From the NCBI GenBank assembly GCA_010909165.1, contig MU008202.1, positions 400,336-464,335 on the forward strand: a stretch of 64,000 bases of DNA. The letters are read 5' to 3'. Position numbers and translations under genes: made by a program. This document shows, one piece after another, positions 1 through 64,000 of this stretch. The notes below the pieces were generated by a model, which saw only the letters and a list, made by a program, of their open reading frames with translations, searched no databases and was not told the DNA's origin. The stretch's first letter is position 1, and each line of letters opens with the position of its first letter. This DNA is from Anthoceros angustus. Taxonomy: Eukaryota; Plantae; Anthocerotophyta.

Positions 1-3000
1 TTCATGATCTCACTGTCAAACTTGGGTACGATTCGAATGCATACTTGGGGAACCATATCGTGCGCATGTATGCATGTGGAGGTAGGCTAGAGGAGGCCAT
101 GGATGTGTTCACCAGGGTGGGCAAACCAAATGCCTTCATGTGGTTTTCCATAATTTCTGCACATGCTAAGCACGGGAGACCTAATGAGGCCATACAACTG
201 TACCATGAGATGCGTAGGTCGGGAGTGCAGGCGGATGCTCACGTGTTTGTAGCTGCCCTTCAAGCTTGTGCATTTGCTGCCGACTTGGAATCTGGCAGAA
301 GAGTGCACTGTGATGTGTTGCACAGTGGCATTCCACTTAACTTGTTTGTTGGCACCTGCCTCGTGGACATGTATGCAAAATGTGGGGAACTGAAGATGCA
401 CGCCAGGTCTTTGACAGCATGGCGTCAAAGAATGTGGTGACATGGAATGCACTGATTGCTGGGTATGCACAGCAAGGGCTCGGACATGAGGCGCTTGTTC
501 TGTATGGACAAATGGAGCAGGAGGGCCTCATTTTATCTGACCATGTTACTTTTGCTTGCCTTCTGAAGGCCTGTGCACTGGTGCCTTACAGAAGGGCAGG
601 CAGCTGCACTCAGATTGTGAAAGAGGACTGCTGGATGACGTAGTGGTGGGCAACTGCCTGGTGGACATGTATGCAAAATGTGGTGAACTGAAGATGCACG
701 CCAGGTTTTTGACAGCTTGGCCACAAAGGATGTGGTGACATGGAATGCCCTGATTGCTGGGTATGCACAGCAAGGGCTCGGACATGAGGCGCTTGTTGTG
801 TATGGACAAATGGAGCAGGAGGGCCTGATTTTGGCTAACCATGTTACTTTTGCTTGCCTTCTGAAGGCCTGTGCAAGCACTGGTGCCTTACAGAAGGGCA
901 GGCAGCTGCACTCACAGATTGTTGAAAGAGGACTGCTGGATGACGTAGTGGTGGGCAACTGCCTGGTGGACATGTATGCAAAATGTGGTGAACTGGAAGA
1001 TGCACGCCAGGTTTTTGACAGCTTGGCCACAAAGGATGTGGTGACATGGACTGCCCTGATTGCTGGGTATGCACAGCAAGGTCTCGGCCAAGAGGCACTT
1101 GCTTTGTATGGACAAATGGAGCAAGAGGGCCTGATTGTGGCTGACTTTGTTACCTTTGCTTGCCTTCTCAAGGCTTGTGCTAACGCTGGTGCATTACAGA
1201 AGGGCAGGCAGCTGCACTCACAGATTGTGAAAGAGGACTGCTGGATAACATAGTGGTGGGCACTGCCTGGTGGACATGTATGCAAAATGTGGTGAACTGG
1301 AAGATGCACGCCAGGTTTTTGACAGCATGGCCACAAAGGATGTGGTGACATGGAATGCCCTGATTGCTGGGTATGCACAGCAAGGACTCGCCAAGAGGCG
1401 CTTGTTGTATGGACAAATGGAGGAGGCGGGCCTCATTTTGGCTGACCATGTTACTTTTGCTTGCCTTCTGAAGGCCTGTGCAAGCACTGGTGCCTTACAG
1501 AAGGGCAGGCAGCTGCACTCACAGATTGTGAAAGAGGACTGCTGGATAATGTAGTGGTGGGCACCTGCCTGGTGGACATGTATGCAAAATGTGGTGAACT
1601 GGAAGATGCACGCCAGGTTTTTGACAGCCCACAAAGGATGTGGTGACATGGAATGCCCTGATTGCTGGGTATGCACAGCAAGGACTCGCCAAGAGGCGCT
1701 TGTGTATGGACAAATGGAGGAGGGCCTCATTTTGGCTGACCATGTTACTTTTGCTTGCCTTCTGAATGCCTGTGGAAGCACTGGTGCCTTACAAAAGGGC
1801 AGGCAGCTGCACTCACTGATTGTCGAAAGAGGACTGCTGGATGACGTTGTCGTGGGCACTTGCCTGGTGGACATGTATGCAAAATGTGGTGAACTGGAAG
1901 ATGCACGCCAGGTTTTTGACAGCTTGGCCACAAAGGATGTGGTGACATGGAATGCCCTGATTGCTGGGTATGCACAGCAAGGACTCGGCCAAGAGGCGCT
2001 TGTTGTGTATGGACAAATGGAGGAGGCGGGCCTCATTTTGGCTGACCATGTTACTTTTGCTTGCCTTCTGAAGGCCTGTGCAAGCACTGGTGCCTTACAG
2101 AAGGGCAGGCAGCTGCACTCGCAGATTGTTGAAAGAGGACTGCTGGATAACGTAGTGTTGGGCAACTGCCTGGTGGACATGTATGCAAAATGTGGTGAAC
2201 TGGAAGATGCACGCCAGGTTTTTGACAGCAGGAACACAAAGGATGTGGTGACGTGGAATGCCCTGATATCTGGCTATGGTGCTTGTGACGAAGGTCACAA
2301 GGCACTAGCTTGTTTTGAGGAGATGTTAGTGGCCGGAACTCAGCCTAATGATGCAACTTTTACTTGCCTTCTAGTAGCATGCAGTCATGAGGGACTGGTC
2401 CACGAGGGTCGCAAGCACTTTGATTCCATGGCTGAACAGCATGGCATCAAACCTACTCGTCAGCACTACAATTGCATGATTGATCTTCTTGGGCGTGCAG
2501 GCCATTTGGATGAGGCAGAGAAGATGCTACTATCATGCGAGGACCAGTGTGATGTTGTGGGATTGACGTCCTTGTTGAATGCCTGCAAAAGTCACGGGGA
2601 TATAGAGAGGGCGATGTGGTGTTTTGAAAGCATTGTTAGGCTGGATCCTCAGCAGGCGCCCGCCTATGTGCTCATGGCCAATGCCTATGCCGATGCAGGT
2701 AGGTGGGCCGATGTAGACAGGATTGAAACGGAGAGAAGGGCAGCAGGGGCTAACAAGAAACCAGCAGTGGCGACCATTGAGGTGAACAAGCAGGTACATC
2801 GATTTCTGGTGGGAGCAAGGAGAGAGGATATTGCGCTTAAGGTAGAGAGCACGAATGCACGTGTGAAGCAGGAAGGGGGCCACGTACCTCACACAAAGTT
2901 GGTGTTGAAGCCAGTGTGTGAGAAGGAAAAGGAAGATGCGCTATGCGGGCATGCTGAGAAGCTAGCGTTGGCGTTTGGTCTCTTGAACACTCCGGGTGGG

Positions 3001-3159
3001 ACCCCACTGGTGGTAACGAAGAATCTGCGCATGTGCAGTGACTGCCACAGTTCCACGGAGATCATGTCAAGGCTTGAACGGAGAAACATTGTTGTGAGGG
3101 ATAGTTACCGTGTGCATCGATTCGCAGCTGGCTCTTGCAGTTGTAAGGGTCGACCGTGA
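1..3159 (+). CDS. PLS-class PPR protein with E1/E2 and DYW:KP (GRP-type) deaminase-like domain; putative organellar U-to-C RNA editing factor; 5' end outside the window; apparent frameshifts in the repeat array
   Basis: Frame is open from position 3 (HDLTVKLGYDSNAYLGN...). Repeated P-L-S triplets (VVTWNALIAGYAQQG.../HVTFACLLKAC.../VVVGNCLVDMYAKCG...) are followed by P2-L2-S2, E1, E2 and a C-terminal domain from 2758 with KPAVA, HAEKLA, CSDCH, ending CSCKGRP* at 3159. Confidence 0.92.
340..2250 (+). repeat. Coding tandem repeat, nominal unit 306 bp (36+35+31 aa P-L-S triplet), about 6 near-identical copies
   Basis: Anchor GTGGACATGTATGCAAAATGTGG at 363, 661, 966, 1270, 1572, 1867 and 2173 (spacings 298, 305, 304, 302, 295, 306). 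Confidence 0.95.
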
Positions 3160-4109
3160 GAATCATGAAGAAGTAGGCAGTGCCATCTGGCTGGGGCATG
3201 AAGTTGGGCGAGCTCACCAGCGAGGCACAGGCAGCTGTAGGCGATCAGGGATCGGAGCTGCAAGCCTGGAAATCTGAATCGGGGCTGCGCCTGCTGCATT
3301 ATACTTGTATATGCGGCAGGGGGCGCGGCGTTGTGAACATCCCAACTATGTGTTCCACTTCGCGATGCAGGGCCACAGCAGAGGTGGTAATCACTACCAC
3401 TCCGCCCATCCCTCAGGTGTGCTTCCTCCTCCTCTCTTGTTTCTGCTTCTCACAGTTGCTTCTTACTAACCACTATCAAGCTCCTTCCTTCTCCTTCCCC
3501 ACTCACCCGTTAAGCATTGTTGACATGATGTGCAATCAATCACAGGACGGAAGCTCGGATAACTTGAAGGCCTGCGGTCTGGTCGAGCTGCGGATGCACT
3601 AACCCACCAACTCAGACGCAAGGCTCTCCGCAACCAAGTTTGCTCTTCTCTAGCCCACATCTCTTGGGTGGCGCTTAGGGTGGGGAATTAGCTGTCCACT
3701 GATTCTCCAAACGGTCGCGTGGTAATATTTTGTGGGGAGTGGCAATATTTTTCCAAGTGGCCATGTATTCAGAAGTGCGGCGAATGGGAAGATGCCGGAT
3801 ATTTGTGTGCTTGGCCACAACAAAGTGGTAACATTGCATCACCCTTATACATAATATACAATTACGCACATTCCTTCAGGTAGACGACCTTGTCTTCTCC
3901 TTCAGCTCCCCGGTAAATGAGCCTGTCCTCTCCTTCAGCTCCTTACCATAGCTGCCATCCTACCACAAGAATTGACTGTGACTGATGCTAAACACACTGC
4001 CTGATCCAGATTTGCCATGCATTCACCATGGACAAGGCAGCAGCAGCAGAGGAATAAGCAAACCCTGAAGCGTGTTGAGTCGTGAAAGAGACTGCGGTAG
4101 TGTGGATTC

Positions 4110-5143
4110 TCAGGCTTGGAGGGCTTCCTGATGAGGACCAGTGGAGCAGGTGGTCGTCTGAGGATGGGGAGCAGATAGCAATCGCAAGGCGAGCTCATAG
4201 GCAGAGAAAATGGCACCATTCACTATGTAAGCCCGCGCCACAGCAGCTCCAAGGCCTCGAAACAGGACGGAATATCCTTCCTCCTGCACACTCTTCCTCA
4301 AGCAGTCAGCAATACCGGCATATCTCGGCTTAGTCGGGGACTGGGCCTGCAGCCTGGACTTGACGACATCCAGAGGGTAACAGCACACCCAGCTCACCAC
4401 TCCCGCGAGGCCACCAGCGGTGAGCATGGTCATGACGCTCTCTTGCCCGTTCTTCCGGCACCCGGGCGACAGCTGCTCCCTCACATACTCGTAGGTGACG
4501 AAGTAGACGGCATGGCTCGGGGCGTCTCGCAGAGCTGTGATGGTAAGCCCCCGGTACAGGCCTCGCACGCCTTCAGCTCGGACAATCTTGTTGGCCAGAG
4601 CGTGGGGCCCGATCTCCCGCGTTCCTCCCAGTCTGGCCGTCTCTAGCTGCAGTCGGATCTTGATGAGGTCGACGGGCGTGAGGATGATAGTCTGGATTGC
4701 GCCTGCACCTGCTCCGGCCAAGGCTGTCTTGGAGTACGAGAGGGGATCGCGGGAGCCGGGGTCTGATAAGGCTCTTTTCAGAAGAGAGTAGGCTTGGAAG
4801 GCCACGGCATTCTGCAGCAATCCAGGACGGTGAAGGAAAGCAGGACTTGAGGAAGAAAGGACGAAGCAAAGATGAGAAAGGCGTACTATACCTGGAACCC
4901 GATGGTAGCAAGCGGTGGTCCCATTCCTCTGAACAGGGTCAGAGGACCTTCCGAGGCGGCAATCTTACGCATCATCGCAACAGCGGAGACAGGGTCAGTG
5001 GAGAGACAGGAGCGCGGCTGCTGCAACCGAATTCTGACGGTATCCAGAGGATGGCCGGCCACCACTCCCGCCATCCCCCCGAGCGCTCCCGCCAAAAACT
5101 CCTTCCCCCAGGAGCCCGCGAGGAACTCCGGCCAGAACTCCAT
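4110..5143 (-). CDS. BAC2: Mitochondrial basic amino acid (arginine/ornithine) carrier, SLC25 family; 2 exons (5143-4892, 4811-4110)
   Basis: N-terminus MEFWPEFLAGSWGKEFLAG. Three carrier signatures (PLDTVRIR, PVDLIKIR, PLDVVKSR). An 80-bp GT-AG intron joins ...IGFQ|NAVAFQ... in frame. Confidence 0.9.
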
Positions 5144-6134
5144 CTCCGGTGATTCGTCTCACACCACTGCTGGCCTGCATGCGCAGCGCGGAGGAGAGTG
5201 ACATGCTGTGACCTACACAATGACAATTAAGGCTGTGAATCTTGAGCAAGGCAGAGCTCAGCGTACATGCATTTGCACTTGCCAGGAAGAGGCAGATCGC
5301 GCCGTCCGGATCCCGGGGTGCACAGAGCGCTCGTCCGCTGCCCTCTTATCCTCTGCCAGTCAAGATCCCTTATTCACGCCTAGAAACACGCCTTGCATCT
5401 GCCAAGCGCCCGCCAACATCCTTTGATTCGATCCTTGGAAATCGCCTCTCTCTCTTCCCTTTCTCCTCCAGGCTTTCCTTGGCGAGCAGCTGGTCAGGCC
5501 ATCCCATCCCATCCCATCCTCCTCCTCCTCTTCTTCTCGGTGAGACACGCAAAGCGTCAATAATAATCAGCCTCTTCCTCGCCATGATGCTCAGACACCC
5601 TGAAGGAGTCCACTGCAAAGCGAGCTCGCCGCCTTACTTCCTTCGTACGTCGGCTATACAGACAAGTATTTGTATGCACAGGCTCAGACAATCTACACCG
5701 GTACCTTGTCCTTGAGTTTCTGCGAACGACCTGCGGGTCAATGGCAGTCGACGAATCCAAATGCGGAGGGAGTGGAAATCGGAGTGTCTCCGTGTGCATT
5801 GAAAGAGAGCAGTTACCAGTATCACCGCATTCCTACTGGCTTCCCTCACCACGATCGCAACCTGCCAGTTCATTCACGTCAAGGGTCCATGGCTGCAGTT
5901 CCTGGTCAAGTTCCATTGCACCAAAAGGAATTCGAAGACGCTCGCCAGCCAACCCTCAGTGTCACGACTACATATGGCTACAAATAGTGGAGCCACACAA
6001 GCTTACGTCATCCGTTCCTCTCCTTCGACAGTTAAAGTTGTCTCTGGACATTCCACCTGGAGGCTGGAGCGCACCACTCCGCCTCTCCTCGAGTCGACCA
6101 AAAGTGAAGACCCCAATTAAGTGAAGCTGCTAAA

Positions 6135-6365
6135 ATGGCGCGCCTGCAGCTGCAGCTGGGTTGGACGATGTTTGTCTCCTTCGCCGTCATGTACGCTGTT
6201 ATGCACACGCATTGGCCGCAGACGAGGACCCCAACAGGACTTGTAGGATGGTGACCGGCACCCCGGCCATCAACGGCTTCCCCTGCAACACGGCGAGCGC
6301 CACCGTGGCAGCCGACTTCAAGTCGTCCGTGCTGGCCACGCCACGCAACACTAACGACAATATAT
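6135..6365 (+). pseudogene. Germin-like protein 5' fragment, copy 1 (frameshifted)
   Basis: Signal-peptide-like start MARLQLQLGW..., then ADEDP..C...INGFPC...VAADFKSSVLATPRNT, matching the GLP N-terminal box. No cupin motifs; runs into AT-rich DNA. Confidence 0.7.
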
Positions 6366-9130
6366 TATTTAGGGTTTTGTGGTGTAGAATCATAATATCA
6401 TACACCGTAGAAGGTTTTTTTATTTTTATTTGTTTTTAATTTTAAATAATTATTTACTTAGAAGTAGAAAAATAATCATGTACTTGCCGAAAACCAAGTA
6501 TATAGATTTTTCAATACTCGAACCAGCCCGATTTACCAATACTCGAACCACCCCGCTCTAGCTCGCGACTAATTAACCCCAGAAGGCCGGCTGCCTTTTT
6601 GCCCCATTTTTGGCGTTTTTGCTGTTATTATGAATTACTAATTACAGGAAAATCTGACCTCAATGTTCTCAATACCACAATTACCGTGAGGACCTCCTCT
6701 TTCCAACCATATGATCAGAAAAAAGCACCACCCCCTCAATGAACATGCACAAATTTCCATAGCCATTTCCATCCACCTTGGGCACGACCGTGAGGTGAGC
6801 ATCTTTCTTTGCCTACCAATGTGTACATACTTGCTCGTTGAGCAAACTACACTACTAGATTCCCCACATTCAGCACAACAAGCTCGCAAAATTTAGGATG
6901 AATTCGAGTTTCTTTCATTGACCAAAACAATTTTGAAAAATCAAATCCAACATCAAACCAGTCCAAAACTAGTGAACCCCCTTAGCGCCCAGCTCCAGCA
7001 GTGAAGCCGGAGTGTACCCCCAATCCCGCACGTACTGTCCCCATTACCGGCGCCCACCCGTTCGCGACCGCGCATGGCCTGGCCCTCCTACCCAACCCAA
7101 ACAAGCGACAGGCCGTCCACCCACTACCACCAACCGGTGCCTCCTCTCTCCTGTCCTCCATCGCAGCCCCCTCTCAATCCTCGGACTTTGCCTGCCTTAC
7201 AAGCCTGGGAAACATAAAAACAACTTGCCTTACCTCAATCTTCAGCGGGTGCCTGAGACTGCGCGGAGGAAACAAAAATGCATGTGATCTTCCCGCCACC
7301 AGCGCATACCCGCGGCGCCCCCCCATTGCGTGGCATACTCGGACAATCAAGTCACACGCCTCTAGAACTTGGAAACGCCCTCATCTGTCACGTTGAAATG
7401 CAGATAGCAAAGTGCTCAGTTCTGTTGTAGACGAAGGGAAGCCTGTGCTGGCATTCGAAGAAGTTTGCCCCGTCGACATCCTTCTGCACAATGCTCATGT
7501 TTCCCACAAGACGGGAAGGAGTTACCACCACGTTCCTCAGACACTTATGCGGACCAATCCAGATGCACATGTGAAAGGGCTCCCACTCCGACCCAACTGT
7601 CCGCATGCAAGTCTTGAATCCCCATTCTGAACCCGCGACATAATCTAGCTCCCTCTCTATCAGCTGCCAGAGATTGCCGCCAATTCTCCTTTCCTTCTCA
7701 GAAGAATTCTGATGCGCCCCAACTGCTATTTCTTTCTCCACAACTACAATGTCGAATTCGCTCCCGAATAGTGCAGGCTCAAAAACCATGGTAACTGCCA
7801 GCGTTCCAATCTCGATCGTCAAGCTTGCCGTCCGCAACACCTCCACACTCCTTATCGCAGCAAGGACTATTGCGACGTGCTTGCCTAGCTCCTTAGCGCG
7901 CTCTAGCATCCCCTGCCCAAGCCGTGCAGCCGTTGCTCCCATCTGCAAACAGGGCTCCCTGAGGCTGCATTTTCCCCTAGCCCTTCCTCTCCCACAGGCT
8001 CCTTCGACTCCTCTGTTCTTGATGTGGGATACAATTTATGTTTGTGGTTGGAGGTCAAAATTTCTTGAGCGCAAGAATTGTCTTCACCACCTTTTTCCCT
8101 CCTGGGTCTCAGGGGCCCACCGCCTTAGCGCCGATGCACCTCACTCACGGCCTTTAGGAGTTCCAAGTGGTAGTAGGCGAAGTTCGAGTCTACTTGCTGG
8201 ATGGCTTCCTCCACATGGGCCCGCAAGGCTCGATACTCCCACCTCCATTGGTGCTCGTAGTGCGTGCTCCCCCACTCGGGCCGTCGCCTTCCGCCTTCCA
8301 GCCGAGCCTTGGCGGCATCTCGAGAGGCCATAAGGGAAGCCTCCTGAGCTCCCCGGAGCCGCCGCTCACGGCGTGCTCCCTTCCCCTGCTCCGCCTTGCA
8401 TCTGCCAAGCGCCCGCCAACATCCTTTGATTCGATCCTTGGAAATCGCCTCTCTCTTCCCTTTCTCCTCCAGGCTTTCCTTGGCGAGCAGCTGGTCAGGC
8501 CATCCCATCCCATCCCATCCTCCTCCTCCTCTTCTTCTCGGTGAGACACGCAAAGCGTCAATAATAATCAGCCTCTTCCTCGCCATGATGCTCAGACACC
8601 CTGAAGGAGTCCACTGCAAAGCGAGCTCGCCGCCTTACTTCCTTCGTACGTCGGCTATACAGACAAGTATTTGTATGCACAGGCTCAGACAATCTACACC
8701 GGTACCTTGTCCTTGAGTTTCTGCGAACGACCTGCGGGTCAATGGCAGTCGACGAATCCAAATGCGGAGGGAGTGGAAATCGGAGTGTCTCCGTGTGCAT
8801 TGAAAGAGAGCAGTTACCAGTATCACCGCATTCCTACTGGCTTCCTCACCACGATCGCAACCTGCCAGTTCATTCACGTCAAGGGTCCATGGCTGCAGTT
8901 CCTGGTCAAGTTCCATTGCACCAAAAGGAATTCGAAGACGCTCGCCAGCCAACCCTCAGTGTCACGACTACATATGGCTACAAATAGTGGAGCCACACAA
9001 GCTTACGTCATCCGTTCCTCTCCTTCGACAGTTAAAGTTGTCTCTGGACATTCCACCTGGAGGCTGGAGCGCACCACTCCGCCTCCTCGAGTCGACCAAA
9101 AGTGAAGACCCCACCAAGTGAAGCTGCTAA

Positions 9131-9358
9131 ATGGCGCGCCTGCAGCTGCAGCTGGGTTGGACGATGTTTGTCTCCTTCGCCGTCATGTACGCTGTTATGC
9201 ACGCATTGGCCGCAGACGAGGACCCCAACAGGACTTGTAGGATGGTGACCGGCACCCCGGCCATCAACGGCTTCCCCTGCAACACGGCGAGCGCCACCGT
9301 GGCAGCCGACTTCAAGTCGTCCGTGCTGGCCACGCCACGCAACACTAACGACAATATA
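9131..9358 (+). pseudogene. Germin-like protein 5' fragment, copy 2
   Basis: MARLQLQLGWTMFVSFAVMYAVMHALAADEDPNRTCRMVTGTPAINGFPCNTASATVAADFKSSVLATPRNTNDN; truncated before the cupin motifs. Confidence 0.72.
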
Positions 9359-9854
9359 TTATTTAGGGTTTTGTGGTGTAGAATCATAATATCATACACC
9401 GTAGAAGGTTTTTTATTTTTATTTGTTTTAATTTTAAATAATTATTTACTTAGAAGTAGAAAAATAATCATGTACTTGCCGAAAACCAAGTATATAGATT
9501 TTTCAATACTGAACCAGCCCGATTTACCAATACTGAACCACCGAGTGGTCTCCCACTCCGACCCAACTGTCGCATGCAAGTCTTGAATCCCCATTCGAAC
9601 CCGCGACATAATCTAGCTCCTCTATCACCGCCGAGATTGCCGCCAATTCTCCTTTCCTTCTCGGAAGAATTGGCGCTCTCGCTATTTCTTTCTCCACAAC
9701 TACAATGTCGAATTCGCCCCGAATAGTGCAGCTCAAAACCATGGTAATCGCCATTGCCCAATCTCGATCGTCAAGCTTGCCGTCCGCAACACCTCCACAC
9801 TCCTTATCGCAGCAAGGACTATTGCGACGTGCTTGCCTAGCTCCTTAGCGCGCT

Positions 9855-12800
9855 CTAGCATCCCCTGCCCAAGCCGTGCAGCCGTTGCTCCCATCTGCAA
9901 ACAGGGCTCCCTGAGGCTGCATTTTCCCCTAGCCCTTCCTCTCCCACAGGCTCCTTCGACTCCTCTGTTCTTGATGTGGGATACAATTTATGTTTGTGGT
10001 TGGAGGTCAAAATTTCTTGAGCCAGACGAAGAATTGTCTTCACCAGCCTTTTTTCCCTCTGGGTCTCTGTGGGGCCTACTGCCTTAGCGGGCTGATGCAC
10101 CTCACTCACGGCCTTTAGGAGTTCCAAGTGGTAGTAGGCGAAGTTCGAGTCTACTTGCTGGATGGCTTCCTCCACATGGGCCCGCAAGGCTCGATACTCC
10201 CACCTCCATTGGTGCTCAGGTAGTCGGGCGTGCTCCCCCACTCGCTGGGCCGTCTCGTCTTCCAGTCCTTCCAGCCGAGCCTTGGCGGCATCTCGAGAGG
10301 CCATAAGGGAAGCCTCCGTGAGCTCCCCGGAGCCGCCGCTCACGGCGTGCTCCCTTCCCTGCTCCGCCTTGCAGTTTCCTGGCGTCGCCACGACCTAGAT
10401 TTGCCCCTCTACTTGACGCAGTCGGATCAGCAACTTTTGCTCCTCCACCTTCCACTAGTGCCGATCGGCCACCTCCCCGCTGAGGCATTCTACTTCCTTC
10501 TGGAGTTACTCCGGGACCTGAACCAGCTGAGTGGTCTCCTTGAGCTCCTTTGAGAGCTCCTAGACATCCAGTTGTTTGCTTCTACAGCGGATCTTCTCCG
10601 CCCCGAGGCTGAGTTGGAGCCGGTCCACCTCTCGCTCGAAGTTCTCGATCTTGCCTTGCAGAAGTCAGTTCCTTTCTTCCACCACATGGAGCCGCAATTC
10701 CAGGGTCTCCTTCTCCGCTTCCCTTAGCTGCCGCACCTCCTCAACCCCTTGGAGCTCGTTGGGAGTTCCCTTAGCTCACCAAGTGCATTTCATTTCCATG
10801 GGCAACCCGAGCTTGGCAACCTTAGCTCGCCAAGTTCCCTTACCCGGGTCTCCCTTTAGGTTGGCGACCTCCTGCTCTCGCTCCCTCAGTCGGGTTATGG
10901 TTACTCCAGCCGCTTCCCTCTACCAATTCCAGTCCCGGCGGTAGTGTTCCTGGTCCAACCTGGCTCTTGCCTCTGCGTCCCTCACTTCCTTAAGTTGGGA
11001 CTCCAGGGCTTGTCGCTCTTCTTGCCGGGCGGTCTCTTCTGCCTCTCGGGCTTCTTCCGCTGGTCGCCAGTGCCTTCTCGGTTGCGTGTTGTGCCTTCTC
11101 CAGCTCTTGGCTCAAGGCCTCTGCTTGGGCTTGGGCCTCTTGCGCCTGTTTCGGTCCTGTAGAGCGGACCTAGCCTCCCGTTCTGCTGTTCGGTGCTTCT
11201 CCTCCTCGATTCTTGCCAGGTTCTCCGCCTTCAGCCTGGCAGCCTGGGCCGCTTTTGTTTGGCCTTGGAGCTTGACCATGCGTCGCCGAGTGGCCTCGAC
11301 CTCCTGCGTCTTCTCGGAGGCTTGTTAAAGCCCCTGTGCCATGCCGTCCGCTAGAGCGGTCAAGACCCTCCGAGCTCCTTCGACGTGGCGGGTGAGCTTC
11401 CTTCAAACTCACTTCCTTAAGTTAGGACCTGTGGCTTGTCGCTCTTCTTGCCGGGCGGTCTCTTCCGCCTCTCGGGCTTCACCGGGTCGCTGCCTTCTCA
11501 TGTGTTGTGCCTTCTCCAGCTCTTGGCTCAAGGCCTCTGCACAGGCTTGGGCCTCTGCGCTGTTCGATCGTGAAGAGCGGACCTAGCCTCCTGCTCGGTG
11601 CTTCTCCTCCTCGATTCTTGCTGTGTTCTCCGCCTCACCGGCACTGGCCGCTTTGTTTGGCCTGAGCTTGACCATGCGCCGAAAGTGGCCTCGACCTCCT
11701 GCCTTCCTGAGGCTTGTTAAAGCCCCTGTGCCATGCCGTCCGCTAGAGCGGTCAAGACCCTCCGAGCTCCTTCGACGGCCGTGGCGGGTGAGCTTCCTTC
11801 AAACTCACTTCCTTAAGTTAGGACCTGTGGCTTGTCGCTCTTCCTACCGGACTGCGCCTCCTGCTCACCGGGTCGCCTGTGCCTTCTCATGTGTTGTGCC
11901 TTCTCCAGCTCTTGGCTCAAGGCCTCTGCACAGGCTTGGGCCTCTGCGCTGTTCGATCGTGAAGAGCGACCTAGCCTCCTGCCTGCTCGGTGCTTCTCCT
12001 CCTCGATTCTTGCTAGGTTTTCCGCCTCACCGGCTGGGCCGCTTTGTTTGGCCTTGGAGCTTGACCATGCCGAGTGGCCTCGACCTCCTGCGTCTTCTCG
12101 GAGGCTTGTTAAAGCCCCTGTGCCATGCCGTCGCTAGAGCGGTCAAGACCCTCCGAGCTCCTTCGACGTGGCGGGTGAGCTTCCTTCAAACTCACTTCCT
12201 TAAGTTAGGACCTGTGGCTTGTCGCTCTTCTTGCCGGGCGGTCTCTTCCGCCTCTCGGGCTTCACCGGGTCGCTGCCTTCTCATGTTGTGCCTTCTCCAG
12301 CTCTTGGCTCAAGGCCTGGGCTTGGGCCTCTGCGCTGTTCGATCGTGAAGAGCGACCTAGCCTCCTGCCTGCTCGGTGCTTCTCCTCGATTCTTGCTAGG
12401 TTTTCCGCCTCACCGGCACTGGCCGCTTTGTTTGGCCTCGAGCTTGACCATGCGTCGCCGAGTGGCCTCGACCTCCCATGTCTTCTCGGAGGCTTGTTAA
12501 AGCCCCTGTGCCATGCCGTCGCTAGAGCGGTCAAGACCCTCCGAGCTCCTTCGACGTGAGCTTCCTTCAAACTCACTTCCTTAAGTTAGGACTGTGGCTT
12601 GTCGCTCTTCCTCACCGGCGGACTCTGCGCCTCTCGGGCTTCTTCCTGTGCCTTCTCATGTGTTGTGCCTTCTCCAGCTCTTGGCTCAAGGCCTCTGCTT
12701 GGGCTTGGGCCTCTTGCGCCTGTTTCGGTCCTGTAGAGCGGACCTAGCCTCCCGTTCTGCTGTTCGGTGCTTCTCCTCCTCGATTCTTGCCAGGTTCTCC

Positions 12801-15099
12801 GCCTTCAGCCTGGCAGCCTGGGCCGCTTTTGTTTGGCCTTGGAGCTTGACCATGCGTCGCCGAGTGGCCTCGACCTCCTGCGTCTTCTCGGAGGCTTGTT
12901 AAAGCCCCCAGGCCATGCCGTCCGCTAGAGCGGTCAAGACCCTCCGAGCTCCTTCGACGGCCGTGGCGGGTGAGCTTCCTTCAAACTCACTTCCTTAAGT
13001 TAGGACTCCAGGGCTTGTCGCTCTTCCTACCGGGCGGACTCTGCTGCCTCTCGGGCTTCTTCCGCCTCACCGGGTCGCCTGCCTTCTGCGTCAGTGCCTT
13101 CTCCGACTCTTGGCTCAAGGCCTGGCGCCTCGGGCTTGGGGCCTCTGCGCTGTTCGATCGTGAAGAGCGGACCTAGCCTCCTGCCTGCTATTCTGCTTCT
13201 CCTCCTCGATTCTTGCTAGGTTTTCCGCCTCACCGGCTGGGCCGCTTTGTTTGGCCTTGAGCTTGACCATGCGCCGAGTGGCCTCGACCTCCTGCCTTCC
13301 TGAGGCTTGTTAAAGCCCCTGTGCCATGCCGTCTGGCCAGAGTCAAGACCCTCCGAGCTCCTTCGACGGCGGGTGAGCTTCCTTCAAACTCACTTCCTGT
13401 TAGGACCTGTGGCTTGTCGCTCTTCCCACCGGCGGACTCGCCTCCTGCTCACCGGGTCGCCTGCCTTCTCGGCACGGCCTTCTCCAGCTCTTGGCTCAAG
13501 GCCTCTGCACAGGCTTGGGGCCTCTGCTTCGATCGTGAAGAGCGGACCTAGCCTCCTGCCTGCTATTCTGCTTCTCCTCCTCGATTCTTGCTAGGTTTTC
13601 CGCCCTCAGCCTGGCAGCCTGGGCCGCTTTTGTTTGGCCTTGGAGCTTGACCATGCGTCGCCGAGTGGCCTCGACCTCCTATGTCTTCTCAGAGGCTCGT
13701 TAAAGCCCCCAGGCCATGCCGTCCACTACAGGAGTCAAGACCCTCTGAGCTCCTTCGACGGCCGTGGCGGGTGAGCTTCCTTCAAACTCCTTTGAAGGTG
13801 TGGGAATCTCTCGGCCCACCAAGGTCTGCCAAACCGCTCGTCGGAGTTAGTCTGGACCAAGCGCTCCGACCTCAATTAGGAGGCCTAGGTCTTCTCCGTC
13901 CTGCACTGGACCTTCCACCTCCTTGGCCCTTTTGGCAACTCCTTTTGTGCCCTCCTACGCTTGGGGTCCGGTGGGGGCGACGGAGTTCGGGATCTGGCCC
14001 GTTTTCCCCTCTTAGTGAGGGAAAGCACTAGTTCGTGGTGCGGCTGCTGCTAATGTCCGCCCGCCCCTTAGGCCGTGTCTCGCTCCGTTCGTCCGACAAC
14101 CAACTTCGCTTCTGCCCACTCTTCATTCACCGGTAGGGGTAGTGGTGCGGCCACCTCCAACGCGGCCACCTCCAACGCCTTCTTCTTCCAGCCCTCCGTC
14201 CTGGTCCGGCGTGGCTCCACTGGGGCGGCTAGGGTTGGCCTTGTCACTGCTGGAGTTGCCCCCACTGGCGCAACTCCTGGCTTTGCCAGAACAATCCCAA
14301 TCCAACTCCAATCTTCCTTGGCCTGATTATGCTGGGTCCAAGGCTCTGCTGTAGGCCTGCTGTCCGGGACTTGCTCCTCCTCATCTCTCCCCGCAATCAG
14401 CAGGTGCATTAACCTCCGGCGGAGTGTGCGCTCCTCCTCACCCTCCTTAAGGAGGTTGTTGTGCCCCCGGACATGTAGGATGAAGGGGGACAACCCCGGC
14501 GAATGCAACTTCCGTGCCTCTTGCTCTATCCGGGCGAAAATGATCCGCCCCCAATCCGCTCGATTCCCCGTCAATGCAGCCTGACCAAGGCTTTGTGGCA
14601 TCCTACGAGGTAGGGCTTCAAGCTTGGAGCTGACGAAAGTGGTGACAAAAGTTTTGCTGACATGCTTGGAGATTGGTCTAGAGGTTGGCCTGGAGGAGAA
14701 ACAGTCTCTGGTTGGGTATTTCTCAAGTTCAAATTGGAGGGTCCAAGAGCTGCATGGTGGGTTTCGAATCCGGTGATAAGCCACTCTTGAGCGTCTTTGC
14801 TAGGTGGACATCTTTGGGTGAGGCGAAACCCAATAGGTTGTCCCCAGAAGATCTACCTTCATGAGCATGTTCCAGAGGACAATAATTTTGGCCACCGCCC
14901 TCCCCCGCTGGTCCTTCATGTTCGACATCAACCACCCATTGGAGGCCCTCTGGGCGTCTGTTCTCAACAGCGCCGCCTTTGCAACCTCCAGCTTCCCCTT
15001 CCCCTTAAGTGGCTCTGGCACCACCCCTCTGATCTCCTCCGCGGGCCGGTTGTACAGCGTCTAAGGCTCAAGGGTCTTTGCTGCTTTCTTGGGGGCCAT
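9855..15099 (-). mobile_element. Degenerate transposon-associated long ORF (probable LTR-retrotransposon accessory ORF): globular N-terminal part plus long coiled coil
   Basis: Starts MAPKKAAK at 15099. Contains GNRADWGRIIFARIEQE...LSPFILHV, then an E/K/R/A-rich helical tract, and ends ...EEAIQQVDSNFAYYHLELL.... A homologous segment recurs at ~63250-63360. No RT or integrase motifs seen. Confidence 0.55.
10950..13790. repeat. Tandem array of ~7 units of ~380-430 bp, encoding coiled-coil-like sequence on the minus strand
   Basis: Anchor (AAA)CTCACTTCCT at 10981, 11408, 11804, 12191, 12572, 12986 and 13389, with a partial copy at 13787. Confidence 0.92.
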
Positions 15100-18094
15100 G
15101 CCGCTACGCTGGTCGCCTCCCTTGCAAAGTAGCTCCGGCGCCGTTGCAACTCCCGTCGTCTTTAACCTCAAAGGAAGAAGGTGCGCTGAGACGACCTGAG
15201 CCCTTGAAGACGGAGCGTTTGAGCGCTGGAAGAGCAACCGCCAGAGGGCCGGGTGACGAAGCACGAGAGACTGAGAGAACTGCCAAGACACCAAGTCTGG
15301 GAGTCTTCTTCTCTCAGCTGCAATTCAGCGGGCGTAATTATCGCGCGGGAAGGTGTCCTTTCGTTGCCAGTAACTACCACCCCTCTGCATCTTGTATAGC
15401 AGTTTCACGCCCGCCGCCTTCTTGGCGCATGTCCTCGGGTCTTGACTACCTACCTGTAACGGCTTCTGGCAAGTGTGTGGTTCTGGCTTTCTGCATGTCA
15501 GACGGCCCCATGCCACCATCCATGTGTCATCCTTCCGTAATTACGACCCACTCTATCGGACTTGCCTTTCTCATCCCCACAGGACCCCCCTTCGGACCTT
15601 CTCCGGTCCTCCTCCGGAGCTGCTCCAGACCCTGCTTTCCTTGATACCTGCGACCATCCTCAGGAGCTCCTCCGGACCTTGCCTATAGCGGAGTTGCTGC
15701 CACTCCTGCGTAACTGGCCAGATAGGCCTTATTATCCACGCGTATCCCTTATTTTTCACACAAAAGGTACGTTCTCGCTTATGTAGTCACCTTGGAAGGG
15801 TGTGACTGTTCACATCTGGGATCTGCTTATCTATCTAGGATGTACCATTCAACAAGAGGAAGTCCAACTCATTCAATAAGGAGCTTCTCCTTTGTCTTCG
15901 TCGCTGCGGTGATAAGCCAGCTCTTGTGTTGGTGGCATCCAGTGTCACGCCTTCATCCAGTGCCACCAACCGTCGCAATATGGCGAGAGGAGTGTCCCCT
16001 CCACTCGCCCTAAGGCCTACGCTCCCTTGGGTGCCTAGGGTAGCATACTCTAGCCCATCCACGCCTCTGCATGCACACAAAGCCACATTGTGGTGTCAGC
16101 TAGACAATTGCATTTGTCTGTATCGCACATGGAAACTAAACCATGCTCACAGGCTGGAAGTCTGGCCATTGCTCATTGACAAGCCTTCCGGAGGGAACCC
16201 GTCCATGAGCAAAAAACACACAAAATAGTTTTTGCCTGTCTGCAGGCAATTTTAAGCACAGAGGGACCACTTGGTTTCATGCCTTTTAAGCAATATCACA
16301 ATGCTTGTCCTGGACCAGCGCAGTCCCTCTTAAATATTCGGAACACAAGGGGGGCAAAAATCACTCGGGAAAAACAACCAGTTTTTTTACGAGCTTTTCT
16401 AAAACATTTGAGGTTGGCCGATACATCAGCGCAAAGCGCATGCTCGTAAAAAACAGCCGACCTACATTTGAAAAAGACATCCGAGTAACTACTTTCAAAA
16501 TGAGGGTCAACCGGCACCATGTAAAGCGTTCAAAGCTAATCTATGTCTATTGGCTCCCCTTATAAACAAACCTTTTGGACAATATTGAGTTTGAAAGGGC
16601 TTTAAAATGTGGATCTTTGAGTGTCTTTTTCATTATAATCAAACTTCTGACACCTGAGAAAACCTTCAAAACCCATAGGCAAGCATATCCTTGGATGAGT
16701 GCACCGGTCGATAGGAGCACTGCTAGTCAAAACGGACGCATCTCGTCTGTTGTCCGACCACGGTGTAATATTGCGACATCCTGTTCGAGAGTGTGGCGCA
16801 ACGCGATAGGCGAAATGGCGAGGCGCACTGGGCGGTGATGTGCATAAGCATTGAAACCTTGGAATCGATGCACAAATATAGAGGTCGAAACGGAAACCGT
16901 GATAATGGAGTGGAGAGGAATGGCGTGGCCGTGGCCACGTGGCTACACAGAGCACCGCAGGGCCACCAGTGGCCGAAGTAGGGAATATTCAGTGGATATG
17001 CGTTGTGACCGGGACGAGAGAATCTCGTCCACCGTCTACTTGGGTCACCGATGACGGGCTAGAGGGGGTCTACACCGGCTCAAGAATAACATTAGAGGGC
17101 TCATTGTGATGGCTTCGGCTATCCGTTGTCATGTACCTTTGCCTTGTTCCATGGCATGTTATGGGAATCAATAATTGAAGCACACCAATGGGGATGGAGA
17201 TGGCGTTCATTTTTTCTAATCTAAAATTCTTCATGCTCACCAGAATGCCAGGCACATATGCTCAAAGGTCCGCCGTCCAAAATCGGTGCGAAATATCCTT
17301 GACCACATAATGCCAATTGTGCTGCCATCGGTAGCGTACCGCGTAGTCTGTCCTTGTGTCCATTCGGACACCCCGTCCACCATGCCGTTCACCCTATTGA
17401 CTCACTTCATTTTGTAGCGGGAAGCGCACCTTCTTCCACAAATCGTGAACCTTATTTAGAAACCATTGCTTTGCTTAAGCGAGGCGGACATGGATTCGTT
17501 TCTGCGTTAGCCTCGTGAAAGTATGTTCTCGTACGTCAGTGGTGGTTTCAGTGGTGGTTTCAGTGGTCAAGATCAGTGGCAAGTGGTGGTTTCAGTGGTC
17601 AAGATCAGTGGCAAGGGAGCGGCTTCGCAGAAGGCTTCAATAAGTGGTTTCTCGCGAGGCTCACAAGTGAGTGATTTTTCTTCTGCCAATAACTTTCCAT
17701 TTAGAGATAAGTGTAGTGTCAAAAAAGGCAAAAAGTAGAATACACAAACGTACATCTAAATCAAAGAAATAATAATTATTTGAGATAAGAGAAAACAGAG
17801 GCAAAAGCTAACAACAAGGCCTACGGATGATGAAGAAACTTAGAAAGACAAAGGTTAGAGAGCTTAGGGATATAAAAAGAGAAAAATTTGCTTAAGGTAA
17901 AATTATTTTTCTTCTTTATCACCACCTCCACCTCTAGCATGTGGTCTCTATTTTGGATCAGCGGTTGACAATGTCTTTCTCTAAGTTCCGGGTTAAATAG
18001 TGTTGAATCTTATAATCCCTGTTGTTCTTTGATGGCCATGTGTGGAGTGTGAATTTGTGTCTAGGGACACCGTGAGGTCCACATTCACCCTCAA

Positions 18095-19846
18095 TGTCGT
18101 TGTAGGCTTAGGATTCGCTCCCAAGGGAATGGTTTGTGCCAAGAGACGCTAACTTCTATCACTACTGACCTTTGTCTAAATCGTGACTCGCCTGCTGTCA
18201 CTCCTCTTACCTATCTACTCAACTGCTACTACCTCCCCGACTTGTCCAACTACCACCGATCTTATTCCTCGACCACAGATCTTATTCCACAACCACCAAT
18301 CTTATTCCACGACCGCAAATCTTATTCCACGATCATGGTGGCTCTCACCACTACCGGTAGTTGTTTGAACCGAGGTGGGTCCCACGCCAAACCCTAGCGA
18401 CTTATTTTCTCAAGACGGCGCCATGGATCTCGCCACAAGGCTACCATCGTGCATGATCGACTTTATTCGTGACTCCACACTTCATGCACACACACACCGA
18501 TTCCTAGGGACCAAAGTTCCACAAATCCCTCTCAACCGCTTCACACACACACAAAGGACGCCACACTCACACAATTCCACAAGGGAACGCTGTTTTCTCT
18601 TGTGCACACTTCCACCAACAGCACCGGTTTGGATCCTCCTTGATCCACACAAATCTCCACTGTTAGACTCTCAATTAGTTCTCCTTCTCAACTCCTCTTA
18701 CACCTCGATCGCAGACAAAGGTTCACCACCCTTCACCCAATCTTCTCTCTCTCTCTCTCCTCTCCACCCACACACACACACACACACACACACTCTCAAT
18801 TTCGAACACAACCAATGTGAACAAGGGTGAAGGAAAGAAGAACCCCAAGGCCACAACAGCGTTACGAGCAAGCTCCAGACCCGCCGCCAATCCCTCGATT
18901 TCCTCCTCCTTTGTCGCCAAGATTGCTCTATCACCCCTCCTCCCTTTGGAGCAAGCTCTCGACCACCCCTAGGAGCGCCTCGCGACACCACCTCCGCTAA
19001 TCTGGACGCTCCAACCAGCCACAAGCGTGGGATCTCAACCAGAGTTATCTCGATGTGAGGGGCACAACCAAGCCCCTTTATACAATTGTCACGCCATAGC
19101 CACCGACTTTCTGTGTCCTAAAACGGTTGAACGCGAAGAGGCGCCCCTACAATTTCGGACGGCCTTAGGTCCAGGATGGCATCCTATCCAAAGTTCTATT
19201 CCTAGGATGCCACTACTCCCGCCCATGTTATCTCCACACCTCCTCCGATTTGGTCGCCTCGCCCTTCGCCCTTGCTGAATTTTATGGGTCCTCCTTCCTC
19301 GTTCTTTGATGGAAAATCCTCCCATAAACTCTCCACTGCTTTTTCCATGATCCCAAGTCCCAGCCTCCTCACCAATCCTCCACTGACCCTCCAATGGTCC
19401 ATATTTGGCCATTGGGCGAAATTTCAGCTGCAACCTTGGGCGCCATGCTCTGCAAAACCCTCACGCCTATACCAATTGCTGATAACTCGCCTCAATCTCC
19501 AACTTGGCCGGGCCCCCTGTGGTTTCTTCCTTCCAGAATCGAGCCCCGCCGCCACTGTGGCCTCGCCTTCATGCCTGCCGAGCTCGTGCCTGTCGAGGTG
19601 TGGAGCTACCCATGCGCGCCTCGTGCCTTTCCGAGTTCCCTTAGGGTTATATTTCCCGGAAATTCTCACCGCCAACCGGCCCGCTACCACTTCTTCTTCC
19701 GCGACCGCCTCCTTCCTTCCACGACCGCCTCCCGCCGCCAACCGCCTTCAAACATAGTCCCCAGACACCCCACGACCACACACCGCTCAACTACCGCTGG
19801 TTCGACCTCTAGCCTACGGACCGCCAAATATGGGGACCCTCCCACA
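18095..19846 (-). mobile_element. LTR-like non-coding element
   Basis: TGT...CCCACA ends, internal ~20-bp repeats (ATCTTATTCCAC.ACC x4 at ~18255-18330), (CT)n/(CA)n tract and reversed TATA-like CCCCTTTATACAA. The terminal motif TGTCGTTGTAGG...TCCCAAGG recurs at ~61955. No TSD or PBS found. Confidence 0.4.
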
Positions 19847-20532
19847 TATATAGACTTTCTATTAGATATTCCGAGACCAAAGGCCAAGGAGTATCGAGTT
19901 CATAGTCTAAGGACCGATTATTATTCAACCCAGGAAACAACCCATAAACTCATAGGTCAAGGACACTTTCTAGTATAAATATCCCTTCCTACTGACAACC
20001 TAGCTCGTTTTGACACCACTCTTAAGCAAACAACAAAAAAAATCACTCAAAGACACATTTCAACAGGGAGTTTACAATACTAGATCGTTTACACCATGCT
20101 AAGTATCCTATCAATATTCATAGTCTAACCCTCAGGCACTTGATGGTCTAAATGATAAATTCTTACTTCCGCAACAAGAAATGTTTCCATATTTTACTTA
20201 TAATAATATACTAGGTATTGTTTTAGTTTTTGTTGTGTATGTACAATAAATGAATATATCAAGAATATTGTTAAAGTGGTATACAAACAAGAATTTTTAA
20301 ATAGAGGAACTCCACAATCAAGTGACTTCCCGGTAATACTCCATCCCTTGTTGTATGGCCCTTTGGGCCCTTTCGAGCCCTACGAGGTGCCTTTGGTAGG
20401 GCCCTCCGGGCCGGATGTATCACAATATAACCGTGTGCATCATAAAGAATTCTTTTGCTAGAATATAGAAGAAGAAGAAGAATTTTATTTAAGTCGACTA
20501 AGGATGGATTTCCGTCATGGGACTTGGTACTT

Positions 20533-20747
20533 GTACCATGGTATGCCTAAGCTACTTGCACCAAGGGCATCACTCCCTTTAGGCACCCCATCTAAGTACC
20601 ATCACCTAAGTACCATGGTGTGCCTAAGCTACTTCCACCAAGGGCATCTACTCCTTTTAGGCACCCCATCTAAGTACCGATCACCTAAGTACCATGTGGT
20701 GTCTAAGCTACTTGCACCAAGGGCATCCACTCCCTTTAGGCACCCCA
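20533..20747. repeat. Tandem repeat, ~78-bp unit, ~2.7 copies
   Basis: GTACCATG...CTAAGCTACTTGCACCAAGGGCATC...AGGCACCCCA starting at 20533, 20610 and 20689. Confidence 0.9.
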
Positions 20748-21228
20748 TTTGGACACACATAGGTATTCTAATTATTTTCAAACCAGGTTATTAGGAGATG
20801 AGTCTGAATATATAATTTAATTTTAAAATATATTATTGTATATATCTATTCATAAAATAATACCCAGGTATTAGCCTAGTTACTTTAGTTAGCGGTTGTA
20901 CTGGTTTGCTACGCTTTGCGCAACATGGACGCAAAACAGGCACTTCCTACATGCATACCCACTGGGCCACTTTCCTGGAAACAAAGCTCGAACGAATGAA
21001 AACAGGGGTGTTATGTATAGACATACGTATCAACGTATGAAGCGAGCAGTGTGGAATGTAGGGCGGGTGAGTCCAGATCGAAAGAGGATGGTCTTGTAGT
21101 TTGTGCAATTCTCCAAGGTGATGGCTGGTTGAGAGCCGGACGCCCCTGGCGGAGCTCGGCAATGCAATTGGGAGTCATGTAAATCACGTTGCTGAAGGTC
21201 AGATCTGGGAAGCAGCGGCTGATCGGAC

Positions 21229-24200
21229 ATGGCAGCAGACCAGTTCGCTGTGGTGGCCGGCAACGTGCGGCTGGGCCGCGTGCTGGCACCGGCCTTGGAC
21301 AAGGTGATCAAGAACACGTCGTGGAGAAAGCATGGCAAGCTGGTGCAAGATTGTAAGCTGGTGCTTGACCGTCTGGCTGCCTCGGAGGACGCAGCGGCTC
21401 CTGCTACGCCTCCGGCTACTCCTGCCACTGAAAAGTCAGTGCAGCAAAACGGGGACTCTGGCATCCACACCCCTGCTGCCACTGTTGACAGTCCGCTCTT
21501 CGATGGCAACCTCCCTTTCAGTCCAGCCGACGCGGAGATGATTTTGCAGCCCTTGTTTTCGGCCTGCGACACCTTGTCCATCAAGGTGGCAGAGCCGGCT
21601 TTGGATTGTTTTCAGAAGCTGATAGCTCATGGTCATTTGCGGGGGGAAATGGATGCTGGAGAGGGCGTGGAAAGCAAGCTCCTTTTGCAGGTGATGGATT
21701 CTGTCTGCAGATGCTATGATCTGGGGGATGAGAACATCGAGCTCCTCGTTCTCAAGACTTTGCTCTCAGCAGTGACATCCACGTCGTTGCGGGTGCACGG
21801 GGACTCCCTCCTCAAGGCTGTGAGGACTTGTTACAACATATATCTGGGCAGCAAAGTGCCGGTCAATCAAACAACTGCCAAGGCCTCCCTGACGCAGATG
21901 CTCGTGATTGTCTTCAGGAGGATGGAAGCCGACTCCTCGACCATACCCGTCCATCCAATTGTAGTGGCTGATCTGATGGAACCTGCAGAGAGGTCGAATT
22001 CCGACACCAATGTTGTGCAGTTTGTCCAAGGTTTCATCACGAAAGTGGTGCAGGACATTGAAGTGGTTCTCAGCCCTTCCCCGTCACTTAGATCTCAGAG
22101 GCATGATGGAGCCTTTGATGTAAAAGCAAGCGATGGCAGCAATCCCACTGACATATTGGAGTCCACCGACAGAGATATGTTGGATGCAAAGTATTGGGAA
22201 ATCAATATGTTCAAGAAGGCCGTGGAGGAAAGGAAAGGCGAGCTTGTGGATGGCGATGGAGATAAGGATGGGGATCTGGAAGTTTTGATCACTAACAAAC
22301 TTCGGAGAGATGCTTTTCTTGTCTTTCGGGCTCTCTGCAAGTTGTCGATGAAGAATCCTCCTCAGGAAGGCGCCGCTGACCAATTTTCCATGCGTGGAAA
22401 AATCATAGCTTTGGAGTTGCTGAAAATATTGCTGGAGAATGCTGGAGCTGTGTTCCGTACGAGTGAGAGGTGAGGGAGGAGTCCTGTATTCGTGCATGTA
22501 AATGGAAACTGACAACAGGTCATGCTCTCGTGCATTTGCCTTTGTGCCTGATGGCCCGTGGGTCTTGCAGATTCTTGGGAGCTATCAAGCAGTACCTGTG
22601 CCTGTCGCTTCTAAAGAATAGTGCATCATCGCTGATGAACATCTATCAGCTCTCTTGTTCAATCTTCATGAGTCTGGTATCCAGATTCAGGGCGGGTCTC
22701 AAAGCTGAAATAGGAGTTTTTTTCCCCATGATAGTTTTGCGAGTGTTGGAGAATGTGGGGCATCCAAACTATCACCAGAAAATGATTGTCCTCCGCTTCT
22801 TGGAGAAGCTTTCGGTGGATCCACAGATTTTGGTAGATATATTTGTCAACTATGACTGCGATGTTGACTCGTCCAACGTCTTTGAAAGGTAAATCTAGGA
22901 GTTTCACTGCCTTTCACTTCAGATCCAGAGGATGTTTGAACTTTTTTATGAATTGGTCCATGTTCTGTGCAGGTTGGTCAATGGGCTTCTGAAAACTGCC
23001 CAAGGGGTTCCTCCAGGTGCAGAGACAACTTTGTCACCACTCCAAGATTCGTTTTTGAAGCTTTCTGCCATGAAATGTTTGGTAGGGGTTCTGCGATCAA
23101 TGGGGGATTGGATGAACCGCCAGTTACGACTGTCAGATTCTCCATACCTAAAGGCCCCAGATTCTGAGGACACCACTGCAGTGGAATCTTCGCTGTCTGT
23201 TTTGGTGACTGTGCAGGAAAATGGGGATGAAAGCAGTGAGGTTACTGAGAATGGGAGTGAAACATCGGAGGCTGCGACTTTTGAACAAAGGCGTGCCTAC
23301 AAGTTGGAGTTTCAGGCAAGCATAAATTGTGGTTAGATAATGTGACTTTGCATCATCTTAGATCATTGTGGAACACTAAATCGAGTCTGCATCTCTACAG
23401 GAAGGCATCTCACTCTTCAACCGCAAGCCTCGAAAGGGGATTGAATTTCTTGTGAAGGCTAATAAGCTAGGTGGAACTCCCGAGGAGATTGCTAACTTCC
23501 TGAAAACTGCCTCTGGCCTGGACAAGAATATGATTGGCGATTATCTGGGGGAAAAGGAGGATTTGTCTCTTAAGGTGATGCATGCTTATGTTGACTCGTT
23601 TGAGTTCCAAAGTATGGAGTTCGATGAGGCAATACGAGCATTCCTACTTGGATTTCGGCTTCCGGGTGAGGCACAGAAAATTGATCGTATAATGGAGAAA
23701 TTCGCAGAGCGCTTTTGCAAGTGCAACCCTAAATTCTTCACAAGCGCTGACACGGCTTATGTCCTTGCTTACTCCGTTATAATGCTTAACACGGATGCCC
23801 ATAATCACATGGTGAAAAATAAGGTGAGTTTCTTGTTCTTTACTTTGGTGTTTCATAGCTAGTGAAGCTTGAATCACTGTCTGATTCCCATCCTGCACAG
23901 ATGTCCAAAGCAGAGTTCATAAGAAATAATCGAGGGATTGACGATGGGAATGACTTACCAGAAGAGTTTATGGACGCCCTGTATGATCGTATTGTCTCAA
24001 ATGAGATAAAAATGAAGTCAGACACTCCGTTTGTTCCAGAAAAGCAGCCTACCAATTTGAACAGGATATTAGGTCTTGACAGCATACTAGGTCTTGTCAT
24101 GCGGAAGCCAAGGGAGGAAAGGGTTCTTGAGACCAGTGATGATGTGATAAAACACATGCAAGAACAATTCAAAGCAAAGGCTGGTCGATCAGAGTAAGTG

Positions 24201-27200
24201 CATCATGTTCGGGTGGAGATTGCTGCTTAGTACTGACATAAATGTTTCAGTAACACTGGTTCTTTGATGACAACATGCAGGTCGGTCTACTATGCTGCCT
24301 CAGATGTTGATATCTTAAGGCCGATGGTGGAGGTGTCTTGGGCTCCCATGCTCGCTGCTTTTAGTGTTCCCCTGGATCAAAGTGATGATGAGGTGGTAAC
24401 CTATCAATGTCTTGAAGGTTTCCGGCATGCAGTTCACATCACCGCAGTTATGTGCATGAAGACTCAGCGTGATGCATTTCTCACTTCGCTGGCAAAGTTT
24501 ACATCTCTCCACTCAGCAGCTGATATCAAGCAAAAGAACATTGATGCCATAAAGGCAAGTAGCTACCTGATGGTTCTAAGAAGTCGTTGTTTCGCACCTG
24601 GACTATCGTCATCCGGCTTGCCAGAGATGCTGTCAGTTTGCGTCTGGTGAGCAGGCTACCTGGTGCAGAAGCTGACATATTACTCTGGTGATGGCTTGCA
24701 GGCCATCATTGCGATCGCAGACGAAGATGGGAACTATTTGCAGGATGCTTGGGAGCATATCTTGACTTGTGTGTCTCGTTTTGAACATCTTCACCTCATC
24801 GGTGAGGGGGCCCCACCTGATGCAACCTTTTTTGCAGCACCTCAGAGCGAGGCAGAGAAGCGGCAGATGCTGAAAACTCCTGTACTTCCGGTCTTGAGGC
24901 GGAAGAATCCTGGCAAACTTCAGTATGCTGCTGCTGCAGCCCGGCGAGGATCGTATGACAGTGCTGGAGTTGGCGGGCATGCTGCAGGGGTGGTCACAAC
25001 AGAGCAGATGAACAATCTAGTATCCAACTTGAATATGCTGGAGCAGATTGACAGCTTTGAGATGAATCGCATTTTCACCCGCAGTCAAAAGCTGAAGGGT
25101 GATGCCATTGTTGACTTTGTAAAAGCTCTTTGCAAGGTCTCCATGGAAGAACTAAGATCGCCAAGTGACCCACGTGTCTTCAGTCTGACAAAAATTGTTG
25201 AGATATCGTAAGGAATGCAACTTGGTTTGATTTAATCTTTTTCCTGCCACTTTTGTGGTCTAGTGACGAACTGGTCCTTTGCCCCTGACTGCTGGAATGT
25301 TTTTGTAGGCACTTCAACATGACCAGAATAAGGCTTGTGTGGTCGCGAATTTGGAGCGTGTTGTCAGATTACTTTGTTGTCCAAGGCTGTTCCGAAAATC
25401 TCTCTGTTGCTATGTATGCAATGGATTCTCTAAGACAGTTGGCTATGAAATTCTTGGAGCGTGAGGAGCTCTCAAATTACAATTTTCAGAATGAGTTCAT
25501 GAAGCCTTTCGTCGTTGTCATGCGAAAGAGCAGTTCTGTGGAGATTCGGGAGCTCATAATACGCTGTGTTTCCCAAATGGTTTTTGCGCGGGTTGGCAGT
25601 GTGAAGTCAGGGTGGAAGATCATGTTCATGGTATAGTGTTTCCTAGTGAATGTACAACTGTGGTTGGTTTTCAAGGGTGGTCTGGAGGCTGATGTTGAGT
25701 CCTTATGTTACTTTGGCTTTGCAGGTGTTTACAACTGCGGCAACAGATGACCATAAGACAATTGTGCTACTGGCCTTTGAAACCATTGAGAAGATTGTCC
25801 GGGAATATTTCCCATATATAACTGAAACCGAGACAACAACATTTACGGATTGTGTGAATTGCCTCATTGCATTCACGAATAGCCGGTTCAACAAGGATGT
25901 AAGCCTGAACGCCATTGCCTTTCTCCGATTCTGCGCCTTGAAGTTGGCTGAGGGAGAACTCGGCTCTTCTGCTCAATATAAAGAGAGTAAACTGACCAAG
26001 TCTTCAAGTATCTCCCCAAGACCGTCAACAGAGTCCCTTACATTTACAGACAAGGATGATCATCTTTACTTCTGGTTCCCCTTGCTGGCAGGTATAGTTT
26101 GGGTAGTGAATGATGTTCAACGGGGTTGATGCAGGCTGGTTGTAGGAAGATTCAACCCTAGTTGTGAAGATCTTGCATGACCTGAACAATCTGCTGTGTG
26201 CAGGTCTGTCTGAACTGACATTTGACCCCCGACCCGACATTCGCAAAAGTGCGTTGGAGGTGCTTTTCGACACCCTTCGTTATCACGGGCATATGTTTTC
26301 CTCTGGACTATGGGAGCGGGTCTTTGATTCGGTTCTATTTCCTATTTTTGATCACGTACGCCGAGCAACTGAGCCTGCAGCCTTGAGGCAACAGCTGGAG
26401 GGTACCTTAGAAAAGGAAGCTGATGAAGTGGAAATGGATGCGTGGCTTTATGAAACTTGCACCTTGGCACTACAGCTTGTGGTTGATCTATTTGTGAAGT
26501 TTTACCCTGTAGTATGTACATTGCTGGGGAAAATCTTATCATTGTTGACTGGATTCGTCAAACGGCCACATCAGAATCTAGCAGGAATTGGGGTGGCTGC
26601 CTTTGTGAGGTTGATGAACAATGCGGGAAGTCTGTATACGGATGAGAACTGGGAGGAGTCCTTGACAGCTTTGAAAGAAGCCGCTGTAGACACGCTACCT
26701 GATTTGTGGAAGATTGTTGGAGTTTCGGTGTCTGCCATCTCTGCAGAGAAGGCAGTGGGAAGCAATGGAACCAGTATTGGTGAACCACTTGTCTCAGAAG
26801 GTCACCCGGCAAATTTACAACTGGTTATCGCAGATGCAAGGTCTCGTGTTGCCGTCCAGACTCTCATTGTACAGGTAGCTGATTGTGCGAGCTGTCCATT
26901 TCAGTTGTATGATTGTCCTGGTGCTCTCTTTTTATTTATTTGACAAGAGCTCTGAGTTGGTGGGTTGTGATGAGTGGTGCGTTTTATCAATAATTCATTG
27001 TCTCTGCAGGCTGCCAATGAAATCTATGCCAAGCATGTAGTTCAACTACAGCCAGCTCACACGATGCTGCTGTTAGATACACTTCAAATTGTGGCAAGGC
27101 ATGCCCACAAACTGAATGGTGACCGAGAGCTTCGAACAAGACTGCATCCTCTGCGACAAAAGACACAGTTGCCCGATCCACCACTACTTCGCCTGGAAAA

Positions 27201-27627
27201 TGAGGTTTATCAGGACTATTTGACCATGTTGCAGAACCTCCGGGTGGATAAGCCTGACCTTGCAAAGGCAGTGGAAGTAGAGGTTCGCCTTGTGGAGATA
27301 TGCGATGAGGTACTGAGGTTGTATATTGATACTTCTGCAATTCGCACTCCTGACGATACAGGTGAAAATGGAAAGATAACGCAGCCATGTTGGCCTGTCC
27401 CTCTTGGGTCTGCCAGACGCCGAGAGCTGTTGGCAAGAGCTCCCTTAGTGGTAGCAACCCTTCACGCTGTTAGTAACCTTAGGGACTCGTCTTTGGAGAG
27501 GTACCTTGTCCGCTTTTTCCCTCTTCTAGCTAAGCTGGTAGGCTGTGAACATGGATCCCCTGATGTGCAGTTAGCGCTGAGTGACATGTTTACGTCCTGG
27601 ATAGGACCCATATTGTTACAGGCTTGA
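21229..27627 (+). CDS. Brefeldin A-inhibited ARF guanine-nucleotide exchange factor (BIG2/BIG3-like Sec7 protein); 11 exons: 21229-22469, 22571-22888, 22973-23315, 23401-23823, 23901-24193, 24281-24554, 24702-25207, 25309-25630, 25725-26091, 26204-26874, 27010-27627
   Basis: DCB/HUS motif VNYDCD, Sec7 motif [21 protein letters not shown] and HDS domains. All 10 introns join in frame (8 GT-AG, 2 GC-AG). Confidence 0.95.
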
Positions 27628-29164
27628 CCTCCAGTAAAATCTCTTATTCTGACATTGGTCAGTGGTCCTTGAGCTTGGCAATTTTGCATTCGGATCAGGG
27701 AAGAAGCCTGTAGGCCTAATTACTGTCACATCCTACGTTCAAGATGTGGAGACAGCATTTGCAAGGGGGGGATCCTTTTTGCTGGCCATTGGGACAATGT
27801 TTGAGGATTGTACGCATGGTGGAGAGCATCATGTTTGCATTTTGGAGGCCTTTTATGGCAGAGTACAGAGGGGGTGCGGCCTTTTCACAGCTGCACAAGT
27901 GCAGAACTGTAAAGCTACTGGGTCAGATGTCGGTACAGAAACTTGGGAGGTACATGCTACGAGCAGCTCGGCTGTGCGTAGCAATGTTTGTATTCTGTAG
28001 CTTGTTTGCACAGGGGAAGAAACCTAAGCTTTTGCTCCACTCGCAGTATGAGGCAGCCATCTCTGGTAGTACTGAGGCTATTTTTCAGTTTGCATCCGAT
28101 TGATTAACCCTGTTCATAATTGCAGGAAGGAGGCGTACATACCTTCTTCATGGTTGGTACTTAGAGATAATACTGTAGGTCCATTTCCTTGGTCTGGTGC
28201 CCTTGTGTACTGGTGTAATGCTCCGGCTCAATTGTTGGGTTGTTAACAGCCTTGCTCATGGAGTGGTAGGAAATTTTTGTGGGCACCTTCATCATTGTGG
28301 AGTCCTGTAGAGGAGGCACCCATGACCTCCCCCTCACTGTTGATCACTGAAGGAGCTTTGCTGGACAGATGCGCGCAACGCAGGGACCGGGTGGTGGCAA
28401 TCACGCGTGTGTTGGAGACTCATTGCCCGCACTCTAGGGGAGTGCACGAGATTCTTTTTCCACACTATTTTGCCTCGCGGAAGGGTTGAGAAGGTTGACG
28501 CGCACGCCCGGACATCGCTGCCATGTATTCATGCCGATACAAATGAATAGGTACGTATATACATATATGTATACATATAGATACCTTGTGGACTACATAT
28601 GTATGTGGGCAGTATCCAAGAATGCGGCGATATTGAAACTCGGGATGCGTGAATTTTTGTAACATATGGAATTGATGGGCGGGTGGGTGAACCGAGGGGA
28701 GAAAATCCGATTCTACTTGCGCCGATCTGTGTTTGACGTTCATAGCAGAGACGCGACATGAAAGGACGTGGTCATGATGCTGTTTGTACTTGGGTGTCAC
28801 AGGCTCATAGCATGTATGTACATACATACATAATGAAGAGGCAGGCTGATTTGTGTAGATGATCCGGGTGCTAAGCTCTATCACGCACGTGCATTTGTAC
28901 TTTGCCTTCAACTTGGGACGCAGGCGTGGTGTAATAACCCTAGGCCCTATGCCCTAGGCGTGGATGGGGGGCGATGGAAACGAGATGAAGATGAAGGGAA
29001 CGTCCGGAGGCGAAGGGGCACGCAGTCAAAGGTTACGTACATGGCCTACTGGGGGAATTGGGGTGAGGCAAGTACATACCGCGGGCGCGAGCTGCCTTTC
29101 TCCATCAATGCGCTTATCTGGTGCGCATGAAGGCCGAAGGTGGCAGGCCGCATGCCAATAGCGC

Positions 29165-29257
29165 AAGGCAAAGGCAAAGCAAAGGCAAAGGCAAAGGCAA
29201 AGGCAAAGGCCAAGCCAAAGCCAAAGCCAAAGCCAAAGCCAAAGCCAAAAGCCAAAG
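29165..29257. repeat. Compound hexanucleotide microsatellite (GGCAAA)n/(GCCAAA)n
   Basis: Directly visible. Confidence 0.9.
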
Positions 29258-31255
29258 CAGGGCAGCGCAGGGCAGGACAGGGCAGGGCAAGGCAGGTACA
29301 TATGTAGTGGAGCGGCATGGCGGGAATGGCAGCCTGCAGGGCCAGGGGAGCCAGGAGGCAGGGCAGAGGCAGAGCAGAGTCCAGTGTCCAGTCCAGTCTA
29401 GCCTCCGGCCAGCGTCAATGTTGAGGCACGATTCCGCAGGCCACACATGGCTATCCATGTGTTGCCTATGCGACGGTGGGGCAGGCCCGCCAGCCTGGCC
29501 TCCTGCTTTTCTATTCTAGGGTTATAGGGCAGGGAGCCCAATCCCCAAACCCTGGCGATCAGGGTTTCACGCATTGCAATTTGCTCAGGCGACAGCCAGC
29601 AGCAGCTATCGTCTCCACTCCACTTTTGATGAAAAAGCAACGAGAGCACAGGCAGGCAGAGGCATGAGAGCAGTCCATGTTCTGCGGCCAGCTCGGGCAA
29701 CGCCCCCGGGGGAGTGGCGTCAGGGCGTCGGCAACAGGCTACGTACATAAAGAGCACAGCGCGGAGGGGGAGCAGGTAACAAAAGAATTGCAGAGCGCCA
29801 CTGCCAGGTGCCCTTGCTGCTCGCCTTTGAATCTGGGATCCGGCCGGTGTCGGGAGCGGGGCACCTCGGTACACTAGGTAGACTAGCAGAAAATTAACCG
29901 GCTGAGATACGATGAAAACCGGATGACAAAGTCGGGATTGAAGACACAATTCACCTGGCAAGCGTCACGTTTGAGGCAAATCTCGTTAGCCAAAAACCCA
30001 GCTGGACCTATTCCACCTTGTCCTTTGCTACTCATACAAACTACCGGTAGTGTGATCCCAAGAATATGTACATATAAGTTGTATCATAAGTTGTGAAGAT
30101 AAAGCTGCTATCGTCTTCAACTTCAAACAAAGGAGACAACAAGAGAGCGGCTGTGCCTGTATCTAGCAAATTTTGAGTAGGTAATATATGAAGTATTGGA
30201 AAGATAAGAAATATAAACATTTGCTCGGTTCCTCTCCCAGTACCTACCAGCTCATCACGACCCACGACAGCATGTACTATATGCGCCTGAAAAGGCCAAA
30301 GCTGGTTACAGAGGCAGTTTGGGGATTCCCGGAACCTTGAAGAGGTGATGAGAAGGCGACCGGCAGGTGGCGTTGGTCCTGTGGTGGGGGTGTCGAGCCG
30401 AGCCCCAAAAATGGGAGATTCATTTCCGGGCCAGCGGGAGAGAGCCTGTCAAGAGGTTAGGGCAGGGCCGGCGGACCGGGCCTGGCCTGGCCTGGCCTGG
30501 CCTGGCGCGGGCCGCGGCCCTCCGAAACGCGCGGCGGAGGCCAAGGGGCGAAGGGGCGAAGGCGAAGGCGGAGGGAAGCCAAGGGAGAAGAGAGAGAGAG
30601 AGAGAGAGAGAGAAACCTGCAAATCCCCAAGTGGATAAGGAAGGATCCTGGATAGCGGATACCGGATATCGCCTGGCGTACCGAACCCAACCGAGTCCTG
30701 ACCTGAACCGAGTTTCGCCCCTGACCCCAGACAAGGGGTCCAGGGACCAGGCACCAGGCACCAGGCACCAGGCACAAGGCACAGACTAGCCGCTGTGGCG
30801 GCTACACTGTACCTGCTGTCGCAGTCGGGGGTGGGAGCCGGTGCCGGTCCTGGTGCCGGTCCCGGTCCTGGGTTCCACTTGCCTCCTCCCGTTCCCCCGC
30901 CATCTGTCCTTTGCACAACCCTTCCCACTTTTATTTCGTGCACCGGTCGTGCCACGCCCGGTTATTAACCCAGGTCAACCAGGCCTCCGCAGGCTCGGAG
31001 GCGAGGTGGAGTCCGGAAGTGCTCTCCTCCCCTCCTGCGGGCAGCGGGCAGCGGGCAGGGGGCAGCGGGCAGCGCGCCAGGCCACCAGCCCCAGCCCCAG
31101 CCAGCGCAAACAAGGAATGAAGGAATGAAGGAATGAAGGAATCAAGGCGCAGTTCGGCCACAAAAATCCCCCACTCTCATCACCCGCGCCGCTACAACCG
31201 CATTTACAGCCTGGTCCTGGTATGCACCGTTAAATACTACAACACCAGCATAAAG

Positions 31256-31318
31256 CAGTGCAGTGCAGTGCAGTGCAGTGCAGTGCAGTGCAGTGCAGTC
31301 CAGTGCAGTGCAGTGCAG
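31256..31318. repeat. (CAGTG)n microsatellite
   Basis: About 12 copies directly visible. Confidence 0.9.
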
Positions 31319-31581
31319 CGCGTCGCATCGCATTCCAAGTTTTCCAACCCCTTCCCTGGTCCATTTGCCTGCCTCCCTCATGTGCGCGTGGGGCCAACCG
31401 CGCTAAAGCTAAGGCCAAAGCTAAACCACAATTCCCCTCCGCCGCACGGACCATAGACGGGGTCAAACACTCCACCTCGGGCCCCACCGTTTCTATTCAA
31501 GGAAATCGCTCAAGCGGAAGCAGACTTCGAATTTGGTATTCGGTTCTACTCCCTCCACCCTGAGAATCTTTCCCACTCCCA

Positions 31582-31633
31582 CCCCCGTCCCCGTCCCCGT
31601 CCCCGTCCCCGTCCCCGTCCCCGTCCCCGTCCC
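31582..31633. repeat. (CCCCGT)n microsatellite
   Basis: About 8 copies directly visible. Confidence 0.9.
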
Positions 31634-31877
31634 ACTTTCCATTCCATTTGCTTCACGCTCCGGCCTACTGCCCACTCTCTACAACCTACGTACATACATA
31701 CTTCGTATTTTTATTAAATATATACTCTTAAAGCTACTAAGACTTAACAGGATTATCATTTGGTTACACACTCAAGTACATACCTGGTTAGTCTCTGTCT
31801 TGAGACATACCTACTCGACACACATGTTATGCTCAAATCTAGTAAACAGTCTCTAACGAATGCGTCTCATGTGTACT

Positions 31878-31975
31878 TGATGTATGTGTTGACAGTGACT
31901 CTCAGTACTAGACATGTCCCTCCTACACATGATGTATGTGTTGACAGTGACTCTCGGTACTAGACATGTCCCTCC
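31878..31975. repeat. Direct duplication, 52-bp period
   Basis: TGATGTATGTGTTGACAGTGACTCTC(A/G)GTACTAGACATGTCCCTCC at 31878 and 31930. Confidence 0.9.
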
Positions 31976-33163
31976 GTACAAATGGCTGCTCTACGGTCAA
32001 TCCTGCAAACGCATGGTACAGTCCCGCCCAGCAATATGGGCTATGTTGCACATGCATACATAAAGAGACCAAGGCGACGTCACTATCCTTCACATCAGCC
32101 CTCACATTGTTATGTGCTATGCTGCATATGCACACAGAAAGGAGACCAAGATGACATCAGTATCCTTCACATCCGTGGATTCATAACACATGGTCGGGCA
32201 TTCATGGCTATTTCAACTTCGTAAGAAACGTTTTGGAATCCTGACCCTAACAATACTTACTTGTATAATAGCGAAATTAAATTATATATATAAGTTATAT
32301 ATATATATAATATATATATATGTAAGTAGAAGATTTGATTTGTCATCCAGGGGTCTCACACAAGGGAAAGCGGATTCCCTCGTCATACGATCCATGAATC
32401 GTACAAACTACAAAGGAAAAGGGCAGTGGCCGGTTTGGGACAGGTCAGAGACTAAGCTACGCCATGTAGATCTTGTTGTATGTATGTACAGTAATTGCGA
32501 AATGAGAAAGGTGGCGCCTTGGTCCTTGGTGGGCATTAAATGACGGTGCTGCGCGCGCGAGCTGACTGCTGACTAGGCGGGGGAGCGGCAAATGTGGCGG
32601 GTCCACGTGGGCGGGCGCCGTACGGCGCGCTGTGACGCTGGCGCAGTTAATCTGTACCCGGTCCGGTCCATACAGCCTACGAGGGCCTGCCCTAAGCGGA
32701 GGGGTGTTAATCGGGTGATGGGATAGGCCGCGTGCCTATCCGGTCTGGCAGTCTGGCACGCTGCGCCTATCCCCTCCGATTACGATTACCCATTACCCTG
32801 CGCCCCAAGGGCCTCCGAGTCCCCCGACTCCCCGACCCCCCGGATAGAAACACCCGCGTTTAACGTAACCGGATGCGGTGCGCCTCCGTTATCCGTTTTC
32901 TCTCCCCTCTCTCTACGTTCTCTCTCTTATGCCCCCACCCTCTCTCTTCCAGGCCCCGGGCCCGGGTCCGGCTGGACCGGGGACCGCCAGGCCTGCTGGC
33001 AGCGGGTGCGGGTGCGGGTGCGGGTGCGGCTGTAGGGGCAGAGGCAGGAGCTCGGGCGGAGAGGGAGGCGGAGCAGGAAAAGGAGGCAGGAGGCAGGAGC
33101 AGCAGCAGCAGCAGGTTCCGCCCTGCTGCAACTGCAAGCAACCCAACAAGCCCAGCCCCGGGA

Positions 33164-33262
33164 GAGGGCGAGGGCGAGGGGGAGGGCGAGGGGGAGGACG
33201 AGGGCGAGGGGGAGGGGGAGGACGAGGGCGAGGGCGAGGGCGAGGACGAGGGCGAGGGCGAG
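33164..33262. repeat. Degenerate (GAGGGC/GAGGGG/GAGGAC)n hexamer tract
   Basis: Directly visible. Confidence 0.85.
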
Positions 33263-34579
33263 AGAGGAGCTCAAGAATCATCGGGGCGTGCACACATGGA
33301 TGTGGTCGGGTAGAGAGAAGGCGGAGTGCGAGCAGTGGACATTTGCCAATTCGGGCCCGTCAATCTGGCGAGGTGGCCGGCACTGGAGCGGGTACGTGAT
33401 TGTAGCTGTATGTGCCCATCTCTCTTGTGCGCTGTGCTGTGCTCTGGTGGAAATCTTATCTGGACCACCCTGCTTCCTCGGCCCTGCCTCCCCCTCTTGT
33501 GTGTGCCACAGCTGCATCTGCAACAGCAACAGCAACAGGAGCTTGCTGCGTCTGTGCTGCTTGCTGGGTGTTGCTGCTCCCTTGCTTGCCTTGCCTGGCG
33601 GTGTCCTCTTGGCCCTTGCCTTGCCCTCTCGGCCCTTGCCTTGCCGTGCCGTGCCGTGCCGTGCTGTGCCGTGCCTTCTTCTCCGGATCCGCCTTCCTTC
33701 CTTTCCCTGCCTTGGCCCCTCGGCGGGTGCAGGCTGGAGCGCCGCAGCCCCCGGCACGCTCGCACGTAGACGGGACATTCCATCTCTCTCTATCACATAC
33801 AACATCGCTGCTGCTCTCCTCTGTGCACTCCTTCCCCCAGCTCGCCTGCTGCCTGTCAGCTGGCTGCCTCCTCCTGCCTGGAGCTACTTGTCTGTGCTCG
33901 GCGGAGAGGCCTGCCAGAGCCAGAGCCAGTCCCAGTCCCAGTCTCAAGCCCGACCCTCATCCCGGACCTCGCTCCTGCAGCTAGCTCCAAGGTAGCAGCA
34001 GTATTCCGGCCTTGCTTGCCTTGCCTTGCCTTGCCTTTTGTTGCTTGAAGCTTTGAAGCCAGCTGCCTCTCTTGGGCCTGGGAATGCCGGATCTGACAAT
34101 CGTACGTGCTGTCCATGGTGTGATGCCCAGCGCGCGTGCGACGCAGGGAGGAGGCCTGGGCCTAGGCAGGAGCAGGTGATCCGATTCGGTCTTGCTTGGA
34201 TTGGAGTATCGGAGTGCTGCGCTGTGCATGGGGCGGGGCGGGGCTAGTGTGGCAGGCTCGGGCTCGGGCTGCTGCTAGGCACACAAGGAAGCGGATGAGG
34301 CCGGCTATCGCTGCTGCAGCAACAATTAATCCCGCCGCCGGCTGGCACGCCGGAACGGAATGCAAAGCACTGGCCATGGGCCGCACCAGCTGCTGATTTG
34401 CAGATTGACGCCAGCGTCAGGATCGCCGGCCTTGTGTTGTTGCAACTGCTGCTCTGCTGCTTCTGCTGCTTCTGCTGCTAGAGCTCAGTCTTCTGCCGCC
34501 GCTCACGTCGCGCACCGCATTCGTGGTGGCCGTGGCAAAGGGGACTGCTTCCAGCCGGGACCGCATCCGACTCCGGACT

Positions 34580-35169
34580 ATGGCACAGACGTCAGGATCG
34601 GGGGCAGGGGGAGGAGTGGGGAGCGGGGCCAACCAGTTTGGCGACACCACCTATACCAAGGTGTTTGTGGGCGGGCTGGCATGGGAGACGCAGCGGGACA
34701 CCATGCGCCGCCACTTCGAGCAGTTCGGGGACATCCTCGAGGCTGTGGTCATCACTGACAAGAACACCGGCCGCTCCAAAGGATATGGCTTTGTGCGCGC
34801 CCCGCCCCCTTTCCTTCCTTCCAACCCACCTTCTGATCCAAGCGTGCTTTGCAACCGCCTTCCTCACTCCTTGCTCTCCACCCCGCAGGTCACCTTCCGC
34901 GACGCCGATGCTGCCAGGAGAGCCTGCGCTGATGCCACGCCCATCATCGATGGTCGCAGGGCCAATTGCAATCTCGCCTCGCTCGGCGCGCATCGCAATC
35001 GTCCCGCCCACGGAGGACCTCACGGTACGTTTTTGTCATCTCTCTGCTGTCACCGCAACATTTCAGTTGCCAGATCCTCTCAGCCTCTTCTCATCACCGC
35101 CGCTACTACTACTCTACATTACATGTGATCTGTGACACAACACATTGTCCCTCCCTGCACCCCTCCCCC

Positions 35170-35210
<41 letters not shown>

Positions 35211-37001
35211 AGATCGGTGTTGGATTTGTGTTCGCACTTGGTGTGGGCAGGCACATTTCACAAGCTTGCAGCGTTGGCTGGCCTGCTGTAACAGACGCAG
35301 GATATCCGCTCAGATCTGGTGTGCACTGGAATATCTGTTCCAGTCTCTCAGTGGTTACCGGATTTGTGGGGGGCAGGGCAGTGGCAGGGCAGGGCTGGGG
35401 CAGGCAGGCTGTAAGGCTGGCAGCCCTTTTTTCCTTTTTCTTTTTGCCTCTATCTCCTATGGAGGATTCGACTATGCCGTTTCTTCCCTTTCCTTAGACA
35501 GACTGTGTTGTGAGCTCATTTTCGCTACTGCCTGGAAGTTAGAAGAACTCAGTATGGCATGTCTCCACAGAGGAGAGAGGACACACACACAAACACATCC
35601 TGGGCTTCGAGTGGCCAAGTATGGCGGTGGAATGACCTGCCAATGAACATCCTCACCCTCTGTGACCTCGCTGATCGCCACATGGTGCAGGTCTCTCCAA
35701 GCCCTGATAGATGCACCGCAGTCTCTTGTTCCCCCTCTCATCTTCTGCCGATTTCAGATTTCAGATTTTCCGATTTCTCTAGTGTAGCCAGCTGTGGTGT
35801 GGGATTCATACTTTATGCATCCTCTCTTTCAACTAGAATGGGGTGATCACAGCAGGTGGCCCTAGTCAGAATCCGCACTACTCTCAAGTCATCTAGATGC
35901 TTTACATACATACGTACATAGGTTTAGGGATGCTCCCACTCGAGGCAGCTCGCAACAGTTTCCGGTTTCGGATTGCAAGGCTTTTCTCAAGTGTTTGTCA
36001 TGGATTGTCTAACCTGATGCGGTGCCCGCAACTGGTGTTTCTGTTCAGGGCCCCAAGCAGGAGGGCCTGGCTATACTCCATCAGCGCCCTTCGCTCAACC
36101 GGGTCCTTTCACGTACCCTCAGCAAGGCTTCACGTATCCCCAGTACGGGTAAGCCCTGGTTTGTTGCTGCTGCTGCTACTGCTGCTGCTGCCAGGAGTAG
36201 TGTAGGCTTGTGTAACTGCTTTGTGATGATGCACAGAATACTGATGCAATGAAGCCATGTTTTGCCTGCAGTTACCCGCAATACCCACCTGACTACAGCT
36301 ATCCTCAGGTACCCACCCACCCTACCGCTTCTTCTTGTGTCACAAAGCTTGCATCCCTTTAGGCAAAGATGGGAGGGCAGGAGGTAGTGTTTGCAGCTGT
36401 TTGTGTGTGTCCAGTTCTTGCTGCTGCGCAGAGTGCTGTGTATAACCTTTACGGCGTGCCACAGTTTCCTCAGCAAATATACGGTGGGCCAGGGACGTTG
36501 GGCAGCACAGGAGTGTACCCCTACTCCGGATTCACGCAACCCATACAGGGCGGGCCTGGATACCCGTCTCCGCAGGGCTACGGGGCCCCCCATCTGATGC
36601 AGTATGGGACCCCGGGAGTGAGCGCCATCACCAGCATGGCGCAGCCGTATGGAGGAGGGGCAGTGCCTCTCCAGACGCCGTCACCCTCTACCGGTGAGCA
36701 TGACAACCTCATCATGTCAAATGCAGAATTCGGCGAGCTGCAAGGCCGTCAAGTAGGTAGGTTTCAGTCCACTGTGCTGCAGGGTGGACACAGTTCTCTT
36801 GTGAGCAAGTGAGTGACCTGACCGATGTGGTGACCCTGGGTGCTGCAACTCTCGTCCTCTCTCTGTGGCTGCCCATTTGCAGGAGTGACACCAGCCCTGG
36901 CCGCGGCAGGGGTGGCAGTTCCATCCCAACAGTTTGGTGTACCTGCCCCATCTCAGCAGCAATTTTCCTCTGGGGGTGGGCCGGATCAGCCAACAGGTTG
37001 A
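34580..37001 (+). CDS. Single-RRM RNA-binding protein (RBM24/38, ARP1-like) with Pro/Tyr/Gly/Gln-rich tail; exons 34580-34792, 34889-35024, 36049-36148, 36272-36308, 36432-36693, 36883-37001
   Basis: [18 protein letters not shown] (RNP2), [10 protein letters not shown] (RNP1), [18 protein letters not shown] introns keep frame. An extra small exon in the 1-kb second intron cannot be excluded. Confidence 0.88.
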
Positions 37002-39552
37002 GGTTGTGACTTGAGCTCACCACCAGGTTCAGGTCCGCGCATCATCCATCTTCTAGACCAGAGTGTATGCTGCTCGGGACTCACCATCATCATCCAATGG
37101 GGCCACATATGTAACCAAATTCGCAAGAAGCAACCCGGGGGATCTCATCCGGAGATGGGATTCCCGTGGGGGTGGGGGGGGGTTGCGTTGCCTTCCCCCC
37201 TTCCTTGCTCTTTGCTCTGGGTGCGGATCCACAGGCCTAGGGGGAAGGCAAGAAGGGGAAGGAGAAGGCTCAAGGAAAAGGAAAACCGGGAAGGGAAGGG
37301 AATGGGAAGGGAAAGGGAAAGGGAAAAGGAAAGGATTCCAGCTGCTGGCAGGCTCTGCTCTATACCCATGGCACCTGGCCATGCTACACAATTCATCCGA
37401 TTTGTCAGTAGATTTTTGTTCTCGGGTCCGCTTCGCTGCTAGAGTCGCCAGAATCTTGAGCAATTCTTTTCATCTCTGACCAGTTTGTTCCACCCCAAGT
37501 TCCAATACAATAATTGCCTGGGCTGGTTACCCCGATTCGGAACCGGACCGCAACACACTCCAAGGCGGGCGAGCGGCTGCTGCTACTGCTGGTTCCGGCT
37601 TCCGACCGGGGGTCGCTGCTCTTCACATCCCCCAGATGCCTGCTACCTGCTGGTGCACCGCCACTCGGCGCTGGGAACCCATTCCATTTGGTGAGTTCAT
37701 GCGGCACTTCAGTCTTAGGATCTGCAGATGGATAGATGATAGCTGCTTTCATTCTTTTACTCACTATTCTTCATTCATTGATTCATTAGTCAGCCTACTA
37801 GGAAGCTTGTGCCATGAGAGGCAGGGGGCACGAGGGGGCTCAATGCAAGTAGGGTAGATAGATTAGCATGTAACCCGTCTCTGTCTTATGGCAGTGATGA
37901 CCCAGGCTATGCTATGTAGAAGCTCCTGCTTTACACACAATTGGCACCACCAGTAACGTCGATCGTGAAGCTTGCAAACCTTGTTCCATGCGTCTCAACT
38001 TCCTCCCACGGCCCATCTCGATCTCAGCCTGTGCAGACATTCCGATGCCGGAGGACCTCTTCTGACACGGGCCTTCCATGCCCTAATGCGTGCATTTCTT
38101 CCACTCTATCGTCACGGCGGAACATTTTGATGCCGCAGCGATGGCGTCCCCTTCCACAATCGCGACCTCGTCGCTCCTGCTGCCAGACCCTGTCGACTGA
38201 TGAGGTGCTGCTCCCGAGGGAGCCCACCTTCTGGTTCTACGACACACCCGGGAAGGGCGAGTTCCTCGCCTGAGGAGGCGGCGTCACCTCCAGCGGCCTT
38301 CTGGAGTCGTCTGTGTTGTGTTAGCGAGCAGAGGACGGATTCGGTTGGTGCTGGAAGCATTCTGCACGGCCTCGGCAAGGATGTATTGGGCGCTGGATTC
38401 AACGTGGACGAATCTAAGCTGGGCAAGTACGTAGAACACGGACCACGTGGAGATGTGGGACGAGCGGCTTCTGTTCCCCCTTCTTACCGGGTATTCGCTG
38501 TAGGTGGACACGATTGTTTGTAGAACACTCGTGCCGTTGCCTGGGCAGGAGAAGTGCGGAGTCGGGGCTCTCAAGGAGTATGTATATATGTATGTATGGG
38601 AATTCTGGAACCTATGAGAGACTGCAACGGCGGCTGGTTTTGTCCGAAAACGTCCGCTGTACAATCTCCGATCCCAGAGATGCGCAGGACAGCAGCTACG
38701 GCACGCTGTGGGCCCCCAACTGCGAGATGCTCCTCTACTTGGCAAGGCAAGGCAGGGGAGGGGAGGCGGCCGCTACCGGCTGCCGTCCTCCGCTGACATT
38801 GGACAATACCGACCTCGTTCGCGGACAGGTGTTCGCCAATGCCATCCCGTCTCACTATCCCTTCACCGACATCGCTGATTCCAAATATTGCATCCAGTTC
38901 TCAATCTTTACCTCCCGTCAGCACCAGGGAAAGCCAGCTTCCCAGCATTCCTTCGAGTCATGCTTGCTACGTTGATTGCTACCTGTCGTGTGTCTATGGT
39001 ACTCTTGGATGAGATGGCTTCCTTCTCAGATCTGTCGAACCCACGGGCTCCATGCTTCATGCCTCGTTCCGGGATATACCCAGGAAAATTGTGGCGGCCG
39101 CATTCAACGTCGGCCAACACTAGGCGAAGTCCGTTGTGCACTTGTATCGCACCTCCCGAGTCCCGACTCCGCCTCCCGCACCGAATCTGTCAAGGATCTG
39201 AAGCTTCAGCCAGTGCACAGACATCTGAATTGTTGATGAGAGTCTGCGTCTTTGAAAAAGGAGGAAAGGGAAGTTGCTGTCACCGCTGCTGGCACTGTCC
39301 CTTTCTCGTGGAGTTGGACGCAAGGAAAATTTCAGGCTTTGCAGTCTTCCCATCTTACAAAGCTCTTACGAAAGCTTGGATTTCCCCCATGTCCATTTTT
39401 CAACCCGAGGTTAGGTATCATGGTCCGATCCATCGATGAATTACCTACACAAGTCTCGGCAGCATGCTTAAACTAGCAAATAGTTAAGGGACAAAGTGTG
39501 AGGGGGATTGGGATACACGAGAGAGGGTTTGTCAGGCTCCGCTACATAGTCT

Positions 39553-41073
39553 TTAAGACGCCCGCTTTAAGTAGAGGATACTTTCTTGTTCCAAGCCACA
39601 AACGACATCCTGCACGAAGGCCACACGCACAGGTCAGTAAGGATCCCACCAGGTAGTCTGCCAAACGCTGGACAAGAGGAGGCACAATCCAAGAGTGATA
39701 ACGGCGAACTCACAGTGCCGGTTTCCGTATCCATGTCAAAGCAGTTGATTGCAGATGGCTCGGCTAGCAACTCCAAGGCCTCTCCTGCTTTGAAAAGGAG
39801 AACAGAACATGCGTCGTTAGCGTGACTTGCTATGGGGGTGCAAGTCTTGCTATTGTGGAACAGGGGGCAACAAGTGCTTACCACCATCAAGAACGGCAAG
39901 CACACCATCTTCTGAGCACATCATCACCGGAGACACCTTCCCGGCATCTGTTCCTCTTCCACGTGCTAGAGGCCACAGGTCATACTTCACTTGCCAAACC
40001 TCACTCTCTGAGACCTGTGCCGCTTGTCCTTGGCCTTTTGCTGACGACCCCGCCAGGACCACGGGGGCTTGTTGCCACCGGAGATCCCATGCCAACACTG
40101 AGCCGGCAGAACCTCCTACCTTCATTCATGTTGCAGCCACGGCATCGGGTGAGAAGACAAAGAAAAACCAACAACAAATAGCAGTACGGCTGAAAAGCGG
40201 AAGAAGGCAGTCTAATCTGGTAGGCATGCCGAGCTCTTACCACACAAACATGCTTTCTCGAAGGGTGCACGTCAATGGAATGGACATAGCCAGCGCCATC
40301 CGCACCTGCCCTAAAAGTCACAGCACGAGCGGGGACTGTCGGCATGAAGTTCATTCACCCCACAAGGCAGCCTCAGGCACCGACAATTTTCCCCACCAAA
40401 CAGACGCGAGGTTCACTCACCATTTCGCAGGCGACTGCGACACAGCCCCGCCGGGACTGCGACGGTCCCACCACCGCAGAATGGATCCGAGCCCGGCAGT
40501 CACAAACTCCACCGGTGACGCCCAGCACACCGCGCTGTGAGACAAGAGGCCGTGACTATCAGCCAAACGCTTGGACTGCAGCTGCCCCTGCGCCATAGTC
40601 ACGACATTGATCCTGCCGTCCTCCCCAACGCAAACGGCCTCGTACGAGCTCGCCTCCACATCCAGCGCTGTAACAGGCCCCCTGTGCAGCCCCTTGGACA
40701 CCAGAGGCGAGGCGCGCGGGGACGGACTCTCACGATCCGTGACCAGCAGCGACAGCGCTCCCTCCTCTGACCCGTGCGCCAGAAGAGCGCGCCCAGAGGG
40801 AATTTGCATGGCCTTCAAGGCCGTGATGCGCGCCCTCTGCGGCCATGTCGCCCTGCTCTCCAGGAACACGGACCCGGTTCCCGTTTTCCCCTCCTCCTCC
40901 TCCTGCCCCTCCTCTTCCCGGTATTGCAGCGCGCTGATCTCCAGCAGCGACGAGCCCTTCTCCGGATCCCACAGCGCCGCCACCAGCACCTGCTCTTGGT
41001 TCCAATGCGGGCCCGCCGACAGCCACTTCACGGCGTCCACATACCGGCCTTGCGGGAGCCTCCACACCTCCAT
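39553..41073 (-). CDS. NUP43: Nucleoporin NUP43 (WD40); exons 41073-40421, 40290-40241, 40119-39882, ~39787-39714, 39609-39553
   Basis: RLPQGRYVDAVKWL, VCVGEDGRINVV, LRWWDRRSPGGAVSQ, VHSIDVHPSRKHVCVVGGS, SESEVWQVKYD, CSEDGVLAV, LAEPSAINCFD, LEQESI. Confidence 0.9.
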
Positions 41074-41633
41074 AGCCCGCAGCTCCCGCCAATATTCAAG
41101 AGGCTCCTTGATCTAAGCCCTACTAGGGTTTTATAAAATTTATGAGATCCTCGCCTGCAAATTTTTATTTTCTTCGTGACAAGAAGAAAGAAGAAGAAAG
41201 CGAGCGCGGCTGCAATCTCGGCCGAACTGGCTGTTCAAATGCTCGTTGCACCACGTCACTTACGTTGCGCCTCTTCGCGCATTCCCGAGGGCGCGATGAA
41301 GGATGAGATCGCTGCGGGGCTGGTTGATCAGGCCCGTGCTTTGCGCTATGTTCGTGGCGTTGGTTCTGCTCTGCTTTCCGGTTCCTCGATGTGGTGGATG
41401 GATGCAGCCACATTTTGAAATTTGGTAAGATGCTCCGTCGTGACTTCCCGGCGGTGTCGGTCTGATGAGACGTCTTTTCAATGCGCGAGGTGGAAGCTTG
41501 TCTTTGAGCGTGAGGCCTTCTTGGAGTCGGTACTCACTGCCGGCATTGTCGTCCGTGGCTCCTAGTCCGTCGTCAATGAGATATCCTGTCTGAGAAGGCC
41601 TGAAGAATTCCTGGAGCGAATGTAAAGAGGAGG

Positions 41634-42260
41634 ATGGATCGAGCTGGCCAGGCCAACGTGATGGAATGTGGAGCACCTGCCGGTGCTTGGGAGAGTTCGG
41701 AACCTGGCGGCGACGGACAGAGTCTCTCCGAGCCCGGCTGTGCATCCCCGCATTTGCAGGCCATGAGGGACGATCAGCTGGAGGTGCTGCGGCGGCAGAT
41801 TTCAGTTTACACCATTATCACTCGACAGCTAGCGGAAATGCTCATGGCCGACCAGAGGCAGGTTCCTTACACCTCACACCATCTGTCCTTCGACTCCGCG
41901 CTCAGCAGCGCTCCGGTTAGGGTGAGCGCCAGGCAGCGGTGGACTCCGAGTATCAAGCAACTTCAGATCCTGGAGCGGTTATATGTGAATGGCGATGGTG
42001 CGAAAATGGACAAGCATAGGATCAAGGAAATCACCGCCGAACTGAGCGAGCACGGAGCCATCCAAGATACCAACGTCTACAACTGGTTTCAGAACCGGAA
42101 AGCCAGAGCCAAGAGAAAGCAAGCCCGAGCACAGAATCCGTCTGAATCGGACGGGGTCCCGGGGTTAGATCCTGAGCATTTGAGAGATGGTGGCTCCAAG
42201 AAGCCGCGGATGGATGTAGAGAGTAGTGTCCTTATTAGTGTCGACGCGGTTGCCGGTTGA
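41634..42260 (+). CDS. WUSCHEL-related homeobox protein, WOX13 (ancient) clade, intronless and divergent
   Basis: WOX13 motif MRDDQLEVLRRQISVYTIITRQLAEM and homeodomain SARQRWTP..QLQILERLY...IKEITAELSEHGAIQDTNVYNWFQNRKARAKRKQ. Single 208-aa ORF. Confidence 0.92.
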   Translation: MDRAGQANVMECGAPAGAWESSEPGGDGQSLSEPGCASPHLQAMRDDQLEVLRRQISVYTIITRQLAEMLMADQRQVPYTSHHLSFDSALSSAPVRVSARQRWTPSIKQLQILERLYVNGDGAKMDKHRIKEITAELSEHGAIQDTNVYNWFQNRKARAKRKQARAQNPSESDGVPGLDPEHLRDGGSKKPRMDVESSVLISVDAVAG

Positions 42261-43084
42261 TAAGCCTGCGCAGGCTGCGTGTCCTCCCGTAGCCAGTTTT
42301 TCGCAGTTGTGTAATCCTCAATTTTAGTCTTCATCAAACGCCCGCCATTTTCCTTCTTTCCGCGTTTGATGAGCAGTGTTGGAATGCCGTCATGCTCCGA
42401 TGTGTTTGTTTCACGGTGCAGCTCCTCTTCGCAGATTCGGAGGAGAGACAAGTCCCTTCCAGTCTTTGTGTTTCACAAAGTAGGACCCGAAGAGGAGGCG
42501 TGCGGTGTCTGGATGTGTGAGGAGGCTGGGGTCTGTTGAAGACAGTTTCAGCTTATGTGTCGGCACGTGCCACCATCTGCTTGCTATTGCAGCCAGGAGC
42601 AGGAACGGCCGGGCAACCGGGCGTCGTGATGAAACGGTGAAACACGGCGATTTGTTATCCTGCCATCAGACAACAGTAATGGGTACAGGATTAGGCTTTC
42701 GCACGATAAGCCGCGGGCCGGGCCCAACCTGGCCAGAATAGACAAAGGTCCCTGGGGGTGGAAGGACCGGACTGCGCGCAGCTGTGGAGGCAGCCGCTGA
42801 CAGACTCAGCTTTCCAGCTACGGGACTCGCTCTGCACTTGGGCTCTCTCTCTCCCGCCATGACCCAGGTGCTCTCTCCCGCTCTTTGAATCGCTGCGTTT
42901 GCCCCTGATCTTAGCCTGCTCCCTTGCCGGTTTCCTGTTGCAGGTTTGGAGTTTCGGAGCCGCAGGTGAGTCGTGCAGCTGGACTCTTTGAGTACTTCAG
43001 CTGCCAGATTGTGTGGCAGACTGCGCACCTCGCATACCAATCTGTGTCTGCATCCCCGGATTTCCTGAAAACGCTGATTTGCAG

Positions 43085-43581
43085 GGTTGCAGGTGCGGGC
43101 CAGCTGGGGACAAGCTTGTTCTGCGCGGTTTGAGGTTTCACGGATTTCATGGAGTCTATGTGGAAGAAAGGAAACTGGGCCAGAAGTTTGTGGTGGATGT
43201 AGATGCCTGGCTTGATCTGAGCAAGGCCGGTGAGACAGATTCTCTGGCTCATTCTGTCAGCTATGCGGAGCTGTATAGGTATTTCTTCATTCCTCTTCCT
43301 GTTTTTAGCCTTCTCGTCCCTCTCCTTTGCGAGTCCACGATGTCTTTTCCAACTGCTTTGGCAACTGCAGGCTTATCAAGGCAATCGTGGAAGGCCCGCC
43401 CTTCTCATTACTTGAGAGAGTGGCAAGCAGCATTGCCTCAGAGATTTTTGTAAAGTATCCGACGATCACTGATGTGCGTGTGAAGATCGGCAAGCCGCAT
43501 GTTGCAGTTGAAGGTGCGGTTGACTACTTGGGGGTTGAGATCTTGAGGACTCGACCTGGCGTTGCAGGTATAGCAGGCTAG
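43085..43581 (+). CDS. FOLB: Dihydroneopterin aldolase (folate synthesis); exons ~43085-43278 and 43371-43581; start codon and 5' exon(s) unresolved
   Basis: GDKLVLRGLRFHGFHGVYVEERKLGQKFVVDVDAWLDL...SVSY, LLERVA, VRVKIGKPHVAVEGAVDYLGVEILR. 92-bp GT-AG intron in frame. Confidence 0.9.
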
Positions 43582-43648
43582 CCTTCTTCCACCCTCTGAC
43601 TGCCCTGCCTGGCAGTGATAGGAAGGTATTGAAGGCAGGAAAGCACAA

Positions 43649-44059
43649 ATGGCCTTGTCCTTGAGAAAGCAGCTGCAATTGCTTGCAACCTACTTTCTTC
43701 TCACAGCCATTGAGGTGCTGTGTGTGGAGGGCACATGGCCTTTCAAAAACGAAAGGTGCATCTACACAAGCAAGGGGCAATGTGAAGCAGCTGCCGGTGG
43801 TAGGGTGTGTGCATGGTGTGACCGGCCAAAGGGTTGCTACCCCCTCAGTCTTGCTGGTGAGCTGGTGGACTTCTGTGCCATGGCCCCTCTTCGACGTCCA
43901 ACTGAGGCACTAGACTGTGAAGACATAGCATCTAGGGACAAGTGCAAGTCCTTTGATCGCTGTAAATGGTGCACAAGTCTTGTGGTTCATGATGCATGTT
44001 TCAGTGTGATAGAGGCTAGGCGGCTTCCTGTCCAGGTCTTCGACTGCAAATCACCATGA
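43649..44059 (+). CDS. Small secreted cysteine-rich protein with two 6-Cys (CxWC, PSI-like) modules; function unknown
   Basis: 136-aa ATG-initiated ORF with a hydrophobic N-terminus and two C-x7/8-C-xn-CxWC-xn-C-xn-C units. The end (ACFSVIEARRLPVQVFDC) resembles an uncharacterised plant family, from memory. Confidence 0.75.
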   Translation: MALSLRKQLQLLATYFLLTAIEVLCVEGTWPFKNERCIYTSKGQCEAAAGGRVCAWCDRPKGCYPLSLAGELVDFCAMAPLRRPTEALDCEDIASRDKCKSFDRCKWCTSLVVHDACFSVIEARRLPVQVFDCKSP

Positions 44060-44843
44060 ATTAGCTTTCTTATTGTCACGGGTTTTCATGATACAGCTCA
44101 GGGACTAGTCTAAATGGCAGCACTACATTGCACGGGTCCTCACTTTTGCAGAGGAGTCGTCTTTGATACATGTACAATACACATATACGGTCGTAATTGA
44201 TCCTTGATGTCCATTACCACGCAGGCAAGTACGCACTGTTTACAGTCACTGTACTGGGGTTGGAACTTCGAACCTCGTTCCACCTTCCGACCAGAGCAAG
44301 CTGTATCCTGAAAGTCGGGCGGTTTTCAGGTGCGGACCTTGGAAAGCCTGAATGGTTCAGGTTGTGGAATCCAAACTCGGCGTCGAGCACGTGCATTTCT
44401 AAGCTATCCTGCACTTCCAGTCATTCTGAAACCCAGCACAGCGCTATCGCATCGCATGCTGGTGGTTACATGAAGAGATTGATGTGCGGGTTTGGTGTCC
44501 GCGGCTTTGCTGATTTAGCTGCGAGCTTCAGAGGCAGGACTATGCGACGAAGGGGATGAATTTGACAGGGAGTCTGCGCATCCGCAGGTTTTGGCGCATT
44601 CTTACGATTTCAGGTCTGGCTGGCGCCAGTTTGAGGTGCGAATCGCAGATGGGAAATGTTTGGATGGCAGGAGGCCAAGATTCAAGGGGGAGCAACGAGT
44701 CCTAGCCCCGCAACAGGTTTTCTCTTAGACTTAGCAGACTGCGGTTTACGGGAGAGGTGAGGAGTGGAAGAAGCCGACGGAGAGGAGATCCCGAGGTCAT
44801 CAAGGACTCAAGGTTGGGAATTTGGAGGTGCAGATGGTGGAAC

Positions 44844-46144
44844 ATGGGAAGTGAGAGTGCGGCCGAGGAGCGGCCTAGACCTAAGAAGGGAAAAGCTGCC
44901 ATACTAAGCATCCAAGTGAAGCAGGAGGAGCGTTTGGTGAACAGAGTGTATAACCTGTACATCTATGTGCTAAGGCTTCCCATGCCCATTTTCTTCCTTT
45001 GCCTGCTGAGCACTCCTCTACTGCTCAGTCTTTTCTTTACCTGCCTCTACCTTTTAGACGCAGACGGGTTGCATGTCATACATGATGACGACTGGAAGAG
45101 CAGCACCTTCTTTGACTGGATGGATCACGCGGCGGGGGAGTTCCTGTTCAAGATTTTCATGTTCAGCCTCTCGCTGTCGACAACCTTCAATGGGACAAGA
45201 GTGGAAGCTCGGTCTCCTTACTCCCTCCTCGTGGCCAATATCAACACACTGACGGCCCAGCTTATATTTGTCTTCCTTAGTGGAGCAGGTAAGTTGGACT
45301 GAGTTCCTTTCAAGAAGACATAACCGTGGTCGCCGATGGGGGTGCCAGATTTTTTGCTGAACCGCTGCTGTCTGCAGTGTTCCACAGGCTCTCACAACCA
45401 GCACAGCCTGTGGTATGGTCAAATGTTGCGTTGATCGGGGATGACAACAGTGCAGAAGCCTTTGCCATGAAAAGTCCTCCGACGACAAAACACAGGTAAC
45501 ATGGCATGCTGTTTTCCAGACGCAGTGTTGCTGGATGTAATGACGGACACAGATCACACGTGGAGCGGCTCTCTCATTCTCGGTGCTTTATCTGCAGGGC
45601 ATTTCTTACGAGATTGAACATAACAGGCTCCCAATCGTTGGTTTTGGTTGATGCCAAATTCAGCCTGGTATTCAGGCGGCTGGTAAAAACTCCTGGGACC
45701 CAATCCCCGTTTCTCAGTACGTTTGACCTCCCCCTTGTTCGCTCAGAAGAGGCCTATCTCAAGTATGCGTTCCTCATTCGGCATGTCATTGATGAGAAGA
45801 GTCCTCTATACGGTTTTTCTGATTACCAGGTATTTCTTCTGAGACGCCCATCCATTGTCATGTGAGCATGTGAAGCTATGCTTATCTGCATTGCATTCAG
45901 CAGTCTCTGAACCACTGCTTTTGTGCAGAGTTTGTTAGATGCAGATGCCTCCTTCACCGTCACTGTCTCGGCAACTGAACGGTCATCCATGCAGCCGATT
46001 TTCAGTGAACGCCTTTACTGTATCTACGACAAAGAGGTCCTATGGGATCGGGAGTTTGAGGATCAGTGGGTTCTGAACGAGGCCGGCAATAAGATCATGG
46101 ATCACAGGATGTTAAGCAAGTTGAAGAAGAAGAAAGTTTCGTAA
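44844..46144 (+). CDS. Inward-rectifier (Kir/KirBac-fold) channel-like protein, 336 aa; exons 44844-45288, 45378-45495, 45598-45829, 45929-46144
   Basis: Slide helix/M1 NLYIYVLRLPMPIFFL...FTCLY, pore helix FMFS, M2 ending SGAVFHRLSQP, WSNVALI, DLPLVR, HVIDEKSPLYG, WDREFED. Spliced CDS is 1011 nt and in frame. Confidence 0.85.
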
Positions 46145-46775
46145 CCAAGTAGTAGGGTAGTTGTAAACTGATCAACGGCCAGCTAATTTATACACTCGTT
46201 CCCCTCCTCCGAGTTCATCTCATGATGCCTCTGCGGGGTGGAACAAGGGATGACCTACAGGCATGGTTCCACACGAACTCGACAACTGGTTCTACTGTCT
46301 CTCGTGTTCCAACGTGCCTGAAAATTTCTCCTTGTAGGAAACCCTCGAGTATTTGCCAGCAGGGGGCAAACCTAGCACGCAGAATCTTTCTAAGTACTGG
46401 TAGACTGCAGTCTAGCTGTTCGAGGATGAGAACGTACTGTGCCTGCACGTTCCTGAACAGAACGCGCTCTAGTTTAAACCCTGGGTCAGTTGAGGTGTCC
46501 ATGTAACTGCATTTTCGATGCCGTTTAGCTCTTGCAAAGACGACGAAACACGGCTCCGGAGCTTCGTTGGACGCGCGTGTGAGAGGCTTGTGAGTCGGTG
46601 GTCAAGTCATCGTGGGGACTTTTACACATGGCTCAATTTTTTCCTGCAGATGTTTAGCGGGCTCATCAGGGAGTGGACGTGCTCGCCAGCAACCTTGAGC
46701 TGGTGCTTTTCATCGAATTCCAATTGTGGAGCTTGCTTGCCTTGAGAAGTTGAGATTGCTTGTCCACTACAAGCC

Positions 46776-47495
46776 ATGGCCATGGCTCGGGCGTCAGCTG
46801 GTGCCAGTACACTCGCGGGCTGCCCCTGTTCGAGTGGTCTTCACGATCGCACCCATGTGCCGTCATTCTGTATATCTAGAGTTTGCGTCCAAGGGCCCGT
46901 GGGATGGAAAAGGGGGCAGGTTCACGCGTTGATTGCACAGCCATCTGACAGCACGTCAGACAACGTTGGGGATTTTGTGAAGCGCATGGAGCAAGCCTGG
47001 CTGATCTCCAAGGTATGTTTGGACGGGGGTTGTGCAAGCCCTATGTACGGGTTTTGTTAGATTTGGGGACGTGCATTTGCCCTGAGGACGTCCTTGTGGT
47101 GTCTCCTAATTTGGCAACATACCCTGGGTCCCATTGCAGCAACCGAGGCCAGTGCAGTGTGTCTCATGTGAAGCGAGCGGACAAGCTGAATGTGCCTGGT
47201 GCAAGGGAACCGGATTTTTCACGCTTGGTGACAACATGTTGTGTGAAGTGCCTTCTCGTAATACGAGCTGTCGTGTTTGTTTCGGTCAGGTGAGATCTGG
47301 TGTTCATCTCGTGACTCCTGGGAATGGCTGCCTTTGTTCGGACTTCGGTTCTGTGACACGCTGTGTTGATACCGTCCTTTTGTTTGCGATGGATGGCAGG
47401 GTACCCTGCCGTGTGATGATTGCAAAGGAACTGGCTATCGAGCAAGATGGTTGGGTGATCCGTCCAGAAAACCTTACTCCGAAAACAGACCCTGA
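46776..47495 (+). CDS. Plastid DnaJ-like (CxxCxGxG) zinc-finger protein; exons 46776-47012, 47140-47289, 47400-47495
   Basis: DFVKRMEQAWLISKQPRPVQCVSCEASGQAECAWCKGTGFFTLGDNMLCEVPSRNTSCRVCFGQGTLPCDDCKGTGYRARWL; transit-peptide-like N-terminus. Confidence 0.88.
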
Positions 47496-48834
47496 ATTGC
47501 TGATTTTCGTCACCATCTTATGGGTTATCAAGCGCAAGACCTTTTCCTCCTCTCAAGTTTTCTTCTGCTTTCGGCTGTTTGCCGAAGCGACTCGGGAAGT
47601 GGCATGCAACATCAGACAGACCTGGCAGGCCCTGGGTGTTTTGCAGGGGATTTACTCAACCAGCCGAAACCGGCTTCGATCTTTTGTTGTTGTATATAGG
47701 CAGAAAAAGAACAGCTACCACGAACCCTTGTGGTTTGCAGCTATTTGATTCTTTCATGAGACGTGTTTGCAAAAGCCTCCCAGGTAGGAGGTAGGCTCCC
47801 ATTCCTCCCCTATGCTGTATTTGTGTTTTATGCCTCAGGAAACGAAGGGGTATCCTAAGCTTATTTGACCTGGCTTGGCTTTTTTGTTTTTTGGGTGTCA
47901 GGACCAAGATTTTGTTTGTCTTTGCTGGCCTGCGTGACGAAATTGACAAGATTTTCTTGCATGTCTCCTCTCTCATCACTTCTCTCTCTCCTTGGCCAAA
48001 GCGAGCTCTCGTCCTCTCATTTCCATGCCCCTTTTTTTCTCTTCCACCATCGTTATCTTAGCCTTGGGATAACGATAGCAGAACCCTTCCACCATTGAAA
48101 CAAGCTTTCAAGCAAGGGTCGGCTGAAGCGATGGTTGCCATCATCATAACCCTTGCTTGAAAGCCTTCCCAAAGGACTGTCCCTGGGTACGTGCCAGAGT
48201 GGAGGTCATGGGTCTTGTGTGTGTGCCGGAGATGTACAAAAGGCGGACACTGAAGATGTCTGCCTAACTGTCTTCTCAGTGTCCTTATGGTAGCTGTAGT
48301 GCGTGCCAGTGGTGCTTACCCTTCTGGGTAGTTTTGAAAGTGTAGTCCTCGTGCCCCTGGAGGTGTTTTTAAGCCAGCAGCTGTGCATCCCCCAGCAGTC
48401 TATTGCTTGCCTTCCAGCACCTCAGCGCCACCTTCGGAAGCCCTTCTCTCTTTGGAGCACTTGTTTTTTCAGGTAGTGTAGAGCAGGTCATAAGATTATG
48501 TAGCCTCTAGAAGTTTTGCCTTTCACCCTCTTGCATTTGGAAATGCTTTCGATGGCTGGCCCGACTCAAGTTTCCCTCGACGGCGTCTGATGAGTGCGGA
48601 TGTGTGAGCATCCCAAGTTCAGGGGAGGGTCGCCTGTGCTCCCTGCAGATCTTGGCAACTTGTTTGCCAAGGTCGAGAGCTCCAAGACAGCGTCCCCTGA
48701 CTTGGGATGCTCAGGCGTCCTCTGTCATCATTTTGATACTCTGCAGGAATGAACTAGACAGACTCTTGGCATCAGCCATCGGCTTCCGTTCGACAAGCAA
48801 CCGCACCATGACTCTTGTGTGCACTTTTTAGATA

Positions 48835-49120
48835 GCCGTGCTCTCCAGTCTTGCAACGCTTCTCCTTAGCCGTGCTCTCCCGTCTTGCATCACATCTCCT
48901 TTGCCGTGCCCTCCAGTCTTGTAACACTTCTCCCTTGCCGTGCTCTGCAGTTTTGGGACACTTTTGCTACGCTCCTCCCTACATGCATGCACCCTTCAGC
49001 TTGCTCCGCTCTCCATTCCTGCACCTCCTCCTTTGCCGGGCTCTTCAGTCTTGCAACACTTCTCCCTGCCTGCATGCCCCATTCAGCTTGCTCTGCCCTC
49101 CATTCCTTGCACGTCCTCTC
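48835..49120. repeat. Degenerate ~33-bp tandem repeat
   Basis: GCCGTGCTCTCCAGTCTTGCAACACTTCTCC-like units, plus a larger duplicated block (TGCATGC..CTTCAGCTTGCTC.GC.CTCCATTCC). Confidence 0.7.
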
Positions 49121-49482
49121 CATCAGCTTTGAAGTCGGTCGTCCGCCCTTTTTTAAGAGTCAAATTGGATTTGATCCTGATTCTCAGATTAGTGTACAAC
49201 ATCCCGGATTCAGTGTATGACAACGATGAAACCGGTGGCATATAGCATCCCGGATTCGGTGCAAGATAGCATTTCGGATATGTTTTTCATAGAATACTGT
49301 CAGATACTCTACTCTGCATAATCGTACTGCGCGCATTGTTTGACAGCGTTGTGCAGAACTCAGCATGTGCTTGATTGTCCAATCAGTCAGTTTGCTCAGC
49401 GCAGTTGGTTGCGCCGTCCCAGAGAAGATGGCCTGTAAATCTGGGGCATCTGAAGCTATTTCTGATTCCGGAAGACTTGCAG

Positions 49483-51238
49483 TCATAGAGTTCGTGCCAG
49501 TCCACGCTTGTATGCGACTACTGTACGGTGTCGAGGTGAACTTTCACCTTGCTTGGGATAGGTGAAGCCACTCTGTTCGATAGCAGCTTCTAGGTCAAAC
49601 GTTCTGTAGTCGTCGAAGTAAGGCTCCGTTGCTTTGAACTGCAGACATAGTAGACCCCTCATCAGCCCAGCACCCACAAATTCGTCGTCCAAGACGAATT
49701 CAGGAAAGGGTAAGGCGCACCGCAGTGAAGGCGAAGACGTTGTTCACCATCGATTGCAACAAAGGAGAGTGCGGGTTCATCTCCATTATGGCCAGAGCTC
49801 CGTCGACTCTGAGTAGCCTATTTGCCTCTTCCAAAATCTGGCGTTCAAGATCCGGACATAAACATCTCGAGGCCTCCAGATCGATCCTTCACAAAACTGT
49901 GGAGAAGCAGGAAAAGTAGTCTAGTACCTGCTTAGTAACGTGGCGAGGAAGCTCGTGGCACACTAGGCACACTGACACCAAATCAAAGGCACCCGAAGGG
50001 AGTCCTGTGTTCTCACCCAAAGCATGCACAAATTGAACTGGGGCAGGTTTCTCCTGGATACGTGCAAGGCAGCTTAGCTTCTGGTAAAAGAATGTGATAA
50101 CCGACCATGAGTGAACAGAATATGTATGCTTACTGTGAGACTTGCCCTCCGCTTCAGTCCATAATTAGCAACAGACAGGAAAAACGGGGAAAGATCTGCT
50201 CCGACCACGACTTCTGCATCGTGGAACACCTAAAACATGTAGAACTGGTTACTGGTCAGACCAGGTGCAAACAGAGTGCACCTTCAGATTGAAACGCGAA
50301 GAACATGAACCTGGGAGGTAGTTACCTGGTGGAGGCCAAATGTACTCAACCCAGTTGCGCAACCTATGTCCACTATCGACCTGGGGGTGAAGTTCAGCAT
50401 CTCCAGCAACTTCGTGTGGTAGCCGTTTCTTAGCTTTACGTCGCCATCTGGATCCAGCTTCTTCCTCTGCACGAACCCATCCTGGAACCATTACTCAAAA
50501 AGTACTTGGTCTCCTGATGGCATCACACAAACGAGACAAACATCATTCTGAGAATTCCGACGACCATGGTGGTCACGATTATACAGTGGGGACTTGAGGC
50601 ACTCTACCTCAGGGTCGAACACATTTGCGTGCACACTCTTTGCCGCGAGCTCCACCTCCAATGCCGCATCCCACGAAAGGTTGCCCTTCTCATAGGCATG
50701 GAAAGGCTTGAGGTAATACTGTGAGGCATGTTTTCCCCACTATCACTCAATCCCAGCAGAGGTCTTCGGGCAGCATCCTTGAGGAAATGCAAGCTCCACC
50801 TGCTAAACCTACCTCAGGATATGCCAAGTTTGGATTCTCGCAGGCCTTCAGCTCCGCATCCCAGTCGTGCAACTGCAAGGTTGCAAGCTCGGGAGCCCAG
50901 GGATGCCCGATCTCCGTGCCCCGCTTGATTATCATCTCCCTGGCTCTGCCTGCTGCAAACTGGAAGAAAGGCTTGTAGGAAAACAGTGCATTCACAGCTC
51001 CTGTCACCAAGTTCATGGCTGACAGCTCGGAGCTGGTGGATGCTTGCAAGGCATCCTCCGTGGGTGCCCTCAATGTGCCCCTCACTCGAACACAAGAAAC
51101 TCCAACATGGTGCAGCTGCAGTCGTCGGTGACGTGATGAAGACTTCTGAAATAACCCTGGATGATCCAAGATGGAATGGTGCAGGCAGGACGGAGGCCCC
51201 ATGGAGACTGGCTCAAGCAACGCGCTGCTGGCAGACAT
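49483..51238 (-). CDS. Plastid-targeted class I SAM-dependent methyltransferase (cyanobacterial-type); exons 51238-50813, 50718-50608, 50466-50326, 50229-50134, ~50053-49928, 49837-49721, 49638-49483
   Basis: YPEYYLKPFHAYEKGNLSWDAALEVE, IVDIGCATGLST (motif I), GADLSP, FDLVSVCLVCHELP, ATEPYFDDY. One apparent 1-nt homopolymer deletion near 50181-50184. Confidence 0.85.
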
Positions 51239-52786
51239 ATCATTAGGTGTGGTGGTTCATCTGTTGCACCGCACCAGGACGTCAATTTCAGACGGCGTAA
51301 ACTTTGTTTCAAGACATTTACTGTTACCCACAGTCACATCGCTCACCTACTATTTCCGTTTTCACTTTTACTTCTTTGGTTCCCTTCTCCTCCTCAGCAA
51401 TGCTTGTGCTCTCAAGCATGGCCTAACCATCCATCGCCCGGCTGCTTCTGCTCCTTCTGCTCCTTCTGCATGCTTGCCTCTGTCCATGTCGTCCGCGTCC
51501 ACCATGCCGGGTACGTGCCGCCCGTTTTTCCACAGTCCTCTCCTATCCAGGCTTTAGAGTGGCTCCTATGTCTTGCGGATTTGTGATAGTCTCCTCTTGT
51601 CCGGTCACGGGTTGTGTGTCCTGGGAATGAGTGCGTCGGTTCAACACAGAACGTTCATTGCATTCATCAAGATCCCGCCTTGCCGCCTACCCAGCCCAGT
51701 CCTACACTTTTCTTCGGATAGTTCTTGAGCGGAGCGTCTTGGAGTCTGCTTGTTGGAATTGAGTGGGTTCATCCACTGATCATGGTTGGCTGTTTGCGCA
51801 GGTGGGATTGTACCTTGAAGGCCCAGAGTGTTGAGGCTCGTCACCGTGGGGTCCGCAGGGTGGGTTCACGGAATTTCCCGCCCCCCGTACTTTATGACTA
51901 CGGATGGACAGGTGTTGGGGGGTGAATTGACGGTGACATTTCCTGGCTGAAGTGTTGGCGAGGTAATCTCAAGTCCGGGAAGATACTCAGACAACGTAAT
52001 TTGTAATGTCGGGTCTGCGGAAGTGCAGGTGAGCTGGCTGATCCCAACACGAGAGTGGGTGGCTGTAGCTAGGCGATGTCTTGTAGGTAGTGTGGAGTAG
52101 AGTAAGGAAGGTGTTCTGCTGCTTGAAGATGGAGTCGTTGGGAGAAGGCCTGGGCAATTCGCGGATGGCTGGCATCAGCTCATGTTAGGTTATGCTGAGG
52201 AGGTGGACTCCGTTCTTGCGGGCAACGTCCCTTCCGTTCTTTACTCCTTTCAGAGGCATTCGGGCAGCTCTAGAGCAGTTGTTTTAGTGCAGGTCTCTTA
52301 TGGGCAGCTTGTCCTTAGGTCAAAGAAGCTTGTCAAACTGGGGTTGGCTGCTGTGTGTGTGACTAGAAAAGTCCGTGATTGCTTTGGGGCCTAGGCATCT
52401 GACCTCTCCCTTGAAGAGCTGTTCTTAGTCCTAACTTCGGCGCAGATTGCACGTGGTAAAGTTGTCTTTGTGACAAAATCTTTTGCTCATTTCTGGAACT
52501 TGTTGTTCAGACAGTTCTCCAGTGTGAAGGCCCAGCATTGACCATCGAAGTATCAGGCAAACGGAGCTCTCATTATCTGGGTTCTGATGAGATTGTAGAG
52601 GATATGTGATCCGATTATTTTGATCCTACACTTCTGCAGCTTTGGTCTGTATATGACAATCTTGGTGGAATTCACACGCACGTACATGACCAATCTACTG
52701 AAGATGTTGAGCGTTTGTCATGTACGGGAATCCTGGGGCGGAGAGTAGTGAAGGAATTTGCGCAGATTATGTGGCTGAGATGAGGG

Positions 52787-54931
52787 ATGTTAGCGTGGGT
52801 GATGAAGATGGTAACAGCATGTTGGCGGCCCGTAGAGCGGTATGTGCACATTGGCACAGCAGCTGCTGAGGCACCTGATACATTGCTGTGGTTCAGGGAC
52901 CTAAGCTCGCATGCTGTAGGAGACTTTTCCATCGCAGTAGTTCAAGCCAACGCAGTGCTTGAAGATCAAAGCCAAGTGGAGAGTGGCCCTTATGGAACAT
53001 TTGTGGGTGTGTACGATGGTCATGGTGGACCTGAAGCTGCTCGCTATGTCAACGACCATCTATTTCCCAACATGAAGAGTAAGATTCTCTTGCTAGCCTG
53101 ATCCTCTTTCCTCTCAACCTTTGGAAGTGTGTTGTCTCTTTTGCTGAAACGCAGTCGGTGCTGTGGAATATGAAGACTTTAACGTGTCTATGCTTTTAGT
53201 TAATGCTTGGGGGAGATGATTCCAGTTACATAACCCAGCAAAGCTATAGAGGTCCTGTCCAGACATGAAAAGGCTCTGGTCAGATGAACTTTTGGCATAT
53301 GTCAGAAAGTTTTTCAGTATGTAGTCACCAGCATGAGAGCCTCTTGTCCAGCCTATACCGTAGTTGAGGAGTTAGAAATGTGAGTTGATGTATGGGAGCA
53401 AGGTCAAGAAGGGACTGTAAATTATAGTGCTGCCTATCCGTGTCACTTCTAGCTCCCTCTTTTTGTGCTTTTTTTCTTTTTTATCAGTGTGTGGGTATTA
53501 TTAGGATGCAATGTGGATGCTGCATTTCTATGTGTCTGTCCCAGGAGTTAAAACAAAAATCATGCACAAGGCTCTGGCTGGTTATTTGCATGCTCAGGGG
53601 TGGTTGTCCAGGTTCTGGGTGACCTCTAGCGATAGCATGCTAACTATGGTGAATTAGGAAACGCCTCGCAGGTGGCGTGTGTTTGGCTTTTTGATCAAGG
53701 TAGACTTACTTCTAAAGCTGTTCATATTCAAATCGACATTCCTACTTTCACCTCTTGCTGAACTGGTTTCTGATGTTGCATTACTGTGTTTCTCCAGAGT
53801 TTGCCGCCGAGTATGGTGGGATCTCAGGTGATGTTCTGAAGAAGGCCTTTGCAGAGACAGAGGAAGGTTTTCTTGGTGTTGTTTCTCAAGCATGGCTAGC
53901 AAAACCACAGATTGCCGCTGTTGGATCCTGTTGCTTGGTGGGAGTAATCTACGAGTCAACTTTGTATCTAGCCAGTCTAGGAGATTCCCGAGCAGTGCTT
54001 GGAAGTTTTGCCCGTGGTAGCAGCTCTGTGGTTGCTCATCAATTGTCCACAGAGCATAATGCAAGTATCGAGACAGTGCGTGATGAGCTTCAGGCTCTGC
54101 ATCCTGATGATCCACACATTGTTGTGTTGAAGCATGGAGTATGGCGTGTCAAAGGCATCATTCAGGTATCTATTCTCACACCTTACTCTCATTTGGATGG
54201 CATGTTCAGTAGTAGGCAGTGATAACTGCGAAGTAAATCCGTTGCTTTCTTGACAGGTCTCAAGATCCATTGGTGATGCATATTTGAAACGAGCAGAATT
54301 TAACAAGGAACCGCTGTTCCCTAGGTTTAGGCTTCCCGATTCTCTAAGGAGGCCTGTTTTAAGTGCTGAACCATCCATTAATGTTCACAAGCTTCGACAG
54401 GAAGATCAGTTTTTAATCTTTGCCTCAGATGGGCTTTGGGAGCATCTGAATAACCAAGAGGCTGTGGACATCGTACACAATAATCCTCGGTCGGTAAGTT
54501 TCGTTTTCAGCCAAAAGCTCCTTGTTTTCTCCTGGTGGACCTGTGTGCGGGCATTTCCAGTTAAACGCTGCCGGTGGAGGTATATGGGATGGGGTGTTTC
54601 GGCTTAGATTTTTTTTTATCATCTTTACCTTTTGAGTTATCTGATTTTTCACTGCGGTGATCAGGGAATTGCCAGGAGACTGATCAAGGTCGCGCTGCAA
54701 AAAGCGGCAAGAAAGCGGGAAATGAGATACACGGATTTGAAGAAAATTGAAAGGGGCATCCGCCGACATTTCCATGATGATATAACCGTTATAGTAGTCT
54801 TTCTGGATCATCAACTACTTAGCCAGGGCTCCAAGCTACTTCCCATTTCCACGAAAGTAGGGATGGATGATGTTGGTGAACCCAGTAAGCTTTTGAATTC
54901 GACTGATGCTAGACGTCAGCGCAAAAGGTGA
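52787..54931 (+). CDS. Protein phosphatase 2C, clade D; exons 52787-53078, 53798-54165, 54257-54493, 54665-54931
   Basis: [86 protein letters not shown]. Confidence 0.95.
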
Positions 54932-55309
54932 AACCCATCTTAGATTGTAGCAAGGGAGTTTGTTCTACTGACGCTCCTTGATGAATGTTGCCGCACAAGC
55001 ATGACAATGTGCCTCTAGTATATACTTCTTGCTTAGGCATTGCTTCTGCAGGATGATTCAAACTTGGTTACACCCTGCTCTCGCTTTGCTTTAGAAGGTA
55101 GCTGGTATGGCTGCACTCAAATCAACTCCTAGGCATGCTCTGAGTGGATCAGTTCTGAGGAGAATCGCAAGAGATTCGGTGGCGAGGTAAAACCAGGAGA
55201 TCCGCAATTTTTGTCCTACTTCCCTGTCTCAAATAAAATCTAAATTTTTCTATTATAGGGTGAATATACGAGATGTAGTGGAAGACAATAACCACCTCTG
55301 AGGAAATCT

Positions 55310-55948
55310 TGTAACAATGTACGATATTCTCTCATCTAATAACACCCCTCACTACGCAGCTAGTAAGGAAGCGACAAGTGTTGGCTTCCCAGCGGTCTAG
55401 GACCTCGCAAATTCACTCCACAAGAGACTTGCACGATTCTCAGCGCTCTCAACCTCACAACACAAGACTAGGCTCCAAGTAGCCCGTCCATCGACGACTG
55501 CAGCCACCTCCTCGAGGTGCTGCTCTTTATTGCGAGAATACAACGATGGAATCGGCTATCTACGCCCAATCAAGCACGCCTTGATTCCATGACAAGCTCA
55601 CTAGCTAGCTCTCCATGCCTCTCTCAACACAGGCTTGCAGCGCTTGCTTTTGCTCTCTCAAAGAGTGAGTCCCACTTGTCCCTCAAAGCCCTTGCTCTAG
55701 CCCTTATATATCCCGCACTGACCTTAACTAGGCAAATTAAATCTAGGGATTCTTACAGACCACTAATCACTAAGAGTCCTCTCTAGGCAGCTCTTCATTT
55801 GTGGCTGTAGCAATTCCTCTCTAAAGAGATTGCATGAAGCATGCAACACATGCATCTTCTTAAAAGGGCAGCTACTAACTTAGCTTTTTACCTTTTTCAA
55901 CTTTTCACCTTTCTACCTTGTTCCACCAGTGTTGTTACTCTCTCCCCC
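55310..55948 (-). mobile_element. 3' LTR (55310-55938) and polypurine tract (55939-55948) of a Ty3/gypsy chromovirus
   Basis: Inverted termini TGTAACAA (55310) and TTGTTAC (55932-55938). Minus-strand PPT GGGGGAGAGA lies directly before the LTR and just downstream of integrase-chromodomain sequence. Confidence 0.8.
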
Positions 55949-56007
55949 ACTGGGAAGATGTCATTGTCTTAATGACCTCCAGTGTAACGCGAGATCATCC
56001 ATGATCC

Positions 56008-57310
56008 TTATTGCACATCTTCAAGTGAAACCCAGATAGGATCTGCATAACCACGAAGCCTTACCAGATACTCTAGTACATTACCACGAACAGCAGGCGC
56101 TTCTCTCTCTGCCAAGAATTCAACAATCTCCCGCAGACCATGATTGTGTTGAACTGTGATGACATAATCCTTCCTGCTCATATCTTCATTCTCTTCGAAA
56201 TCACAAATGGTTTCAAAGAAAGAGACATGAAACACATTATGAGAGAAGATCCATTCAATAGTAGTTTGTAAGCCACATTTCCAATGCGCTTGAACTACGA
56301 AGGTCCTCCATACTTAGGCCTTAACTTTGAGGTCACCCCTTGTAGTGGGAAATTCTTCAATTTCACCCACACCTTGTCTCCTACTTGAAACTCGCCTCTG
56401 CTGCTCACAAGAAACTTCTTTTGCTTGTCCCGAGCCTTGGCCAATATCTTCTTAGCAACTTCATGCCCGGCCCTTAACTGCTCAATGAATTCACGTGGTT
56501 CTCTTGCTTGTCTCAAACACGCTAGCATTCAACATGGAAACTACGTCCATTGCTTCATACGCCATCCTAAAAGGTGTGTAGCCTGTGGAGCTATGTACAG
56601 TGTGATTATAACAAAATTCTGCATCCTCAAGATGATTACTCCAATCTCGCTGGTCCATCTGTACATAGTGTCGTAAGTATTCTTCTTGGATTCTGTTCAC
56701 CCTCTCTGTTGATCCATTTGTATCAGGGTGGTACGCTGTGCTCATACATAATTGCACTCCTAAGCTCTTCATAAGCTGTTGCCAAACCCAAACCATAGCT
56801 GTAACCACGCCAATTGCGATGCCTAGATAGCCCTAACCGCGACAAGACAAAGTGCAACTGCGAAGTGACTGGCCTGGAATGTACAAGCATACTGTTGAGT
56901 ATGTTAAGTCTTGTGTAAATTGTCAGCAGGATAAGGTGGAGCAGACAAATCCGCGAGGTTTGTTGCAACCCCTGCCTATTCCAAGTGGGCCTTGGAAAAG
57001 TATATCAATGGATTTCATTATGCCATTGCCCGAGAATGGACACAGCTATCATGACGGTGGTTGATAGATTCAGCAAGCAAGCACACTTCATCCCTACGAA
57101 GAAGCGAGTCAAAGCTTCTGGAGTTGCTCAGTTGTTCAAGAAGCATGTATATGTGTTACATGGACTGCCTATGCGGATTGTGAGTGACAGAGATCCCAGA
57201 CAAGCAACTTCTTTCTCAACACATGAGAATCAGGAATCACAATCATGTTTTGCTTGAACACCAATAAGCCATCCCTAAGCTTAAACTTAGATCCCGGTTG
57301 CTCCACTTCA
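56008..57310. mobile_element. Decayed Ty3/gypsy integrase plus chromodomain, internally rearranged (56804-56008 minus; 56868-57200 plus; ~57310-57199 minus)
   Basis: Plus strand: WPGM..YVKSCVNCQQDK..GLLQPLPIP..PWKSISMDFI..VVDRFSKQAHFIP..HGLPMRIVSDRDPR. Minus strand: STAYHPDTNGSTERVN, KLRPKYGGP, FHVS, EYLVRLRGY...WV. Confidence 0.88.
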
Positions 57311-57538
57311 TTGATAACAGCATAATATTTGAAGCGGCTCAATATACAAAGCCGCTTCCAACCGAAAAGAAGCCGCTTCCGGAAAATCTCAACAGTAACC
57401 AAAACTGCCGTATAAGTGTGTGTCCGCAACGTGTAAGAGGCGAGTGCCTTGGTTGAATGATCGATTACGTGTTTTTAAACGCAGGGTAATGGTGGATAAG
57501 GTCCCGGGCGCCGCATGCGCACCGGCACCTGTAACGGT

Positions 57539-57629
57539 ACTTTGACTACATAGTCAAAGTCTCGCATAATACATGAAAAATGTTTTGGGGTTCTCCATAT
57601 CACGTCATATGGCGTGATATGGAGAACCC
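57539..57629. other. Palindrome cluster: 10-bp inverted repeat with 2-nt spacer (57539-57560) and 42-bp loopless palindrome (57588-57629)
   Basis: ACTTTGACTA-CA-TAGTCAAAGT; GGGTTCTCCATATCACGTCAT|ATGGCGTGATATGGAGAACCC (20/21 pairs, one T-G). Confidence 0.9.
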
Positions 57630-57734
57630 AAACCGCTGTATTCGCGAGAATAAAAGGAGAGGCGCATGCGCACTACCCTCATATTATAATGTTCCAAACA
57701 TGTCTATGTCATAAGAGAGCAGGATTGCTGGAAC

Positions 57735-58487
57735 CTAAGTACAATGGTCTTCCATGCCGGTTTGAGTTTCCGGAGGAAATTGTGCAGACACGCTATCCAT
57801 GACTACTTCAAGTCCTTTCAGTCGAGCGTGCTCCGTGTCCTCAAAGTTGTCAATTTCCTCCATGGCATTGTCTTCGGAGGCATGGTCATCTCCAACGCTA
57901 CTGCTGGAGTCATGTTGCGGCCATACAGCGTCCAGTGTCTGCTGCCCAACGTCTAGGAGGTCTCCGGACTTCTCCTTCATTTTGCTGGCGGCCAAACGCA
58001 CAACTTGCGACTGTGACCCATCCTTCTCAGACAAACTTACCTCTTTTGCCCAGAACTGGGTCGGTCCTCGACGATGTGGCTCATGATTCAACTCCTCTTC
58101 CGCCCGGGAGAACTGCACTCCATGGATTCTCCGGGAATGAACTCTGCGACCTCTTGTCCACATTGCAGTAATGCAAGCCCATAGCAAAGCTGCCAATGTT
58201 GTTGACTCGCTACCAGCACAAACATCCAAAATCCAGTCCCCCTCCTCCAAGAAACTTTTGATGAGCTTCATCATCAAAGCCAAAGGCCTTTGGTAAGCAC
58301 AGACCACCAGCTTGTTCAATGATGTGTACAACAACTTCTTCATCACTGTAGGGTGGCCAATGACTGCCCGCCCATTATTGAAAGACCCATGGATGTTAGT
58401 AGGGGTCATGCATATTTTTGACCTTTGACTGTCTGATGTTAACCCCCATCCTATAGTGATGTACTCCATAGTGTCATACCCACCCAA
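57735..58487 (-). pseudogene. Truncated beta-class amino (N4-cytosine/N6-adenine) DNA methyltransferase-like ORF, C-terminal half
   Basis: MEYITIGW (motif VIII-like) ... YQRPLALMMKLIKSFLEEGDWILDVCAGSESTTLAAL (motifs X and I). Catalytic motif IV is absent; the 5' end abuts an integrase fragment. Confidence 0.7.
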
Positions 58488-58562
58488 GTCGGAGTGTCAT
58501 GATGTGCCAAGTGCAGGTCATAGAGGAATTGACCCAACTTATGAGAAGTTGAGAAAGCTGTT
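58488..58562 (+). mobile_element. Displaced 75-bp integrase zinc-finger (HH half) fragment
   Basis: SECHDVPSAGHRGIDPTYEKLRKL. Confidence 0.85.
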
Positions 58563-60600
58563 GGCGGTTCGATTAAGCCTACAACCCCCTCCCATTGCCC
58601 GTGACCTGGATGTCGGTGTTCAGAAAGTGATTTTCAGCAACGAGCTCACACTCCAAGCTACCACCAACCCCTTCAATTACCTCCGCGGCATCTCACACGC
58701 CGTCGCGCTGCATCACTCGACCACCGCAAACTCCTCTCACTGCGGACCCCGCGTTAGCTTGCAGCCGGCACGAAGTTCCTTCACAAGGAGCAAAGGACTC
58801 GCGAGTTTGGGAGCGCAAGACGTGATATTTTTCTTCTCAAAATCTGCCCCCTTATATAGGGCTCATACATAAGGCCTCCCCTTGGCCACACCTCCCCCTT
58901 ACTTTTTCACTATGCTCTTCCTCAACCACTATAAACTAATAGCCGCCTAAAGCCAGCATTAAAACCACTACCCCACTCGCTTTCAGTCATCATGATTTCT
59001 AGAAAACTCTCCAATTCTCCTATTTTAACAATAAGTAACAGCCTGAGCTGCGCGCCAAAATCCTAAGAGTTCTCACTCCAAATCCTAACCAATCTACCAT
59101 AAATCCTCCACTTGCTGCTGCATTGACTCCACAACGGCACTCCCGCATAATTCCACAGCTGGCTCCTCTGAGCCACACACACTCAACATCATGGAATCTA
59201 AAGCTTGGTGGAGAAGAGACCCATGCTCTTCTTGTGGTTTGCACTCCACCCCTCCACAATTATTGCAAGCCTCCACACACACCATCCCACGCCCAATATT
59301 CCTTGCGGGCGCCTCTGCAGGTTGCTCCCCTTGTGAATGGTTGTTGTGAAATTGCTTTGCTTTGGGTGTGTGGCGATGCCCAAGGAACTCTCGGCTTGAG
59401 GGTAGACTACAGGGAAAGACTCCTTGGAGGTTCTCGATGGTGCAAACTCATAGCAACCCCGCCCAAGGAAGAACTTGCTGGCTTGTAGGCAGACCCCAGG
59501 CAATTGTGCCGTAAGGGCGAGCTAGGGCCAGTGAGCTTGAAGTAAGGTTAGATTAGGAGGATGAGGAGTTGAGTTGAGGTGAGTGTTGAGAGAATGTGGA
59601 GCTGAATGTTGAGTAGAGGAGTAGGTAGAGATTAGAAGTAAGAAGAAGGCCCAAGTCGAGCCTAAGGGAGGGGTCCCAAATGCACTCAAACCGAGACCGG
59701 AAGCCGGGCTAAGGTCTCAAAATCACGGGTGGAGAAGTCGCTGTAGGGGTCCCATGTGCGTGGCGATGGACCCACCGCCAGAGGGGGTGGGACCCTCGTA
59801 GGATGTCGTTGTAGGTCGAGGAGGCTGGTCTGAGCGGCGGAGGTGTCGTGGGCCGCCAATGGAGTTTGTGGGCGCACGGTTGTAGTTGAGCGCCTGTGGC
59901 CGGAAGTTGGAGAGTAGGGCGAGGTAACCTGTCTGGCCAGTGCGACCCTACGGTGGTAGGATGCGCCCCTACGTGCTGGGATAGGGTGTCTCCTCCCACG
60001 TAGGAATGAGGGTGTGCCGCCCACCTGCACCGGATCTCCTACAACTCTCCTACAAGTGGTAGGAGGTAGGCCCTACAATTGTTGTTGTTGGTTGTAGGTC
60101 CTGAGGCGGCGATTTGACGGGCGGGGAGCGGCGCAATGGGCCGAGTTGGTGGTTGAGGATGTGCCAATTGTGGGAAGGCGATGGGAAAGGAATAGTGGAA
60201 GATCACGGGGTGGTGAAGTCGCATTGCAACGTAGGGGGTCCCTACGTGTAGCCTCGACCTCACGCCGTAATGTGTGGACCTACAGAGGGGGTGTCGTTGT
60301 AGGTCCAGAAGCGGTGATTGACGGAGCAACACGGTGAGGCGTGGTTGCTGTCTGTGGAGTGAGTTGAGGTTGCTCCACTGTGAGGGAGCTTGGGGGTGTG
60401 AAGAGGTGTGGTTTGTGCCTTGGATCTGGTGACGACAAACAAGAGTCTCATGGGACGAAACCTATTCTTAGCAGTGCTGGGATAAGTGTGGCCACTAGAG
60501 GGTGAATCAAGCCCGGGGTTTCCTCCCACAAGAGGGTTGCGTCAATACTTGTGTAGGCAAGCACTTTCGCTCAAGTTGCTTGTGCACACTTGCCACCGCA
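58563..60600. mobile_element. Probable LTR-retrotransposon-derived non-coding mosaic
   Basis: No credible ORF. Reversed TATA-like CCCCTTATATAGG, repeated TGTCGTTGTAGGTC (~59805, ~60293), and GGGAGGGGTCCC at ~59666 resembling the end of the 18095-19846 element. Confidence 0.4.
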
Positions 60601-61649
60601 CCAACACTCACATCAATTCTCTTTTCAAACCCGTGATTGAGCAATCCTGCGGCGCCCTGACCGCCCTCCGTCGAGATAAGCCGCACTTAGATCTGATTGG
60701 CCTCAGGGCTAGAATTGGACAAGGTAAAGGATGGTGAGGCCTCCTCAACCGTTCTTGATCAAACTCTTCAGAGCTTACATTTCTTCTTGTCAAGTCCGTA
60801 CCGCTTTCAACCTTAATCTATCCATGGGTGGCACATGGAGCAAGTCAGATCTTAAATTCAAAATCTCCTGGCGAAGCTTGGCTATAGTTAGTCTCACGAA
60901 CACCTAGTCATGCCAATTGTGGGCCAGGTATAGACAGTCCTCCTTGAGCCTCACCGAAATACTCACCATTTGGTCAAAACCCCACCGGGCGACCCTCTTT
61001 CTTCGATACTCTGGCTCTCACTAGGGCTCGCGGTGGCGAGCGGATGCTCTCTTATACTTGTGTTCGATCGCATCCGGCTGTGCTTTCATTACTCAAGGAC
61101 AAATCATCTATTCTATTTATTTTCTTGCTTCTCCGCAAAACATTGTGAAACATTGTCGCCTTCAAAGGTTGGCCATTAGAAACCACCATCATACATGTCG
61201 AATTTTGGAAAATGTAGCTCATCTAGAAACCAAGGCCTATGCATCTATCGTGCATCAAACTCGAATGAGCGGACATTTGGCACCAATCAAAGAGATCCAG
61301 CAAGTCATCGGTAGGGCACATAGAGTAAGGCCAAAAGGTTTTACATGTTGTATACAAAGCGAATGTGAGAATATAACATCAACCAACAAATGATTTTCAA
61401 AAATAATATTCATGACTTTACGCCTAGATACCGGGATGATTTACAAATTTTCCAAACCACTAAAAGTCAATACTCCATCCTGGTATTGATACGCTTCTAG
61501 GTTGCTTAACAGTGGAGTTGTTACAAAGTTTTCAAAGCGCCAAAAACAAGCAACCCATCCTAATACTAATCCGACCCAAGAATGCTTAAACAGAGTTCTC
61601 CACGCACCAAAGTCAAGCACCCCATCCTGGTACTAATCCGACCCAGGGA

Positions 61650-64000
61650 TGTGTAACCTTGGAGTTCTTATGCCAGTGTGTCTATCTCCACCTATCCCGA
61701 GGATGTTAGAGAATACAAACAATATATATATACATTTGCGGACGTCCGGCGATCCACTCCACCATTTCCATCTCATTGACGCCCACAAGATTGGGGTCTC
61801 AGAAAATCGCGGACGTCCGGCGCAGTTTTAGTAGACTCGCGCCAATGTGCGAGCGTCCGGCGCATTGCTCCAATTCCTTCTATGTTTTCACTCTAACAAT
61901 GGAGATCCCGGGGTTGTTGTGGCGCGACTTTCAGCGGCCGGCCCGCACAATCCGTGTCGTTGTAGGAAGGAGTCCGTTCCCAAGGAATAGCGAGCTCCGT
62001 TTGCGGCGTTCGAGCGATTCTCGTCTTACTGCGTCCGTTCGGTCCCAGCGCACATTCATCCGATTCACGTCTAACTACTACGCGTTCACCGCGCACGGGC
62101 CGGTATGGCCAAGCGTTTGGACGTTCGCGTCCGTATCGTTCACGTTAAATCCCTCACACCTCGATCCGTTCCTCTCTCCTCACACTACACTTATCGGTCT
62201 TAGGGAAAGTTACAGTCGGACCTCCTCGTCGTTCTGGGGCCTCTCCGTCCGGCTCAGACGCCTCCCGAGTCCCTCCGGCTCACGTTCGGTCCGTTGTTGG
62301 GCGCGGCTCTGGGCAGCAGGTCCCAGTCACCTCCCTGCACACACCACAACACGTTAGGTCCGTCACGGGACCACGATCAATCTCTCGGGGCATCGTGCAC
62401 CTTTCGGTGACTCGGGACTCACGTTAGCAGAAGACACAAAGGTGCAGAGCGGCATCAACACCAAGAAAGATGATTTATTGAGCTGACCCTCTTATACTAC
62501 GCCCAAGTCGGCGTCTTTATTACACCTATTACGGTGATGGCCATTTCGGTATACCCTAATCGGCCGCCTACCATCCTATTCCTCCCCTATCTCCTTCGTC
62601 GGTGTGGGAAGGTCCGGGTTCCGCCTTGGGATTGGTGGTCCAATCTCCCGTCTGGCGATTCGGCGCGCGCAATCGGATGATCCGCGGCGGACCTCCTCTC
62701 TCCGGAATCACATCGGGTTGGGCTCGTGGCGGTCGGCGCCGTTACCACAACGTCATCCTCCCAGCCTCCCGTGGGTCCCCTCGGTGGGGCCCGGCTATCT
62801 GCTCCCCTAAGCGTAAGTCGAAGGGGCTCCTCCTTCTTCGGGTCAGGACCTCGAGGTCCGGTCTCGACTCAGGTCCCCGAACTCCGTCGTCTTATTTCTG
62901 AGTCCGGTGGGTCGGCCTCGTCTCTGAGGTTCGGACCTCGGGGTCCGAACTTATTCAGTCCGGTCCCAAGCTCGGACCCCTTATCATGGACCTCGTCTTG
63001 CTAGGTCCTCATCCCTACCCAGGCCCTTGTCTTGGGTCGGGTTGGCTCCTCTTGCGCCCCTTTCGGGGCCGTCACCTCCTTCTCTGGCGGGTTGCGGTGA
63101 ACTTACCACAGGGTCCGTTGCGTCTCGCTCCTCTTGAGGCTCTTCTCCCCATGCCGTCGTCTCCAAGCAGGGCCCCTAGAGTCCCGTCTTTGTCCCCATG
63201 CCCTTCTTCCCCTCCCAGGCCTTCCGGGGTCCGTCTATTGCGGCGTGAGAGAGGCCTCTGGCCAGGGCTCGGCGTGGTAATAGGCAAAGTCCGAATCCAC
63301 TTGTTGGTGCCTCTTCCACGTGTGCGGGCACCGATACTCCCTTCGCCATAGGTGCTCGGGAGGCGGCGTCTTTGCCCGGCTTGTTGGACCACCTCCCACT
63401 TGAGTTTGATAGCGGGCCTGCTTGGTGCAAGGCGCCTCGGTCACCTCCATCCGTCATTGTTGCTCCACTGCTCCAACTCCGTCGCTTGGCTCATTGCCCG
63501 GCTTACCGGCCATATTCCCCGCCTTCCTCAAGCGGACAGCGTATGTGAGGAGCTGAAGGATTCCAACAGGTGGGAATGCGCGCTCTAGAAGATCTCGGGA
63601 TGAAGTGGGGAGGTTTAAGGGCACAAGGCAAGTGGAGGGCACATGCATTTAATCGAACGGGGTCACAAAGGGAAGAACATGCCGTAGCGGAGGAGGAACC
63701 CATGACAGCCTACACCTAGGGTCACCAGTCGAATCAGCAGCAGGACGGGTGAAGGAGGAGAAGATAAAAGGGAAACGGCAGTTGTCCCCCTTCGTGCAGG
63801 GATGAGTTGTCGTCACACTAGGGAGGTTGAACGATAAAGGGTAGCCAAGCTGGGTGCATCACCAACCCCTAGGAGAGGAGGAAGGGGTTAATTTCGACTG
63901 CCAGCCCGCGAGTCTGCTGACGAGCTCAAGGACATTTTTGGCGACATCCTCATTGACCTGCCCAAATCAAGTGGGACATAAAGTGACATCATTATGCGGA
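61650..64000 (-). mobile_element. Retrotransposon-like element related to the 9855-15099 ORF; continues beyond the window
   Basis: TGTAACC boundary at ~61652 interrupts a local ~68-bp repeat. Minus-strand EHLWRREYR/AHVEEA/QQVDSDFAYYH matches EHQWRWEYRALRAHVEEAIQQVDSNFAYYH at ~10130-10220. Confidence 0.6.

Follow-up and report, generated by a model that had tools for sequence, protein, structure and literature searches.

The window analysed here, the whole 64,000-nucleotide stretch of Anthoceros angustus DNA, carries on its forward strand, at positions 44844-46144, a gene of four exons with an intact frame that encodes a protein of 336 amino acids, as read from the sequence and its open reading frames. 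An in-frame TAG at 44703-44705 lies upstream of the ATG at 44844, which is thus the earliest possible start. Exon 1 (44844..45288, on the forward strand like all features below) comprises codons 1-148 and the first base of codon 149, and reaches from the N-terminus through the slide helix, M1, turret, pore helix and filter loop into M2, most of which it encodes; exon 2 (45378..45495) completes M2 and continues through the RLSQP linker into the cytoplasmic domain. Exon 3 (45598..45829) encodes the core of this beta-rich domain, with RHVIDEKSPLYG as part of it, and exon 4 (45929..46144) supplies its end, with an ERSSMQPIF motif, and the stop codon TAA at 46142-46144. Exons and split codons together give the full coding length (148+1+38+1+77+71 = 336 amino acids), and the product has neither long N- or C-terminal extensions nor an obvious transit peptide.

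The three introns, at 45289..45377 (intron 1; 89 nt, GT45289..AG45377, phase 1), 45496..45597 (intron 2; 102 nt, GT45496..AG45597) and 45830..45928 (intron 3; 99 nt, GT45830..AG45928, phase 0), are absent from the contigs of two public runs, X2 and X12, which omit exactly 89, 102 and 99 bases with GT..AG ends at the predicted positions. Run X2 is from the same organism and shows no differences, and run X12 is from a relative that is about 96% identical. Over exon 1, the RNA contigs are collinear with the window from 44700 to 45284/88. The DNA run X1 retains the introns of the gene, and intron 1 is likewise present in the DNA run X3. The intact four-exon, 336-residue gene proposed in the first-pass annotation is thus borne out by the reading and by the exact intron removal; the gene is real, transcribed and correctly spliced.

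Homology to Kir and KirBac channels

The closest relative of the gene product, a protein designated P0034, is 83% identical to it and also carries TFNGT at the filter position. The four exons are collinear with P0034, with identities of 86.8% for exon 1 (residues 8-152), 79% for exon 2 (154-182), 72.7% for exon 3 (196-272) and 88.2% for exon 4 (273-340), and the fold and complex predictions were made on this relative as a stand-in for the gene's own joined protein. The AlphaFold model of P0034 is a complete Kir fold (slide helix, M1, pore helix and P-loop, M2, and beta-rich cytoplasmic domain), with a pLDDT of 89.8 and a pTM of 0.79. Its top Foldseek matches were all KirBac or Kir structures, led by KirBac3.1 (E 5.5e-23, TM 0.64-0.81 over about 315 columns) and followed by Kir6.2, Kir4.1 and GIRK2.

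Sequence homology to characterised Kir and KirBac proteins extends over both domains. P0015, a near-full-length relative, matched KirBac1.1 (1p7b) with an E value of 2.8e-9, and the family profile (A3) matched KirBac1.1 from M1 to the C-terminus (7swj, E 8.5e-17; 1p7b, E 2.6e-16) as well as KirBac3.1 (E ~5e-15); identity with KirBac is only about 16-18%. Against this profile, solved KirBac proteins scored about 1e-16 and animal Kir channels about 1e-8. Together with the P0034 model, these alignments agree with the two-transmembrane plus cytoplasmic-domain Kir architecture that had been claimed from the letters. The homology is detectable only through full-length relatives and the profile: a phmmer search with exon 1 alone against PDB sequences returned nothing at E <= 10. 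In language-model features (ESM Atlas), exon 1 scored 0.93 to IRK transmembrane clusters, and its ten best matches all belonged to this same family.

The proposed check against the two Pfam profiles gave a divided result, in which IRK_C (PF17655) was found in most relatives and weakly in exon 3, and the IRK transmembrane domain (PF01007; gathering 22.7 bits) had no match in exon 1. Exon 3 alone reached 14.3 bits (E 0.033) against an IRK_C gathering threshold of 22.5, in an exon-by-exon scan that lowers scores; P0034 and P0015 reached 18.7 and 25.6 bits, respectively. In a family set of 42 proteins, including four canonical KirBac-like outgroup proteins, IRK_C was matched at E <= 0.01 by 35 members (best E 1e-30) and PF01007 by only five. 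The relatives scored 12.6-12.8 bits against PF01007 (E ~0.1), below its gathering threshold, and PF01007 or related Pfam ion-channel domains are present in the four outgroup proteins. Sub-threshold matches to DUF4869 for exon 4 (E 0.052) and to BCHF for two relatives (E 0.013-0.047) were rejected as chance overlaps with the TM region or the CTD.

When four copies of the P0034 pore domain (residues 28-172) were modelled together, the ipSAE was 0.38 vs 0.00 for the best of three controls, with at least 64% contact agreement between runs and a partner pLDDT of at least 58, a score that may stem from solved Kir tetramers which the model has learned. In the calibration of the tool, the mark was reached by 21 of 30 proteins whose solved structures are pairs of one chain and by none of 23 solved as single chains; as this calibration is based on two copies, it is rough for four. 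The predicted contacts are formed by the pore helix, the loop and M2, and the prediction supports a homotetramer without demonstrating assembly.

The pore and the filter position

The M1 outer helix lies at 44982..45053 (approximately residues 47-70), as placed from helix 51-74 of the P0034 model via the exon-wise alignment, with a possible shift of one residue. The pore helix at 45138..45182 (approximately residues 99-113, EFLFKIFMFSLSLST; helix 103-117 in the model) aligns with that of KirBac1.1. The M2 inner helix at 45216..45394 (approximately residues 125-154; helix 129-158 in the model) is split by intron 1 and contains a conserved lower Gly, the bundle-crossing Phe (GAVF) and an Arg, which align with G143, F146 and R148 of KirBac1.1.

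The HMMER alignments of P0015 and of the family profile with KirBac are ungapped from the pore helix to the end of M2, and exon 1 is ungapped over the same segment against P0015 and the profile members, so that TFNGT falls on the KirBac sequence TVGYG. The filter-position loop at 45183..45197 (ACC TTC AAT GGG ACA) places T114-F115-N116-G117-T118 on T110-V111-G112-Y113-G114 of KirBac1.1; where the K+ selectivity signature T-x-G-[Y/F]-G would stand, the gene has T-F-N-G-T. In addition, E106, E130 and G134 of KirBac1.1 correspond to Ser, Asn and Ala in the gene product. The ungapped alignment, the position of TFNGT and the changes at the pore-helix Q/E, the M2 Glu and the hinge Gly, all of which had been noted in the first-pass annotation, were reproduced in this way. 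No canonical GYG was seen in the reads, and every run covering the site encodes Asn: it is retained in X1, X2 and X12, and in X3 through the synonymous change AAT>AAC.

An ancient streptophyte family

Relatives of the gene were found in Chlorokybus, Klebsormidium, zygnematophytes, liverworts, mosses, lycophytes, ferns and gymnosperms, and the 71 family matches included no angiosperm protein. Judging from these matches, the family is present in each major streptophyte lineage searched, angiosperms excepted. The phylogeny with algal and bryophyte homologues, which the first-pass annotation had proposed, places the family in three clades, each with streptophyte algae, and within the clades the mosses, liverworts, ferns and gymnosperms form taxon-coherent groups. 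One of the three (SH-aLRT 97 and 96), distinct in the tree since before land plants, consists of short proteins of about 340-390 amino acids and includes P0034 as well as Klebsormidium, Mesotaenium and moss proteins. This short clade is marked by the loop LSLS/CTTFGG and the M2 motif ANxNTLxAQLxFVFLSGAVFxRLSQP, from which the gene departs only in having N for the first G; by its sequence, the gene is a short-clade member of an ancient streptophyte branch within the Kir/KirBac superfamily (TC 1.A.2). In moss ORF fragments the reading continues as ...FLSGAG..., a sign of an intron where the gene has intron 1, and the intron position is conserved in the family.

The loop is almost invariant across the family, as S-T-T-F-G-G-[S/A/T], except in the third clade, where STGL[E/Q]P with a deletion is found and the loop of the wider family is thus not uniform. 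GYG or GFG occurs in none of the 71 members, and all of them lack both the Tyr/Phe aromatic and the final Gly of T-x-G-[YF]-G. The filter-opening Thr and the next residue are conserved (T117 is invariant, and T118 is found in 61 of the 66 sequences having a residue there). The first filter Gly is present in 66 of the 71 members and is replaced by N, S or A in a few lineages; the second is A in Klebsormidium. The claim of a lineage-specific replacement of TIGYG by TFNGT therefore does not hold: the STTFGG loop is family-wide, and the lineage specificity is confined to the Gly-to-Asn change. TFNGT itself is conserved in P0034, and its Asn in all runs; the wider family has TFGG. Among the 71 members, M2 and the filter loop are the least variable parts, with mean entropies of 0.55 and 0.79 bits vs 1.39 for the cytoplasmic domain. 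N136, N138 and Q143 of M2 (P0034 numbering) are invariant or nearly so, and a Glu after the loop is conserved in the short clade only.

No description of the family was found in the literature on Kir and KirBac in bryophytes, lycophytes and streptophyte algae; a paper on EVE/DUF3339 (PMC7060721), in which no mention of Kir was found, is one that we take to be unrelated to it.

Selection on the gene and its origin

Between the gene and P0034, pN is 0.109 and pS 0.734, giving a pN/pS of about 0.15 with synonymous sites near saturation; the differences listed in two congeners comprise 18 synonymous and 8 non-synonymous changes. Four of six motif codons differ between the gene and P0034, all synonymously, and the TFNGT residues are identical. 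Measured in this way, the gene is maintained by selection, and the Gly-to-Asn change at the first filter Gly, the only change specific to this lineage, is retained through synonymous changes in relatives.

A decaying gene with a neutrally drifting filter is hardly conceivable on this evidence. The variation of the first Gly in a few lineages and of the second in Klebsormidium would fit such drift, but the frame is intact, the transcript is spliced, the pN/pS is about 0.15, TFNGT is identical in P0034 despite four synonymous codon differences, and the Asn is kept through AAT>AAC in X3. The combination of a drifting filter and lack of expression, which had been considered at the outset, is contradicted by the same observations. 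Very improbable too, if slightly less so, is a recent transfer from bacteria, or a contaminating bacterial sequence in the assembly; horizontal acquisition had been suggested as possible from the letters. A bacterial source would agree with the better scores of solved KirBac than of animal Kir and with the nearest non-family matches, which are short KirBac-like metagenome proteins. However, the gene is interrupted by three spliceosomal introns, all spliced out in RNA, one at a position conserved in the family; its neighbours are plant genes (WOX homeobox, DHNA); and it has orthologues in algae, every group of bryophytes, lycophytes, ferns and gymnosperms, in three clades with algae and in taxon-coherent groups. 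Furthermore, a pattern scan with the family's two most conserved peptides, which covers close relatives only, found no relative in bacterial and archaeal genomes of 185,579 species. In these sequence comparisons, nothing points to a recent horizontal transfer; an ancient bacterial origin predating the streptophyte ancestor is a separate claim and is possible.

Putative function

The gene product is probably a tetrameric Kir-fold channel with altered permeation, and one that is probably not selective for K+; we hold this reading with some reserve. The first-pass suggestion of a non-selective channel, a channel for another ion or a regulatory subunit is likewise a plausible one. Four subunits would surround a central pore, as in KirBac, and gating would occur at the M2 bundle crossing under the control of the cytoplasmic domain. 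The loop would provide at most inner sites, formed by the Thr hydroxyl and two or three carbonyls. Since the Tyr and the last Gly are missing family-wide, and the first Gly also in this gene, a four-site K+ filter does not appear possible, and passage of cations with little discrimination between K+ and Na+ would thus be expected, as in NaK, CNG, HCN and GIRK2 first-Gly mutants. Among L-residues, Asn adopts the left-handed backbone conformation most readily, and it could replace the first Gly without refolding of the loop. The pores of bacterial NaK (TVGDG), CNG and HCN channels combine a K+-channel scaffold with the loss of outer filter sites and show little K+/Na+ discrimination, but these are different families with other loop sequences and no Kir cytoplasmic domain, so that the likeness is one of analogy through the shared pore fold only. 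The nearest studied case of a Kir pore in which the first filter Gly is replaced is GIRK2 G154S, which is reported to have lost its selectivity in molecular-dynamics simulation (PMC9001731).

The loop is so divergent that the channel may also be non-conducting, or selective for something else. A protein that does not conduct alone, being instead a regulatory or dominant-modifier subunit with paralogous Kir-fold proteins, or a membrane scaffold or sensor, seems rather unlikely. Kir families are often heteromeric, as in Kir4.1/5.1, entries of which are among the family-profile matches, and conservation is highest in the pore helix and M2, which form the interface; but at 0.79 bits the loop is conserved to the same degree as these interfaces, as would suit a role in the pore, the short clade separated before land plants arose, and a pore-domain homotetramer is predicted for P0034. 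Retained K+ selectivity, with a TFGG or TFNG loop that gives enough carbonyl sites, perhaps in a shifted register, is unlikely: the conserved filter-opening Thr and next residue, the first Gly in 66 of 71 members and the Kir scaffold with its gate residues speak for it, but the aromatic and the last Gly are absent throughout the family, the first Gly is also gone here, and Ser at the first Gly of GIRK2 is reported to abolish selectivity (PMC9001731). We consider it quite unlikely that the channel conducts Ca2+, protons, ammonium or anions instead of alkali cations, given that the loop has no evident conserved acidic ring of the Ca2+-channel type and that the Glu after the loop is conserved in the short clade only; the near-invariant polar residues of M2 (N136, N138 and Q143) would nevertheless suit such a species. 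To our knowledge, the family loop also resembles that of no characterised P-loop channel, a further point in favour of a different ion.

Beyond the preferred reading of a channel with little selectivity for K+, we tentatively suggest, at somewhat less than even confidence, that the family is a distinct new Kir-fold channel class of non-flowering streptophytes. This class would be defined by STTFGG and an undescribed selectivity (for example, non-selective cation or Ca2+-permeable), and would have a pre-land-plant origin, three clades, a loss in angiosperms and a first filter Gly that can be replaced by Asn under purifying selection.

Relation to known channels and significance

KirBac1.1 and KirBac3.1 (1p7b, 7swj, 1xl4, 7n9l) are the best matches in both sequence (E 8.5e-17, profile) and fold (E 5.5e-23, TM up to 0.81), and share with the gene product its length (about 300-340 amino acids) and whole architecture. 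In M2 they share with the family the lower Gly and the bundle-crossing Phe; also common to both are the R..P that follows M2 and the motif VIDExSPL(Y/F)G. They differ in the filter (TVGYG vs TFGG[SAT] in the family and TFNGT here) and in the three pore positions given above, and the gene is eukaryotic and intron-bearing, with a pore domain that Pfam IRK misses. Animal Kir channels (Kir2, Kir3/GIRK, Kir4, Kir6) are tetramers of the same fold (TM 0.55-0.65 to the P0034 model), with far weaker sequence similarity than KirBac (E ~1e-8, family profile). In the alignment with KirBac1.1, a non-acidic Phe stands here at the M2 position of the 'rectification controller' (D172 of Kir2.1), and the RLSQP segment presumably stands where Kir2.2 has its basic PIP2-binding cluster after M2.

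In surveys of plant K+ transport, the channels listed are Shaker and TPK/KCO, with BK/SLO-type channels in early lineages. A survey of Physcomitrella and Selaginella from 2012 makes no mention of Kir (PMC3410407). The family described here is old, strongly conserved and apparently unstudied, ranging from green algae to conifers with none found in flowering plants: a true Kir-fold family with a divergent pore loop has been retained from streptophyte algae to gymnosperms and is expressed in bryophytes. If it conducts, algae, bryophytes, ferns and gymnosperms would possess an unrecognised channel class in their electrical and ionic toolkit. The family also forms a natural experiment on the Kir scaffold without a GYG filter. 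Because the genes are short and clonable from tractable models (Anthoceros, Physcomitrium, Marchantia), the question is directly testable. The Arabidopsis protein KCO3 has been called Kir-like for its one pore domain between two TM helices (PMC3410407, PMC8619664), but it is a truncated TPK2 duplicate that lacks IRK_C and the Kir fold and keeps a GYG-type filter (PMC3410407), and it is unrelated to the streptophyte family, in which the Kir fold is a true one.

Identity of the Kir-fold gene

The gene at 44844-46144 (+) was searched exon by exon (44844-45287, 45380-45493, 45599-45829 and 45929-46141), natural full-length relatives representing the whole protein. Exon 1 alone matched neither a Pfam domain nor a solved structure, and exon 3 alone reached 14.3 bits (E 0.033) against IRK_C, the Pfam C-terminal domain of inward-rectifier channels. 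Language-model features placed exon 1 in IRK transmembrane clusters (score 0.93, 203 features in common), all ten best matches belonging to one family. The exon-1 ORF, used in a word search, returned 24 relatives at 55-66% identity, among them proteins of Ceratodon and entries that JGI names 'inward rectifier potassium channel'. The near-full-length family member P0015 passed IRK_C (25.6 bits) and matched KirBac1.1 (1p7b) from the pore helix to the C-terminus with E 2.8e-9; a 15-member family profile, over a span from M1 to the C-terminus, reached E 8.5e-17 for KirBac1.1, ~5e-15 for KirBac3.1 and ~1e-8 for animal Kir. The closest relative, P0034 (342 aa, 83% identical), derives from L001, a 1816-nt contig with an unbroken reading frame, on which window exons 1-4 are collinear at 87, 79, 73 and 88% identity. 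Its AlphaFold model (pLDDT 89.8, pTM 0.79) gave Foldseek top matches that were all KirBac3.1, KirBac1.1, Kir6.2, Kir4.1 and GIRK2 (best E 5.5e-23; TM 0.64-0.81 over ~315 columns). The Kir architecture proposed in the first-pass annotation is thus borne out through relatives; at the level of Pfam, this holds for IRK_C in P0015 and not for exon 1.

We rate the gene as a member of the Kir superfamily with a new and conserved pore loop. UniProt and JGI pipelines label family members 'Inward rectifier potassium channel C-terminal domain-containing protein', and our search of the literature on Kir/KirBac in streptophytes found no paper describing the family. The family, whose function is putative, is of real interest to specialists in plant ion transport and channel structure.

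The altered filter loop

HMMER alignments of P0015 and the family profile to KirBac1.1 run without a gap from pore helix through M2, and T110-V111-G112-Y113-G114 of KirBac1.1 aligns with T-F-G-G-[A/T] of the relatives. Window exon 1 aligns to these relatives equally without gaps over this stretch, which places TFNGT (residues 114-118, 45183-45197) at the filter position, as first proposed. The P0034 model, with a pore helix up to residue 117 followed by a loop at 118-123, agrees with this register. The other pore changes noted initially also hold against KirBac1.1 (E106 to Ser, E130 to Asn and the upper hinge G134 to Ala); conserved positions are the lower Gly (G143), the bundle-crossing Phe (F146), R148 and P152.

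The initial reading of TFNGT as a replacement of TIGYG was correct in that the K+ signature is absent, but the non-GYG loop is family-wide and only the Asn at the first Gly is lineage-specific. None of 71 family members carries GYG or GFG. Nearly all have LSLSTTFGG[S/A/T], the first Gly being replaced by N in the window lineage, S in Diphasiastrum and A in one transcriptome; TTFGA occurs in Klebsormidium and TSYGG in Marchantia, and the third clade has STGL[E/Q]P. Among the 71 members of at least 300 aa, M2 (mean entropy 0.55 bits) and the filter loop (0.79) are the most conserved regions, compared with 1.39 bits for the cytoplasmic domain and 1.89 for the turret; since this set was chosen by its M2 motif, positions 146-154 are biased and the loop is not.

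P0034 also has TFNGT, with four of the six motif codons synonymously different from those of the window. Comparison of 318 aligned codons gives pN 0.109 and pS 0.734 (pN/pS ~0.15, with synonymous sites near saturation), and DNA run X3 carries a synonymous AAT>AAC change at the Asn codon. A partial list of differences in X3 and the RNA run X12 comprises 18 synonymous changes and 8 non-synonymous ones, the latter mostly conservative. Assembly error or drift as the source of the Asn is ruled out by the P0034 codons, the pN/pS ratio and the X3 change. Judged from these sequences, the Asn is fixed and selected in the window lineage, and it is derived, as short-clade algal and moss members have Gly.

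In the Marchantia long-clade proteins P0093 (M. paleacea) and P0094 (M. polymorpha Mp_1g10960), LITSYGGS stands in place of the LSTTFGGS of almost all others, and N replaces a near-invariant M2 Gln. This loop, a second lineage-specific remodelling, sits in a tractable model plant.

Possible function of the pore

We think that the window protein is a pore, because it retains the scaffold and the gate residues and has a strongly constrained loop. For the P0034 pore domain (residues 28-172), a four-copy assembly is predicted, with ipSAE 0.38 (best of three controls, 0.00), contact agreement of at least 64% between runs and partner pLDDT of at least 58. The mark for this score, calibrated on two copies and not four, was reached by 21 of 30 solved one-chain pairs and 0 of 23 solved single chains, and the four-copy pass could stem from the predictor's memory. 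The predicted contacts, like those of K+ channel tetramers, lie in the pore helix, loop and M2.

One alternative is a K+-selective channel despite the altered loop. Its scaffold is that of Kir channels; however, the signature Tyr and last Gly are absent throughout the family and the first Gly is absent in the window gene, making a four-site K+ filter unlikely. In GIRK2, mutation of the first filter Gly is reported to abolish selectivity (PMC9001731). The protein might alternatively be a non-conducting modifier subunit of paralogous Kir-fold proteins, a role to be weighed against the pore reading and its predicted four-copy assembly, or might conduct another substrate. On the pore reading, which we favour over these alternatives, weakly selective cation permeation would be expected by analogy with the weakly selective pores of NaK, CNG and HCN and with the GIRK2 first-Gly mutant.

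Distribution and origin of the family

Two further word searches found the family in streptophyte algae (Chlorokybus, Klebsormidium, Mesotaenium, Closterium, Spirogloea), liverworts (Marchantia, Riccia, Calypogeia), mosses (Physcomitrium, Ceratodon, Sphagnum), lycophytes (Selaginella, Diphasiastrum), ferns (Ceratopteris, Adiantum) and gymnosperms (Ginkgo, Cryptomeria, Taxus). None of the 71 matches at E <= 1e-5 was from an angiosperm, although the named sources were mostly angiosperm proteomes; the evidence that angiosperms lack the family is good, though short of conclusive.

Four canonical KirBac-like metagenome proteins, whose filters fit [T/S]-[I/V]-G-Y-G (TIGYG, SIGYG, TVGYG), served as the root of a quick maximum-likelihood tree (LG+C20+F+G4; 44 rows, 379 columns). 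The short clade (SH-aLRT 97 and 96) unites Klebsormidium, Mesotaenium, P0034 and mosses, and the long clade (94) spans Chlorokybus, Closterium and every land-plant group as far as gymnosperms, with mosses, liverworts, ferns and gymnosperms grouped as expected. The window gene, with its Asn variant, is a short-clade member. The STGL clade has support of 96; Closterium is represented among STGL-type proteins, next to which Spirogloea is unresolved. The algae in the short and long clades, and Closterium among the STGL-type proteins, indicate duplications older than land plants. P0046 (Closterium sp. NIES-65), with an internally repeated cytoplasmic-domain stretch, and P0049 (Spirogloea), with a long insertion, were excluded from profile and tree; both features are probably gene-model or assembly faults.

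ORF fragments of relatives from genomic contigs (P0001, P0002, P0004, P0014 and P0020, several bearing the JGI name 'inward rectifier potassium channel') all end in ...FVFLSGAG before unrelated residues, and moss fragments among the relatives read ...FLSGAG.... This run-on indicates an intron at the phase-1 place of window intron 1, which is thus old and conserved. Family signature peptides were absent from all bacterial and archaeal genomes scanned (185,579 species). The horizontal acquisition first considered is therefore rejected as a recent event, given the pre-land-plant clades, the taxon-coherent groups, the conserved intron and the absence of the family's signature peptides from the prokaryotes scanned. 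An older transfer from bacteria, predating the streptophyte ancestor, is possible, because KirBac scores better than animal Kir.

Long-clade members (among P0055-P0094) measure 500-880 aa and, unlike the short clade, carry long extensions at both the N- and the C-terminus. The N-terminus of one member, P0042, is an apolipoprotein-like repeat, and the fusion of Adiantum P0104 to retrotransposon domains is likely to be a mis-annotation.

Gene structure, transcription and neighbours

Re-reading of 44400-46600 returned the four exons and 336-aa product of the first-pass annotation. The exons lie at 44844-45288, 45378-45495, 45598-45829 and 45929-46144 (+), the last ending in TAA. The three introns (89, 102 and 99 nt) are all GT..AG, and an in-frame TAG lies at 44703-44705, the first in-frame ATG downstream of it being at 44844. 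Spliced RNA contigs from X2 (the window's organism, 0 differences) and X12 (a relative, ~96% identical) skip exactly the three predicted introns, which are retained in DNA runs X1 (the window's organism) and X3 (a third organism, ~93%). At least two species thus express the gene as a spliced transcript.

Plant genes flank it upstream: a WOX-type (WUSCHEL-related) homeobox ORF at 41634-42260 (+; signature NVYNWFQNRKARAKRKQ), a dihydroneopterin aldolase (43013-43453) and a Cys-rich secreted protein (43649-44059). The homeobox ORF, a plant-specific transcription factor, confirms the plant nuclear context. Downstream lies a Zn-finger ORF (47134-47748). The X2 contig (5062 nt) covers ~43200-48500, running ~1.5 kb past 44700 on the upstream side and ~2.2 kb past 46300 on the downstream side, so either transcripts of the gene and its neighbours overlap or the assembler joined them. 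Overlapping the main start codon at 44844 in another frame is a seven-codon upstream ORF (44834-44854; ATG GTG GAA CAT GGG AAG TGA), which may act as a small element of translational control or be a chance occurrence.
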